From Fistulifera solaris (taxonomy: Eukaryota): 64,000 nucleotides of DNA. The first letter of the stretch is position 1; every line of letters starts with the position of its first letter. The position numbers were made by a program, and so were the translations under genes. Under the pieces are notes generated by a model. It saw nothing but the letters and a program-made list of their open reading frames with translations. It did not search any database and was not told where the DNA came from. Shown here piece after piece: positions 1-64,000 of the stretch. The stretch is taken from contig AP026172.1 of NCBI GenBank assembly GCA_030295235.1, positions 372,001 through 436,000 on the forward strand, in the 5' to 3' direction.

Positions 1-723
1 GGGTTTCTATCGAGGGTGGCTTTGGAGATTGTAGCATGGTGTTTATCTTGGTATACTTTTGTTTAATCGTCTAAATGAATGATTGCTGAAGGTGATGAGA
101 CGCTTCGTATTCGCGTTACTGGTATAGAACGGTTAGGAGGTCTTTGCCGTTCCTACGAAAACTCTTGCCCTTCCGTACTGGTACCAGGTATTGCATTCTA
201 CGTGCTTCTAAGTAGGTCGGCGTTGCTGAAGATACGGGTTTTAATAAGTGACGTCCGATACGTGATACCACTACTAGAGTCTGTCAAACCAAAGAACACG
301 ATGGTGAATTGATGAAATGGTGACATCCTTGTTCAAGCTGACGCCTACAATCAAGAGCTACATTCTTCTTTCGGTTTTTCTCCACGCACTTTTTAGTTTT
401 AGCGTTTGCGGTTCTGCGGGTTTCGGTTTCTTGGATTTTCTGTTTTCTGTCTTCCGTGGCGGACCACGGAACTTTTGCGAGAAATAAATAAATATTCTAC
501 TCCGTGTCCTTGTAGTTCGAAATCCATCGCGCAATTCTTCCACGTTGCAGTGAGCCAGATACCGGAGCGAATGAATACCTGAAAGGCGGACTGATGGACT
601 GACGCTTACGAATGTTTGCGCACGAGATGTTGACGAAAATGACGACATTCGATCCCGAATGAATAAGTAGACCTTGATATCACATTTCGAGTACAGAAGA
701 GAATTATGACTTTCTCGTATGAC

Positions 724-750
724 CTGTCGTCTGTCGTCTGTCGTCTGTCG
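724..750. repeat. (CTGTCGT)n short tandem repeat
   Basis: About 4 copies of ctgtcgt. Confidence 0.8.
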
Positions 751-1361
751 CTGAACGCTGAAGTCGTACATGTCGTTCAAGATTCAAGACTCAAGACTGA
801 ACATGTACTGACCACAGGAAGCTGTTTGGGTTTAGGGACTTTTAAGGAACGATACAACAGTACATCTTTGACTATAAGTCTCGAGTCACGAACGAGTACT
901 CTATTGTGGAATAATTATGGCCAAAGAACAAGCAGGGTTGATGGGGGCGATTGGTTGGCTGTTGGCTGGTTGACGGTTACAGGAACCGTGAACGTTCCCA
1001 TTGACATTTCTCTACTTTTATGAGACGAATGACAAAAATTTACGTTTACTATGTACGATGTAAAATGCAAAATGTCAATGATCTTGAGAAGGGAGAAAGA
1101 AGAAAGCCCTTTCGTCTTTCATTCTCGCACTTCACGTCTCGCTGCCCACAGCCTGTTCCCGGACTTTTTCCAGTAATGCGCTGCTTCCTATCGGTCATCC
1201 ATTTTATTTTCTCCCCCAAAACATTCATTTTCTAGTTTCAAGTTTTTCTGGTTAAATCAATTTAACCAAGCTATGGCTCCTTTACTGAGATATAATTCTT
1301 TCGAAAGCTACAATGGAACTGTACACAATGATACGTTCAGCAGCGAAAGATTCGCCGCCCC

Positions 1362-2006
1362 ATGAAATCGCAGCTGGAAGCGATTGTGCCGATTTTATGC
1401 ACGCTCACAAAGAAACGCGTTCGCTTCAATGAGCACCTAAATGTAACATTTGACCCAGTGAATCCCTATTATACAGACGACGATATTGCAACAAAATGGT
1501 GGGGCGAAAAGACTTTATTGGAAGTACGGCAAAGGGCGAGAAAGCTCAGCACTTCACTTCGACAGTCCTCACGAAGTCACGATTGCGACCTTACGATGGC
1601 ACACCGAAAAATCACGTTGATTCTAAAAAGGGATTTCAATTCATTGTTAAAACTGACAAGAACTTCTCCGGATCAAGATCTTTCCTCCTGGTGTTCTCAC
1701 GACGACGGTCGGCGGGGGTTGGAACGTTTTACGTCAAAAGTGTATGCCAGTTTTCGAAAGCGAGACGTGGCCGGAACGGTCTCTGCGGTTCTAGAAGAAC
1801 AGCAACGTCAATCTCTCTCTCATTTCAAGGACCCCGAATTGATAGCGCAGGCTTCCAGAAGAGTATCGCAAAGGTCAAGGTCACTGGCAAACTTCTTTGG
1901 TGCAGCGGATGCAAAGCAAGCGTTGTCGAAAAGAGTTAAAGAACCCACGCGCACTGCACCTGCTCGGAAGAAGAGTAAAATTTGTGAAGAAAGTAGCATA
2001 TTCTGA
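1362..2006 (+). CDS. Hypothetical protein of a type common in diatoms (KRVRF ... WW ... RGLE motifs)
   Basis: 214-aa ORF with KKRVRF, DIATKWW, RRGLERF and VLEEQQRQ motifs. An upstream ATG at 1273 in another frame may be the true start if there is a frameshift near 1357-1361. Confidence 0.6.
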   Translation: MKSQLEAIVPILCTLTKKRVRFNEHLNVTFDPVNPYYTDDDIATKWWGEKTLLEVRQRARKLSTSLRQSSRSHDCDLTMAHRKITLILKRDFNSLLKLTRTSPDQDLSSWCSHDDGRRGLERFTSKVYASFRKRDVAGTVSAVLEEQQRQSLSHFKDPELIAQASRRVSQRSRSLANFFGAADAKQALSKRVKEPTRTAPARKKSKICEESSIF

Positions 2007-2500
2007 TAATTTGGTAAAGCTAAACCTACATTTTACTTCGACCATTGCCTGTGCTTCAAGGAATTTGACGCGTAGATCAAGGTGCTTTGCTGCTTTTATG
2101 GATGGAGCTCATGCTGCGTGCGCTCGGCCAGAACTATCAAGGTGAAGTAGATCAAAGTTTGCCATTTTGTTAATGTTGTCGCTCGACTACATTAAAAGTA
2201 TTATTTTTGGTAAGTTAGTTTTACAGAGTTTTATAACATCTATGGTGGTTTGACGGCACGTCTAAAGGTTCAAAGAGAACATGTTTGCGTCAGATAAGGA
2301 CCCTTGCAAGCACAGAGACAAAGATATAAGGGCTGTGATCGACGATTTCACTCTTCCAGGACCTTTGGCACAATTTATCAAAGACAAACTCCTTTCGGAG
2401 GTTTCAAAATTGTATTCGGCGGACTTCCTTTTCAAGAAATTCCTCCATAAGGATCTGGTACAAGTTCAGCGTATTACGTGGTCTTACCTTGACTTCGCAA

Positions 2501-3885
2501 TTAATTTGCCTCGTTTGGCTTGCGGGCGACGAATCGAGAACACCTGTATTGCAAGCTCACCATCGAACGCCGATCGGATGTATACAGGGCCGGATGGCCG
2601 CACGACGACTCTAATATTTCAAAACCGATGTTTTTCAAAATCTCCATCATATCATCCAGCGATAGATCAATTGATGTGAGATACTTTGAGTCGAGATGGC
2701 TTAATCGTTGGTAATAATCGTCCACAGATTGATCGTCGGGTCTCATCGCAGGACCCGACCAGTGCCACAATAAAGGGCCAAAGTGGAAAAGAACGCCCCC
2801 GGGCTTCAGCATACGATATATGACGAGTAGGTACTCCACCACATTCGGACTTGCATCTAAGAAAAAGCATGCGACTACCCCATCCCACTGTCCTGCTTCT
2901 CTGTCGTCGCTATAAATCGAGACGAAATCGCCAGCTGCCATACTAAACCCTGTTGACGTCTCCGCGCTACTATCTTCTTCGGTTTCATTGACTTTCCTTC
3001 TTTTTCAGTTTCGCTTAATGGATTGTCGGTTTCCATTTCATTATCCAAGTTTTTGCGAAGAGGGTGCGAGCCTTCTCCCCCTTTTTTCATGATCATCTTA
3101 TACGGATCGACGTCTGGGATGTGAACTACTCTTACTGGATCGTCTACAGAGTGCACATTACGACTCTCCAGGAGGTAAGGAGAGATGGCCAGCGGAGTCG
3201 ACGGCTGCAACGGCCCGTTCAGAATGTAGTCCGAAGCCAATAACATGTGCAATGAAAACTCGTTGCCTTGAACTGCGTACCCAGACGCTGCTAATTCGCA
3301 AGCGAGCCTCCCCACTCCGGCACCAGGAACGCATAATCGCAATGATCTGTTGTTCAACGGCAGGTACTTTTGTACCATCTGTAGGAGCGCGGCATACGCC
3401 ATATCTCGCTCAACCTTACCTTCAATAGACCAGTCGCGAGCTAAACTTTTGAGCACCGATGATACTTTGGACATCTGCGCATCGGTCGAAAATTGCTGGT
3501 GTGCCATTTGTTGTGAATGAGGCTGACCTGCGTGCCGAAGGATGCAGTCGAGACAGAACTGATTTCGAATCGCCGCATCCTTATACGCATTTGCACGCTC
3601 TTGAAATTCATTCGTTTCTTGTCGTAGTCCTGCAGGTAGCAAGTTTCGTTGCGCCTCGGGTAACGAATGCAAACGATATTGGCTGTTAACCCATTGCTGC
3701 ATAGCAAATGTCGCGTATTGACGATACGCGCGGCATACATCTTCAAAGTGATTGTGTTCCTCGCGATCGTCTTCCATATAGGTCTGGTAGGCCTGAGACA
3801 GCGAATGAAACGGCCTCGCTGCTATCGGTGATTCATTGGAAAGCGATGCCTGTGTAGAGCTAGGAATTTGATTCGGTAAACTCAT
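2501..3885 (-). CDS. CARNMT1: Carnosine N-methyltransferase (N2227-like, class I SAM-dependent)
   Basis: Motifs LARDWS.EG..ER, VPGAGVGRL, QGNEFS, MAAGDF, CFFLD, LKPGG..GPLLWH. Split over ORFs 2875..3957 and 2501..2941 by a frameshift in the homopolymer near 3001-3005. Start MSLPN at 3885. Confidence 0.9.
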
Positions 3886-4555
3886 GGCGTTGACGAGGAA
3901 AACGTGACTAGCAAAGCAACAAACAAAGGAGTGTGAGATTCTATCAGGACGCCTCATCGGTAAGGAAGCACAAACCGCGAGTGTCAGACAAGACTCTCAA
4001 AGCTTTAATTTTCCAGAGGAATCGGCCTCAGTCAGCGGTAGGTGGATAGAACGCTGATCAAGTTTTGACAGTCTCTGGGAGGGTGAAATCTGGAAAAGTG
4101 AAAATCGCGAAAAAACGACACTAACCTTTAACGCTCGAGAACGGAAGCTATTGAGAGCATCGACGACCGTGTCGTTGCTGATCTGCTATGCTCTGCATTG
4201 ATAAAACGAAAATGATTCAGGAGATTGGCTGAATGATAACACAAATAATGTGTATTTCGATCAAATTATAGTTTATGGTCTATTTGCGACGGCGGCGATC
4301 TTTTTCGAGTGGCTCTGGCTGCTGCTCTAGGTGTCATAAGTCATGGTACGACATCGTCCCCTTCATTGCTAAATTATTCATTCCAGTTATACCTGCTAAA
4401 GCTACGGAGTACTAAACAAGTAAATTTATCCTCGAGAGTGGGAACAACGAAAGATCAATGATAAACTAAAAATTCTTAGATCATAACCAATGTTTTCTTT
4501 TATTTGCTACTGGAATCCTATAACCGAGTAGAGTGACGAGAAAAGTTACAGGTTG

Positions 4556-7500
4556 CTAATAGGGCAACTCGTAAGAAGCGACGTAGTTGGGAAAGGCAAG
4601 CGGCGCACTCGCAGCAATGCGTCTACCGTCAGCAGACATGGCCGTTGCGTACCCAAACCAGCTCTCACCAATGAGGTCATCTCCAAGAATAGATCCTCCA
4701 ACCTGCTGCCAAGCACCGTCAAGCCATTCAAAGATACGTACATTTCCGCGGAAAAGACTGGTGTCCTCTCCCAACGAAGTGGCGTCGCGGTAGCCGGTAT
4801 TCCCATAGACAATCTTTGTTCCGTAATCCGACATGGCAACAGAGGTATCGTAAGCGAAGAAAAAGCAACAATTATCAAAATCCTCCACATCCTCGCCCAT
4901 TTGAGTCCATGAACTAGTCTCAGGTATCCACTCGAGTACCTTAAAGTAGCCAATGCCAGAGTCACGGCGTTTGTTTGTGACCACAACCCGGCTTCCACTA
5001 GCAGACAAAGCAAGCGTATTCGTGGACGAAGTTGCAACGGTACTCTCAACGACAATATTACCACCCATTTGCACCCAAGATCCAAATGCGTCTTGCTCGA
5101 ACACCTGGTAGTAGGGATCTGTATCTGTGGTTCCTTGAGAAAAAGCCGCGACTCTCAAACCGTTCCGAGAAATAGCAACTGCCTGACCGAGCTGGCTACC
5201 CGGCTGTGAGCCTGTGATGACACTTCCGACTTGCGCCCATTCTCCGCCGTTCACAAAGTCAAACACTTGCACAATGCCTCGTTTAGAACCATAATCAATG
5301 TCGTTGCATCGAGCGTCGCCGGATCCAGCCACGTCTGGGGTACCAATCACCCAACGGTTACCGTCTCCCGATAAAGCAGTAGACCATCCCAGAGAACGGC
5401 ATTGAGTACCCACAATACTTTGCCCTTTTGAACCCACCTTCCGTTTTCGTACATGTTCACTTGAGCACGACCAGCAAGCGGGTTAGAAAGCCCATTGATG
5501 TCGGGCACGCTGCGACTGTAACCAGAACCACCTGCCACGGTCATTCCGTCGGCGGATATCGCGACAGAGCTTCCAAAGCGAACGCTTCCTTCTCCGATAG
5601 TATCAAAGATTTCTCCGCCCACGTCATCCCACACTGATGCTGTCTCGTTGTAACGGTAAACACCTATGTGACCGGGAGCGTTGCCAGGTGTTCCAATCGC
5701 GATTACCGATCCATCAGCAGACATTGCCATATCAGTCCCGAGCAAACCTTCCCACAACGGTACAATCGGCTGGCCGACTTGGAGCCATCGTTGGCCTGGT
5801 GTACCTGAATGCAGCGTAGGAATGGACGATGTGGACCAGCTAGGAGCAAGGACGTCGCTACTAGGAATTGCTGTTGGGTCGGCCGTGTGACTCGCTACAG
5901 GCTCTGTCGGGGCATCAGACGGAGAAAGACTTGGGAAATCACTAAAGACATGTCCACCAGAGGGTTGCACACTTTTCGGAGCCAGACTGGGAAAGTCGCT
6001 CGGTAAATCCGGCGTGGGTCTGGGCGTTGCGGCAGGGGCGCGTGTCATGGACATGCTCAGGTAATGTTCATCGCTCAGGACACGGCCGTATTCGGAATCA
6101 AAGACGCTGGTATCTTCAAGAGAAAATTCGATCTTCTCGGAATCAGTCACGGTAAGCAATGTTCGAGATCTTTGACGACGCAAAAATGATCCAGCACTGG
6201 GAACTGACGACGGGGACGAGCTCGGCGCCAGTGCATCGGTTGCAGGAATCTGAACAGGAAACGAGCTCGGCGACGAACTTGGAGCGAGCGCGTCACTGGC
6301 CGGAATTGCAGAAGGAGAGGAACTAGGTGCAAGGGCATCACTGGCTGGAATCTCTGTCGGGTTTGAGCTTGGGACAAGGGTGTGACTTCCAGTTGGCTTT
6401 GTCGGACTAGGAGATGCCACCGAGTAAGTCGGCAACGAACTCGGTGCGGCTGTATGAGACACGACGGCTACCGACGGCGACTCTGACGGTGATAAACTTG
6501 GGAAATCACTTGTAATGACAGTGTCAGACGGCTCCGCGCTTCGCGGAAGCAAGCTCGGGATGTCGCTGGGAAGAACTTTTGTCGGCTCCGAAGTAGGTGC
6601 AACAGGAGCGTTCGTCATCGACATACTAGAAAAGTATACATCGGTCAACATGCGACCATATTCCAAGTCAAAAACATTCGTTTTTTCAAACGACCCTGCT
6701 GCTTTGTCAGCATCATGAAGGGTCAACAGTGATCGCGATCGTTGACGACGCAAGAGCAATCCAGCGCTCGGAGCTGATGACGGAGACAAGCTCGGAGCAA
6801 GCGCATCACTGGCTGGAATCTCCGTGGGTCGGGAACTAGGCGATGAACTCGGAGCAAGTGCATCACTGGCAGGAATCTCCGTCGGGGCCAAGCTGAAAGA
6901 AGCGCTCGGGGTATCACTGACCAGAACCACCGTAGGCGACGAGCTTGGCGCAAGCACATCGCTGGCAGGAATTTCAGAAGGGAAGGAACTTGGCGACGAG
7001 CTTGGAGCGAGCACATCACTATCTGGAATCTCCGTTGGGGCTGAACTGAAAGAAGCGCTTGGAGCATCACTGGCTAGAATGACCGTGGGCAACGAGCTTG
7101 GAGAAGAACTCGGAGCAAGGACATCGGGTATATCTGTCGGAGCCGCGCTGAGAGAAATGCTCGGAGCATTGCTGGCGGAGATCTCCGTCGGATTTGAGCT
7201 GGGAAAAGAACTGGGAGCAAGTGCATCACTGTCGGGAATCTCTGTCGGGGCAACGGATCCTACCGTCGGCAAGGCACTCGGTGTCAAACTCGGAGCATCG
7301 GAGAGTGCCTGCCCGGTCGGAACGAAGCTTGGGAAGAGTGTGTGACTGACTGCAGTAGGACTTGGAGATACAGCCTCCATGGGAGAGGAACTGGGGAAGA
7401 GCGTATGAACGACGGCCGACTTGGTAGGACTCGGGGAAGCTGCGACTTCAGTCGGGACGCTCGAAGGAGCCAAGCTCGGGAAATCACTGACAATGACATT

Positions 7501-7797
7501 GCCGGACGGTTCCGCGCTTCGTGGCAGCAAGCTCGGAATGTCGCTGGGAAGAACTCGCGACGGTTCCGGCGTTGGGAATCCGACAGGGGCGGTCGTCATG
7601 GACATGCTCAGGGAATACTCGTAGCGCAACATGCGACCATACCCCGCGTCGAAAATATCTTCATGAGGAACTTCTGCGCGAGGTTCCTCTTCAACCTGCA
7701 CCAAAGAACGAGATCTCTGTCGACGCATGGGGTCAACAGAGACAACCGAGACAAGAAGGATGCACGAGAGTGCGGCGACGAAGTAGCGTGCCATCAT
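4556..7797 (-). CDS. Secreted Ser/Pro/Thr-rich repeat protein with a C-terminal FG-GAP-like beta-propeller
   Basis: Signal peptide MMARYFVAALSCILLVSVVS, many APSSSPS/SDAPS repeats, then blade repeats (W.QVG..I.G, G..VAISADG..VA.G). Frameshift near 5423-5429 joins ORFs 5347..7797 and 4556..5437. Confidence 0.8.
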
Positions 7798-8218
7798 GAT
7801 GATGATGAAGCAATAAATTTATGAGGATGAATGATGCCCCATTCTGGGCCGTCTGCGCGGTTAATTCCTCCATTCTGCAATACTTGCTCTTCTTAAAGAT
7901 TTGAATGTAAACAAAAGTCTGTCTTAAGTTGTTTAAGGGAAACGGTTTGATTTGCAAAGTATGCTCGATCAAACACAAAGAATGCTTTTTTGCAACGGTG
8001 TAAACGTTCTTTTGCAACGGATGCAATGAGTACCGCTTGGAGTACCAAAAAGACAAATATATAGGGCACCTCCACCGGGACTGACTGCAGACTCGGGACT
8101 CGCAAATTATCGGTTGACAATCGACAAAAAGAAAGAAAGGGTCAATTAACATCGCAACAACCACCCAATTATTTCAACTATATTATTCATAAACTCCTTT
8201 GCCAGTGATAATAGTCAA

Positions 8219-10156
8219 ATGACCGACTCGGGGAACGATCCCGTCATACGTCGTCGCCCCGTACGCAGCTTGCGTTGTCGAAATGGTCTCATCCGATTCG
8301 CCAACAACAGGACCAGTCAAAATGGTGAAGACGGCATAATCGAGCGTCTATTTGAATTGCTTCCCAATGGCTCCCATACCAGCTGGTGTGTCGATGTAGG
8401 GGCGTGGGATGGAGTACATCTCAGTAATACCCATTCTCTGTTGGTGGGAACGCCGACACGAAAATGGAAGGGGGTGCTCATTGAAGCGGACGTTCACAAA
8501 TATGAAGAGCTCATTGCCTTACATCAAACCCTAGGGAATATATGTTTACGAGAAGAAGTTTCCGGTCTGGAAAATAATCCCCGGTCGCTGACAAATCTTC
8601 TGCGATCAAGTACGATGAGTGGGAACGAGGTGCCTCGACACTTTGAATTTCTGTGTATTGATATTGACGGGGCAGACTATTGGGTATGGCATGATTTATT
8701 GATGGAAGGTACATATCGATCAAAAGTCGTATGTATTGAATTCAATCCTACCATGCCCGATGACTTGATCTTCATTCCTTGTCGGAGCGATAAAGTGCGA
8801 CAAGGAGCCAGTTTGTCGGCCCTCGTCGAGCTCGCCAATCGCTTTGATTACGTACTGGTCGAAACGACTCTATACAATGCATTCTTCGTAGAAACACAAC
8901 TTTACAATGCATATCTCAAAGAGGAAATACCGGATACTTCCATCGAAGCGCTTCACAACATTACCATGGGGACGTCTCTTTATCAACTATACGATGGAAC
9001 TTTGAAACTTTGGGGCTGCAAAAAACTACTGTGGCACCGAATACCCTTGGATGAAAGCAAATTACAAATGGTTGCCTCAGGTCAGAGATCATTTCCTTTT
9101 GAACCGAACGTACACATAGATAATTTCGACTTTTCCCCGGTCGTTGACCTTGCACCTTTCGTTGCAAGGGAAGGCGTCGTTGACGACCGACGTCAAGCAA
9201 GAATACGTTGCACAGGACTGCTCATCGATCAACTGAAGAAAGACGGTTTCTGCTACGTCAGGGGACTTGGATTGTCGCAGCAAATATGCCAGGACGCTCT
9301 CATGCAAACGAATGCTCTTTTACAAGATGCTAGTGAGGATGTTCGACGATTGTGCTTGACCAAAGACCGTGCGAGACGAGGGTATAGCCCCATGAATGTG
9401 GAAAACTTTGCTTCGTTGGTAGGTGAGAATGGGCCGAATGATCTCGTTAAAAAGTACCGAATTGGGCCACTAGATCCGAAACACTCGGGTCCACTTTTAC
9501 AGCCCAATATTTGGCCGCCCGAAGATCAATGGCAGAATGCGGCATCCTTCCGACAGACCATGGAGGGATTTTACAGTAAAATGTGCAGTGCTGGGGCCAT
9601 GATAGTAGACGCAATATGCGAAGGCTTGGTGGATGAAATACCGGAAATGAAGTCTGCTTTGAATCCGTTGTTGAGTAGCTCCGATGAAACGGAATCGAAC
9701 AAGACTTCCATATTAACCCTGCTGAGCTACCAAGTGACAAGTCGCCACAAGAAAGCTCGGAAAAAACAAATGGCTCCATTGGTAGCTGCTCACACGGACG
9801 TAGGAGTGATCACAATTCTCTTGTTTGACCACGGCGATTGTGCTACGCTGCAGCGAAGTAACGGTAAAGGGGGATGGGTTGATGTCAGACTACCCAAATC
9901 AATGACCGGCGATCCTGTTTTTGTGGTAAATATGGCCGATTGTTTTTCAGACCTAACGGGAGGACGTGTCCCGTCAACACTCCATCGTGTTGTTGCCAGT
10001 GATGGGACTCATCCTCGAAACTGTTGTGCGTTATTTGTGGGTCTCGAGGCGAACACAATACTTCAGGTAGATGGAAAGTCCATGACATACGAGGAATGGA
10101 GAAGAGATCGAATACAGAAAGCTCAAAATGTGCTTCAAATGAAGGCGAAAGAATAA
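8219..10156 (+). CDS. Fusion of an FkbM-like SAM methyltransferase and a 2OG-Fe(II) dioxygenase
   Basis: N-terminal half: SQNGEDGIIE, VDVGAWDG..LSNT, GVLIEAD, IDIDGADYWVW, VCIEFN. C-terminal half: GFCYV, RGYSP, PNIWP, AHTDVGVITIL, VVNMAD, STLHRV and a distal R. One uninterrupted 645-aa ORF. Confidence 0.8.
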   Translation: MTDSGNDPVIRRRPVRSLRCRNGLIRFANNRTSQNGEDGIIERLFELLPNGSHTSWCVDVGAWDGVHLSNTHSLLVGTPTRKWKGVLIEADVHKYEELIALHQTLGNICLREEVSGLENNPRSLTNLLRSSTMSGNEVPRHFEFLCIDIDGADYWVWHDLLMEGTYRSKVVCIEFNPTMPDDLIFIPCRSDKVRQGASLSALVELANRFDYVLVETTLYNAFFVETQLYNAYLKEEIPDTSIEALHNITMGTSLYQLYDGTLKLWGCKKLLWHRIPLDESKLQMVASGQRSFPFEPNVHIDNFDFSPVVDLAPFVAREGVVDDRRQARIRCTGLLIDQLKKDGFCYVRGLGLSQQICQDALMQTNALLQDASEDVRRLCLTKDRARRGYSPMNVENFASLVGENGPNDLVKKYRIGPLDPKHSGPLLQPNIWPPEDQWQNAASFRQTMEGFYSKMCSAGAMIVDAICEGLVDEIPEMKSALNPLLSSSDETESNKTSILTLLSYQVTSRHKKARKKQMAPLVAAHTDVGVITILLFDHGDCATLQRSNGKGGWVDVRLPKSMTGDPVFVVNMADCFSDLTGGRVPSTLHRVVASDGTHPRNCCALFVGLEANTILQVDGKSMTYEEWRRDRIQKAQNVLQMKAKE

Positions 10157-10937
10157 AGAAGCACTTAAAAATGGACCCCCGCTGCCATAGGCTACAGCGC
10201 CTTTCCATGCCTGGCGACGCAGAATCTTGGCTGCTGTTTCCGCCACTCTGTAATTACTTGATCTGTACACATCGTGTGGGTCTATCACTAGCGCTCTAAT
10301 AGATGGACTCTTGGAGATGAATAATTTGACCTGGAAGAGCGGAATGAACGAATGAATCTTCATCGGCCATCCGAAAGGCGGTCGTCGTTCTTGCAAACTA
10401 TTGAAAATGCGTCCAATAGTATCTGTAAAGTGAATTTCATAACTATGAAAGGAGTGATCTTTTCAGAACATTTGGCTGGTATACGCGAATAGAAGTGACG
10501 AGAATCTCTTTTAAGAACTAAATTTTACGGAGCTGTAGTAACCTTGGTATTACATCGTACTCCGGGTATTTTGTCACGGAGAAACACAATTTTTCTCAAC
10601 GGAAAACCCATGAGCCAATTCTGTGTCGTACAGATTTTCTAAAGCTAACTACTGAACCTCATAAGATTGCCAGTATCTATTTTATAGTTGGGTGGGTACC
10701 TTACCTATTAAACTGGTAGGCATTGCCGTAGCGGTGCGCGGTGCAACTTCGGCACCCGTTGAGAAAACAAACTCAACAAGTTTCATCCAACCTTTGCTAA
10801 CGTCGAGCATCTTTAATAATTGGCTGAAGAAAGTCGTCGGATTGCAACAACGTTTCTCGTAAACAATCAGGTTACATGGCAGCAAATTCGGCCATTTCAA
10901 GACGCAATTTGCTTTCCTCGTTGCTTTGACTTTTGCA

Positions 10938-13900
10938 ATGGAGCACGTTGCACCAGAAAACAATTCGCACAGCACTCCCGGTCGGAATTTTTTGCCAGCT
11001 TGTTCAGAAGACTCCGCCGATACGCCTATTCAATACACTTCATTCGATGAGGCGACGTCGAAACGCTTCGACAATGTCCAAATAGGGCTATCCGATTCGC
11101 AAAGCCCTATTAGTGAAGAAATGGACGTTTTCCCCTTACATGCACCAACACCGGCCCGATTACATTCGCTAAACGTCGAAGAAGCAACGCCACTGGTTTC
11201 CAATCGAAGTTTCTTGTCTCATGTGCGTGGAATTCATCGTCCCGCGTCGCCTTCGGGAACGTTTCCTGTTGAATCACCCAATCGAATGAATCATCGTCCA
11301 AGCGAAACGAAAAGTTTGGTTGACTCCGAAGGAGATTTTTCGGTTGAAGAAAACACATCCGTACTACCGCAGCACCTCATGATCGACCCAAACGCAAAGT
11401 CCTTGCACTATCAAATCGTTTATCGAGGTACGGTTTCACTACTGGCTACGCCTTCCATCAACGGGACGCGGAATGGTTCCTATTTGAGTTACGGTGATAT
11501 TTTTGAGAGTTCATGGTGCAGTACAATGCACGAGACAATTTCGGAAAGTGAAGCGCGGCAACTGAAGCCTAGATCCAACGTCGAAAGGCTTCATTCAGGT
11601 CCCCCTACCATGCCATTGCTGCAGAATCACCCCACCAGTGAAATGAATTGCTCACATTCCTTTGTCCGTGTAGATCGTGTGTTGACTAGAGGCTATTCGC
11701 TCAATCCGAGTTCGCAGTCTATTGACTACAATGGATCTAAAACTTCATTTGGTGGGCAATTCTCCGGATTTGTCGTTTCGCATGTCCGCGACCAATGCAT
11801 TGCCAAAAGGCTAGATACCGTACCAGAAATCGAAGAAAGAATTATACTGCTAAAGGTCACCTCATCCTCACCTATACCTGTTTTCTCGGGTCCTTCATTC
11901 GATGCCCCCCAATTGAAAGCAATGGCTTTGCCAGGGACGATAGTGGAAGCATCCTTACGAATTCGACTGCTCAATGACACAGGCGAGGACAGGAGAGTTT
12001 CTTTTCTGCGGCTCAATCATCGGCATGGGTGGCTGGCTGACCGCAGGCAAGGATCTGACGTGCCCACTGTAACTGAAATCCCTATCCATGCGTCGGGAGG
12101 TGGTGATTGTGACGAGTCGATAATGTCGACTGCGTCTACTATGACATCCTTCAGCATGTCCTCTCATGCAAGGCGCAAGCACCGCCCTCCGCGCCGAAGA
12201 ACGGATGCGTCCATTGAAGCTCCTGCATTAAATATCTCTCGAATCAACAGCGAGATTGGTCCCAGTGGTACCCCGGAGAGAAGTTCGTCCTTTCAGGATT
12301 CTAGTCAGTGTTCGAAGAAACTGCCTAGTCCTGTCTCAAATGTATCGCTGCTTTCTGACGAGTCCTCAATAGATCATAACACGTCCGATTTACGCCATCC
12401 TCAATCTCCAGATGTTTCACACTCAACCAATAAAAGCACTGGCTCATCGAAGAGCAAATCAACCGTATGTCTGTATCTCATGCGAGTGACATCACCACGG
12501 GGTCTCAAAATTCTCGATACGCCTCATTTTCAGGTCAATCGCTTGATTCGTAAGAATTTAAATACTTTAGAGGTCATTCCCTCTTCGCACTTGGTAAGCA
12601 AAATGGAATCCGGTCCTCCAAAGAAGCACCATTCTATTTTTCACACCATGTCGGGACGTACAACAACAACGAGCCCTAGTAGCCGTACGGGCAATCCAGC
12701 AATATTCGATTCCGGATCAAGAACTAGAATATTACCGCGTGGTGTTTTTTTCGAAGCTGCAAGCCGGCTAGAGCAAACAGGAGCTTTTATTGACGGTGAG
12801 GGATTAATTAAATTGTCGGATAATAGTGGCTGGGCGATTGTCCCACATGAGGGAGTTGTAATTGATCAGTATTGCGGCTATCAGGGCCAGACCTTAGCAA
12901 ATCGTCGAGCTTTTGAAGAGGTCGGAAACGCAGTTATGCATGAATCGGGTTCCCTTGGCGATGACAACAGGTCGACTATTTGGTTACGTGTAGAAGTCCG
13001 GTCGGGCTTGCCCATTGCTTGTCCTCCGCCAATGGACATCTTCAATGACGGGGATACTTCACCGACATCGTCGCGAGATTCGTCTTCGATCGGCGGTTCT
13101 CATACAGGCTCCAATGTTATTGTTGGACATGAGTCTGATGTGGCTTCCTCTGTCGGAAGCACTTTCATAGATTCGGTCTTTCGGACCCCGGGGAAGAATC
13201 GAGAAGCTGAAGAAAGGCAATCCGAGGTTCCTAAGCCCTTAACTCACGCAGATATTGCTTCCTCTTTGATGAGTGACTCGGTGGCGTGTGGAACATGTGT
13301 TGAGGTACATAAATGGTTTGCACCCAATGATGGAAGTCCGGAAAGACAAGACTATGCACGATTACGAGGCGGTCAGGGCTGGTTACCAATGTATATTAGC
13401 GGAAAAGTGACATCTGTTACAATACCAAAGCCCGAGTTTCGCTTTGGATCGTTCTGGTTTCGAGTCAAATCATCGCGCGGTGTCAAAGCCCGACAGGGGG
13501 CCTTCAAGGAAGGCACCCTCTATTCGCTCTGAAGACGGCGCACGTGTGATGCGCTTCGAGTGCGGAGAATTTTTGAGGGCGTCCGAAATTGTGACAGTTT
13601 TTGCTCTGGACGGTAAAGCAGTGGAGAGTTTCGCCAAGCTGTACAGGAATCGCCATGTACAGCTCTATAGAGGACATGAGCCATTCCGGCCTCTAGCTTC
13701 GTTAGCAGCACCAGCAGAATGGGTTCCTATTTTTGCATCTTCTGAGCAGTTTTTGGAAGAGTGCACAAATGCCCCAAGAATCGAACGTCACAAACAAGGA
13801 TGGAGGTATAAAGTTGTCCCTGAAACTGGTATTGCTGTGCGCAAAGGCCCTTCCTTTGCGTCGGAAACAACAGGAGCCGTCTTGCTTGGTGGGGAGAGTG

Positions 13901-14139
13901 TGATTGTCAACGAACGCGTGACACCAGGAGGCGAGACTATTGCCTGGTTGCGTCTTAATGACGGTCAGTGGGTTCATGACACAGATGACGACGGAATTAA
14001 GGTAATGGCTTCGCACTCGTTGTTTCACCGATCAATCCCCAAACCAAAACGAGAGCAGACGGGTACAGGCACCTTAGACGGGAAGGAAGCGGCTTATAAC
14101 AGAATTGTCTCTCGCTTATTTCACGGCGTAAACAATTAG
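10938..14139 (+). CDS. Large hypothetical protein with repeated SH3b-like modules and Ser-rich linkers
   Basis: Recurring units such as V..GPSF.A, FLRL...HGWL, IKLSDNSGW, RLRGGQGWL and WLRLNDGQWV. Frameshift in the G run at 13496-13500. Confidence 0.6.
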
Positions 14140-14866
14140 ATATTCCGGAGTAATGCGCAGCACATTGACCCTTAGGACGGTTAACATAATTTCCCAGTCG
14201 ATAAAGTTAACACTCTGGAGACTCCGTACGGTAATTTATGCATGGGTGTTAGGTATCGGTACTGGGATGTTTAGCTAGGTATATGGTAGACAAAGATTAA
14301 GGAGACTGGAGACACCAGCCTTTCAAAGTCACAGAAGACAGTCATCACGATGGACAGTAGCGACAAACATTGAGCGCCCCACTATTTTTGTTGTGTCGAT
14401 TTGATTATGAAATACGGGGGCACATCGGTGTAATCTCATCTTTTTAAGGAGTGAGTGGTAAGCACTTCCTTTTGCGTTAAAAAAATTTGTTGGCGTCTCT
14501 TGCAGGCCATCCGTCAACTTTCAAGCATAATCGATGTTACGAAACAAAGCATCCGCCATCACAACTGGACTCTCTAGCTGGAAATAACTTAGTCAGCAAA
14601 GGGCTGCTTTTGCGCATCGGTACTCAGTCCAATAAGTAGAATTGATCTTCAGAGAAGGGAACATAAAAATGTGCGTGGTCGTGTAGTGACCATGACCCAT
14701 GACCATGACCGTACAGTCATTTTCCAGCGGCTTCCTGTTGCATGTTGCAACTGTTCGAAAGAAAGCAAGAACCCTTCCACAATGCCAATACGGGGTAATA
14801 ATTTGCATTGCTTTGCTAGGAATTGGGAACTGTATCGGCCTAGCTCGCCGTCAACCAAAGCCCGTC

Positions 14867-15634
14867 ATGCCTCACCTGTTTTGTCCCAAGAAGACAAAAC
14901 AGGCTCTCGAGGCATCGCCTGATTTGGGTCACATGAGTCCCTCTGTTCAGAAACTGGCGGAAGATGGAAAACTCGACCATATTTACAACATACCTCTATT
15001 GGAACTCAATTGTCAGTTCGGAATTGTTCGAAACCGCACGGACGAACAAATTCCACTCCAAAAGGCAGTAAAACGGGAGCGTTCAAGACAGAAATCAAAA
15101 GTAACTTTGGTGTTCGCCGTTCGGCGCCCTGGGTGACCTGCGTGCCGCGAGCACGGCCAACAGTTGGCTGAGCTCGTGGCGGAAGAACCGTCCACGGCCC
15201 TTCTCGCCACTGTCAAGGAGACAGGTGCCGATGACGAAGCCCTCCTCGACTTCTACGAAAAGTATTTTGCAAGGCATGCCATTTACCAAGACGAAAAGTG
15301 GAAGTTGTATCATGCCATGGGAGGCAGAAAGATCGGTATAGGCAAGGCGGTGCTTGGATCACTGAAATCCTTCAGACGGTATCGAGCGAAGAAAATTCAG
15401 GCGAGCCATAATATCACTACTGTAGATACATGGATGCTGGGTGGTGTCCTCATATTCGATAGACAAGGAATTCTGCAACATGTAGTTGAAGAAGATTTTG
15501 GTGAGCCCCTTGATGTCCACGCAATTAAAAAAGTTATTGAAGACATCAAGAAGAACCAAGAAAATAAGGATACGGGTAATTCAGCTTCACAATTAGCCGA
15601 GGCTGGCAGTGAGAGTCACCTTACCGAATCTTAA
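14867..15634 (+). CDS. Selenoprotein U / PRXL2-like (AhpC/TSA-type thioredoxin fold), copy 1; Sec at TGA 15134-15136
   Basis: ORFs 14699..15136 and 15164..15634 are in the same frame and separated only by TGA in VRRPG-TGA-PACRE, matching the PRXL2/SelU RRPG(C/U)xxCRE motif. C-terminal LGGVLIF. SECIS-like hairpin downstream. 255 aa from ATG 14867. Confidence 0.9.
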
Positions 15635-15792
15635 ACTGTTGATTGGAAATTAGAAGGACAGAAATATATAGCTGTGATGGTCGCTTGTTGATGATGTGTG
15701 AATGATGTCCATACATTTCAAAGTAATGGATTGATCAACACTCCTTGATCGCAGTCACTCGGCATGAGCACGAAGTGCGGTAGTCTGGAATG

Positions 15793-15864
15793 ATCATGGA
15801 ATCTGTGAATGACGGTTGTTCTTTTCATCTTCGATGGAACAACTTGATAAGCATATTTTATGAT
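15793..15864 (+). promoter_or_regulatory. SECIS-like element of SelU copy 1 (type II-like, non-canonical apical U run)
   Basis: Helix I ATCATGGAAT/ATTTTATGAT. Core ATGA at 15809-15812 and TGAT at 15845-15848. Helix II GGTTGTTC/GAACAACT. Apical TTTT plus ministem CATC/GATG. Confidence 0.75.
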
Positions 15865-16264
15865 ACGCCCTGGCTTTTCCGCCTGTGTGAAACTCCATCG
15901 TCGATGCTTGCTTTTGGCATTTGAATCAATGAATCACCTGGTCAGTTGCGTAGTGAATTATGATACTTATAGAATCGTTACTACGGAAGAAATGGCTCAA
16001 GTTCCGTCGGCTTTGAAATAGAGAAAGCTGTACGAGAGGCTGCGATGGCTTTCTACCACGACACTCTGCAACGATTCTCGAACAGCAAACGCACCGCCTA
16101 CGAAACGATGTCACTAGAGAAAACGCTTGTTCTTTTGGGATGCTCCCTTACATACACTAGCCTCATTCTTCCTTTTCCCACCCTGATCATTCATTAAGTC
16201 GATACCAGCACATCGACGTCGAAGAACGGTCAAAGCCAATCCAAGAAGTGGTGAGCAGGTCAGA

Positions 16265-16352
16265 GATGATTAATGAGTGATGAGAGATGATAGATGATTA
16301 ATGAGTAATGAGTGATGAATGAACGGTGAACGGTAAACGGTAAACGAATGAG
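16265..16352. repeat. Low-complexity 7-nt repeat tract between the SelU copies
   Basis: Degenerate gatgaga/gatgagt/aatgagt units followed by (aacggtg/aacggta) repeats. Confidence 0.7.
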
Positions 16353-16780
16353 CTTAAAGTTACTTGTTTTAAAACATTATTGAACATTGAACCTATTAAT
16401 AATATAGGAATTTATGTACACTTAAGTTTCGCTACTCCGTATATATTTTAGATGTCATATGACCCGTGAAGCAGTGTATTCTCTTTCCCAACTCCCAACG
16501 GTTTGCATGGTACATTACAGTCTAGTGTCCCTTAACCTTTTCTGTTTTCCGTACCTGGTAACTGGTAACATGTTACGAGCAGCAGAGAGCAGGGGCATAG
16601 CATAGCGGGCTCAAATACCAGGTACGCAGAAGCAGAACACATCATTTGTGATGCATGATGCCTGAGTCATCCTTTCACCTTCTAACGACTTCGTTTCACT
16701 GCCTTCCATCCGTCTATGGCATAAATTTTTGACTTTTAACTTGTATTTGTAAAGCAGCTTGTGGCGATTCGAGTTCCATC

Positions 16781-17555
16781 ATGCCCAGTCTCGTTTCTCC
16801 GAAGAAGACGAGGCAGGTGGTGGAGGCATCGCTTGATACTAGTCAATTGAGTCCCTCCGTCAAAAAAATTGGTGGAGGATGGAAAGCTTGACCACGTTTA
16901 CAACATTCCTCTATTGGAACTCAATTGTCAGTTCGGAATTGTTCGAAACCGCACGGACGAACAAATTCCACTCCAAAAGGCAGTAAAACGGGAGCGTTCA
17001 AGACAGAAATCAAAAGTAACTTTGGTGTTCGCCGTTCGGCGCCCTGGGTGACCTGCGTGCCGCGAGCACGGCCGACAGCTGGCTGAGCTCGTGGCGGAAG
17101 AATCGTCCGCGGCCCTTATCGCGACGGTAAAGGAGACAGGAGTTGACGACAAAGCCCTCCTCGACTTCTACGAAAAGTATTTTGCGAGGCATGCCATTTA
17201 CAAGGACGAGAAGTGGAAGCTGTATCATGCCATGGGAGGCAGAAAGATCAGTGTCGGCAAGTTAGTGACTGGACTGATGAAATCGTTTCGACGACACCGA
17301 GAGAAGAAAATCGAAGCAAGTCCTAACATTACTGCCGGAGATGGATGGATGCAAGGTGGCGTCCTTATATTCGATAGACGAGGTAATCTGAGACATGTAA
17401 TCGAAGAGGATTATGGCGAGCCCCTCGATACACAAGCCATCAAGAACGTTATTGAAGAAATTAAGCGAAATCAAAGTATCAAGGACACTGATGATTCGGG
17501 ATCGCAATTCGCCGAGGACATCAGTGAGAGCCTCCAGGATACCGAGTCATCTTAA
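16781..17555 (+). CDS. Selenoprotein U / PRXL2-like, copy 2; Sec at TGA 17049-17051
   Basis: ATG 16781 (MPSLVSPKKTRQ, paralogous to MPHLFCPKKTKQ). One extra A in the A7 run at 16862-16868, probably an assembly error. Same RRPG-TGA-PACRE motif, C-terminal QGGVLIF, SECIS downstream. Confidence 0.85.
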
Positions 17556-17618
17556 TTATTGGTTCGAATTCAAACGAAGCGGAGCCTTTGGGTAGCACGA
17601 AGCGAAAGATTGGCATGA

Positions 17619-17686
17619 TCATGGATCTGTGGATGACGGTTTATCTAAGCCTTTTGGTCGAAAAACCTGATGAATTTATTCCATGA
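17619..17686 (+). promoter_or_regulatory. SECIS element of SelU copy 2 (type II)
   Basis: Helix I TCATGGA/TCCATGA. Core ATGA at 17633-17636 and TGAT at 17668-17671. Helix II GGTTTATC/GAAAAACC with one mismatch. Unpaired AA at 17647-17648 and ministem GCC/GGT. Confidence 0.85.
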
Positions 17687-17928
17687 CGCGCCTCCCTTGC
17701 CAACTTTGTGCCGAGCCTATATTATTACTCCAGAGTAGACCAAAATAAGCACGTAGTGTTATTTATTATGAGCGACTTACGACGACTCCGTATCAGTTAG
17801 AATGAACTAGACACTAAAATAATCATCAAGAAAGAACAGTTACATAAGATAACGTTGCTCTTAGTTTTGCAAATGCCCCGAGACTGTCGCTCACACCAAC
17901 GCTCTACCGTATACATGGTATTCTCTTT

Positions 17929-20281
17929 TTAAAGATCGTCATCATCAATGTCGTCATCATCACCATCATTTTCATAAAAGAAGTAATTTCCGCTAGCTTT
18001 TTGCTCCTGATCCTTTTGCGATCCTCGCTTATTGATTCTGTGGGTAGAAGATAAGAAGAAGTTGTGAGTGACGCAACATTTCTCAAATGCAAATGCTTTC
18101 CGAGAGCCATAGAAATCACGCTGGTAGGAAATTAAAACATAAGACTTGAAGCTTTCATAGCCGACACTAGAACAGTGCTCGCGTTTGCGAAAAGGCGTAA
18201 AGAATTGTTTCTCGTCATTCCAGTCAAACACTCACTAGTCACCAATGGAAGACTCACCGAGGACGGAAGTTGACAGGATCACGACGAAATGTAACCTGCA
18301 AGCTCTTGAGAAACGTGTTCATACCCGTGAGAAGCGACTGCGGAGAAGTGGCCGTAGCTTCCACACCAGGCTTTCCCTCGTAGACAACTACTCGATCAGC
18401 CAAATACGTAGCCATGATAAAATCGTGTTCCACGACAAACGCTGTCTTCTTGCTATGCATGATGAAACGCTTAATAACTTTGGCGCAGTTGACGCGCTGC
18501 TCCGAATCCAGATAAGCGCTGGGTTCATCAATCAGATACACATCGGCTGGTTGACCTAGAGCCAAAACGATAGCAAGTCGCTGTAATTCACCGCCCGAAA
18601 GGTTCTGGACACCATTATCGATGATGTTGTCAATTACCAACGGTTTCATCACATCAGATATGAACTGAGGGTGAATGTACGCATCTCGAACGCGTTTGTG
18701 AAGAAGTTGCCGAACCGTGCCCTGGAATTTAGGTGAAATCTTCTGTGGCTTATAGCTTACATTCAGTTCCGGTACTCCAGCCAGCGACGCTTCGTAGTCG
18801 AGTCCCTCAGCTTCAAGCTGAACCTGCTCGTCGCTCTTCAGCAAGCCTGCTAACATTCGCACGAACGTCGTCTTTCCGGTTCCATTTTCTCCAAGAAGCA
18901 CAATAATTTCAGAATCCGTGAATTCGCCCTTTTGAACGTGCAAGATAAACTTCGAGTCATCTCGTGATTGCGTTTTTGTCATGTCTGGATAAGAATAGTT
19001 TTTCAAGATATCGTTCTTGTCGCTACCCGCCTCGGCGCGTTCCGATACCTATTATAAATAAAAATGTTGTAGTCAGCAAACAAATGTCATCTACCGAAAG
19101 CATCGCAACAATATCTCGTGCATACCTTAAACGTCAGTGCATGATCTCGGAATCGCATATTCTCCGACTGAACAAAACCAGCCAAGAAAGCATTGATACC
19201 GTTGCGAACACTATGGGGCATCGTCACTACACCATAACCACCGGCTTGACCGTAAAGAATGCAAATATAATCACTGAGATAGTCCAAAACCGCCAAATCG
19301 TGCTCCACGACCAATACGTAACGCCGATCGGCTCCGGTGCCCTCTAAGATTTTGCGAATCATCGCGGCAGCCGTCAAACGCTGCTTCACATCGAGATACG
19401 ACGACGGTTCATCGAACATGTACACATCACTGACTTGCACAGCGACGGCAGCAATCGCAAATCGCTGCAACTCCCCACCACTCAGTACACCGATCTGACG
19501 ATCGACCAAATGTTCCAATTCAGCTTCTTTCAAAGCCCAGCCCAGCACGTCCCAACCTTCTGCTTCCGTGCGTTCGTCTTTCGATTTGAGTACATCAATG
19601 ACCGTTCCTTTGACGGCGCGGGGGATGTGATCTACATACTGTGGCTTGATGGTGGCTTTCATGGTATCTTCCAAGATGCGGGTAAAGTAGTTTTGCAACT
19701 CACTTCCACGAAAGTACACCAAGATTTCTTCCCAATCCGGAGGCGTCTCGTATTTTCCCAGATTGGGCTTCATTTTTCCTGCCAGGATTTTCAGTGCTGT
19801 CGACTTACCGATACCGTTGGTTCCGACCAAGCCGAGTACCTGCCCCGGACGAGGCATAGGAAGTCGATGCAGCTTGAATGAGTTGGGACCGTAACGGTGT
19901 GTCGTGTTTTTCTCAAGATCTTTCGGGAGGTTGATGATATTAATGGCTTCGAACGGACACTTTTTGACGCAAATACCACAACCTGAAGAAAATGAAAAAA
20001 AGAAATGCAAGAATGGGCAAGATAGGGTAAGAAGGCGTCTTAGAAAGTCAGAAAGGAAGAAGTTGATTTTGCAAACGTACCGATGCAAAGGGGCTCCGAG
20101 ATGAAAGCAATTTTACTCTTCGCGTCGACTTCGATGCACATCTTTCCCAATTTGACGACAGGACACGACTTTTTGCATTCCTGACCACACTTCTTGGGCT
20201 TGCATCTCTCTGCCCCGACGATGGCAATACGTGTCATCGTCTCTTCCTCCTGCTGCTGGCGGCTTTTTTTTTCGGCGCCAT
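17929..20281 (-). CDS. ABCE1: ABCE1/RLI1 ribosome recycling ATPase (4 exons)
   Basis: Fe-S domain [15 protein letters not shown] and [12 protein letters not shown]; two ABC domains ([26 protein letters not shown]). GT-AG introns at 19983-20080, 19049-19125 and 18038-18257. Start at 20281 needs a homopolymer fix at 20264-20272; otherwise 20237. Confidence 0.97.
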
Positions 20282-20778
20282 GATGCTGAATTCTATTGGG
20301 GTAATTTATTAACTTGGTATTCAAAAGGTTTGCTTGAACGTTTACTGAATTGAAAGACACCAGCCGTCGAATGCTGCTCCGCCGTGCCTGTACCTTGACA
20401 TTCATATCAAATCAATAATGTTACGGAGTACTTCATATACCTTATTTAGCGTTCATTTCGAAGTACGAAGTACGAACGAACGGTTCGAAACGCTGCGTCT
20501 GGGCGCTTGGCCGTCATCACACAATCCGCGATTTGAACTCTCCGTGATTGCCAACTAAAGAAAGGGGAAATGCGCACCCACTAACAAAGTGGTACCATAG
20601 TCTGGCAGCGAGAGCCTTCTAGGCAAGTTCCCAAATACAAAACAGGTGACAAACAGCAGTACCAGGTATATATTCTAAATTATGGCTCTAGAAAATCAAA
20701 ACCGTAAATTGTCGAGGTAATTCTACTAAAACAACGGTTAAAAATCACTGCAGCAACGAATCCAGCAGAGCAGGATCT

Positions 20779-21463
20779 TTAGAGACGACCGTTTCTTTTT
20801 TTCACTTTTGCGAATTCTGTCTTGGAAACTTCAACGTCGTTACCCTTTAATTCGTAAACATAGCATACAACTTTATCTTCCTGCACCGCCAGCAGGACGA
20901 ACGAAGGTACGACATCGGATGTCACCGTCGATGTTGCGCCCGTGATGGATCCCTAGAGAGTTGCGTGATGATTGTTAGGTTCAAAGTAAAGAAGCAAAAG
21001 ATTTGAGACTGGCGTGCAACGATCGCAGCACAAGATGCCCGGATGAACTCACCGGATTGATGTAACAGCAATCATCTTCAATCACCACCGAGTTTTGATG
21101 CGTGTGTCCGGTAATCAATATGTCAACATTCAATTTCCGCCGCGTTGCTGCCAGTGCAGCATGACTCTTCCACGGCACAATTTGATGTCCGTGTATCACA
21201 CCAATTCGAAACGGTCCTACTTGCACGACACGACTTTCCGGATACGTGGCAGAAGTATCATTATCCCAATCTCCGGCCACAAAATGGAGATTCGGTGCCA
21301 ATGACTGCAATTCTGCATCGTTCGTGGGACAATTGCCCGTACAAATGACGTGCTGCATACGACCGGGAACGAGCATGCGTTTGAAGGGCGCGGGGATCTT
21401 GCTCGCTCGCGAAGGGATGTGCATGTCGCCCAGGACCAGTACTAATTCTCCGAAGCTTGCCAT
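20779..21463 (-). CDS. VPS29: Retromer subunit VPS29
   Basis: LVLVLGDMHIP, GVIHGHQ, ITGHTH, INP|GSITGA and PSFVLL motifs. Intron at 20953-21052. Confidence 0.95.
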
Positions 21464-21793
21464 GACTCAAAATTGTTTGTAGTTGTATAAAATTCAAAGT
21501 ATAGTCGATTAGAAGAGCGATGTGTTGTAGTCTATCATCTCCATGCTTCGAGATCTTTTTTTGTTGTTGTATGTTGCTCCGCGTTTTATTTTAGGCGGTC
21601 GAAACGCGACGATGGACAGACATGAATCGCTGCGGTAATCGGACCGACAAATTCAAGGATTACTTGGACTGTATGAAATCACGACGTTGCGGTTTTCCAT
21701 CGCCATGAACAACATTTATGTGTATTTTCAGATTTCTACTTTGAACGACTGGTATTCTTCATCCAGACAGCTTCTATTGCCTTTTTTCCACAA

Positions 21794-22597
21794 ATGCCAC
21801 AATTACGAGCCCTAGGATTTTGTGGAGCCGATGATTCCGTTCATCCGCATCATTTAGTTGTCTTGGCACAAGCGTATCCACGCGTCGAATTTGGTGTCTT
21901 GTTTCGACCCGATCTCGAAGGTCGACCCCGATATGCTACCACGGCGTGGGTCGAACGCTTGTCCCATGCCATGGCTTCTGTTTCGTGCAGTAATATGAAA
22001 TTAGCCGCCCATTTGTGTGGCAGTCGCGTCAATGATGTTTTGCGAGGTGATACTGCTTTCATAGAGCAATTGGAGAAGTGGGGCTTCAAACGTGTGCAAA
22101 TCAATGCCACTGCCGTCAATGGCGTTGATACGAGCCGGCTTGCGGAAGCAGTACCGGCATTATGTGACATAATAAGCAAATACTCTGCTCTGGAATTCAT
22201 TCTGCAAAAGAATGACGAAACCGAGCCCTTGTGCAATGGCTTATCATCGCATTATCTCAGTGGCGAAAGAAAACTTCCATCTAATCTTTCCTTCCTAGTA
22301 GACGAATCGAAAGGAACCGGTGTAGCACCTATAAAATCTTGGCCGTCTGCAACGGGTGCCTATCCGATTGGTTACGCCGGAGGCATTGGGCCGGCAAATA
22401 TACAACAAGTTTTAGAGGAGACGTCGGCTGCGGCAGGAGAACACCCATTCTGGATCGATATGGAAAGCAGTCTACGCAGTATCAAGAATGGTGTCGATGT
22501 ATTTGATCTGGATAAGTGCTTTCTGGTTATGGAAGCAGTGTGTGAGGCGGGTCTCATGGAACGTCCTCACTATCTTGTTATGTACAACAAGGAATGA
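21794..22597 (+). CDS. Phosphoribosylanthranilate-isomerase-like (TrpF-like) TIM-barrel protein of unknown function
   Basis: Intronless 267 aa with GADDSV, VEFGVL, AAHLCG, RVQIN, LVDESKGTG, GYAGGIGPAN and FWIDMESSLR motifs. Confidence 0.65.
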   Translation: MPQLRALGFCGADDSVHPHHLVVLAQAYPRVEFGVLFRPDLEGRPRYATTAWVERLSHAMASVSCSNMKLAAHLCGSRVNDVLRGDTAFIEQLEKWGFKRVQINATAVNGVDTSRLAEAVPALCDIISKYSALEFILQKNDETEPLCNGLSSHYLSGERKLPSNLSFLVDESKGTGVAPIKSWPSATGAYPIGYAGGIGPANIQQVLEETSAAAGEHPFWIDMESSLRSIKNGVDVFDLDKCFLVMEAVCEAGLMERPHYLVMYNKE

Positions 22598-22688
22598 TGA
22601 AACGCTAAGGATTAGCTGAATGAACGAACCGTAAATTAACTCCTTTGTCACAAAATGATGTTTTAGGGTGCCAGAGCTCAATTTAATG

Positions 22689-23352
22689 TCATCTACTGTC
22701 TTTTATGTCATTCTTTTCGAGTGTACCTTCAGCCTCTCCTTGGTTTAATGATTGCTGTTCTTGTAGATAAAAATTCCCCGCGTCGATTCCAGCTTGTATG
22801 GTTCCAAACAAGGCTCCCAACAAGGCTCCTACACCCAATCCCCATGCCACCATGATGGGAGGGGGGACGCACATTACCCACGACAAGCCGTCTACGATAT
22901 TGATTCATCCCAATGACGCCCGCCAATCCAGCGACGGTCCCTCCCACCATAGAATCACCAACTGCTGTCACTGCAATTTTTCCGTAATCGTTTTGTATCC
23001 ACGAATTTTGACCCGTCGCCGACAATAAATAAGTCATTGCGGAAGACGTCGGGGACACGAGGCGACTCGTTTCCATTACCCAAGCAAAAAACATACACGA
23101 AATTGCCCATGTCATCGGCAAATGCTTGTTCTTGTTCACTAATACCACAGGACGAGGTATGTTGGTCGATGCTAATTGTTGTTTTTGTAAAGCGAGACCG
23201 ACCAAGGAACCACCCGATCCGGCGAACGTAATTCGCACGAGACTTTCCATCAGACGTTCCCAGGAAACGCCCTTCGCGTTCGTTGTCGGCGAGGTAAAAT
23301 TTGCGACCCCTTCGCCTTCTTGTGGTCGTTCATCTGATGGGCTTTGCATCAT
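22689..23352 (-). CDS. Hypothetical multi-pass membrane protein
   Basis: Several Gly-rich hydrophobic segments. Frameshift at the G run 22861-22866 joins ORFs 22729..23352 and 22689..22886. Confidence 0.5.
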
Positions 23353-23999
23353 TTATTTCTAATATCAGTGCAACATGAGGCTTCATTTCTATTGCAGCGT
23401 TTTATTTTAGGCGGACGCGCTTTGATTATTATTGCGCGTGAGAAAAATCCGTGCCCATGACTGAAAATCCAGTCCAGTCGTGCAATAAAGTCGTTTACAC
23501 TTTGGATGATAGTCAAATTTCACCAGCACGATCTGCGAGAAAACTGAAGTGAAAAAATCAAGGGATGCGTCATAGACTTTAATCAACTGTAGGTGTCATG
23601 AATAAGTTAATGAAGTGTGTATTGTGAAGGATGTCACAGCTTGGGTTAAATCTCAAGGCTTCCTTTCTACAAATATGTTTTGTTGATGCGTGCATCAACA
23701 GCATAAAGACTCACAAAACAGTCATGACTGAAATCCGGTCTTGGCAAAAAACCATCAACACTTTGGGGCTATAGTACATTTCGGATGCCAACACGTTTGT
23801 TCTTTTCGGCGACCGAACATGACGACACCGAAGTGCGCCGCACTCAACGGTCACTCCTCGTCTTCTCTTTATTTCTCCTCTTTGATCATACTTCATAACA
23901 ATTAAAAACGAAAAAGCTATAAAACTACAAGAGATCGGACGCAAGACCTGTTTTGCATCGCATTCGCTTTACGCAGAAAAGTTTCTCACAAGAAAAATT

Positions 24000-25592
24000 A
24001 TGACTCTACGCTCTCCTCCGACCGAACAAGGCCATTTTGCCAATTCTTTCGATCCTGCCGTCAACCTTAAAGGGTCTTCTTTAATCGGCACAATATTCAA
24101 CTTTACAAATTGTATCGTTGGCGCTGGAATGATTGGATTGGGTGGCGCAGTCGCCGTGTCGGGAGGATTGATTTCGGTCGTCACAATTGCCTTTTTTGCC
24201 GTTTTGACCAAAATTTCCCTGGATTTGGTCATTGAGCTTTCGGTTCAAACGGGTCATTCCTCCTACGAAGAACTTGGCAAGGCGGCATTCGGACGGATGG
24301 GTCGCTTCATGGTCGTGTCGGCCAAATTTTGCTATTCCGCCGGCTGTCTGATTGCTTATATTGTGGTTATTAAAGACAATATGGGATCTGCCATTCGTGC
24401 CTTGATCAAACACCACTCTTCAGTGGGGGTGTTCCCATCTACCGATGCTTTGCTGAGCTTAGGGTCGCTCTCTGGATTTTTTCATTGGTTGGTGCACAGT
24501 GACTTTTGGTTGACATGGACGGTCAGTACGTTGGTGATACTTCCTCTCTGTCTCTTGCGAGACATGACGCCGTTATCCAATCTGAGTATGTTAAGTGTCA
24601 TCTGTTCCATTACAATAGTGGGCATCGTCATGTCCCTCTATGTTACCAATCCCAACCACGAAATTCGTCACCCGGGAGGTTCTCTCTATGACAACTGGCT
24701 CGAGGTACGATGGGGGTATCTGGAAAGTTTAGGAACGTTTGTCTTCACCTTTGTTTCACAACACACGGTACATTTGACGTTCGGATCGTTAAAGCCGGAA
24801 CTACGAACTGTATCGAATTGGAAGAAAGTATCGTCAGTCGCTCTGTTTTTAGCGGCATCGGTTTCTTTGTTGGTGGCTGTCTTTGTCTATATATCCTTTT
24901 GGCAAGAAGCTGAAAGTGATATATTTTCAATTTACCCCTCATTACACGTTACAAATATGGCGAGGCTATTGCTCTGTATAACGATGCTCCTGACCTTTCC
25001 GCTACCATTCTTTACATGCCGCGAGCTACTTATTTTAACCTTCTTCCCAGCAAATTTGTGCGCTCTTTCGGAGGTGATATCTGAACAGGATGATGATAGC
25101 GATGAACAAGGTACCAATGAATGTGGAATGTCGAGTTTGCAGGAGCCGCTTTTGGGAGAAAACCGGGACGTCGAAAACAATACTTCTGTTGTTTCTCTTT
25201 CTTCGGCTAGCGACCAGGCCGTGGGTATGTCCGAGAGTTTGGTGGACATCAGCAGCGTTCTTTCTGCACATGCTGCTTACGTGATCAATGAGTGCTTACT
25301 TCCCGACAATGATCGGCAGTTGAAGTTGCCTTATCACGTCGCGTTGACCTGCAAATTGTGGTTTGTGATAACCGGTTTTGCTGTCGCTGCTCCGAATCTA
25401 GGCGATGTATTGAATCTGGTGGGTTGTGCATCGGGCACGATCATTGCCTTCATCCTTCCAGCTTGTCTCAGTTTCCGATTGAAGGGCTTTTCTTTGACGG
25501 CTTTGTTAATACTACTGGTAGGAGGTATCGTCGGTGTATTTGGCACCTTCTTCAGCGTGAAGCGATTGTACATAGACATCTCGAAATTATGA
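24000..25592 (+). CDS. Amino acid transporter (Aa_trans / SLC38-like)
   Basis: FNFTNCIVGAGMIGL, SYEELGKAAFG, LPLCLLRDM, FTFVSQH, TFPLPFFTCRE, LVGCASGT..AFILP; about 11 hydrophobic segments. Confidence 0.92.
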   Translation: MTLRSPPTEQGHFANSFDPAVNLKGSSLIGTIFNFTNCIVGAGMIGLGGAVAVSGGLISVVTIAFFAVLTKISLDLVIELSVQTGHSSYEELGKAAFGRMGRFMVVSAKFCYSAGCLIAYIVVIKDNMGSAIRALIKHHSSVGVFPSTDALLSLGSLSGFFHWLVHSDFWLTWTVSTLVILPLCLLRDMTPLSNLSMLSVICSITIVGIVMSLYVTNPNHEIRHPGGSLYDNWLEVRWGYLESLGTFVFTFVSQHTVHLTFGSLKPELRTVSNWKKVSSVALFLAASVSLLVAVFVYISFWQEAESDIFSIYPSLHVTNMARLLLCITMLLTFPLPFFTCRELLILTFFPANLCALSEVISEQDDDSDEQGTNECGMSSLQEPLLGENRDVENNTSVVSLSSASDQAVGMSESLVDISSVLSAHAAYVINECLLPDNDRQLKLPYHVALTCKLWFVITGFAVAAPNLGDVLNLVGCASGTIIAFILPACLSFRLKGFSLTALLILLVGGIVGVFGTFFSVKRLYIDISKL

Positions 25593-25888
25593 GCTAGGAA
25601 ACTTTTTCTGATGAAGAAGGACCTCGGCACACGCGCTTTTGTTGTCCGGTTTGGAGGATTAAAATTGGAAACAACATCATAATAATACCGTCCTAGTTTC
25701 AACCGGCACCCAGAACAGCCTCCTATTACCGGTGCGATGCGGAACTTGATGGTTGACTCTTTTTATTTTTTTGTGACCGTTTTGGATCGGTTCCCTTCGT
25801 TTCTCAAAACGGCAAATGCCGATGATCACGATTCGGCTTCAGACGTGTTATTCTAAGAATCAACATAACTCATAAAGAAAGAAAAAGC

Positions 25889-26560
25889 ATGTTTCAGCAA
25901 CCTGCCCCAATCCCGACGGTACAAGACTACATTTACGTTCACCATGTGGCTGGGACGTTGTTATCGGATCAAATAATTCCCTTTTCTCAGCCGGGACAAG
26001 TCCATCATCTCAGAATGAAAGCACATTTGTGGACGGGCTGGAGCAACGATAAGTACGGCATTCGCTTTGCAAATGGAAATGTTTTTGGAGCAGACATAAA
26101 AGGGCAAACATTCACATTTCGTGACCGTATGGTCCTGCGCGATTCAACAGGAGCTGTGATTGGAGTTATGGTAAAACTGATGCCTCGAACCCAACAAACA
26201 TTCAAAATCTACGGTCTACGGCCCTTCACAGAAAGTCAAGTTTCCAGCGAACAAAGGTACAAAAGTAGTACTCTCTACCTATGGGCGGAAGTTTCGGAAC
26301 AATTGATGTCCGACCGATGCGTCATGACCATGGCGGATGGCACGGAATATTTGGCTGATCAGGTGGGTGGACATGTAGGTTCACAGAACATGCGCCTAAC
26401 GCGCAACGGGAAGGTGTGCGCCGCTTTGAAACACATCAATTGGGCTGCGGACTTTGAAGGCAGGACATGGGACATTACTGTTGGTCCTGGAGTGGATCCT
26501 TGTTTAATATGCTGCTTCATTGCTGTGATTGACGAAATGAACGAGAACCGCAGAAAGTAA
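25889..26560 (+). CDS. LURP-one-related (Tubby C-terminal / scramblase-like) protein, copy A
   Basis: W..D.YGI, FRDRMVLRDS.G and the C-terminal WDITVGPGVDPCLICCFIAVIDE typical of the LOR family. Confidence 0.75.
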   Translation: MFQQPAPIPTVQDYIYVHHVAGTLLSDQIIPFSQPGQVHHLRMKAHLWTGWSNDKYGIRFANGNVFGADIKGQTFTFRDRMVLRDSTGAVIGVMVKLMPRTQQTFKIYGLRPFTESQVSSEQRYKSSTLYLWAEVSEQLMSDRCVMTMADGTEYLADQVGGHVGSQNMRLTRNGKVCAALKHINWAADFEGRTWDITVGPGVDPCLICCFIAVIDEMNENRRK

Positions 26561-26982
26561 TTGAACGTGGCGGGCTCATACGAACTACACAACACACTTT
26601 TTCCACAGATCATAGTCGAACAATTTCGTCATTCGTCCATTAAGTAAAATGTAAAAGTCATTTTACGAAATCACATGATAGGTACCAGGAAACGGCGTTA
26701 AAATTCTGTCTCTTCGTAGAGGCTACGTAGAATCTTGTACTGGCGGCAGAATTTTAACGTCCTTTTCTGGTACTGGTACTGCTAAGACAAACGTGTGATA
26801 TTCGTGCTTGACGCACGTTTCAACTTAACATCCGAGTTTTCCGCGAAACAGAAAGGATCGCCATCGCATGTTGTCGAATCAAAATCTTACTGGTACCAGG
26901 TACCAGGTATTATTTTCGTTACCAAAGATGACATTCGTTACCAACGAGGACATATCTCTTACCCGGTACGAAACGAAAACAA

Positions 26983-27222
26983 ATGTTCCACCATTTCACC
27001 CCAATTCCTAAAGTTCAGGATTTTGATCATGTACACCAGGTGACTGGGCCGATTTTCACGGAAGAAGTAATGCCTTCGTCTCAGCCACGAGTTTATCGTC
27101 TTCGAATGAAAGAAAAAATGTGGACGAGCTGGAGTCGCGATTCTTATAACATTAGGTACAAAGATGGCACTCCTTTTGTGGTCGACATTAAAGGACAGGT
27201 ACTCACACTGCGCGATCGCATG
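26983..27222 (+). pseudogene. 3'-truncated LURP-one-related paralog, copy B
   Basis: Closely matches the 5' part of copy C up to cgcgatcgcatg (27222), then switches abruptly to unrelated sequence with a stop at 27234. Confidence 0.75.
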
Positions 27223-29070
27223 TACAATTATTAATTTTTGGGTGCGGCTCCGGTTAGCCGATCTTTTCGAAAGTGCACCAAGGACATTCTGCAAGTAAAA
27301 AGTGCAGTATTGCTTAGGCATTTTCACTTTGCACTTTGTCGCACGGTTAGCATTGACCTTAGTAGGTCTTCTATCCAAGAGTCGGGACGCGCCCACGCAA
27401 ACACGGAACATAGTACGTAGTAATTGAAAACGTGTACCGGTACCAGGTACGGTACCGTACAGCCTCCCGTACATTTATACCACTTCTACGTCTTTTCTAC
27501 GTCTCGCTATACCAATTTGGTATGTTTTTCCAAAAATACTCGAAGTAGTTTCTGCGCTTAATATACTACTTTTGGCATAGTACGTTGAGTATTTTTGGAA
27601 AAATATACCGTCGGGGTATAGCGGGTGAAGAAATACCGGTGCCGTTTCGAAAAGTACCACCATGACGTGAACTGTGAAAAAATCGTGGGAGTCCTTCAAT
27701 CACTAGTAATACGTCTGCCGCATTTTTCTCGAAAAGCCAGTAAAAAAATGAGCCATTAAAAGGAAAGAAACCATGAGAAAGCCGACAAGTCGTTGCTACG
27801 CGAAAAACTATGTTAATGTAAAGTCGTCCTTCGTCACAAAGAGCCCGCTGCTTCGCACTATCGTGCCGTGATGCATCAATTCGATCTGCAATGAAGTGGT
27901 GTTCATAGTTCGTCATAAAATTCCGATCTCCGAACCTTTCGCTGAACACGATAGTGAATGACTTCACAGAGAAACTCTTACTCTGGAGCTACCATTGCAC
28001 ATAAAGTACACAGCAAAGGCAAAAACGTCGTTAGCACAACGCGTTTGAGCAGTGTTCAACAGTTTAAACGTGACAGGAGGCGTTCTTTAATAAATCATCA
28101 GAACGACCTAAAGCAATTGAAACAAATCTACGCTGGTTCATGAAACTTCAGAACCACAATTTTGTGTGTCTGCAAGTATTCAAAGTATTTTCAAGATTCA
28201 TACAAAAATGGCAGTCGGGCAACGGAAGTTTTTTGATGCGAAATTTTTCTTTTCTCCAGATAGAGCTGAAGGGTATTTTCGACAAGATCTTATTTAAGAT
28301 TGAGGTGGTAAAGTGTTTAATATTTATCAATAGCTCTCTAGATGATCTTTTTTAAAAAATTATTTTTATCTTAGCTTAAGTCTTAGCTTAAGGCGCCTGA
28401 CGACGCCTGGTTTCTGTAGTAATTTGGTTAGCATCGACTCTCCTTGTTGCTTACTTGTTCAACAGCATTCTATCTCTTTGTAGATAGACCCTTTGTATCG
28501 TAACTTCTGTTGTTGCCGAGTTTGCTGAGCTATCCGTGCGCAGTAAACTTTTGTCATCGACTTTGGTCATCACGTAAGCTTTTGTATGATGGCGGTATAA
28601 TTGATGCGCAGAAAGGTGAATCGGAGGAACAGTGACCTTTATATATCGACTTAGACCTTTGCCTAATCTAACTGCGAGTTACTATGCGGTCGGCTACTAG
28701 AATACAACCTACAACTAAATTCATCCTTGTTAATTGCAAAAGGATAAGAATCGTTAGGGTTTAGGTTAAAATTCCTCTCCGTTGCTGTACAAAAAAGTGC
28801 GTAGAAAATACGTAGGGAAATCCTATACCAACCGGCACTGCTTCTGGTATATTTTTCCTGCTCATTATACAGTGCCAGCTAGTATTTTTTGTTCTGAGTA
28901 CGATTTTATTACCGCGACGACGAATACGAAACTGATTCGTGTTTTGATGATTTCAACTTCCGAGAAACGAAAAGTGCCACCACGCCACGGGGTGCGAATC
29001 TTTATCTTCGTCATAAATTAGATCAAGCTGTCATCGGTCACCAGTCCTTCAGCAAACGAAAAAATAACTC

Positions 29071-29799
29071 ATGGTCCACCATTCCACCCCTTTTCCTACA
29101 CTCCGGGACTACGAATACGTACACAATGTGACGGGGCCAATTTTTACGGATCGAGTTATGCCTTCGTCGGAGCCACAACATATCTATCGTCTCCGAATGA
29201 GAGAAAAGATGTGGACGAGCTGGAGTGGCGATTCCTATGGCATTCAATACAGAGATGGCACTCCTTTTGAGGTCGACATTAAAGGACAGGTACTCACGCT
29301 GCGCGATCGCATGATTCTGCGCGATTCGAAAGGAAACGTAGTTGGAGTCATGCTGAGAATGTTCTTACGTTTGCAGCAAACGTTCAAAATCTACGGTTTA
29401 CGGCCGTTCAAGGACAGTCAAGCTCCAAGTGATCAAATGTTCGAAGGTAAAGCACTATATACATGGGCCGAAGTAGTGGAAAAGTTCATGTCGGTTCAGC
29501 GCATCATGACCATGGCCGATGGTACAAGATATGTGGCCGATCAAGTGGGTAGCTTTTTAGGTCCACAACATCTGCGACTCACGTACAATGGCAGGGTATG
29601 CGCTAGTGCGAGACAATTGAATTGGGCCGCAGACTTTGGAGGCACGTCGTGGGACCTTACGATCGGTCCTGGAGTGGATCCCTGTTTGATCTGCTGCTTC
29701 ATTGCTGTCATTGACGAAATGAAAGAAAATCGCAAAAACGAAACCAACTTAGGATGTGCCCTATCCTTGTTACTTGCGGGAGCGGCCTTGGAGATGTGA
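29071..29799 (+). CDS. LURP-one-related protein, copy C
   Basis: Paralog of 25889..26560; WSGDSYGI and WDLTIGPGVDPCLICCFIAVIDE. Confidence 0.8.
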   Translation: MVHHSTPFPTLRDYEYVHNVTGPIFTDRVMPSSEPQHIYRLRMREKMWTSWSGDSYGIQYRDGTPFEVDIKGQVLTLRDRMILRDSKGNVVGVMLRMFLRLQQTFKIYGLRPFKDSQAPSDQMFEGKALYTWAEVVEKFMSVQRIMTMADGTRYVADQVGSFLGPQHLRLTYNGRVCASARQLNWAADFGGTSWDLTIGPGVDPCLICCFIAVIDEMKENRKNETNLGCALSLLLAGAALEM

Positions 29800-30100
29800 A
29801 ATGTATAACCTTAACGATATTTTGTATTTTGTGCTATGCGTTCTAGAGATTCCGTCCTAGCACAGACTCCACTCTAGAGACTAAAAAAATACTAGTACCG
29901 GTAGTTGAAAACTCCGAAAAATTTGTCACTCCGAGAAAAATAGGGGCGACGAAACCAACCGGGTATCATCACCCGAAAAATCAACAATACTACGTAACAA
30001 CCGCAATTTATAATAAATTCCAGAACTTTCTAATTGACTCACCTGCTCTCCCTTTTTCTTCATTGAGGATAAGCAATTTGAATCGTTCCCTCATCAATAA

Positions 30101-31305
30101 ATGAGTGTCGCACACCGCAGTATCGTCCGACTACCTCTGGAGATTTTTGAAGGCCTTTGTGATGATGGAAATGTTGCCGCAATCGATCTGCGGACCGCCA
30201 TTTCCAAGCAACTGAAAAATGTCGCCAAGAAGAAATCCTTTCGAACCGTTTACGTCAAAGTACTCACCGTAGGACCCATGCTACAAATGTCGGTCACTTC
30301 TTTGATGCGAGCACTCGATCCCCTTTTGACATATCAGGAATGTATCGAATTTCGACGACGTGTGGCGGAAGCATGTTCGCCGCAACCGGTCACCGCACTT
30401 CATCTTTTGCAATATAACAGTCCCCACACGAGGGTGCTTTCGACGGGGCTTTTGCCACTCGATACGAGCTTGGTGGGCGGTATTCGCGTCGGAACTCTCA
30501 CGGAATTGGTCGGGTCGGCGGGTTCGGGAAAGACACAACTGGCGATGCAAATGATCGTTCAAGCGGCGGCGAAACTACAAGGGGCTATCTTCATTGATAC
30601 GGAACGAAAATTAAGTTTGCCGCGATTGCAAGAGATCGCACTAGAAAAGTACACTGCTGGGGCGGCACTTTTGTTGCATGACGACAGCACAACGCAAACA
30701 GCGGAACAACAATTCACAACGGACGACTATGTCGATCCAAAGTTAGTTTTACAGAATCTCTCGGTGTATTCTCCAGCCAGTATGGATGAACTCACAAACA
30801 TTTTATCCTCCATGGAAGAAGAAATTCTTTTACGCAACGAAGACGCGGAAAAGACCCCCATCAAACGTTCCCGGTACGGTTAGTTGTGCTGGATAGCATT
30901 GCCGCTCCAGCTCGTCGTGACTTCGCTCCGGGATCCGGTCCGCAACGAGCCGCGGCCGTCATGTATTGCTCACAGAAACTGAAGCAAATAGCCGATCATT
31001 TGCATCTGGCAGTCCTGATTATTAACCAAGTAGGAGGTAGTTGGAATTCGGATGACAAGCAATCCGATGTCGCCACTCGGGCCGCATTGGGAACCACTTG
31101 GCATCATTGTGTCACAACTAGAATTCAACTAGAAACCGTATCGAACGTGTCTTCGACAGAGATGACGAATGGTTGTTCAGCAAGTAACCCACTTCGGTGG
31201 GCCTCCGTTGTGAAGAGTAACATTGTGGGACATGGTTCGAAAATTCCATTCACTATTGACAAGGCAGGCCTTGCAGACAATCACCTTGTGAGTAGCACAA
31301 ACTAG
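30101..31305 (+). CDS. RAD51B: RAD51 paralog, most like RAD51B
   Basis: LSTG..PLD..L.GGI, Walker A GSAGSGKTQ, FIDTE, Walker B LVVLDSIAA, INQV and ALGTTWHHCVTTR. Frameshift near 30850-30859. Confidence 0.8.
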
Positions 31306-31717
31306 TTCTTGAGATTTTTGTTTTCGCTCTCTGCTCGATATCATAAGTCTGTAATACTATCATCGTAACGAATAAGTTTTTCCCCGACAATAATTTTCTC
31401 CATGACTGGCTTTCAGTAACGAATCATCATCATCATCTCAATATTATTATTTTGAAACCACAACGGACAAATCTGCCGAGTACGGAAACGTGATATTCCC
31501 CCGTTGACGTTGAATGTACCTCGTTTTCCAATGATGACCGCGTCTTTTTGTCTTCCTTCTTTATTCTATTCATTCGTCTTCAAACATCCATCTCTCAAAC
31601 GTGCTAAACGTTTTTGTGTGTTGCCTTTCCGTGTTTCCTCTATCAAATAATCTTATCATTGCTGTCCACCAAAGCCTCATCCTTCCGATTTTCGCTTCTG
31701 CAATCCGCACAAACAGC

Positions 31718-32625
31718 ATGAGTTCTGCGACCTCCTTTGTGCTCGAAGACAGAAGTCAGCCACTAGTCAACAATAATCCGTCGGCACTCATAATAAATGA
31801 TCGTCTTTTAACGCAATATGTCGACGTTGCGGAAGATGACTACTCGTGTCATGCCCACATAGTACGGGCCATGGCTTACTTGGTGGGGTCGATTTTTGCC
31901 CCTCGACAAATACTCGCGATTCTTCGGGTTTTAAAAGCCGTCAGCTTGCTTTTCATTGTCCTGGTGATCCTGGCCAACACCATGTATATTCTTTTTGTTG
32001 AAGTGTTCAAGAGTCAGGAATTACAAGAAATGACAGGTGGGGTGCGTGACACGCTGCTGCGTCTATTTGCGTTACTGTTATCGCTTATTGCTCTAGCGAT
32101 TGAAGTCGATTACTCCAAAGTTGTGAAACTGTACATTGGCTTAAAGGCATTTATTCCTCGGGCGCTCTTATATCTTTTCATCGCGATTATCACTTCGTCG
32201 CATCCAGTCGCGCCCGATGCCATGAATCAGAAAAAGTATCACCATTCGAATGGTAACGACGGGAATCAAATGGATGATGCTTTTCAAGACGATTCCTACT
32301 ATGAGTCTTTCAGCTCTGAAATACCATCCAGTGCCGTGGTCTTTCAGATGGTGGCATCTTTTGTGCTGTAAGTTACTTGCACAATAACGCTAGTTTCTTG
32401 TGCCATGAACATGAACTCATCACGACTTCTCGTTGTCAAAGTGGTGGTTGTGGGCTTGGATATTTCGTTTGCGGAACACTATGTTTTGATCGTTTTACGG
32501 CACTGGCTTTTATCTCCACCAAAGACCCACGCGTGACGACAGCTATTCCGCCGACAATGATGGAGAGCGGAAGTTCTCTGGATCAAGAGCATCTGAGCGA
32601 TCTGTCGGAGGGTGTATATTCCTAG
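31718..32625 (+). CDS. Membrane protein, COPI-associated / TVP15-like
   Basis: Several TM segments, PRALLYLFIA, and GCGLGYFVCGTLC after a GT-AG intron at 32368-32441. Confidence 0.5.
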
Positions 32626-33105
32626 CCCCTGTCGTGAAATGCACGAAACTGAGGCTTGTTTCTGACTGTATAAAGATATTATGAGCGCTCAGGTCGCTTT
32701 ATTCTCACGGATAAACGTTTCTCTTTGGATACTTCGCTTCTTAAATGAAGCGCTCTCCTTCTTATATCGTGGTGATTGATGTAGAACGCTGACCAACCCG
32801 GTTCCATTTAGCTTAGGTGCTCCATTTCGATTGTTCGAATAGTCAATGAAGGGGAGTGACGATCTTAGACCAGCATCATCTAGCAAGGCGTCCGAAGTTC
32901 GAAGTGTTTATAAACCAGTAACTCTAAACGGGACTCCATATGCCACGCGACCCCCAAAAAAAGATGACGCGATTGCAGTAGCCCTTTACCTTGACAAAAA
33001 TCATCCTACTTCTTATACTTTCGCAATGAACAGCAAGCACCATTCATCTCATCGTGTATTTTTATCATACCGTGGAGAGTGGTTTAGGGATCACCGGCAG
33101 AACCT

Positions 33106-34305
33106 ATGATGCGCCGAAAACTGGCAGGTAGATGTCTCCTCTGTAGCGTCCGGATATTCGCGAACGGGTTTCAGCGCCCACCGGTGGGGTTTCTTTCGCG
33201 AAGTTTAAACCACGTACGCTTACGCTTCCAGTTGCAGAGTCGGCCTTTCATTACTTCTGCAGCCGAGAGGACGACGTATCTAGTAGTCGGCGATGGGGAC
33301 TTGTCTTACAGCGCTCAGCTGTCAACTGAACTCCACAAGGAAAAGATACATTTGATTTAGAAGATCAAGAGACGCACCATTCCGTTTATCGATGCTCGCA
33401 ATTCAACTCTGAGATCATCTCGGTGGCGCAACAATCGATACGGTTTGGGGTGGATGCTACACGTCTTTCTACACATTTTCCCGAACAACGTTTTGATCGA
33501 ATTATATTTAATTTTCCGCACTGGAGGGAAATCCAACAATCGTTACAACCGTCAATTACTTAATGATTTCCTGGCGTCTGCAGTGACGAAACTAAAACCT
33601 TATGGGCAAATACATGTCGCTCTTTGTAAAGGACAGGGTGGGACCGAGTCCAAGAGCTCGACGGAATGGAACGCCAGTTGGTATGCGGCAGCCTTTGCCG
33701 CGGAACACGGTCTACTTTTACGCCACGTTCAACCATTCCAAAGCCACTACAATCGGAGCTCTCATCGAGGAGTCGATAGACCCTTCAGTATAAGTGATAA
33801 GCCGCTGCTCTATGTGTTTCGGTTGCCGAATGGAGAGACAGTGGATGACGGCTTGCAAATAGCTTTTCGACATGAATTGCGTATGGAATTACAAGGCGAC
33901 GACTTTTTTCGAAAGCTTTCATTTTCGAAAGAGGATCTAGAGATTGGAGACGTTATTCCGAAGCTAGTTCAGGAAGTTGTCAGCAAGTATCCTGGTATAG
34001 AAGCAAAAGTCCCGTTGAGAGAGACATATGTGACCAAAAAGCTAGCAAAAGACCAAATTGTGTTTCTTGTTGTATACAAGGGCGCTGCAAGCCCGTTGAC
34101 CCGTCGTGTGGCTGATGAAATTCGATGTCGCTTGGAGTCACTTGCAGTTGAAAGAATAGGACTCCGTTTAGCAAAGGCGGGGAGAATGGTTTCGAAACCC
34201 TTTCCTTATCCACTTCTAGATTGCTTAATTGACGAATTCTTCAGTCGAAGGAATCTACATGACGTTGATGCAAACGAGTTGGAAACGCGCACCATGGGCT
34301 CTTGA
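33106..34305 (+). CDS. BMT5/DUF2431 rRNA uridine-N3 methyltransferase-domain protein (FDXACB1-like)
   Basis: LVVGDGDLSYS, then FGVDATRL and FDRIIFNFPH in another frame, then GQIHVALCKGQGGT. At least two frame breaks, near 33358 and 33505. Confidence 0.75.
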
Positions 34306-34362
34306 TCGTGCCTAATGTTTAGAGGAGCACACGGGTCAAGTAAAATCCCAATAGCTATAGTG

Positions 34363-35457
34363 TTACACAACTTTACAATACAGCTGAACTGCAGCAAACA
34401 AGCATATCATGTCATTTTCCTGTATCAAAAAGGAGATACGATAGGCTTCCAGTCTCTCTATTACTTCGGCATCCAAATATGCCTCCATGGCTTCTATAGG
34501 CGGTGGAGCATGGATGGTAGCCGGACCCGTGAGAACGCCGATCTTTTCGGCGGTCATCGGGTCAAGACATCGATGCACCAATTTCCACACCCACTCAAAG
34601 GATGGAGGCATCGGATATACATAGCACTTCGCCAATCGTTCTGGAAATAGCGACAGCAGTAGCGAAGATGTGGATTGAATGAATGGCAGAAGCTGCGCTC
34701 CGTTGGGATTCCGCCAACCGAGACCTCCCCGGACATCGATCAAAACAGTCAAGCACTCTAGCGTCTTCGGATCCATTTTCTGGTCCATATACAGAGCACT
34801 CGCTAAGGCATATGTACGCAAGCTAATCAGCCTGTCGTCCATTCGCCCAGGAATAATATGAATAATACGATTCCCTTCCCTGTCCTTCATAGGTTTCCCA
34901 TTCATCATGGTGTGAGTAGTCCCCATCTGAGGGACTTGTACCACATCCACTGTTTCTCCGCGAGATTTCGCGGCCACGGCCACTGCAATTCTCCAATCGT
35001 CAATGTCTTTATTCCCCGTGAGTGCCACGGAGGATCGAATCTCCCATTCCAACTTTTTGTGCTTAGTTTTCCACTCCATGTATTGTTGCAAATTATGAAT
35101 AGCGGAGCGGAGGTCGCCCTTGGTACCGACATAAAACCTCTGTCGTTCCTGCGGTGTTGCCGAAGGAACTTTGACATTCCAGAGTGGGTCTGTCAGAGGC
35201 TGATTGACTTCGGATGCGTCCGATAATGACGAATCATACGATAGGTCATCCGAAACAATACTCGGTACAGTACATGTCGAGTCGTGAAGACCTTCAAAAG
35301 ACGAGCTAGTCTTGCGACGCGGTTGTCTTCTATACCACCAAAACAGGATAAACGCTGCTACAAGATAGGAAGTGTCGAGGCATTTCACAGAAGCCCACAC
35401 CGTTGATGCGACCAAATGAGTCACGTCCAGCAGCAAAATACCCAGTTGATTGATCAT
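34363..35457 (-). CDS. CRAL-TRIO (Sec14-like) lipid-binding domain protein
   Basis: Y.EW, LTVLIDVRG, FPERLAKCYV and WVWKLV...LDPMTAEKI; N-terminal hydrophobic anchor. Confidence 0.8.
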   Translation of the reverse strand: MINQLGILLLDVTHLVASTVWASVKCLDTSYLVAAFILFWWYRRQPRRKTSSSFEGLHDSTCTVPSIVSDDLSYDSSLSDASEVNQPLTDPLWNVKVPSATPQERQRFYVGTKGDLRSAIHNLQQYMEWKTKHKKLEWEIRSSVALTGNKDIDDWRIAVAVAAKSRGETVDVVQVPQMGTTHTMMNGKPMKDREGNRIIHIIPGRMDDRLISLRTYALASALYMDQKMDPKTLECLTVLIDVRGGLGWRNPNGAQLLPFIQSTSSLLLSLFPERLAKCYVYPMPPSFEWVWKLVHRCLDPMTAEKIGVLTGPATIHAPPPIEAMEAYLDAEVIERLEAYRISFLIQENDMICLFAAVQLYCKVV

Positions 35458-36242
35458 TTCAAAATGAAAACGTGCAATTAACAAAAAAATCACCGTTGCA
35501 AATGGGTTGAATAGCGTCTACTCTAGGTTCAGCAAATTACAATGAGGCTGCCAGTCAAGTCACGATACGCAACAGTGGTCGCCTCGCCCCTTCAGCACTC
35601 CGCCTCGTCACCTTAATTTTCTGCGTTTCAATGTGTCTGATTTCTTGATGATTTGATGTGACTTATAATAACCATGTGGTGGTTCATTTTCACACGCTCC
35701 GTTTTGGTCTTTTCGCCAAAACAAACCGCCGCAGCCACTTGCTTTTTGTTGCTCGTCACTCGTCACGAAACGGTTGATGGCATCCTTCGCGAGGCGACTG
35801 TAAAGCGAACGTGTAGTGGGCTTATGCAACGACTTTCCGTCTAGCGTGAAGTGCACAGTCACATGGCTATGGATAGAAAGTACCACAATGGTACTCACGT
35901 CTGAATGACCAACTATGATACAAAAGTCATCCCTTATTCAGGGTGATTCTCTGGCTGAGTGCCCTTAGAATTGTCCGTTGAAAACAATCCGTTGACCGTT
36001 GTGTTTCTTTTTGTTAAGAAACATAACGTTATTATGTCGTAGTGGCTCAAACAATGGTGTCGCACTGGCTCGTGGCAGCTGGCAGCCGATCTTGAACGCA
36101 ACCTGCCCGTGCACGAAACCTCGCGTCCGGCGGTGGGGGATGACTGTTCGCAGCTTGCGAGCGTGACAACCATTCTTTCAAGCCTTCGAAAGGCATCCTT
36201 TACTCCACACATCTACAAATAATAGTTTGAAACGTATCGACC

Positions 36243-38504
36243 ATGTCCTCGGCACGGCCACGACGGACTCGGAAGCCCGTAGAAGTCTCCGAAACGGCGA
36301 AAGAAGTAGTGACTCTGGGATTGCGCAGCTTGGTGCAGGAACGGATCTTGGAAGATGTGTTTGTATCTGCTTCAAGTAAGTCTTTGCTTCTGTAACACGT
36401 CTGTTTGTCAAGAATCAAATTGTGGGGCATATAAAAGCTGAAACGGAGCTTCAGCTTCATCAGCTTGACTTCCTTTTTATACCTGGTAATCACTTTGGGT
36501 TCTCAACGGACACATTCGTTATAATCCAATTGTCGCTTTTTTCTTTCTTTCTCGCATGTCTCTCAACTGCCACTCTTTCAACAGACAAGTATCCAGGATG
36601 GAAAGTCCTCATTCTAGATGACCTTTCGATGAGAGTCATTTCGTCAGCTGTCGGTATGTATGATATCATGGAACGAAAAATCACGATTGTTGAGTCTTTG
36701 AACAAAAAGCGTGCCCCTTTCCCCGATATGGGAGCCGTTTACGTACTGGAACCGTCATCGGATAGTATTTCCAAGCTATTGCAGGATTTTGATAAAGGAA
36801 AAGTCCTTTACGGGAACGCGGTATTCCTCTACTTCCTCGGTCGTTTGCCGGATAACTTGTTGGATCAAATCAAGGGCTGCAAACAACTGCTCAAGCGTTT
36901 GAAGGCTTTGGCTGAGATTAATATTGACTTCTTGGCAAAAGAGGAACGAGCCTTTTCGTTTGATATGCGTGATTGCTTCGGTTCGTTCTATTTGCGCAAG
37001 GCCGCGAACGCTGAAGTTCGAAAAATTGCGGATCGACTCGTGACCGTTTGTGGAACTCTTAACGAGTATCCTCACATCCGATACAAACAGTCGTCTACCA
37101 TGTCCAGCAGCTTGGCTCAAATTTTTCACCGAAAAATGGACGACTTTGTAGCGCAGAATCCGAATTGGTGGTATCATGGTGGGCCCAAGAAAGGGGCGGG
37201 TGCGGCGAAAGAACGTGGTACTCTCTTGCTGCTGGATCGAGCCGATGATGCGTTGACGCCGTTGATGCATGATTTTTACTATCAGTCTATGGTTCGTGAT
37301 CTTCTCCCGATGGATGGAGACCGCATCACGTTTAAGGACGAATCTGTGGATGATCCGAACAAGACGGAGGATAAAGATGTCTTGTTGGATGAAAAAGATA
37401 AGCTGTGGGTTGAGATTAGGGGCTTTCACATTGCCCAAGTCATTCACACATTGTCCGAACGCATTCGCGAAATGGTGAATTCCTCTGCCGGAAGTGCATT
37501 CGGTGGAAAGTCAAAGGGTGATATGACTCTCGCACAAATGGCTGCGGCGATGAAGGCTCTTCCCGAGTACAAAGAGGTCATGTCGAAGCTTACACAGCAC
37601 ATGCATATCGCTCATGAGTGCATGGATGCGTTGAAAAAGGATAAGTTGATGGACTTGGCCAATTTAGAGCAGACATTGGCGACTGGTACGGACGAAGACG
37701 GAAATGCTCCCAAACTTCCCGACCTCATTGACGCAGCCGAAGATCTCATCATGAATATGAAGAATGTGAAAGACCGTCTTCGGTTAATTCTTATCATCAC
37801 CATCAGCCAGGGAGGACTTCGTCAGCAAGATCGTCGGAGACTTATGAATGCGGCTGAGCTTACCAGAAAAGATATGAGAACGTTGAACAGCTTAGAGGTA
37901 CTTGGTTTGTCTTTATTCGCATCTCCCGCCGAAAAGAAAGGCGGCCTGGCCTCGTTGTTTGGGTGAGTGTAGTACGAGTCGATATTCGAGGAAACATGAA
38001 CGTCGTCATCTTACTTTTTTTGCTTGCAGTCGTGGATCGTCGGCTGGAGAGGATGACGAGGAATATGCTGCTACACGATACAAGCCCAGGATCAAGGCGG
38101 TCCTTGAGAGTTTGGCCAACGGAACGCTCAGCTTGGAAGAATATCCGAGCGTCTTGCCCATGCCAGAGAGCGCAGCGGCGGCGTCGAAGCGTGGTAGTAC
38201 AGCACGCGGTGCAGCTACGCGACGGGGTGTGGAAAGCGCTCGCAAAAAATCGGACACTTCATCACGTTGGAATAAATCCAGCGTGTCTGACCGAGGAAGT
38301 GCCACTTCTGGTACCGGCGCCGCGTTTGGTGGAGGACGATGCATCGTCTTTATGCTGGGAGGTTTAGCCTACTCTGAAATTCGCGTGGCTCGCGAGGTGA
38401 TGAAAAGTGAGTCCACCGAGATCATTATTGGGTCGACGGCGTTTGTTTCACCCAAGGAATACATGAATGAATTAGAATCGCTTGGGGAAGATGTCGACGA
38501 GTAA
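36243..38504 (+). CDS. SEC1: Sec1/Munc18 (SM) syntaxin-binding protein (3 exons)
   Basis: WKVLILDD, EYPHIRY, LLLLDRADD.LTPLMHDFYYQSM, LEQTLATG, FMLGGLAYSEIR and IIIGST. Introns at 36376-36584 and 37963-38029. Confidence 0.93.
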
Positions 38505-38621
38505 AAGGTTTGATTTTGTCGACGAAATGCGAGGAAAATAAGACAGGAAGAGGTCTTTACAATACGAAAGAAGTAACCTAGTTTAAGGTAAACATTGAAT
38601 TGTTTTGCCATTCTAAAGTTC

Positions 38622-39705
38622 TTAGTCTTTGGATTGGACTTTAATCTTTCCATTCTCATCCATCTCCATATGCTTTAAAGGAGCAAATGTTCGGCGATGA
38701 ATGATGGTGGCTCCATGGTCTCGAACCGCTTTCATATGAAAGGCCGTCGGATAACCTTTGTTTTGTTTGAGATCATATTCGGGATAGAGCGCGTCGTACG
38801 CATGCATGAGCCGATCACGTGTGACTTTCGCCAGAATGGAAGCCGCCGCAATGGAAAACTCTCGACTATCTCCTTTAACGATGGCCTCTGCTTCGCAGGG
38901 CATTGATTTGGGTAGACGATTCCCATCAATCAGAGCGTACGCTTTTTCAGTTACTGGCTTTAATGTGGTGAATTTCCCTGCCGCATCCGTGGCTCCACAA
39001 ACAATATAACAACCTTTATGTTGGATGCTCGCTTCGGGCTGTGTCGGGTAATCCTCGACCTGCCCCTGCAACACCGCTTGGGCACAGATGCGCATGCCTT
39101 CCAACGTCGCCTGCAAAATATTGATTTCATCAATTCTGACAGCATCGATGACCGCCACCGCCCACCGTAGATTAGGACTCTGTAAAATTCGCTCAAACAA
39201 TTCTTCTCGTTGTTCTTCTTTCGTGATTTGTTTGCTATCGGTGATACCGGCAATGTTCGTGGGGATGATGGCGGCGGCCGTGACGACCGGTCCACACAAG
39301 GGACCACGGCCGGCTTCATCAATGCCCATGACGAACGAGTATTCTTTTAAAGAGTCTTCTCGTGTTCGTGGGAGGCAGGTCGTTTCTGTATTGTCAAGGT
39401 CACGGGTTTCTTTCTTCTTTTTTGTGGTAGTTCGAGGCTTTTTTTTCGGCAGTATTTGTTGTTGTTGTTTTGACACTACGTGATCGCTTCTTGGGTTTTT
39501 TCTGCAACAAAGGATTCTCATTCTGTTCGTCTTCACTATCATTTGTTACAACAGACACTTGTGTAGCAAGGAAACGCGGACTCCGGCGTGGCGGTTCCGA
39601 TGGAGTGCGTTGTTGTGATGATCGTCGATCCATGATAGGGATGATGATTCGCGACTGATAAGAAACAAGACCAGCACGATAAAGAAGGAGTCGGGCAAAG
39701 CGCAT
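38622..39705 (-). CDS. rnhB: Ribonuclease HII, bacterial type, with N-terminal extension (possibly organellar)
   Basis: GIDEAGRGPLCGPVV, DSKQ, IDEINILQAT, LIDGN, VKGD, SIAAASILAKVTRD and NKGYPT..H. Frameshift in the T run 39439-39446. Confidence 0.9.
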
Positions 39706-40091
39706 GAAATGATGAATGTTTCGTTACAACAAAAAGACACTTGCCGCAACAAAGATAGCTTTTTATTGTTGCATCATGCTGATGGGCGCATTGGTTTTCT
39801 CAAAATCCGGAAATCACAGTACCAGTACCGGATGCAAAAGCACATGCTGTTTTTAATACGGGACTTGATCAGTCCTTTTGGCGGACGAAGACAGGACGCA
39901 ACTTGATGTTTTTTCTTCTCTGGCGACTTCGGGTTTTTGCGTTGCAACAATACAAAGTACCGGTACTCGTACTGGTAAACACGAAGGAAAAACACCATCC
40001 ACATTCTCGTTGTGCTTCGCATTCTTCACTTCCATTTGAATCCATCGCAGAGTTCTCACATTCCTCTATACACGACAATATAATCATAAAC

Positions 40092-41004
40092 ATGAGTTTA
40101 CGAACTGCCATGAACAGTCTTTTCTCCCCCAATGGTGGCATCGGCTGGAATTGGCGTTCTCGCCGCCATGCCCTGGATGTCTTCGGGTGTTTCCTTGGCT
40201 TTCTTACAAGGCGCCAACGTCGCAGCCTTTTGTGCCAATTGTTTGGCCGTGTCGATTCCAGGTCGTATCGATGGCATGCAAGATCAAGAGATGCGTCCCG
40301 GATTGTTACGCGCTGACGATGATCCAGTTACGTACGAATCTCCCGATTATACGAACGTCTATTCTCCCTCCCGAGGACGGACCATGGTGGCGCCATCGGG
40401 TTGGGCGTTTGCGATATGGGGTCCCATTTATGCCGGTGAAGCAATATTTACTGTAGCACAATTCTTTCCGCAATCGGGTTTGGTCATTTATCTTCCTTCG
40501 ATATCGGCTCCGTTCATTGCGGCCAATCTCTTTCAGTCCCTCTGGTGTGCGTCCTTCCGTCCGCAGTATCAAGGCTGGGCGAGTTATATCAGTGTAGCCA
40601 TGTTGGGAGGAACAGCGTATTCCCTTTCCCAAGTACATGCGGTGGCTTTTACGGCAACGGGTCCGGCATATTGGTTCCTGTTGCCCTTGTCGATTCACTT
40701 TGGTTGGACGACGGCGGCGACCTTGGTCAATTTGTCAGGTTCTGTCGCCATGAGTCCCGAAAATTCGGACGAAGCCGTCACGGCGATGGGGCATTCCTCG
40801 GCGGTTTTGGCGACGGCACTCGGAGTGGGACTCACCCTTAATCATGCGGCGCCGGTCTATGGCTTGACATTGGCGTGGGCGTTGTCGGCGTGTGCCGATG
40901 GAATGAAATCTCGTGATGCGCCGGCAGCTAAAATTATGCAGAAATTGTGCTGGACGGGGGCACTGGCGTGTGCTACGGCGGCAGCTTCTACTTTTGTTCT
41001 TTAA
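40092..41004 (+). CDS. Multi-pass membrane protein, TspO/MBR-like
   Basis: APSGWAFAIWGPIY and SIHFGWTTAATLVN. Start at 40092 needs a frameshift near 40125; the in-frame ATG is at 40132. Confidence 0.6.
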
Positions 41005-41081
41005 AAACGAGAGATGAGAAAAAGAAGAATGTGCTTACAATTTATGAAAGATAGATTACGAAACAAGAAGGAGTCACTTCA

Positions 41082-42874
41082 TTATGAATTCACACGAGGG
41101 CGCTTGCTATTGCCGATCGTTGACGTTTCCACGTGTTCCGCGTCGTTTAATTGTGCACGTTGTGAGTCTTGTATATCCAAGTCGATTTCATTTCCTTCAT
41201 CTTGTATGTCATCTATATCAATAGCATTTTCATCTTGCTCACTGTCGTACAAGTCGATCACATTTGCATCGTCATCATCCTCGACTGGCAAACTAGTATG
41301 TATCGTACTTCCGGCTTCTCCATAATCGATTATAATTTCGTTCTCATCAACTGGCGCCTTGGCATCTTCAACTCGGTTCACGGAATAAGGAATCGTGATA
41401 ATGTGGTCCAAACCTAGTTTCCGAAGGAAATCATCGGTCTGAGGATTCCCCATGGGATGTAGAGGAGGTGGAAGTTGTCGAGGAAGTGGGGCGGGAGGGC
41501 CTTGATGGGCCGGTACTGTCGGTTGGAAAGCAGTCGGATCAATGTTTAACGAAACAGAGGAACGAATAACATCGATTTCTTCGCGGCTGATGGACACGGC
41601 ATCTACGGGGACTTGGACCGGTCCTCGACTAGTACTCGAAAAATGATGCGTTTTCCGAAGCACTGCCAACCATTCTGGATCATACGAAAGGCCACTCGAC
41701 TCGTCGTCTTCACCGATTGGCTTTTCAATATGAACGATGGAGAGAAAGTGCCTGCGAGGTAAACATTTGTCTAGCGAAAGGAATTGTGTCATCATGTCGG
41801 TCAAGTCGTCCCCTGAACATGGATCTTTTCCTGTCATGGCAATGAATTCAGTCGTTTCATTGGATTTTTCGTCTTTCGTTGAAGAAGGCGGAACGCTTGT
41901 TGGCGATGACTTAATCACTTGCGACGGCGTCAACTGCAAGTTGTTTTGTTGCTTAACGTCTTTTTTCTTTACTGTGTCTCATAGTTGCTTTGAATTTGAC
42001 ATGCAAATGCGCCGAAAACCACCACGGTGGCTTAATCGCCTGCAACAATTCTTCGTTTGGAGGACTACCCAGACAATTATGTTGAACTTCGTCGCGAAAG
42101 AAGGGCTTCTTTTCAACAATCCTTCAGTATTTCCGTGTTGCTCAATACCACGAGGCCAATCATGACTCAACATAATGTTCACTACGGATGATTCTGGGCG
42201 AAAAGTTTTCGCTGTCTGAGCATAACACTTCATTCGGTACACATCCACTTCTCGAACATGGTAGATACTTCGTAACGCCGATTGATCCAAAGGAAACGTT
42301 TCAAAGCGTCCTTTCTGGTAATCATGCGGTTTGTAAATCCCGCTGATCCCCCCCTATGCGGATTCCTTTGTAACGCACCACTCCCGCGGCTCCTAAATAG
42401 TAAATGTTGGGTGCCACCCATCCACCACAATACAACTCCTGCAAAGGCTGTGAAGCTTCATGATTGCCTCCTATAAAGACGGTCAAGGTAGGAGCCCGTT
42501 GCTGTCCACTGTAATAGCGATAGAACGAGCCCAAGGTCCGATATTTGGGAGGTACTGCCATACTGTGAAAATCTGCTGTATTCCGCACGGATTGAAAATC
42601 GCCACAACACAACAACAAATCAACGAGACGTCCCGTTGCTTGCTCATGACGTGCTAAACGTTCGTAAATCACATCTAATTCTCCGTGACAACACCCTTCA
42701 ACGGCAATCGTCACGGAAGTTTCGGAAACTACCCCGAGTTCTTCAATATCTAAATCGATGGGAGTGTCGTTTCTCCGACCGTTGTTGTTGTGAAATCTGC
42801 GTCCGCCACGTCGTCCTCCTCTTATGTCGCGGCCGCTTCCTCGGGAAGGACCTCCCCGGTAAAAAAGATCGCAT
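41082..42874 (-). CDS. DBR1: RNA lariat debranching enzyme
   Basis: [66 protein letters not shown] and YDPEWLA. Several homopolymer frameshifts (e.g. 42861-42866, 42348-42354). Confidence 0.92.
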
Positions 42875-42992
42875 GTTAAAAAGCAAGTAGCAGTTCTCTG
42901 GGTGATAAAACAATAGAAGACAGACCACAAACTGTTGCAGATACACAAAAAGTCAACAACGAAACGAGTGATAAGACACGAAAGGCAAAATG

Positions 42993-43065
42993 TGGAGGAT
43001 GCCGGAATCGAACCGGCGACCTTGTGCATGCTAAGCACACGCTCTGCCAACTGAGCTAAACCCCC
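42993..43065 (-). tRNA. tRNA-Ala(AGC)
   Basis: Reverse complement GGGGGTTTAGCTCAGTTGGCAGAGCGTGTGCTTAGCATGCACAAGGTCGCCGGTTCGATTCCGGCATCCTCCA forms a cloverleaf with anticodon AGC, G3:U70 and a TTCGA T-loop. A TTTT terminator follows. Confidence 0.97.
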
Positions 43066-43154
43066 TCTCTCAGAATGTGGCACCTTTACATTTATGTTTA
43101 AGTCAATTGGTTTAACATCAACCGCACAAAAATAATAATGTGAAGCAAAGGAAC

Positions 43155-43235
43155 AACATCGCTTCAATTCTTTACCTGATGATTTCTTTGTTAACATCGC
43201 TTCAATTCTCTACCTGATGATTTCTTTGTTAACAT
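43155..43235. repeat. 38-bp tandem duplication
   Basis: aacatcgcttcaattct(t/c)tacctgatgatttctttgtt twice with one mismatch, plus a partial third unit. Confidence 0.9.
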
Positions 43236-43244
43236 AACAGTATT

Positions 43245-44680
43245 ATGGTATTTCCTCTCAACTCCACAGGTATCGTTCTTCGAAGATGCCTAGCACACAC
43301 GAAACTGTACGTTCGATACATTGACACTTCGGCCTTTGATGATGTGAAGAAAACGCTACCACCACCACCACAACCCAAATCCAAAAGCTCCAAACCCAGT
43401 TATCGCTTTGTGGATCGCACACGCGTTCGCGTGGCAGGAGGGATGGGTGGGAAAGGATCATTGTCAATGAAACCATCCCGGAAACGCTATAAACTCAGAC
43501 CCGACGGTGGACACGGCGGCAATGGAGGGAGTGTCATTCTCGTGGCAGATCCGAACGAACAATCTTTGCGATGGTCGCATCCGCACCTGCAAGCGGAAAA
43601 AGGTAGCAATGGGGATAGTCAGGATTGTCACGGAAGGAATGGTGAAAATTTGATTGTGCGAGTGCCTTGTGGAGTGTTGGTCAAGCGAGTATTGAATCAT
43701 GGAGAAGTATGGGATGAAGATAGGGAAATGGTATTGAATAGTAGAACCGATGACAGTCCACTTTACGAAAGTGAAGATAAAGTCGAAGTATCACGTGAGG
43801 TACAGGCTTTATTGGATGCCATGATTCATACAGACGACAATGATTTGGAGGATGCCGATGATGAAGAAGAGGACTGGGATAGTGATGATGATAATGCTGA
43901 TATTCAAAAGAGCGCGATAGAATAATACTGGCCGATCTCGACAAACCTGGCGCGCATGTGATGGTGGCCAGGGGCGGTCGTGGGGGTCTAGGTTCATCCA
44001 TTTACGGCGGCGAGTCGGGCCCCATGCCCGATCCTCGTGAAATGATTGCCAAGTCCAAGCCACAACCCGGCGAAGTCGCCTTTCTGGAATTAGAACTGAA
44101 ATTAATTGCGGATATTGGCTTAGTCGGCTTTCCTAATGCTGGAAAATCAAGTTTGCTGAGGGCAATGAGTCGAGCTACGCCAGAAGTGGCGCCCTATCCA
44201 TTTACAACGTTGCACCCTATCTTGGGCAGTGTCGATTACCGTGATGGTATTCGCATTCGAGTGGCGGATATTCCGGGATTAATTGACGGTGCATCCGAGG
44301 GGCGAGGCAAAGGTTTCGACTTTCTTCGGCACATTGAGCGTACCAAAGCGCTTCTTTACATCGTAGACGCTGCTGGAGTTGATTTCCGTGATCCTGTGGA
44401 AGACATTCGAGTATTAGCGAACGAGATAGCCTCGTATGGAGATGGGGCTATGATGGATAGGAGGGCGCTGATTGTAGCCAACAAAATCGATCTTTTGACC
44501 GAAGAGAGTCTTCCTGAGCTTAAATACGCTATTTCACAGGCAGCCAAGGATATGGGAATACTGACGGATCATGAAATCTTTGCCATTAGTGCCGGTGTCA
44601 CAGGGACAGGACTGTCATCGCTTTCGAAAGCCATGCGGGAAATTGTTGCCTTTGTAGACGAAGAAAAAGACTTATGGTAG
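43245..44680 (+). CDS. Obg-family GTPase (organellar MTG2/ObgE-like)
   Basis: FVDR.RV...GG.GG.G, PDGGHGGNGGSV, LELKLIADIGLVGFPNAGKSS, YPFTTLHP, DIPG and NKID. Frameshift near 43906-43925. Confidence 0.93.
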
Positions 44681-44730
44681 GGTAAATCTTATTGATTAGC
44701 TTTCAAATAGAAGTTAACTTGTTCTAGTTT

Positions 44731-47700
44731 TTATGCAATTGCATTAAATGGTAGAGAGATAACATGCCCCTTCTGTTGAATGTAGTTTAAGATAGGTTCA
44801 AGTACAGCACTGCCTTTTGACAAGGTAGAAAACGATCCGATCAAAATCAATTTAAACTTTGCTCTGGTAATCGCCACATTGATTCGGCTGAGATCTTCGA
44901 GCAGTCGTCCCGCTTTAAATTTGGAATTACTGCGAACGAAGGAAACCACAATAACGGGCTTATCACGTCCCTGATAGCGGTCAATCGTACTGACTTCCAG
45001 TCCGTCACTGCTATGTTTAGCGATGACATTGTCTTCCTGGAGTCGGTGCAGCTGAGAGAAAAATGAGTTTAGTCACAGCAAGCACTGCGTGCTTTAAAGC
45101 GGCCCCACTCAAACGTACCTGTGCCCTAAACGGAGAAATTACACCGATAGACGACGGTGGGAGACCACAGGAAATAAAATCATCAACAACTTGACGAACA
45201 ACTTGTACTTCGGTTTCGTTGATAATGGGGCTCCCTCTTGCTTTACCGGAAGAACTTTCTAAGTCAGCGTGTTTACTTGAGGAAATGGCGTCGGTATTCA
45301 GGAAAACCAGAGGTAAAGAAGGATCTATAGCTGGCTTGCGCCAAGCACTATTCGGCAAGCAAAGATGGCTACCGTCAAGGAAACCCGGCAAATGCAACGT
45401 GGTTTTTGCCACTTGATCATTCCCACATCTCATTTTCCCGTCGTAGACGAAGCGACTGCTTAACTCGCAGATATCATCGTGCATACGATATTGGTAAGTT
45501 AATGGTGCAATCGACTCTGGATGACTTTCGGCTAGATGTTTCAACAGTGACACTCCGAAGCCTGCAAAAAAGTGAGTCGATACAGATATGTAAGCAACCA
45601 CTATTATTCTCTATACGCAACCTACCTCCTTCTGCCGCGAGGTCACTAATTACAAGAGGTGGAAGCTGTTTGTGATCTCCGACAAGCACAAACGAATTCG
45701 ATGCCATGATTGCGCCAAGCACAGCAGGTTGGCTTATTTGACCCGCCTCGTCCACGATAACGACATCAAACTCTTCCCCCCTGTAGCAGCGGGGACCTCG
45801 GTATTGACAGGGCGGTGGCACCAACAATGCGAGCCGATCTAATGACACGTCGAAGGGATTCGACCCGAGGAGGAAGTTGATCCTGTGACTCTAAGGTCTG
45901 CGCAGCCGCTGGAGCCAATATGAGATGAACTCCTGGATGACAAGATGATTCGAGGCCAACTCTGATGACAGCAGAAGACGGACGTAGTGGGCTTGTTTCG
46001 TTCACTCCCTTCTCAATTAGTTTGAGTAGAACGTTGTCGACTGCGGCGTGTGTATATGCTGTTATCAGAACGCGTTTTCCGTGCGCCGCCAGCAACCTGG
46101 CAACGAACGTAATAATGGAGGTTTTTCCAGTTCCTGGCAGACCTTGTATGATACCATAATCTTGCGCTGACATGACCTGGTGTATGACCGTTGTAAATTT
46201 AGACGGGGCACCACACCCGCATGCCACATACTTTACCATCCTACTTACCATTTTTGTTGCTGCTTGTTGATCAGGATTCAATTCCGCATACTCAGCGGCC
46301 AAATCCATCAAGTCACAACCTGGGACCAACGCAGGAAGTTCGGACCCGCTCTTTTCAGGTGAGAATATAGAATGGAGAGAAGTTCGTAGTCGGGGAGCGC
46401 TTCGCCGAATCACTATGTCGCGAAGGTTTTTGAGTCGAGATGCAGCGAGCAACGTTTGCTTTCCCTCTATGGCCTGTCGTGTTTCCAATGACAGAAAGTT
46501 AATTAGATTTCGCCTTAAAGTCCCAGTGCCACAAGCCACGTCGTCGCTGTCGATCCGAAAAACTAATGATTCGTCCGAGCCTACGAATCTAATCATTCGA
46601 GTAAGGTCGTCCACGGACGACCGAACTTCAACTTCGTCACTTGCTATACGATGAATGAAGCCCCTTACGATGTGCATTTGATCCTTCGATGACCTGGGAT
46701 TGCCGCAAGTTGTCACTCTGTCGACACTGATCACCGCATGAGTCCCAGGCTGGATGGAGAGATTATGTAAGTTTTGCTGGCTGTGCATTGGTATAAATTT
46801 AGATTTTCTGAAAAGAGAATGGCGGATGAGCCCTCCTTGCACGCGCCTTTTGTTGATTTCAAGGCGTCAAATTGAAGCCGAGAAATGCAGTTGCCGGAAT
46901 TTGCTTCTCGCTTTTCTGAACGCTCTAACCAGGTCTCAGCAATCAACGATCTACTGGCATCGGCTTCAAGATCAATCAACCGATCCCACCGCGAAAAATA
47001 TTCGAGATCTTCAGGAAGCAGGTGTCCTGTATATCGATTTACAAGATCGCTACGACTCTCGCGTGCGTTGGAAGCCCCCGCAGAAATAGAATTGGCTCTC
47101 ATGTATGTCATGCACTCTCTATTTGAATAACACTTTTCGCAAGTAAATCCGGATTGGAGCACTTCCGGGAGAACGGTGGGAGTGGATGCATCAAGTAGAC
47201 CTAACTTTGAAATTCCTTCTGCTTCCTGAACAACTGTAAGACCACGCAGTTTAGTAGCACGAACTTGTGCACTGGCGACTGTATTTCGCACTCCAAGTAA
47301 TGTCTTGAGATGGGGAAGCGCCGGTGTAGCGTGCACTGCACGCAGATTTTCTTTATTCATGTAGAGCAACAAACCATTGGGAGCAGTATTTTGTTGGGTT
47401 CCGTATCGCGTTTGCATCATTAGTAAGTACAGGAGCAATTGAGCCATATGTGATTCGTGTGTCTTCTGGCTATGACCCGTCTTGAGTTCAACTCCAAAGA
47501 GGCTTCGTCCTGCACGGCCTTGGTGAATTACCTCAGCGTCGACAATCATATCAATATTTCCTTTCAGTCCCAGCTCTGGAGATATACAGGGCTCCTCTAC
47601 GGCTTCAACAGACTTGGCTAAGAACTGAACGGAAGGTTGTTCAAACATGTTTCGAAGAATCGCTCCACCAGATCGGCTGCTTTTCAAGTCTGTGTATTGT

Positions 47701-49499
47701 TGTGCAAAACTCACGAGTGTCGGAATAAATTGAGCAAGCTCACGGGTCGCCTCGCACGAAGACACGCCGCAAGCCAGCAGGCTTTCAGCGTGCTGTCGAA
47801 CAATAAGGTCGATGTGACTTTCCGCTTCTTGTTGTGTAAAGTGTTGATGTTTGAGAACTTCTTCAAACAGCTGATGGCGCATTGTACCGAACAAAGGAGC
47901 CTTGTCTTCAATCGCGATGAGTGAGTGTCAAAACAAAGCATGCGTGCTTTAACAGCCATACTGCTGCTTACCTGAAATACCGGTAGAGCCTAATCGATCT
48001 TTCAATACTGCGCGGCGGGTACAGGCCACAGCTTCGCTGATCGTAGTAGGGGTCAGCAGCAAATCAGGATGAAGGACTACGACCATGTCGTCGAGTACGT
48101 CCATGGTGGATAGTGTTAGAGGAAGTGCTGACACATCCGTCCTGCGGTTCCCTGTCAGTGAACAAACATGGATGACATCTCCAGCTGCCACATCGGATTG
48201 GTACCATTCACCTTTCAAGAAAATCAGTCCGTCTGCTGGCCAGAGTGGCTCATCACGAACTCTGAATAAGCCGTCGGAATCAGCTTTGTGTGCTTGTCTC
48301 GAATTCCAGTGGAGCATTTCTTCTTTCCAAGCTGCGACAGAGAGTATTAATGTAAAATCTCCTCTCGCCTGATCTCTGGACACATTTATGACTTTGTAGC
48401 GAGAAAAGACCACGAATCCAGGATTTTGAGGCTTCACATTCATCGTTAAAGCCTGGTTCTTGGCAAGAATCTCCATGTCATGCTGCAACGCGTCCATGGC
48501 ATTGTCGGGCTGCGATTGAGCTTGCATTATAAAGTCATCCATGGCATCGAAATCGATATCAGGAAATTCTCCAAACAGATCTGTGTCCTGTTGGGGCGAA
48601 CTGGATGTGTTATTGCCAGGTGTAGCAGCTGCTTGTGGAGCAGGCATGTGACTTGACTGAGGTTCGTCGCTTGACTTGTTTGAAGGCAGCATATTCGTAG
48701 CAGTAGTCTGACCGGTTGGGACTGAGACGTTTGGACGTTGTACATTTTGAAGATAGGTATTTGCAACAGCAATAGCGGGCGAAACTCGTGAATCGACAAG
48801 TTTAGCGGTCTTGTCACTTTGTTGTGACAATGTGTCTTTGCTCACACAAAAGGAAGCCGATTGTGTGGCCTTGGATACCAGGGAATCGATTGCCTCGATA
48901 TCATCTACACTGAAGTTAAACTCATCAAACGCGTCGAAGTTATCTTCTGCTGTAGCGCTTGGGCTTTGATACGATGTTATGACTTCTGAGGAGGGATTAT
49001 TCGAAGGAACGTTGGAGCTTTCTGGAGACGGTGTCTTAATTTGTTTCAGTATGTCGTCAAAGTCAGAGGTTCCGCTGACAGCGAGCGGTGTGCTTTTACA
49101 AGAATTACCCTTATTTTGAAGGCGCGGGGTAAAAATGTTATTGAAATTCTTTTCTTTCAGCTTTGCCATTATCGAAACTTCGCGACGCTGTCGTTTTCGG
49201 CTCTTGACGATGCCCGGAAAATGTGCGGTCGTATCCTTCAAGATACTGATTTGAGAAACCAGATTTGGGTTCTTTTCAATGGGTAGCAACGGTCGCCGAA
49301 CATCTCCCGGAGGACTTTCATCTAACAGCGGGTCAGGCGAGTCAAACTCCGCGACACGTCGGACTGTCTTACTTTCGTTCCATTGAATGGTGTCTTCCTC
49401 CTGCGTGTGCGCGTATCCGGACACAGTTTTCAAATCTCTCTTTCCGATAGGTGTTGTTTCATCTATTTGAGATTCTTTTATGGGACTGCTTCGATTCAT
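44731..49499 (-). CDS. DNA2: DNA2 nuclease/helicase (multi-exon)
   Basis: [27 protein letters not shown], Fe-S cysteines [10 protein letters not shown], helicase motifs [27 protein letters not shown] and [10 protein letters not shown]. Introns plus frameshifts; the N-terminus may extend further upstream. Confidence 0.93.
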
Positions 49500-50170
49500 T
49501 ATTCAGGTAATCAGAAGACCATCATCCTTTCCATCGGATCGATCCCTCGTGCCATTCCAGTTAAAATGAGGCAATAACCGATACCCGATACCCACCATAA
49601 TGTTCCCCACAAAGGGCACCGTTTGAATGATCGTACGTGGGAACTGGTATATTTTGTACGAGGAAAAGTCGTCGCTTCGGCTGGCGCGCGTCACAACGCA
49701 GGTCGATGAGGGTCGAGAGCCTACATACAAAAGTACTTGTACGGGGTGGTAGACGGACCCCGGGCCTATGAAGCTTTCTGGGCAAGGGGCTAGCGGGGTG
49801 AAACTTCTTGCATCCTTAGTAAGCAACCCCGAAAAAGTCTATTCTGTTCGTTTGATCACATCACGCCATACGATGAAGATTTTGGCTTGATGCAATGAAT
49901 TGTTGTTGTTGTTCATGGTCCTTTGGAATGAAGTACGCGTAAACAACGTTTCTTTTAGGTTTTTTAACAAACCGCCGATGTTGATTTTCCGATTCAAGTT
50001 TCATCCAGTCCCGGAAAATGTCAACAAGTGCGCGCGCCTATTTCTCGCCATCACATTTATTTTTCGAGTGCAGCATAGCGAATCTCATGGATACTGCATA
50101 TGTATATGCGAGCTTTTGAAGAACAAACCAACGGTACCCTGAAATCACAAAATCAGTCACCTTAGCGAGA

Positions 50171-51142
50171 ATGTTTTCTTGGTCACCAGTCGTTGTTTCC
50201 CGTGTTCTTCTCTTCGCATGTCTCCACATTTATTTGACCCACAGCTTTACTGCATCATCGCGCTCCGCCTTTCCGCCTTTGAGAAACTCCGTTCGAACTT
50301 TTGCAACTGCTCATGAAGTAGCCGTTCAGATTGAAGGAAACATTACCATACTTGCCAAAAGTGATGATTATCTTGTGGTGGATAAGCCGCCTTCGGTAGT
50401 GTGTCATCATTCCGACTGGACGGGGTCGCGAAGTCAGCAAGAAATCCCCATGCTGCAACGAGTTCGTCAGGCCGTGGGATCACGTATCAACCTCGTTCAT
50501 CGACTGGATCGTGGCTGCAGTGGCTGCTTGCTCGTGACGTACCAAAAAGACGGTAAGACCGCCACTTTGAGCCAAGCCATGGCGGAGAATGCGACCAAAA
50601 CGTACATTGCAATAGTCAGAGGAGAAGGTATTTTACGCGGCGAAGATTTAAAAGAGAAAGGGTGGTTTCTAGTTGACAGGCCTATCAAGAATGAACGAGG
50701 CGTTCTACACGAAGCCAGCACTTGGTTTCGCTTTGTAGCTGGGCAACCTGAAGTTGATGGCCAGCCTCGGGCCTCTCTAGTACTAGCAAGACCAATGACG
50801 GGGCGTTGGCATCAGATACGAAGGCATTTGAATGGTTTATCTCATCCGATTCTAGGTGATAGTTCTCACGGGAATAGCAAGGTGAATCAAGAATGGAGGG
50901 CGCAACGCGGTATGCTCCCTGAACGAACCTGTCTCCACTTGGCCAGATTGCAGCTTTCCACTGAGAGTTTCCAGATTGACGCTCGATCGAATTTAGCACC
51001 GGATATGCTAACGCTATTGCAAGTTCATCTCCCGGCAGTCTTAGAAGAAGCATTGCCGATTTTGCACGAAGAGGGCATAACACTTGTGGACAACGATCGG
51101 GATGTTGAAATTCTATCTTACAGCTTTGCAGATGAATCATAG
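50171..51142 (+). CDS. RluA/TruC-family RNA pseudouridine synthase with N-terminal targeting peptide
   Basis: VVDKPP, catalytic VHRLDRGCSG, KTYIAIVRG, TGRWHQIRRH and HPILGD..HG. Confidence 0.92.
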   Translation: MFSWSPVVVSRVLLFACLHIYLTHSFTASSRSAFPPLRNSVRTFATAHEVAVQIEGNITILAKSDDYLVVDKPPSVVCHHSDWTGSRSQQEIPMLQRVRQAVGSRINLVHRLDRGCSGCLLVTYQKDGKTATLSQAMAENATKTYIAIVRGEGILRGEDLKEKGWFLVDRPIKNERGVLHEASTWFRFVAGQPEVDGQPRASLVLARPMTGRWHQIRRHLNGLSHPILGDSSHGNSKVNQEWRAQRGMLPERTCLHLARLQLSTESFQIDARSNLAPDMLTLLQVHLPAVLEEALPILHEEGITLVDNDRDVEILSYSFADES

Positions 51143-51286
51143 CCAGATGATATTTAAATATGGCGAAAAGAATCTCCAAATTGTGAAGAAGTCGTAATTG
51201 AACTGTATTTATGAATTCTTTATGCGGTCGCATTTATACATCTTTCGTGACAACCACTAAGGAAAGCCACAAGAACGCCACACATG

Positions 51287-52034
51287 CTAAGAATATTTCC
51301 GTTTGTCCAAACAAAAGAAGGCCAAACCCGCAACAATCGCGTACTTGAGAATGATGCATTGTTCCAAAAGTAAATCAAACGCTTCGGTATTGACGGTTTT
51401 TCCGTCACGCGTGGCATCGATCGCTTTGTTTAACTCGGCATTTTGAAGTTGCAGAACCATGTTTTGATCTTGCGCATCTTGCAGATCCTTGAAAAGAGCT
51501 TCCATGAGGTCATCCGAGGCTTCCAACTTATTCGTAAGAAACTCAACTCGATGTTCCGCGTCTTCTAGCAAACCAGCAGTACTGCAGGATTTATCGGAAA
51601 TACATTTTACTAGGACAAGAACTTCATCGACTGGAAGGAACGTTGACAGTATGTGTCGTGGGCTGTGTGTTGTTGACAGCTTGATGGGAAACTTCGTTGA
51701 CTGTCTTGGAGCGGGATGATGATGTATCCGTAGAACCAACGTGAGTCCCCGAATGATAGGACAAGACTTTGTTCCCGATTTGCAAAGGTTGGTTTTCTAA
51801 GGAAACAGCGTCCCTGCGTCTTGTCCGGATGACATTGATTCTGCTTTGTGTTTTTGAAATTTCTCGTTGCAGATTTACTAGTAAACTACCATGGTCCACG
51901 CGTTTCGGCGAGCTTGGCGAAAGTATTGTTTCTTGGTTTTCGCTGGTCGGAGCACTGCCTAGCTTCTGCTCGCTAACAGCCGGAAGGTGCACGGTGATCA
52001 GTTCACCGTTCATTGGTTCCGTGGAGCGGCCCAT
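51287..52034 (-). CDS. Hypothetical coiled-coil protein
   Basis: Two overlapping ORFs (51624..52133 and 51287..51739) with heptad-like segments and a hydrophobic C-terminus; gene structure uncertain. Confidence 0.4.
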
Positions 52035-52774
52035 TTCACGGAAATGTTGGCTATTCCAGGACGAATCTGTAACGGCTCGTTCAAGTTTCCTAGAGATCAC
52101 GGGGGTTAGAGTCACAAATCGGCGTGAAGTCAACTAGAAACAGCAGGCGGAGTTTAATTATTAGACGGACAAAGCCCGGGATACAGTTTTGAATACTACA
52201 TATGTTGGAAGAATCTAAAGAATCCAAACAGGATGAACACAACGGACTTGACTGAGGCAAGATCGATGGTTGTCCTCTTTCTTCGAACGAAACGAGTAAT
52301 TTATACTCACAATATTTGTCGTTGCTTCTCCACAAACTTTGGTGATGTTCTAAAAGCGTTCAGACTCGTTGGATATCAGCGAAATTGCTCTGCTTTTTAT
52401 TTTTGTCGTCGCGTTCCGTTTGTGCTTTATTCATGTATTGTTTTGGATGATGGTTGGAGGACGAGATGACTTTTGATAAAATTTGGCGGGCTCCTTTGCC
52501 GTACGTTTGACCAGTGTCATTATTTTGTAGATCGTGGAGTGAGAAACCGTTCTTGTTCTGATAAAGCTAGTACAATTTCTTAGTCAGTCAAACGGAAATA
52601 AGAATGACTACGTTAAGTTCGTGAATCAAAGCGCTCGATGATGATTCACGAGCACGATCATTATTATTATTATTTCGTCGCTTTCGTATGTTGAAAGGTA
52701 ACCGGTGTTACCTGATACTCCGGAGTAAATAAATACTGCAATCGTTCTTTAACGCATTACTCTTCACAAATAGG

Positions 52775-53833
52775 ATGTCACTGTCTACCAAATCACTTTC
52801 CCGAGTCGTCGTCGTCGTCGCCGCCACGCGAAAGCGCAGTCTCTCTACTCGTGAAGCAGCCTCCGTCACGTACGCCTTTGATCGATCCTTCAAGCAATTG
52901 CAACGCGACAACGCCGCCCGTGCCACCCAAAAATGGAGCCACGACGCAGTATCGTACGACTACTTACGCGATGAAATAGCCCGACGACTGGTCGATCGAC
53001 TCGATGATATTCGGAGGGACGAAGGATTTTCCCTCGCGTTGGATTTGGGTTCTGGACCGGGCTACGTGCACCGGGCTATTTGTGCGGACGATTCTCTGCA
53101 GGGCGAAGGAGGAATTGGAGGTGTTCGGAAGCTCGTACAAGTCGATTCGAGTGCGGAAATGTTGCATCGAGATGTTGATATGGATTTCGAAGGGAGCCAT
53201 CGCTGTGACACGTATCGACTTCATGCCGACGAAGAATCAAAACTGCCATTTCCGGACGGTACATTTGACTTGGTCATCAGCTCAGCGTCATTACATTGGA
53301 TCAACGATCTCCCTTCTACCTTTGCTGAAGTACGACGAGTCCTGAAGCCGGATGGATGTTTTATGTTTTCGATTATTGGTGGTACAACACTCTCAGAGCT
53401 ACGTGCTGCCATGGTCTTGGCAGAACTGGAAAGGGATGGTGGAGTGAGTACGCATGTGGGACCGTTTGTCGAATTATCGGACGTAGGAGCTCTGCTCCAG
53501 CGTGCCGGATTCGCGCTGCCAACCATCGATACCGATACGATTCATGTTGGTTTTCCAAACGCTGGGGTACTTATGGAACATTTGCAACGGATGGGCGAAA
53601 ATAACGCGGGGATTAAGCGACGAGACCGTACGTCACTGGATACATTTCTCGCTACGGCATGTCTCTATGATGAACTCTTTTCAGTGGAAGGTAGCGATGA
53701 TATCGAAGCGAGTGTGCAGGTGATTTACGCTATCGGTTGGACTCCCCACGAATCTCAGCAACGCCCGTTGGAAAGAGGCACGGCTACACACAAAATGGCG
53801 GATATGGTTGAAGTAACAAAAGCGATTACGTAA
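52775..53833 (+). CDS. NDUFAF5: Complex I assembly factor NDUFAF5 (methyltransferase fold)
   Basis: FDR..K.LQRD.AA, YDYLRDEIA.RLVDRL, LHWINDLP, LAELERDGGVSTHVGP, LQRMGENNA and IYAIGW.PH.SQ.RP..RG. Confidence 0.93.
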   Translation: MSLSTKSLSRVVVVVAATRKRSLSTREAASVTYAFDRSFKQLQRDNAARATQKWSHDAVSYDYLRDEIARRLVDRLDDIRRDEGFSLALDLGSGPGYVHRAICADDSLQGEGGIGGVRKLVQVDSSAEMLHRDVDMDFEGSHRCDTYRLHADEESKLPFPDGTFDLVISSASLHWINDLPSTFAEVRRVLKPDGCFMFSIIGGTTLSELRAAMVLAELERDGGVSTHVGPFVELSDVGALLQRAGFALPTIDTDTIHVGFPNAGVLMEHLQRMGENNAGIKRRDRTSLDTFLATACLYDELFSVEGSDDIEASVQVIYAIGWTPHESQQRPLERGTATHKMADMVEVTKAIT

Positions 53834-53933
53834 CACAAAGTTATAGTTAGAGCGATGTAGACGTATTGTTACTTCACTAAATAATTCAATTGTATCCTAC
53901 AGCAATACTATTTCCTTTAGAGCAAACAGCAAC

Positions 53934-55733
53934 TTATCGTGAATTCACAGATCCGCCGTCCGCAATATGGTAGTTGGAGCGGATAATAGTCCAAGTCAAA
54001 AAGCTTTCCGTGTCTTTGGAATGATTTTGAATGCGGTAACAGTTACCAGGTGGCACACGGAAGATATCCCCGGGGTTCAGTAGAAACCTTGAGGCAGATT
54101 CGTGCTCCCATTCGCCTTCGTTGACATCGGGGTCGCCATAAGAGATCTCGAGGGCATTCTTCTGTCCTGTAACGACAGTAAATGTCTGTGCACAAGCGCC
54201 AACCGACTCAGGGTCCTTGATACCTCCTGGTGGAAGGGTCAGATTCCCCATAATATAGCTTGGGTATACAGGATTACTATCTGTGGAAACATTGAAAGCT
54301 TGAGATGCAACACCGACAACTTTGCCATCCGACTTGTGACGTCGCTGCATCGGTAGTTTTCTGGCTACCATGCGATCTTTATAACCCACAACAGCTAGGA
54401 AGAGCAGAATAGCCGAAAATGTGAGAGTCAATGTTACGCGATTGTGACATGTTCAGCCCCAAGTCAACTTACCCAAGTCGTCTGCTCGTTCGTAGCAGTC
54501 GTCCCAGACGTATGCAGTGTCACTGTCAATGTATTTGTACTTCTTTTTCAATTTGGAGCTGTCAAACTCAGCTTCAGCTGGAATTGATGCTTTCGAAGAT
54601 ACGGATTTTTTAGTCTTTGTATTCTGCTCTTGATGATTTAAATCAGGGACTTTTTCTCTTCTTGTAAGGAGTCTTTTCCGCGATACGGTAAGCTTTAACC
54701 ACTGGCATCGTCTCCAATCCGTCAATGAGATCATCGTCAAAGTCATTCGGTACATAATCCGCGCCCTCGTTCTTCCAGAATGCCAATGGCGCGATACGCA
54801 TGCGTTTCGATCGACGAAGACCTTCCGCGGGCTCATCTTTCGGGTCCGTTACGGGCACTACATGCTTGTAAGTCAACGGACCTGATTGCATACCTTTCGG
54901 AGAAAATGTGCGGTTCTTAAGCTTCTTCTTCTGTTTCCTTTGAAACTCATTTACATCAGTTGTATCGTCGGACGTGGATTTATGTTTCTTTTTTCTCTTC
55001 TTCTTCTTTTCTTCGGATACTTCCCTGGAAGATAGCATTGGTGTTTGATGATCATCATCACCAATTTGGAAACCAACTCCATCGTCTTCGTCGTCGGTAT
55101 CATCTAGAGCCGGTGTGGTTGCTGGCAATTGACCGGGTGTCTTATCGACGGGAGCGGGAGAAAGAGCCGGAGTTTTGGGACTGAGAAAGTCTGGATTTTC
55201 ATCCTCCGTGTCAGAATTGTCGTCTGGCGCCGGTGGGATCATGTCATCGTCCATATCATCTTGCGTGATCGGAAGATCGGCAATTTCTTCCCCAATCTTT
55301 GCTTTGAGAAGCGGGGAAAAGTCGTCCTCGCCTCCGTGTTCCTGAAGGTTACGCCCGATTTCTTCATCATCAAACTGCGCTACAGTCGAGCGATCGAGAG
55401 AAGGCGGGGCAGTCGATACCTTACTGAGTTCTGACGGGCTGAGTGATTGTCGTGTAGCGCGTTGGAGACCAGAAACGAGTCGCGTCACATCGCCTCCATT
55501 CTCTGTGCTATTTTTGCTTGAATCGTCGGGCCCTAAGGAAAAGCGCAACTGCTTCTTTTCCGAGTACTCCGTTCCACTGTATATTGCACTGAATCTGCTT
55601 CGCCGTCTTGAGTTGCCGGCGGGGAGGTTGCCCCAGCGAACACATTGTCCAGGTCATCGTTATTTGACTCTGGGATCTGGATTCCGGTTCGCTTTCCGCG
55701 CAGACTCCTCTGTTTTCCTGCTGCTGTCGCCAT
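53934..55733 (-). CDS. CENPC: Centromere protein C (Mif2/CENP-C)
   Basis: CENP-C motif GLRRSKRMRIAPLAFWKNE and a C-terminal cupin (G.LTLPPGG.K, GDIFRVPPGN.Y.IQN). Intron near 54395-54472 and frameshifts near 55555 and 54650. Confidence 0.85.
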
Positions 55734-56385
55734 CTTCTTTGATTAAAATCCTTCTGTCGACAAATAAAATGAATGATTGATCGACTTCAAGCAATCTGCG
55801 AAAGCTTGCAGTTGCTGTGTTCTGTTTTGCTGTTCTCCTGCGATGATCGCGTTGCCGTCGAAAGACGTTGGCGTGCAGGTGCGGCCGCCACTGTGATGAA
55901 ACATGTGACAACCGGTATTTCATGAGAAATTTACTTAGACAGTTTTTCAAATATTCCTCATGAAGTCGAACGAGTTTCTAAACACAGATTTTCCTCTTTT
56001 CATATTGAGCCATACTCTATACGAAACATGCGCTGCATGGGAATCCTTAACCTTACCGTCATTACGATACGCACTTACGATTACGATGGAGCTAAGAGTT
56101 ATACAAGGTACCAGGTACGGAGTAATCAACACGGAACAAAAAAGAAGGAAAGGGTCTAGGTCTACGATCTAGGGAGATTTGCCTATGATTACTTTGCTTA
56201 TCTTTTCTTGTTTTGGAGTAGTTTGATCTCAGGATGATTGGCTTTTCTAGCGCCGGAAATCATTTGCGATTAGACGCCCTGTACTAGAAGATAGACAAGT
56301 ATCTTTCGTCAAACAACGATGAATGCGACAAGTTTACACGTGATAGTCATATCCCCTCAATATTTCCTATCATTAATTATAATGA

Positions 56386-57155
56386 CTATCTTCTTCTTTG
56401 ATGTTTCTGTCGCAGTTTCGTTACAGTCTTCAAACGACTTTCTTGTCGACGACCTTCGTCGCCCATGGCCACAAAATGCTTGGGATTCAGTAATGCCTGT
56501 AATAGACGGTCTGGGTGCGGTATGTTAGAGCTATCTCGGAAATCTAACATTAATGGAGGCCACGATATTTTCGGATGTCGAATTGGGAGATAGCCCCGAT
56601 AACTTGACAACTGATCCGCATAATCCGCCAATACCTCTTTGGCTTCCGGGGAAGAAGGATTCAACAGACTCGCCATACTGCTTGCCACAGGAACGATCGC
56701 GGCCGGTTTCGTGGCTGGCAGCACCCCCAGAAGGGTATGCGTATAAATGCGAAATTGCGCCGGCTGTTCCTCAGTGGCCGGTCGAAAGGTCAAACGCGAC
56801 ACCAATCGTTTGGGCCAGGCAAAAAGATCAATTGCAAACCGGTTGCAAAGATCGTACCGGTCACACCCAACATCGGGTCGACGTACAACTCGGGAATGTT
56901 GGCCGCATTGACCGCGGGCACAAAATCCGTCGTGTACCAGATCCAATACGCGGTATGAAAGCTGGAGAAACCCAAACCCGTCCGAATGAGAGCGAATTGT
57001 TCATTGCCGCGCTCAAATAATGGTTCTTCGTCGTTTCTTGGAGAAGAAGATGAAACGGAACGACACGTCGAAAGGACAGAAGCGGGAGATGATGTATGAA
57101 ATGTAGGGAAAGTCAGCTGACAGCGAAGCAAACGTGAACCTAAAGCCCTTAACAT
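56386..57155 (-). CDS. Hypothetical mitochondrial-type membrane protein (TMEM70/186/223-like)
   Basis: Transit-peptide-like N-terminus (MLRALGSRLLR...) and two TM segments. Frameshift near 56820. Confidence 0.5.
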
Positions 57156-57615
57156 GATTGCGAGCGTCAGTTCAGATAATTCATGCAGTCAATTAGTCTC
57201 TTACTACAGGTATTGCAAGATAACAACGAATGATCATGATGAAAACAAGAAACACGCATGCTTTTCATATTATTTATTACCCCAGAGTACGGAGTACGTA
57301 GTATTATTTTTTCGCCTGTCAGTATTTTCTTTCCAGTAGAGTTAGGATTATCGGTTTTTGTCGTCCGTCGAGTAGCGAGTAGTGCGACCACCCGAACGGA
57401 TCGATCTGGGGCAATTTCTACGGAAACTCTGGTACATTTTCTACAGAGCCTGCGAACTGCGGCGCTTCAAGACCAATAAGCATACAAAGTAGTCACACGC
57501 AGACTTTATGAAGGCCGCGTTTTCAGCGTCCGAGCAAAAAGGGAGTTTGCGTCGCAAAAGAAAACGGATCCAATCGCATTGCTTGTAATTGCATTTTCAC
57601 GTCCAAGTAATAATC

Positions 57616-58365
57616 ATGTCCGATAGCACCGATGAAGAAGAATTTACAGGTAATGTTGGTGACGAAGAATCATCCAATGACGACGCACCCTTGTCGAGTT
57701 TAGCCCGATCGGCCAAGAGATCAGCACCCAATTACAATGAAGATGATGACGACGACGACGACGAGGATGATGATGATGACGTTCCTTTATCGTCCTTGAT
57801 AAAGACCAAGAAGTCTGAAAAGAAAACAGCTGTTGTAAGGAAGAAAGAACCCGTTTCTCCGAAAAAACGCAAAGTATCAGCGACCTCTGTCCCCAAACCT
57901 CCTTCGAGCAGCAGCAGCAACAACAACAACAACAAATCGTACGAATTTGCTTCGGCGGCATTGTACGGAATGGAATCCGCGAAAGGACTGTTAATTCAAC
58001 GATTGCTTTGTCGTTGGTGGTATGCCATGACGTGGCCCGATCCCGCTCAATTACCATCGCAACCACCGGCCGGGTACGATTCCTTAGAGGGCTTTCCGGG
58101 CGTTTACGTGCGGACGTCCGGGGAAAAAGTGGGCACTTTGAAAGATGTACGGGATTTGCAAAGGGCTCCTTCTTTTCTCAATTTCGCGAAAAAGCCCGCG
58201 GAAGAATTGCAAGTGTTGTTGAAACAAGCGTTGTTGAAGCAAAAGGAGGAATTGATTCAGCGTGAGGGAAAGGGGACGGCGTTGGAGAAAGAATTAGATG
58301 CTTTGCTGAAATGGACCGAGAAAGTGAACCCAACCAAAGCCGATAAGGACGCACAAAGATACTGA
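57616..58365 (+). CDS. Conserved hypothetical protein with acidic/basic N-terminus and LLCRWWY motif
   Basis: Asp-rich DDVPLSSL repeats, NLS-like PKKRKV, then LIQRLLCRWWYAMTWP...FPGVYV. The stop may be at 58391 if there is a terminal frameshift. Confidence 0.6.
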   Translation: MSDSTDEEEFTGNVGDEESSNDDAPLSSLARSAKRSAPNYNEDDDDDDDEDDDDDVPLSSLIKTKKSEKKTAVVRKKEPVSPKKRKVSATSVPKPPSSSSSNNNNNKSYEFASAALYGMESAKGLLIQRLLCRWWYAMTWPDPAQLPSQPPAGYDSLEGFPGVYVRTSGEKVGTLKDVRDLQRAPSFLNFAKKPAEELQVLLKQALLKQKEELIQREGKGTALEKELDALLKWTEKVNPTKADKDAQRY

Positions 58366-58482
58366 AAGCACAAGGGCTTTCTCTGGATTGAAAGAATAAC
58401 TTTCTAGGATTGTCTTTCTCCTCGTTAACAAGCGGGTGTTATAAAATGTGTTTAGCTATGTGTTCTAATGACGAATGGACTC

Positions 58483-61400
58483 TTACCGATCGTCGTCGAG
58501 AAGAAGTCCTCGGAGACTAGCTTCCTCTTCTCGGAGGATATCGGGTCGCAATTGATTTCGTATGGCCAGCAAGCTGAACGAGATAGCTTCGGCGACGCCA
58601 CTGGCCGGTGCTGCGATGGCCACAGGGATACCTCGAATCAGACTGCTTCCGGCCCCGGCTGCGCCACTTCGGTGATATTCGCGATACGGCACAATCACAA
58701 TACGATAGTTGGCCGTCTGCAAACCCCTCGAAAGACTCTCGAGTGCGTGCTGTGACGCATCATTGAGAGTCCTCGGTATGTGAATGGGCCGAGAAGGCAG
58801 TGTGCAACTAAAACCGCCCGTATTTAGTACAGCATGACGAGGGCTAGTAAGACTGGCAACTGTGCTAGCGAAAAACTCCGTCATTCGCGATGAAAGTGTA
58901 AATGTTTCATAAGATACAGCGTTGGTGAAGGAAGTCGTGCCCGCACGAAAAGCCCTTCCAATGCTTTCCCCGTTTTGCAATGCTTCCCAAGGGAGAGCTA
59001 CGAGATCGATCGCACTGCCTCCTACGTGCGTAATAGGTTGAAAAGGTGCGGCGTGTGTCACAAATTTGTGCAGCTGGGTGGCGCACACGTCTTGAATGTA
59101 TTGCCTTAGAAGGATCGAAATATTGGGCCCAAACCCGACTTCATTGTTGACGATAACTTCTTGAAGCGTAACAACCATCCCGTCGAGTGGACTCAAATTC
59201 ACTAGCTCTACCACAGCTCCATTCTTTAAAGCATCTGTGTTAATCTTCTCGGGTTTGTAGTCTACCTTTACTTTCAACGGGCGGACTCGAAAAGTTTTAA
59301 ACAATGGCGGAGGAAGGGCGTGCAAACCTTCCGGCAAAGGCTCATCAGCTTTGTCGGCATCACAGTCGTCACCTGGATTGAAAAAGGCCAAGGCAAACCG
59401 AATGGCTCGCTGGTCGAGCGAACATCGTAGCGGGAGTAGTTTCAGCGCAAATTCCGCTTCGTCATTGACAACATCATTTTCCGGTGTGACGCGTACTGCC
59501 GGGTGCCAACTGACCATCTGAAAGAAGCATTAGTAAACATGCAGAGCAAAATGCCAAGAAGCAAAAAGTCCTTACCTTAATAGCACCCAAGCCGTCGTTT
59601 GTATTCCGCGGATGCTCTTCATCGTTTACCCATTCGCCAATCATCTTTGTGGGCCTGTCCTTGCTGATCGTTTCAGCTACAAAGAAATCGCCTATTTTCA
59701 TATCCAGGCAAGACGCTAAGCGATGATCCGTCGAATCCTCAAAACTATCGAGTCGCAGTTGTGTCCCAGAAACCGATATCTGAATGTATTTATTTGTGCG
59801 GCGAGAAAGTCGTCGAATATCACTTTGATCTTTTAGTTTTTTGGTACGGTCTTCTGGCAATGGCAAATCATTAAAAATAGCAGATGAATTGGCTTTGTCG
59901 TCCAAAAGAGTACTCATGAGTTTGATTCTCGTCTCCTTTTCGCTATCACGATTGCGATCAGAGCTGGGTCTTTTAAATGTAGCGTCGCTCAATTCCACTT
60001 CCTTTTCGCTCCGATCTTTCGGGCTTGTACTCCCCGACAACGAAAGGGGAGCATGTTGCAATACTTCGTAACTTTTCATCCAGCATCTCAGGCCAGTCAT
60101 ATCCATCGAAACAACGGATTTTCAAAGCGAAATCATGGATTAATATCCGACTTTTCACGTAGCATTGTGAACTATTTCCGGAATATTTTGATGCACCCAT
60201 GTCACCCTCGCCCAGAGGATCTGATACGGGCTGAAGCCGAAAGTGATGGTTGATAATTGGTGGAATTTTCGAAGTTGTAGATTTACTTTGTAGAATCACT
60301 GTTCTTTCATCGTTTTCAATGAAGGGTGCTGTGAACCATCGGGCGGATTGCTCTTCGCCAGCCGGTATATCATTAACTAAGAAATCTGCATCAATGGTGG
60401 TCCAATCGTACCCATCAAGAAGGAAGTCTTTCGACCGATCATGTCTTGAATCAGTTCCAATTTGTGGTCGTAGGACACTTTGCTGTTTCAATAAACTAAG
60501 CATTGGTGTAGATAGTTCACGACCATCGTCATCATTGTCCAACTCTGTGACTGAATCTAAGAAAACTTCGTCGTCTCCAAGTGAGTTCAGACTTTTCAGT
60601 GTCCGCAACGCTTCGTCATCGATGGCACTTAATTCACGCGACATTTCGCCGATTGTGGTAAGTAATATCGAAAATGAGTCTCTACAACAAAACAGAGCGA
60701 GCTCACCGATTGTAAGACTGACGGTCGTTGATGATTCGGTTGAGGTTTTTCGGGTGTGGTTCGACAAGGAAATGACAGCATCGAGCGAACTTAATGTCAG
60801 CAGCGTGCGGAAGTTCATCTTTCGCTGTACATCGTCCGGCGAGATCTCAGCTTTTACCTGTGACTTCCATGCATCCAAAGATGTTTGCCACGATTGAAAT
60901 AGGGTGGTGCCCCCAGCATACTGCTATTTTCATAGTTGTATGGAAAGCGACTGTTGCACAGATAGATTGAGACATCACATAGGGTCACGGAGAACGACTG
61001 TGACGGTCCTCGAGGTAGCAGCATGTTTGTAGAAAAGCGTAGATCACCAAGTCGAACTATTACACGAGATGGCGTTCTGAACTTCACTGGCGAAACATAG
61101 TCCACATTACAATCGGCAAGAGAGATTCCAATTCTCGAAAGGGAAGCACCGGTACTTGATGGATGCCCACTTTCATTGTGCATGGTACTGGTGGAGTTTC
61201 CGCTAGCCGAAACGAAGATAGCCCTCAGCTTTGTCGGCCAGTGTCTTGATTCATAATCAATTCGAAGAGTCATATCGTAAAGAGTTATTTGAAAGTGGGT
61301 TTCCAACATATCATTGTTTGAGTCAGTCCTTTCAGGCAACGAGAAATCCAATAATACGCATGGACTTGCTGGTGAAATCGGTTTGAACAACTTAGAACGG

Positions 61401-64000
61401 TGAAATATCGATCGTGTAAGCGAATCCTGAGTCAAAGAGAGCCTTTTCCTAAGCAAATACGCCCGTCTTCTTATACAACCGGAGCGATCATTGATTTTCT
61501 GTTTGACAAGTTTACCAACTTGAATCGAAAAAGCATTGTAAGAGGAAAAGGGGACGTCACAGTCTTCCTAGTGACAAGAAAATTACCTTCGACAAAATTT
61601 ACATCTTGTACCAGCAAGCGTCCCTGGATCAAGTCATTTCCACAAACAACTCCGTGTAGTTTCAATCCATGTCCCATGATGACAAAGGATTGACTCAGGC
61701 TAGCGTGTGCGATTGTGTCATCGTGTACACCTAACGTGGTCGATGTGACGGATACAAGCAAAGAAGTAGAGTGAAGGCCCGCTCTACATTTCCTATTGTT
61801 TCCAGAATCAGGACCAGCAACTGAAGTCTCCGGTTTTGAGATACATCGGAAGATCGACAGCAATGTCGAAAGTTCTGTAGACGTCACGTCTCCGACAAAT
61901 TCGGGAATTTGGATACTGATGACAGTGTTACTTTTCGCCGCGTTTTCTAGCATTTCTTGTTGGGCGCCAACTTGCCGTATCCGACTACGTGAACGAGGGT
62001 CTACTCCACCTAGCTTAGAACAAAGGACACGATCTATCCTAGCATCATCATCTTCGTCCTCTTGACGATGCTTGAATGAAGAAATCGGGGGTACCATTGG
62101 GAATTCTATTTGTCCTCTTGATTGACAACGTTGACCTTCCTCATTCGAAATTTCAATACATTCTCGCCATAACTTTATGTTTACTGGGATTGTTGGTTGG
62201 ACTTCCGACCTACCGGCCGTTGTGAGGATATCGAACCTCCGACAATAGTGACCGGCACTTTTCGCATTATTTGGAAACGAAACAAACGCTATCGCATCGT
62301 CGAACCTAAGCGATAAATCTTCATCTGTAGCTACTTGCTTGCAATTTACAGCGATCAAAACATTTTTTGCGTCAATACCGACATACGTGTTGTTCGCGTT
62401 ACATGAAACCACCTCATACACACTTCGCTCAAACGAATTTTCCCAGTTTCCTGCTTTCAAAATTGGTAGCTTAAAATGAACGCTTGGACATGAAATTGAA
62501 ATTCGTAATGAAGCACCTTCTGTCTCCTGCTTCAAAGATTCTTCCTCGCCTTCGCTTTCGATTGCTTCGATGTTTTGTATAGCAGCAGCAAATTTCGACA
62601 TTCTTGGCAGGGTGTGGAGATCACATTCGTACACCAGAGGTAGCATTTCGAGATCGATATCGAGTTCCCCTTGGCATCTTTTCCGTACGTTCAGCGAAAT
62701 ACAGGGCGATTGTACTAGTATCTCTTCGTTTCTCTCCCTCAGACCATCAGAGCCACATAAAAAGGTAAATATAGGACGAATCTCTACCTTTCGAGAGACC
62801 TGAGAGTGTACCTTGCTGATCAGCGAGTCGTCAACCCCAAAATTGCCTATCACCAGTACGTGCTCCTGTGAGTTTGCAAAGATGCTCGATGTACAATCGA
62901 TATCTTTGACCGAAGCCAGTGCATAAGCTTCATCTCTTCGACCGGAATGCTCCCCGTCATTCGAGAATACGATTTTCAAACCTATCTCCGCAATGTGAAA
63001 TCGGATCGTCGCGATTAGGGCGCCAGAATGTTGGGGTGATTCATTTCGACTCAATGCTATAGAATCATGAAGCATAGCTGAATACTGATAGAAGCTCGTC
63101 TCATTGGCATCAAAAAACATATCAAACGATACTTCGTCCTTCGACCCATTCTGTGAAAAATCAGGGACCAAGACACCATTTCTCAATTCATTTCTTTCCA
63201 CTTGCTCACGCGCTGCTCGATACTGCTCCATCATCGTATTAAGAAAGTCTAAGTCTTCCGCTTCGTAGTTCGACTCCACCTCAGACTGTGACAAAGTCTC
63301 GACTTCGCGTCTGTCGTTCTGTCGAAAGTGCACCGAGTAAGTGTGAACAAATTTCCGCAAAAGGAGCAAGGAAGTTGTATCGATTGATATATTCAGTTTT
63401 TGACTCAAATTGACTTCACAGTCCGTCTCTGTCCTGTTTCCGGTGCTGGCTGACACCGAGTCGCAAGCATTCGAGCTATATTCAATAACCCGCAAGGTGA
63501 TGCGGTTGACACCTTCCAACAATACCATTGAAGCACGATACGCATCCCGTTTCGAGTTCCCCTCTCGTAAAACTTCTCCAATACAGAGAGAAGTCTTTTG
63601 AAACAGAACCGTCTTGTGAAATTTCGTTTCGTACAGCGGGGTGCCTTCGGTTGACTTCCCGACGGCGGCCGTTTGATACGAGAAACTCTGACAGCGCATT
63701 TCAACCCAAGCCTGTTTGACTCCTTCCTCATCGTTCTCCCAACACCGTATTGAAATATCTCTGATTTCGACCGATAATTCCAGTGACTTCAAAGCCGCAT
63801 CGAGGTACAGAGACAGCAAACTTTGCGTCGCAGCACTTGGAGCGACCGGAATTGTTGTTGCGGACGCAGGGACTTGTGGTTCTAGCTCCAAGAAAACACC
63901 ATCCAACTCAATTTTTGCCGCCAAAGCAATACGAGGCAAGGCTGTTCCCCAAGCCGTTCGTACTGTTTCCCACGCGGCATGATCATTGGACGCATCTTCT
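58483..64000 (-). CDS. ATG2: Autophagy lipid-transfer protein ATG2 (5' end outside the window)
   Basis: FDGYDW, LLPLRCSLDQ.A..F...FF, VKVDYKP...ELVNL.PL.G and C-terminal LIRGIPVAI..P..G..EAIS..L..IRNQL.P. Intron near 59518-59575 and frameshifts near 60070, 60890 and 61480. Confidence 0.88.

What the first reader, a model, noticed from the sequence alone, without database searches (positions are those of the whole stretch)
14867..17686. Hidden tandem pair of selenoprotein genes (SelU/PRXL2-like, UxxC) with SECIS elements
Seen in sequence: each paralog appears in the ORF track as two in-frame halves separated by a single TGA (15134-15136 and 17049-17051). That TGA occupies the first redox position of the motif VRRPG-x-PAC-RE. 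Coding similarity between the copies continues for about 160 codons past the TGA, and both 3' UTRs carry an ATGA..GA hairpin. Established knowledge: SelU/PRXL2 thioredoxin-fold proteins occur in UxxC and CxxC forms, and eukaryotic UGA-Sec decoding needs a 3' UTR SECIS. Inference: these are two Sec-containing redox proteins that automated annotation would truncate or call pseudogenes.
Basis: partly seen in the sequence, partly recalled or inferred. Interest (0 to 1): 0.85.

Follow-up and report, generated by a model that had tools for sequence, protein, structure and literature searches.

The report
Two tandem diatom SelU selenoprotein genes
Two neighbouring diatom genes for a small redox enzyme very probably read an internal UGA "stop" as selenocysteine; this selenoprotein family is already known from diatoms, so the main news is that the public gene model is wrong.

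Summary
Two head-to-tail paralogs (A 14867-15634, B 16781-17555, + strand) each carry one in-frame TGA (15134-15136, 17049-17051) at the first position of a conserved ...RRPG-U-PAC-REH motif.

Evidence for selenocysteine:
- The aligned residue is Cys in 35 of 37 database homologs. It is W in the other 2, which I infer is TGA read as Trp.
- Five further N-terminal fragments from other contigs stop exactly at ...RRPG.
- dN/dS over the 165 codons after the TGA is 0.20.
- Transcript-like contigs run unspliced through the TGA of copy A to a poly(A) tail at 15992, past a kink-turn hairpin.
- Profile and fold searches give human PRXL2B (prostamide/PGF synthase) as best match, and Pfam gives PF13911. 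This is the SelU/PRXL2 family, published as a selenoprotein in diatoms.

- Copy B has a +1 frameshift in an A7 run (16862-16868). A genomic run shows A6, so this is probably an assembly error.
- Copy B's hairpin is a canonical form-2 SECIS. Copy A's homologous hairpin has UUUU where the AA should be.
- No Rfam SECIS model matched either hairpin.

The public Fistulifera solaris model removes the motif as an 84-nt false intron. Verdict: real, ordinary, a new member of a known kind. This scan had already noted another PF13911 selenoprotein gene on another piece of this genome.

The parts
14867..15634 (+). Copy A coding sequence: 255 codons plus TAA, with Sec codon 90
   Evidence: Translated with TGA=U. 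The start is supported by paralog and ortholog N-termini. Pfam PF13911 scores 24.3 bits, below the 27-bit cutoff.
15134..15136 (+). In-frame TGA of copy A, read as selenocysteine
   Evidence: Aligned to Cys in 35 of 37 homologs and to W in 2. Contigs X2 record 10 and X4 record 22 bridge it with no joint.
15068..15151 (+). 84-nt stretch that the public model (P0003) removes as an intron; it encodes the redox motif and the TGA
   Evidence: X2 record 10 (14962-15325) and X4 record 22 (14768-15168) run through it, and no joint is listed in any run.
15143..15181 (+). Stable stem-loop (10 bp + 7 bp) starting 6 nt after the TGA of copy A; candidate Sec-redefinition-like element (inferred)
   Evidence: MFE -34.7 kcal/mol over 70 nt, z -3.3. 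The same stretch in 10 Cys-form homologs gives -7.1 to -26.5.
15793..15864 (+). SECIS-like hairpin of copy A: core ATGA 15809-15812 / TGAT 15845-15848, helix I, helix II and mini-stem, but a UUUU bulge instead of AA
   Evidence: It lies inside the contigs that end in poly(A).
15992..15992 (+). Poly(A) addition site of the copy A transcript
   Evidence: X3 record 17 ends here, followed by 21 A's that are not in the genome (table 7).
14993..15158 (+). 166-nt tract identical to 16908-17073 in copy B; probable gene-conversion tract spanning the TGA
   Evidence: dS is 0.154 upstream of the TGA and 0.797 downstream. X1 record 2 is exactly this tract, at about twice the flanking depth.
16781..17555 (+). 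Copy B coding sequence; in the window it is broken by one extra A in the run 16862-16868
   Evidence: The genomic-type run X1 lacks one base at 16862 (table 4). Pfam PF13911 scores 31.8 bits, above the cutoff.
17049..17051 (+). In-frame TGA of copy B, read as selenocysteine
17058..17096 (+). Stem-loop after the TGA of copy B, homologous to 15143-15181
   Evidence: MFE -32.3 kcal/mol, z -1.6.
17619..17686 (+). Canonical form-2 SECIS of copy B: ATGA 17633-17636, AA 17647-17648 ten nt after the core, mini-stem, TGAT 17668-17671

Best explanation
These are two tandem, head-to-tail paralogous genes of a pennate diatom; the public protein that matches is named Fistulifera solaris. They encode thioredoxin-fold SelU/PRXL2-type oxidoreductases with a U-x-x-C active site. 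The in-frame UGA is decoded as selenocysteine, directed by a kink-turn SECIS hairpin in the 3' UTR, which in eukaryotes is bound by SBP2 and recruits eEFSec and Sec-tRNA (established knowledge). Sec then sits at the N-terminus of the helix that follows the central beta-strand, as the attacking residue of a selenenylsulfide/CxxC-type redox centre.

Shown here: the TGA and its context, Cys in homologs, constraint after the TGA, the unspliced and polyadenylated copy A transcript carrying the hairpin, and the fold.

Inferred: actual Sec insertion, SECIS function, and the enzymatic substrate.

Copy B's frameshift is most likely a homopolymer error of the assembly. The two copies have exchanged a 166-nt tract around the TGA by gene conversion.
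For: 1. TGA at the catalytic position. Of 37 database homologs aligned, 35 have Cys and 2 have W at the column. These were 37 of the 46 hits; 9 partial or mis-modelled rows were left out.
2. In a search for shorter proteins, 5 of 6 hits are N-terminal fragments that end exactly at ...RRPG. Three of them share the longest-contig length (33693, 11581, 4880) listed for the C-terminal halves P0005, P0006 and P0007, which I read as the same contigs.
3. dN/dS is 0.197 over 165 codons after the TGA (dS 0.80), with 54 of 108 differences at third positions.
4. Contigs X2 record 10 (14962-15325) and X4 record 22 (14768-15168) pass through the TGA and the annotated 'intron'. No joints are listed in any run. 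X3 record 17 runs to 15992 and continues with 21 non-genomic A's.
5. Copy B's hairpin meets the published NTGA_AA_GA pattern: spacing 10 and 20 nt, upper-stem energy -8.5 kcal/mol (criteria read in PMC2375036).
6. The two hairpins are 84% identical in otherwise poorly alignable UTRs. 31 of 32 pair cells are paired, with 1 compensatory and 3 one-sided changes.
7. Family: PF13911; PDB profile hit PRXL2B at E 3e-10, with CxxC aligned on the motif; AF2 model pLDDT 86.9 with strand 79-85, U90 and helix 91-106; top Foldseek hits are PRXL2B.
8. Literature: T. pseudonana has two SelU selenoprotein genes (PMC2375036, passages). SELENOU is among the most widespread Sec proteins of algae (PMC7539508, passages).
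Against: - No Rfam SECIS family matched either UTR, even at E up to 10 on stretches of 205-361 nt.
- Copy A's hairpin has UUUU where the AA (or CC) motif is expected. The copy A UTR (15635-16151) contains no candidate that meets the published pattern.
- In the window as given, copy B is frameshifted between its ATG and the TGA.
- The two TGAs lie in one identical conversion tract, so they count as one event.
- The W in P0004 and P0009 is only inferred to be TGA; their DNA could not be fetched.
- The runs X2-X4 are only guessed to be RNA by the tool. I infer RNA from the poly(A) tail, the gene-limited cover and an exon-like piece with loose ends.
- With two sequences the covariation has no statistical weight (245 of 500 shuffles reach it).
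- The Sec machinery could not be looked for, because no genome is held.
Confidence: 0.88

Rival explanations
1. Only one copy is a working selenoprotein gene. Either copy B is a real pseudogene (a true frameshift), or copy A no longer inserts Sec because its SECIS lost the AA motif and yields an 89-residue truncated product.
For: There is an A7 frameshift in the window. Copy A has a UUUU bulge and no canonical candidate anywhere in its UTR. No Rfam SECIS hit was found.
Against: - The genomic-type run X1 shows one base fewer in the run, which restores a frame matching copy A and P0050/P0051.
- All three indel differences between X1 and the window lie in homopolymers of 5 or more bases.
- Pairwise dN/dS of 0.20 at dS 0.80 leaves little room for a long neutral phase in either lineage.
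- Copy A's hairpin keeps core, helix I and helix II nearly unchanged and is in the polyadenylated transcript.
Confidence: 0.2
2. The UGA is read through by a near-cognate tRNA (as Trp, Cys or Arg), or the genes are nonsense-mutated relics whose mutation spread by gene conversion. No selenocysteine is involved.
For: The two TGAs sit in one identical tract. No SECIS family was detected by Rfam. Sec insertion was not shown experimentally.
Against: - A stop at exactly this codon recurs in 5 further fragments of 76-88% identity, and W occurs in 2 homologs of 70% and 46% identity. It is therefore old and kept.
- It replaces the catalytic Cys, not a random residue.
- The sequence after it is under constraint.
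- A canonical SECIS follows copy B.
- The family is a documented selenoprotein in diatoms (PMC2375036).
Confidence: 0.05
3. The public model is right: 15068-15151 is a real intron and the protein lacks the redox motif.
For: The stretch starts with GT, ends with AG and is a multiple of three in length.
Against: - Contigs of X2 and X4 run through it, and no joint is reported in any of the 4 runs.
- The stretch encodes the most conserved part of the family, including invariant residues.
- It is 100% identical to copy B.
Confidence: 0.02

Closest known systems
SelU / SELENOU (PRXL2, FAM213; Pfam PF13911 AhpC-TSA_2) selenoproteins of algae, including the two SelU genes of Thalassiosira pseudonana (PMC2375036) and SELENOU in the algal survey (PMC7539508)
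   Same: Thioredoxin/peroxiredoxin-like fold. Sec at the first position of a UxxC motif that is CxxC in Cys forms. 3' UTR SECIS. Occurs in diatoms, and tandem SELENOU pairs are reported in E. huxleyi (PMC7539508, passage).
   Different: These particular genes are mis-modelled in the public record (P0003). Copy A's SECIS lacks the AA motif. A strong stem-loop follows the UGA. I could not see whether these genes are already listed in that paper's supplement or database.
Human PRXL2B, prostamide/prostaglandin F synthase (PDB 9us9, 9usa)
   Same: Best sequence-profile match (E 3e-10) and best fold match. Its CxxC aligns on U-P-A-C.
   Different: Only about 20% identity, and it has Cys rather than Sec. 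The diatom protein has a longer N-terminus and an acidic C-terminal tail. Substrate specificity cannot be transferred.
Eukaryotic form-2 SECIS element (AUGA core, AAR bulge, GA; PMC2746813, PMC8704476, PMC3753652)
   Same: Copy B has the AUGA/UGAU core, helix I, helix II, AA 10 nt after the core and a mini-stem. Copy A has the same core and helices.
   Different: Copy A has UUUU in the bulge. Neither hairpin is picked up by the Rfam SECIS models.
Selenocysteine redefinition elements (SRE) next to UGA in SELENON/SELENOT mRNAs (PMC8704476, passage)
   Same: A stable stem-loop begins a few nucleotides after the UGA.
   Different: Only a structural resemblance in two paralogs. There is no comparative or functional test, and the high G+C content of the stretch is a confounder.

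Membership tests
SelU/PRXL2 family (Pfam PF13911, AhpC-TSA_2) | Match to the family profile above the curated cutoff | tested here: met
   Copy B scores 31.8 bits against a cutoff of 27. Copy A scores 24.3 bits (E 4e-5), just below the cutoff. 44 of the 46 homologs listed carry PF13911.
SelU/PRXL2 family (Pfam PF13911, AhpC-TSA_2) | Thioredoxin-like fold with the redox motif at the N-terminus of the helix after a beta-strand | tested here: met
   AF2 model: pLDDT 86.9, strand 79-85, position 90, helix 91-106. The Foldseek top hits are PRXL2B chains, E 1e-8 to 2e-6.
SelU/PRXL2 family (Pfam PF13911, AhpC-TSA_2) | UxxC/CxxC motif, with Sec or Cys at the first position | tested here: met
   35 of 37 homologs have Cys and 2 have W at the column. 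The second Cys is invariant. The PRXL2B CxxC aligns on the motif.
Eukaryotic selenoprotein gene | In-frame UGA kept in the mature mRNA | tested here: met
   For copy A, contigs bridge the TGA with no joints, and the transcript is polyadenylated at 15992. That the runs are RNA is inferred, not on record.
Eukaryotic selenoprotein gene | Coding constraint continues after the UGA | tested here: met
   dN/dS is 0.197 over 165 codons.
Eukaryotic selenoprotein gene | 3' UTR SECIS with AUGA/GA kink-turn core and flanking helices | tested here: met
   Both copies have it. Core to UGA distance is 675 nt in A and 584 nt in B (from the coordinates).
Eukaryotic selenoprotein gene | Unpaired AA (or CC) 10-13 nt after the core | tested here: inconclusive
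   Met in copy B (AA at +10). Not met in copy A (UUUU), and there is no alternative candidate in 15635-16151.
Eukaryotic selenoprotein gene | Match to a curated SECIS covariance model | tested here: not met
   No Rfam SECIS family at E up to 10. SECISearch3 was not available.
Eukaryotic selenoprotein gene | Sec machinery in the genome (tRNA-Sec, eEFSec, SBP2, PSTK, SepSecS, SPS2) | not testable with these tools
   No genome is held for this window. The only tRNA in the window is tRNA-Ala.
Eukaryotic selenoprotein gene | Selenium actually incorporated | not testable with these tools
   Needs 75Se labelling or mass spectrometry.
Selenocysteine redefinition element (SRE) | Conserved stem-loop shortly after the UGA that stimulates recoding | tested here: inconclusive
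   The stem-loop is present in both copies (z -3.3 and -1.6). It is much more stable than the same stretch in 10 Cys-form homologs. Function and wider conservation were not tested.

The most novel reading that the evidence does not exclude
Copy A is a fully working selenoprotein gene whose SECIS has no apical AA or CC (a UUUU bulge instead). Recoding is helped by a strong 17-bp stem-loop that starts 6 nt after the UGA and is kept nearly identical in both paralogs. This would show that diatom Sec insertion tolerates, or compensates for, loss of a SECIS motif regarded as conserved.
Probability: 0.3. Interest if true: 0.5.

Novelty: new member of a known kind. Interest (0 to 1): 0.3.

Why it matters
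The practical value is in annotation. The public model of copy A deletes the catalytic motif as a false intron and starts at an upstream ATG. Related diatom records show the same gene split or skipped at the same codon. Any proteome, redox or selenium-use analysis of this oil-producing diatom therefore misses or mis-describes these enzymes.

Biologically this adds one more tandem SelU pair to a well-documented algal selenoprotein family. The only points that go beyond the ordinary are the AA-less SECIS of the expressed copy and the stem-loop next to the UGA. Both can be tested with reporters.

Tried and rejected
- **Rfam scans.** Scans of 14000-18500, 15635-15995 and 17556-17760 at E up to 10 gave no SECIS family, only weak C/D-box snoRNA-like and other chance hits.
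- **Metagenome scan for relatives.** The tool used the peptide pattern PGCxxCREH, so all 16 loci are Cys forms.
- **Degenerate DNA pattern with TGA at the site.** One locus was found in viral contigs and 29 in genome contigs. By tblastn, 0 of these 30 loci is a homolog; they are chance matches.
- **The look-up of sequencing runs.** No RNA holder is listed; all 4 runs are from one study.
- **Cover of copy B in runs X2-X4.** No piece identical to copy B is among the listed records. Only pieces with 12 of 210 and 52 of 655 other letters are listed, and 11 records were not shown. This is no evidence on copy B's expression.
- **The differing piece X4 record 24 (17053-17707).** It is probably a second genomic version of copy B. 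Its contig reaches through the hairpin region.
- **Alternative SECIS candidates in the copy A UTR.** For example, the hairpin at 15702-15734 has AA 14 nt from the core and a short helix II. It fails the published spacing and has no counterpart in copy B.
- **Control downstream of Cys-form genes.** The crude hairpin scanner gave 0 hits in 12,019 nt behind the 16 loci. About 0.7 would be expected by chance, so the control is weak.
- **Loose published pattern alone.** It hits 2.1 sites per kb per strand in the window, so passing it is not specific by itself.
- **Other scanner hits.** The hits on the minus strand at 31427-31398 and 19773-19728 have, respectively, no upstream minus-strand gene or lie beside or inside an ABC ATPase gene. 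I take them as chance.
- **Supplement of PMC7539508.** It could not be read. It may already list these genes.
- **Genome-wide search for Sec machinery.** No genome is held.
Full report
**What is in the sequence.**
On the + strand lie two head-to-tail paralogs.
- Copy A runs from ATG 14867 to TAA 15632-15634, with a single in-frame TGA at 15134-15136 (codon 90).
- Copy B has its TGA at 17049-17051 and TAA at 17553-17555.
- Both read ...VFAVRRPG-TGA-PACREHG.
- The DNA alignment shows that similarity starts at the ATGs (14867 and 16781), runs through the coding region and decays in the 3' UTRs, except for one island around a hairpin.

1. In the window, copy B's ATG (16781) is out of frame with its TGA. 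Relative to copy A there is one extra base in an A7 run at 16862-16868. Read from the ATG, the frame stops after 36 codons.
2. A 166-nt stretch, 14993-15158, is identical to 16908-17073 and spans the TGA. Elsewhere the copies have dS 0.80. Upstream of the TGA dS is only 0.154. I read this as a gene-conversion tract, so the two TGAs are one observation, not two.

**Is the TGA a Sec codon?**
- *Homologs.* A homolog search gave 46 proteins. I aligned 37 of them with the two window copies. I left out 9 rows: P0003, P0005-7, P0040 and P0042-45, which are fragments or models that skip the motif. At the TGA column 35 of the 37 have Cys and 2 (P0004, 70% identical; P0009, 46%) have W. I infer that W comes from a gene caller reading TGA as Trp; I could not fetch their DNA.
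- *Fragments.* A second search among shorter proteins gave 6 hits. Five of them are N-terminal fragments from five contigs, all ending exactly at ...RRPG. Three share the longest-contig length listed for the C-terminal halves P0005, P0006 and P0007, which I read as the same contigs. The stop at this codon is therefore old and kept in several relatives.
- *Other diatoms.* Two Seminavis robusta models (P0040, P0044) skip or start after the motif in the same way.
- *Constraint.* After the TGA, dN/dS between A and B is 0.197 over 165 codons, with 54 of 108 differences at third positions.
- *Tree.* On a tree of the 39 rows, the four TGA-bearing rows fall in one supported clade of six together with two Cys forms. 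At least one Sec/Cys switch therefore occurred there. Sec forms are under-represented in protein databases, so this count is a floor.

**Transcript evidence.**
Four coded runs of one study hold the stretch; none is on record as RNA.
- Laid on 14300-18300, X1 covers every bin at even depth and its contigs total 51.6 million letters. I take it as genomic DNA.
- X2-X4 total 12-15 million letters and cover only gene bodies.
- X3 record 17 (15307-15992) continues with 21 A's absent from the genome.
- X3 record 20 is an exon-like piece with unmatched letters on both sides.
- I therefore take X2-X4 as cDNA. This is an inference.
- X2 record 10 (14962-15325) and X4 record 22 (14768-15168) run through the TGA without change, and no joints are listed in any run.
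- So the copy A mRNA keeps the TGA, is unspliced from about 14770 to 15992, and carries about 360 nt of 3' UTR that includes the hairpin.

**The public model.**
P0003, named Fistulifera solaris FisN_6Lh286 by its source, equals the window's translation from ATG 14705. It omits 15068-15151, an 84-nt GT...AG stretch that encodes the 28 codons around the TGA. The contigs contradict that intron. The upstream ATG is not supported by the paralog and ortholog N-termini, which start at the position of 14867. The prediction that annotation would fail is borne out.

**Copy B's frameshift.**
- The X1 contig (record 4, depth 16.8) lacks one base at 16862.
- With six A's the frame from ATG 16781 continues into ...SPSVKK-LVEDGKLDH..., matching copy A and P0050/P0051.
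- The other two indel differences between X1 and the window (14384 and 14479) also lie in homopolymers, T5 and A7.
- I therefore think the A7 is an assembly error (about 0.7). A real frameshift allele is not excluded.

**The SECIS elements.**
- *Copy B (17619-17686).* It has helix I (UCAUGGA/UCCAUGA), core AUGA 17633-17636 opposite UGAU 17668-17671, helix II, an unpaired UAA bulge with AA 10 nt after the core, and a 3-bp mini-stem. This meets the NTGA_AA_GA pattern, spacings and upper-stem energy used by Lobanov et al. (criteria read in passages of PMC2375036). It has the form-2 architecture described in PMC2746813 and PMC8704476 (passages).
- *Copy A (15793-15864).* It is the homologous hairpin, with the same core (15809-15812 / 15845-15848), a longer helix I, a 9-pair helix II and a 4-bp mini-stem. 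The bulge is UUUU. No AA/CC candidate exists anywhere in 15635-16151.
- *Comparison.* Across the two hairpins, 31 of 32 pair cells are standard pairs, against 50% or less when the partner is slid. There is one compensatory change (G-C to U-A) and three one-sided changes (G-U to G-C). With two sequences this has no statistical weight.
- *Specificity.* A crude scanner for ATGA...GA hairpins with both helices found 7 sites in 128 kb, 3 of them with AA. The two UTR hairpins are among the 7.
- *Against.* No Rfam SECIS model matched, even in narrow scans.
- SECISearch3 was not available.

**A stem-loop next to the UGA.**
Six nucleotides after each TGA begins a 10 bp + 7 bp stem-loop (15143-15181 and 17058-17096).
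- Over 70 nt from the TGA, the MFE is -34.7 kcal/mol (z -3.3) for A and -32.3 (z -1.6) for B.
- The same stretch in 10 distinct Cys-form homologs gives -7.1 to -26.5 kcal/mol (z -2.7 to +1.2).
- This resembles the Sec redefinition elements described for SELENON and SELENOT (PMC8704476, passage).
- However, the stretch is also more G+C-rich (0.67-0.69 against 0.44-0.57), and the two copies are not independent. I list it as a lead only.

**Family.**
- Pfam PF13911 (AhpC-TSA_2) matches copy B above the cutoff and copy A just below.
- A profile of the 39 sequences finds human PRXL2B (prostamide/prostaglandin F synthase, 9us9) at E 3e-10, with its CxxC on the motif.
- The AlphaFold model (pLDDT 86.9) places position 90 between strand 79-85 and helix 91-106.
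- Its best structural matches are the PRXL2B chains, followed by peroxiredoxins.
- That PF13911/PRXL2 is the SelU family is my recollection; no call names it so.
- I see no N-terminal hydrophobic targeting signal, by reading only.
- The neighbours are an ABC ATPase gene on the minus strand and ORFs without Pfam matches. They suggest no functional link.

**Comparison with what is known.**
- SelU occurs as a selenoprotein in fish, birds and unicellular eukaryotes. Lobanov et al. list two SelU genes among 16 selenoproteins of the diatom T. pseudonana (PMC2375036, passages).
- Jiang et al. rank SELENOU among the four most widespread Sec proteins in 36 algal genomes. They report 20-44 selenoprotein genes in diatoms and a tandem SELENOU pair in E. 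huxleyi. They mention F. solaris once, for another family (PMC7539508, passages).
- Their supplement, which may list these very genes, could not be read.
- The discovery paper of SelU (Castellano et al. 2004) is recalled, not seen.
- Earlier notes of this scan report another PF13911 selenoprotein gene and a SelM-like gene with odd SECIS hairpins elsewhere in this genome. I did not test them.

**Verdict.**
These are real SelU-type selenoprotein genes (confidence about 0.88), mis-modelled in the public record and belonging to a known family: a new member of a known kind. The AA-less SECIS of the expressed copy and the UGA-proximal stem-loop are the only unusual points. They are untested.

Noticed in passing
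window 14993-15158 and 16908-17073: A 166-nt tract is identical between the paralogs although dS elsewhere is 0.80. This is probably gene conversion centred on the N-terminal domain and the Sec codon. The genomic run's contig for exactly this tract has about twice the flanking depth.
   Followed up: partly
window 15143-15181 and 17058-17096: A strong stem-loop starts 6 nt after each UGA. It is far more stable than the same stretch in 10 Cys-form homologs. It may be an SRE-like recoding helper or just a by-product of G+C-rich conserved codons.
   Followed up: partly
window 14384, 14479, 16862: All three indel differences between the window and the genomic-type run X1 lie in homopolymers (T5, A7, A7). 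This suggests homopolymer-length errors in the assembly that could break other genes too.
   Followed up: partly
window 14782-14922: An out-of-frame ATG at 14782 opens a reading frame of about 47 codons that overlaps the main ATG at 14867. Transcript-like contigs start at 14768, 14782 and 14809, so a uORF may or may not be on the mRNA.
   Followed up: no
window 16240-16350: The spacer between the two genes holds a short-period repetitive stretch (GATGA/TGAGT and ACGGTAA-type units). Low-depth transcript-like contigs cover 16133-16360.
   Followed up: no
window 15992-16151: One run (X2 record 12) has a contig that continues to 16151, beyond the poly(A) site seen in X3. This may be a longer 3' UTR isoform or read-through.
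   Followed up: no
window 17876-18038 (minus-strand gene) and 18254-19048: A contig piece with unmatched letters on both sides at 17876-18038 looks like an internal exon of a minus-strand gene. Next to it lies an ABC-ATPase gene (PF00005).
   Followed up: partly
proteins P0040 and P0044 (Seminavis robusta): Public models of two relatives in another diatom skip or start after the redox motif. This is the same annotation failure as in P0003 and suggests that Sec forms exist there too.
   Followed up: no
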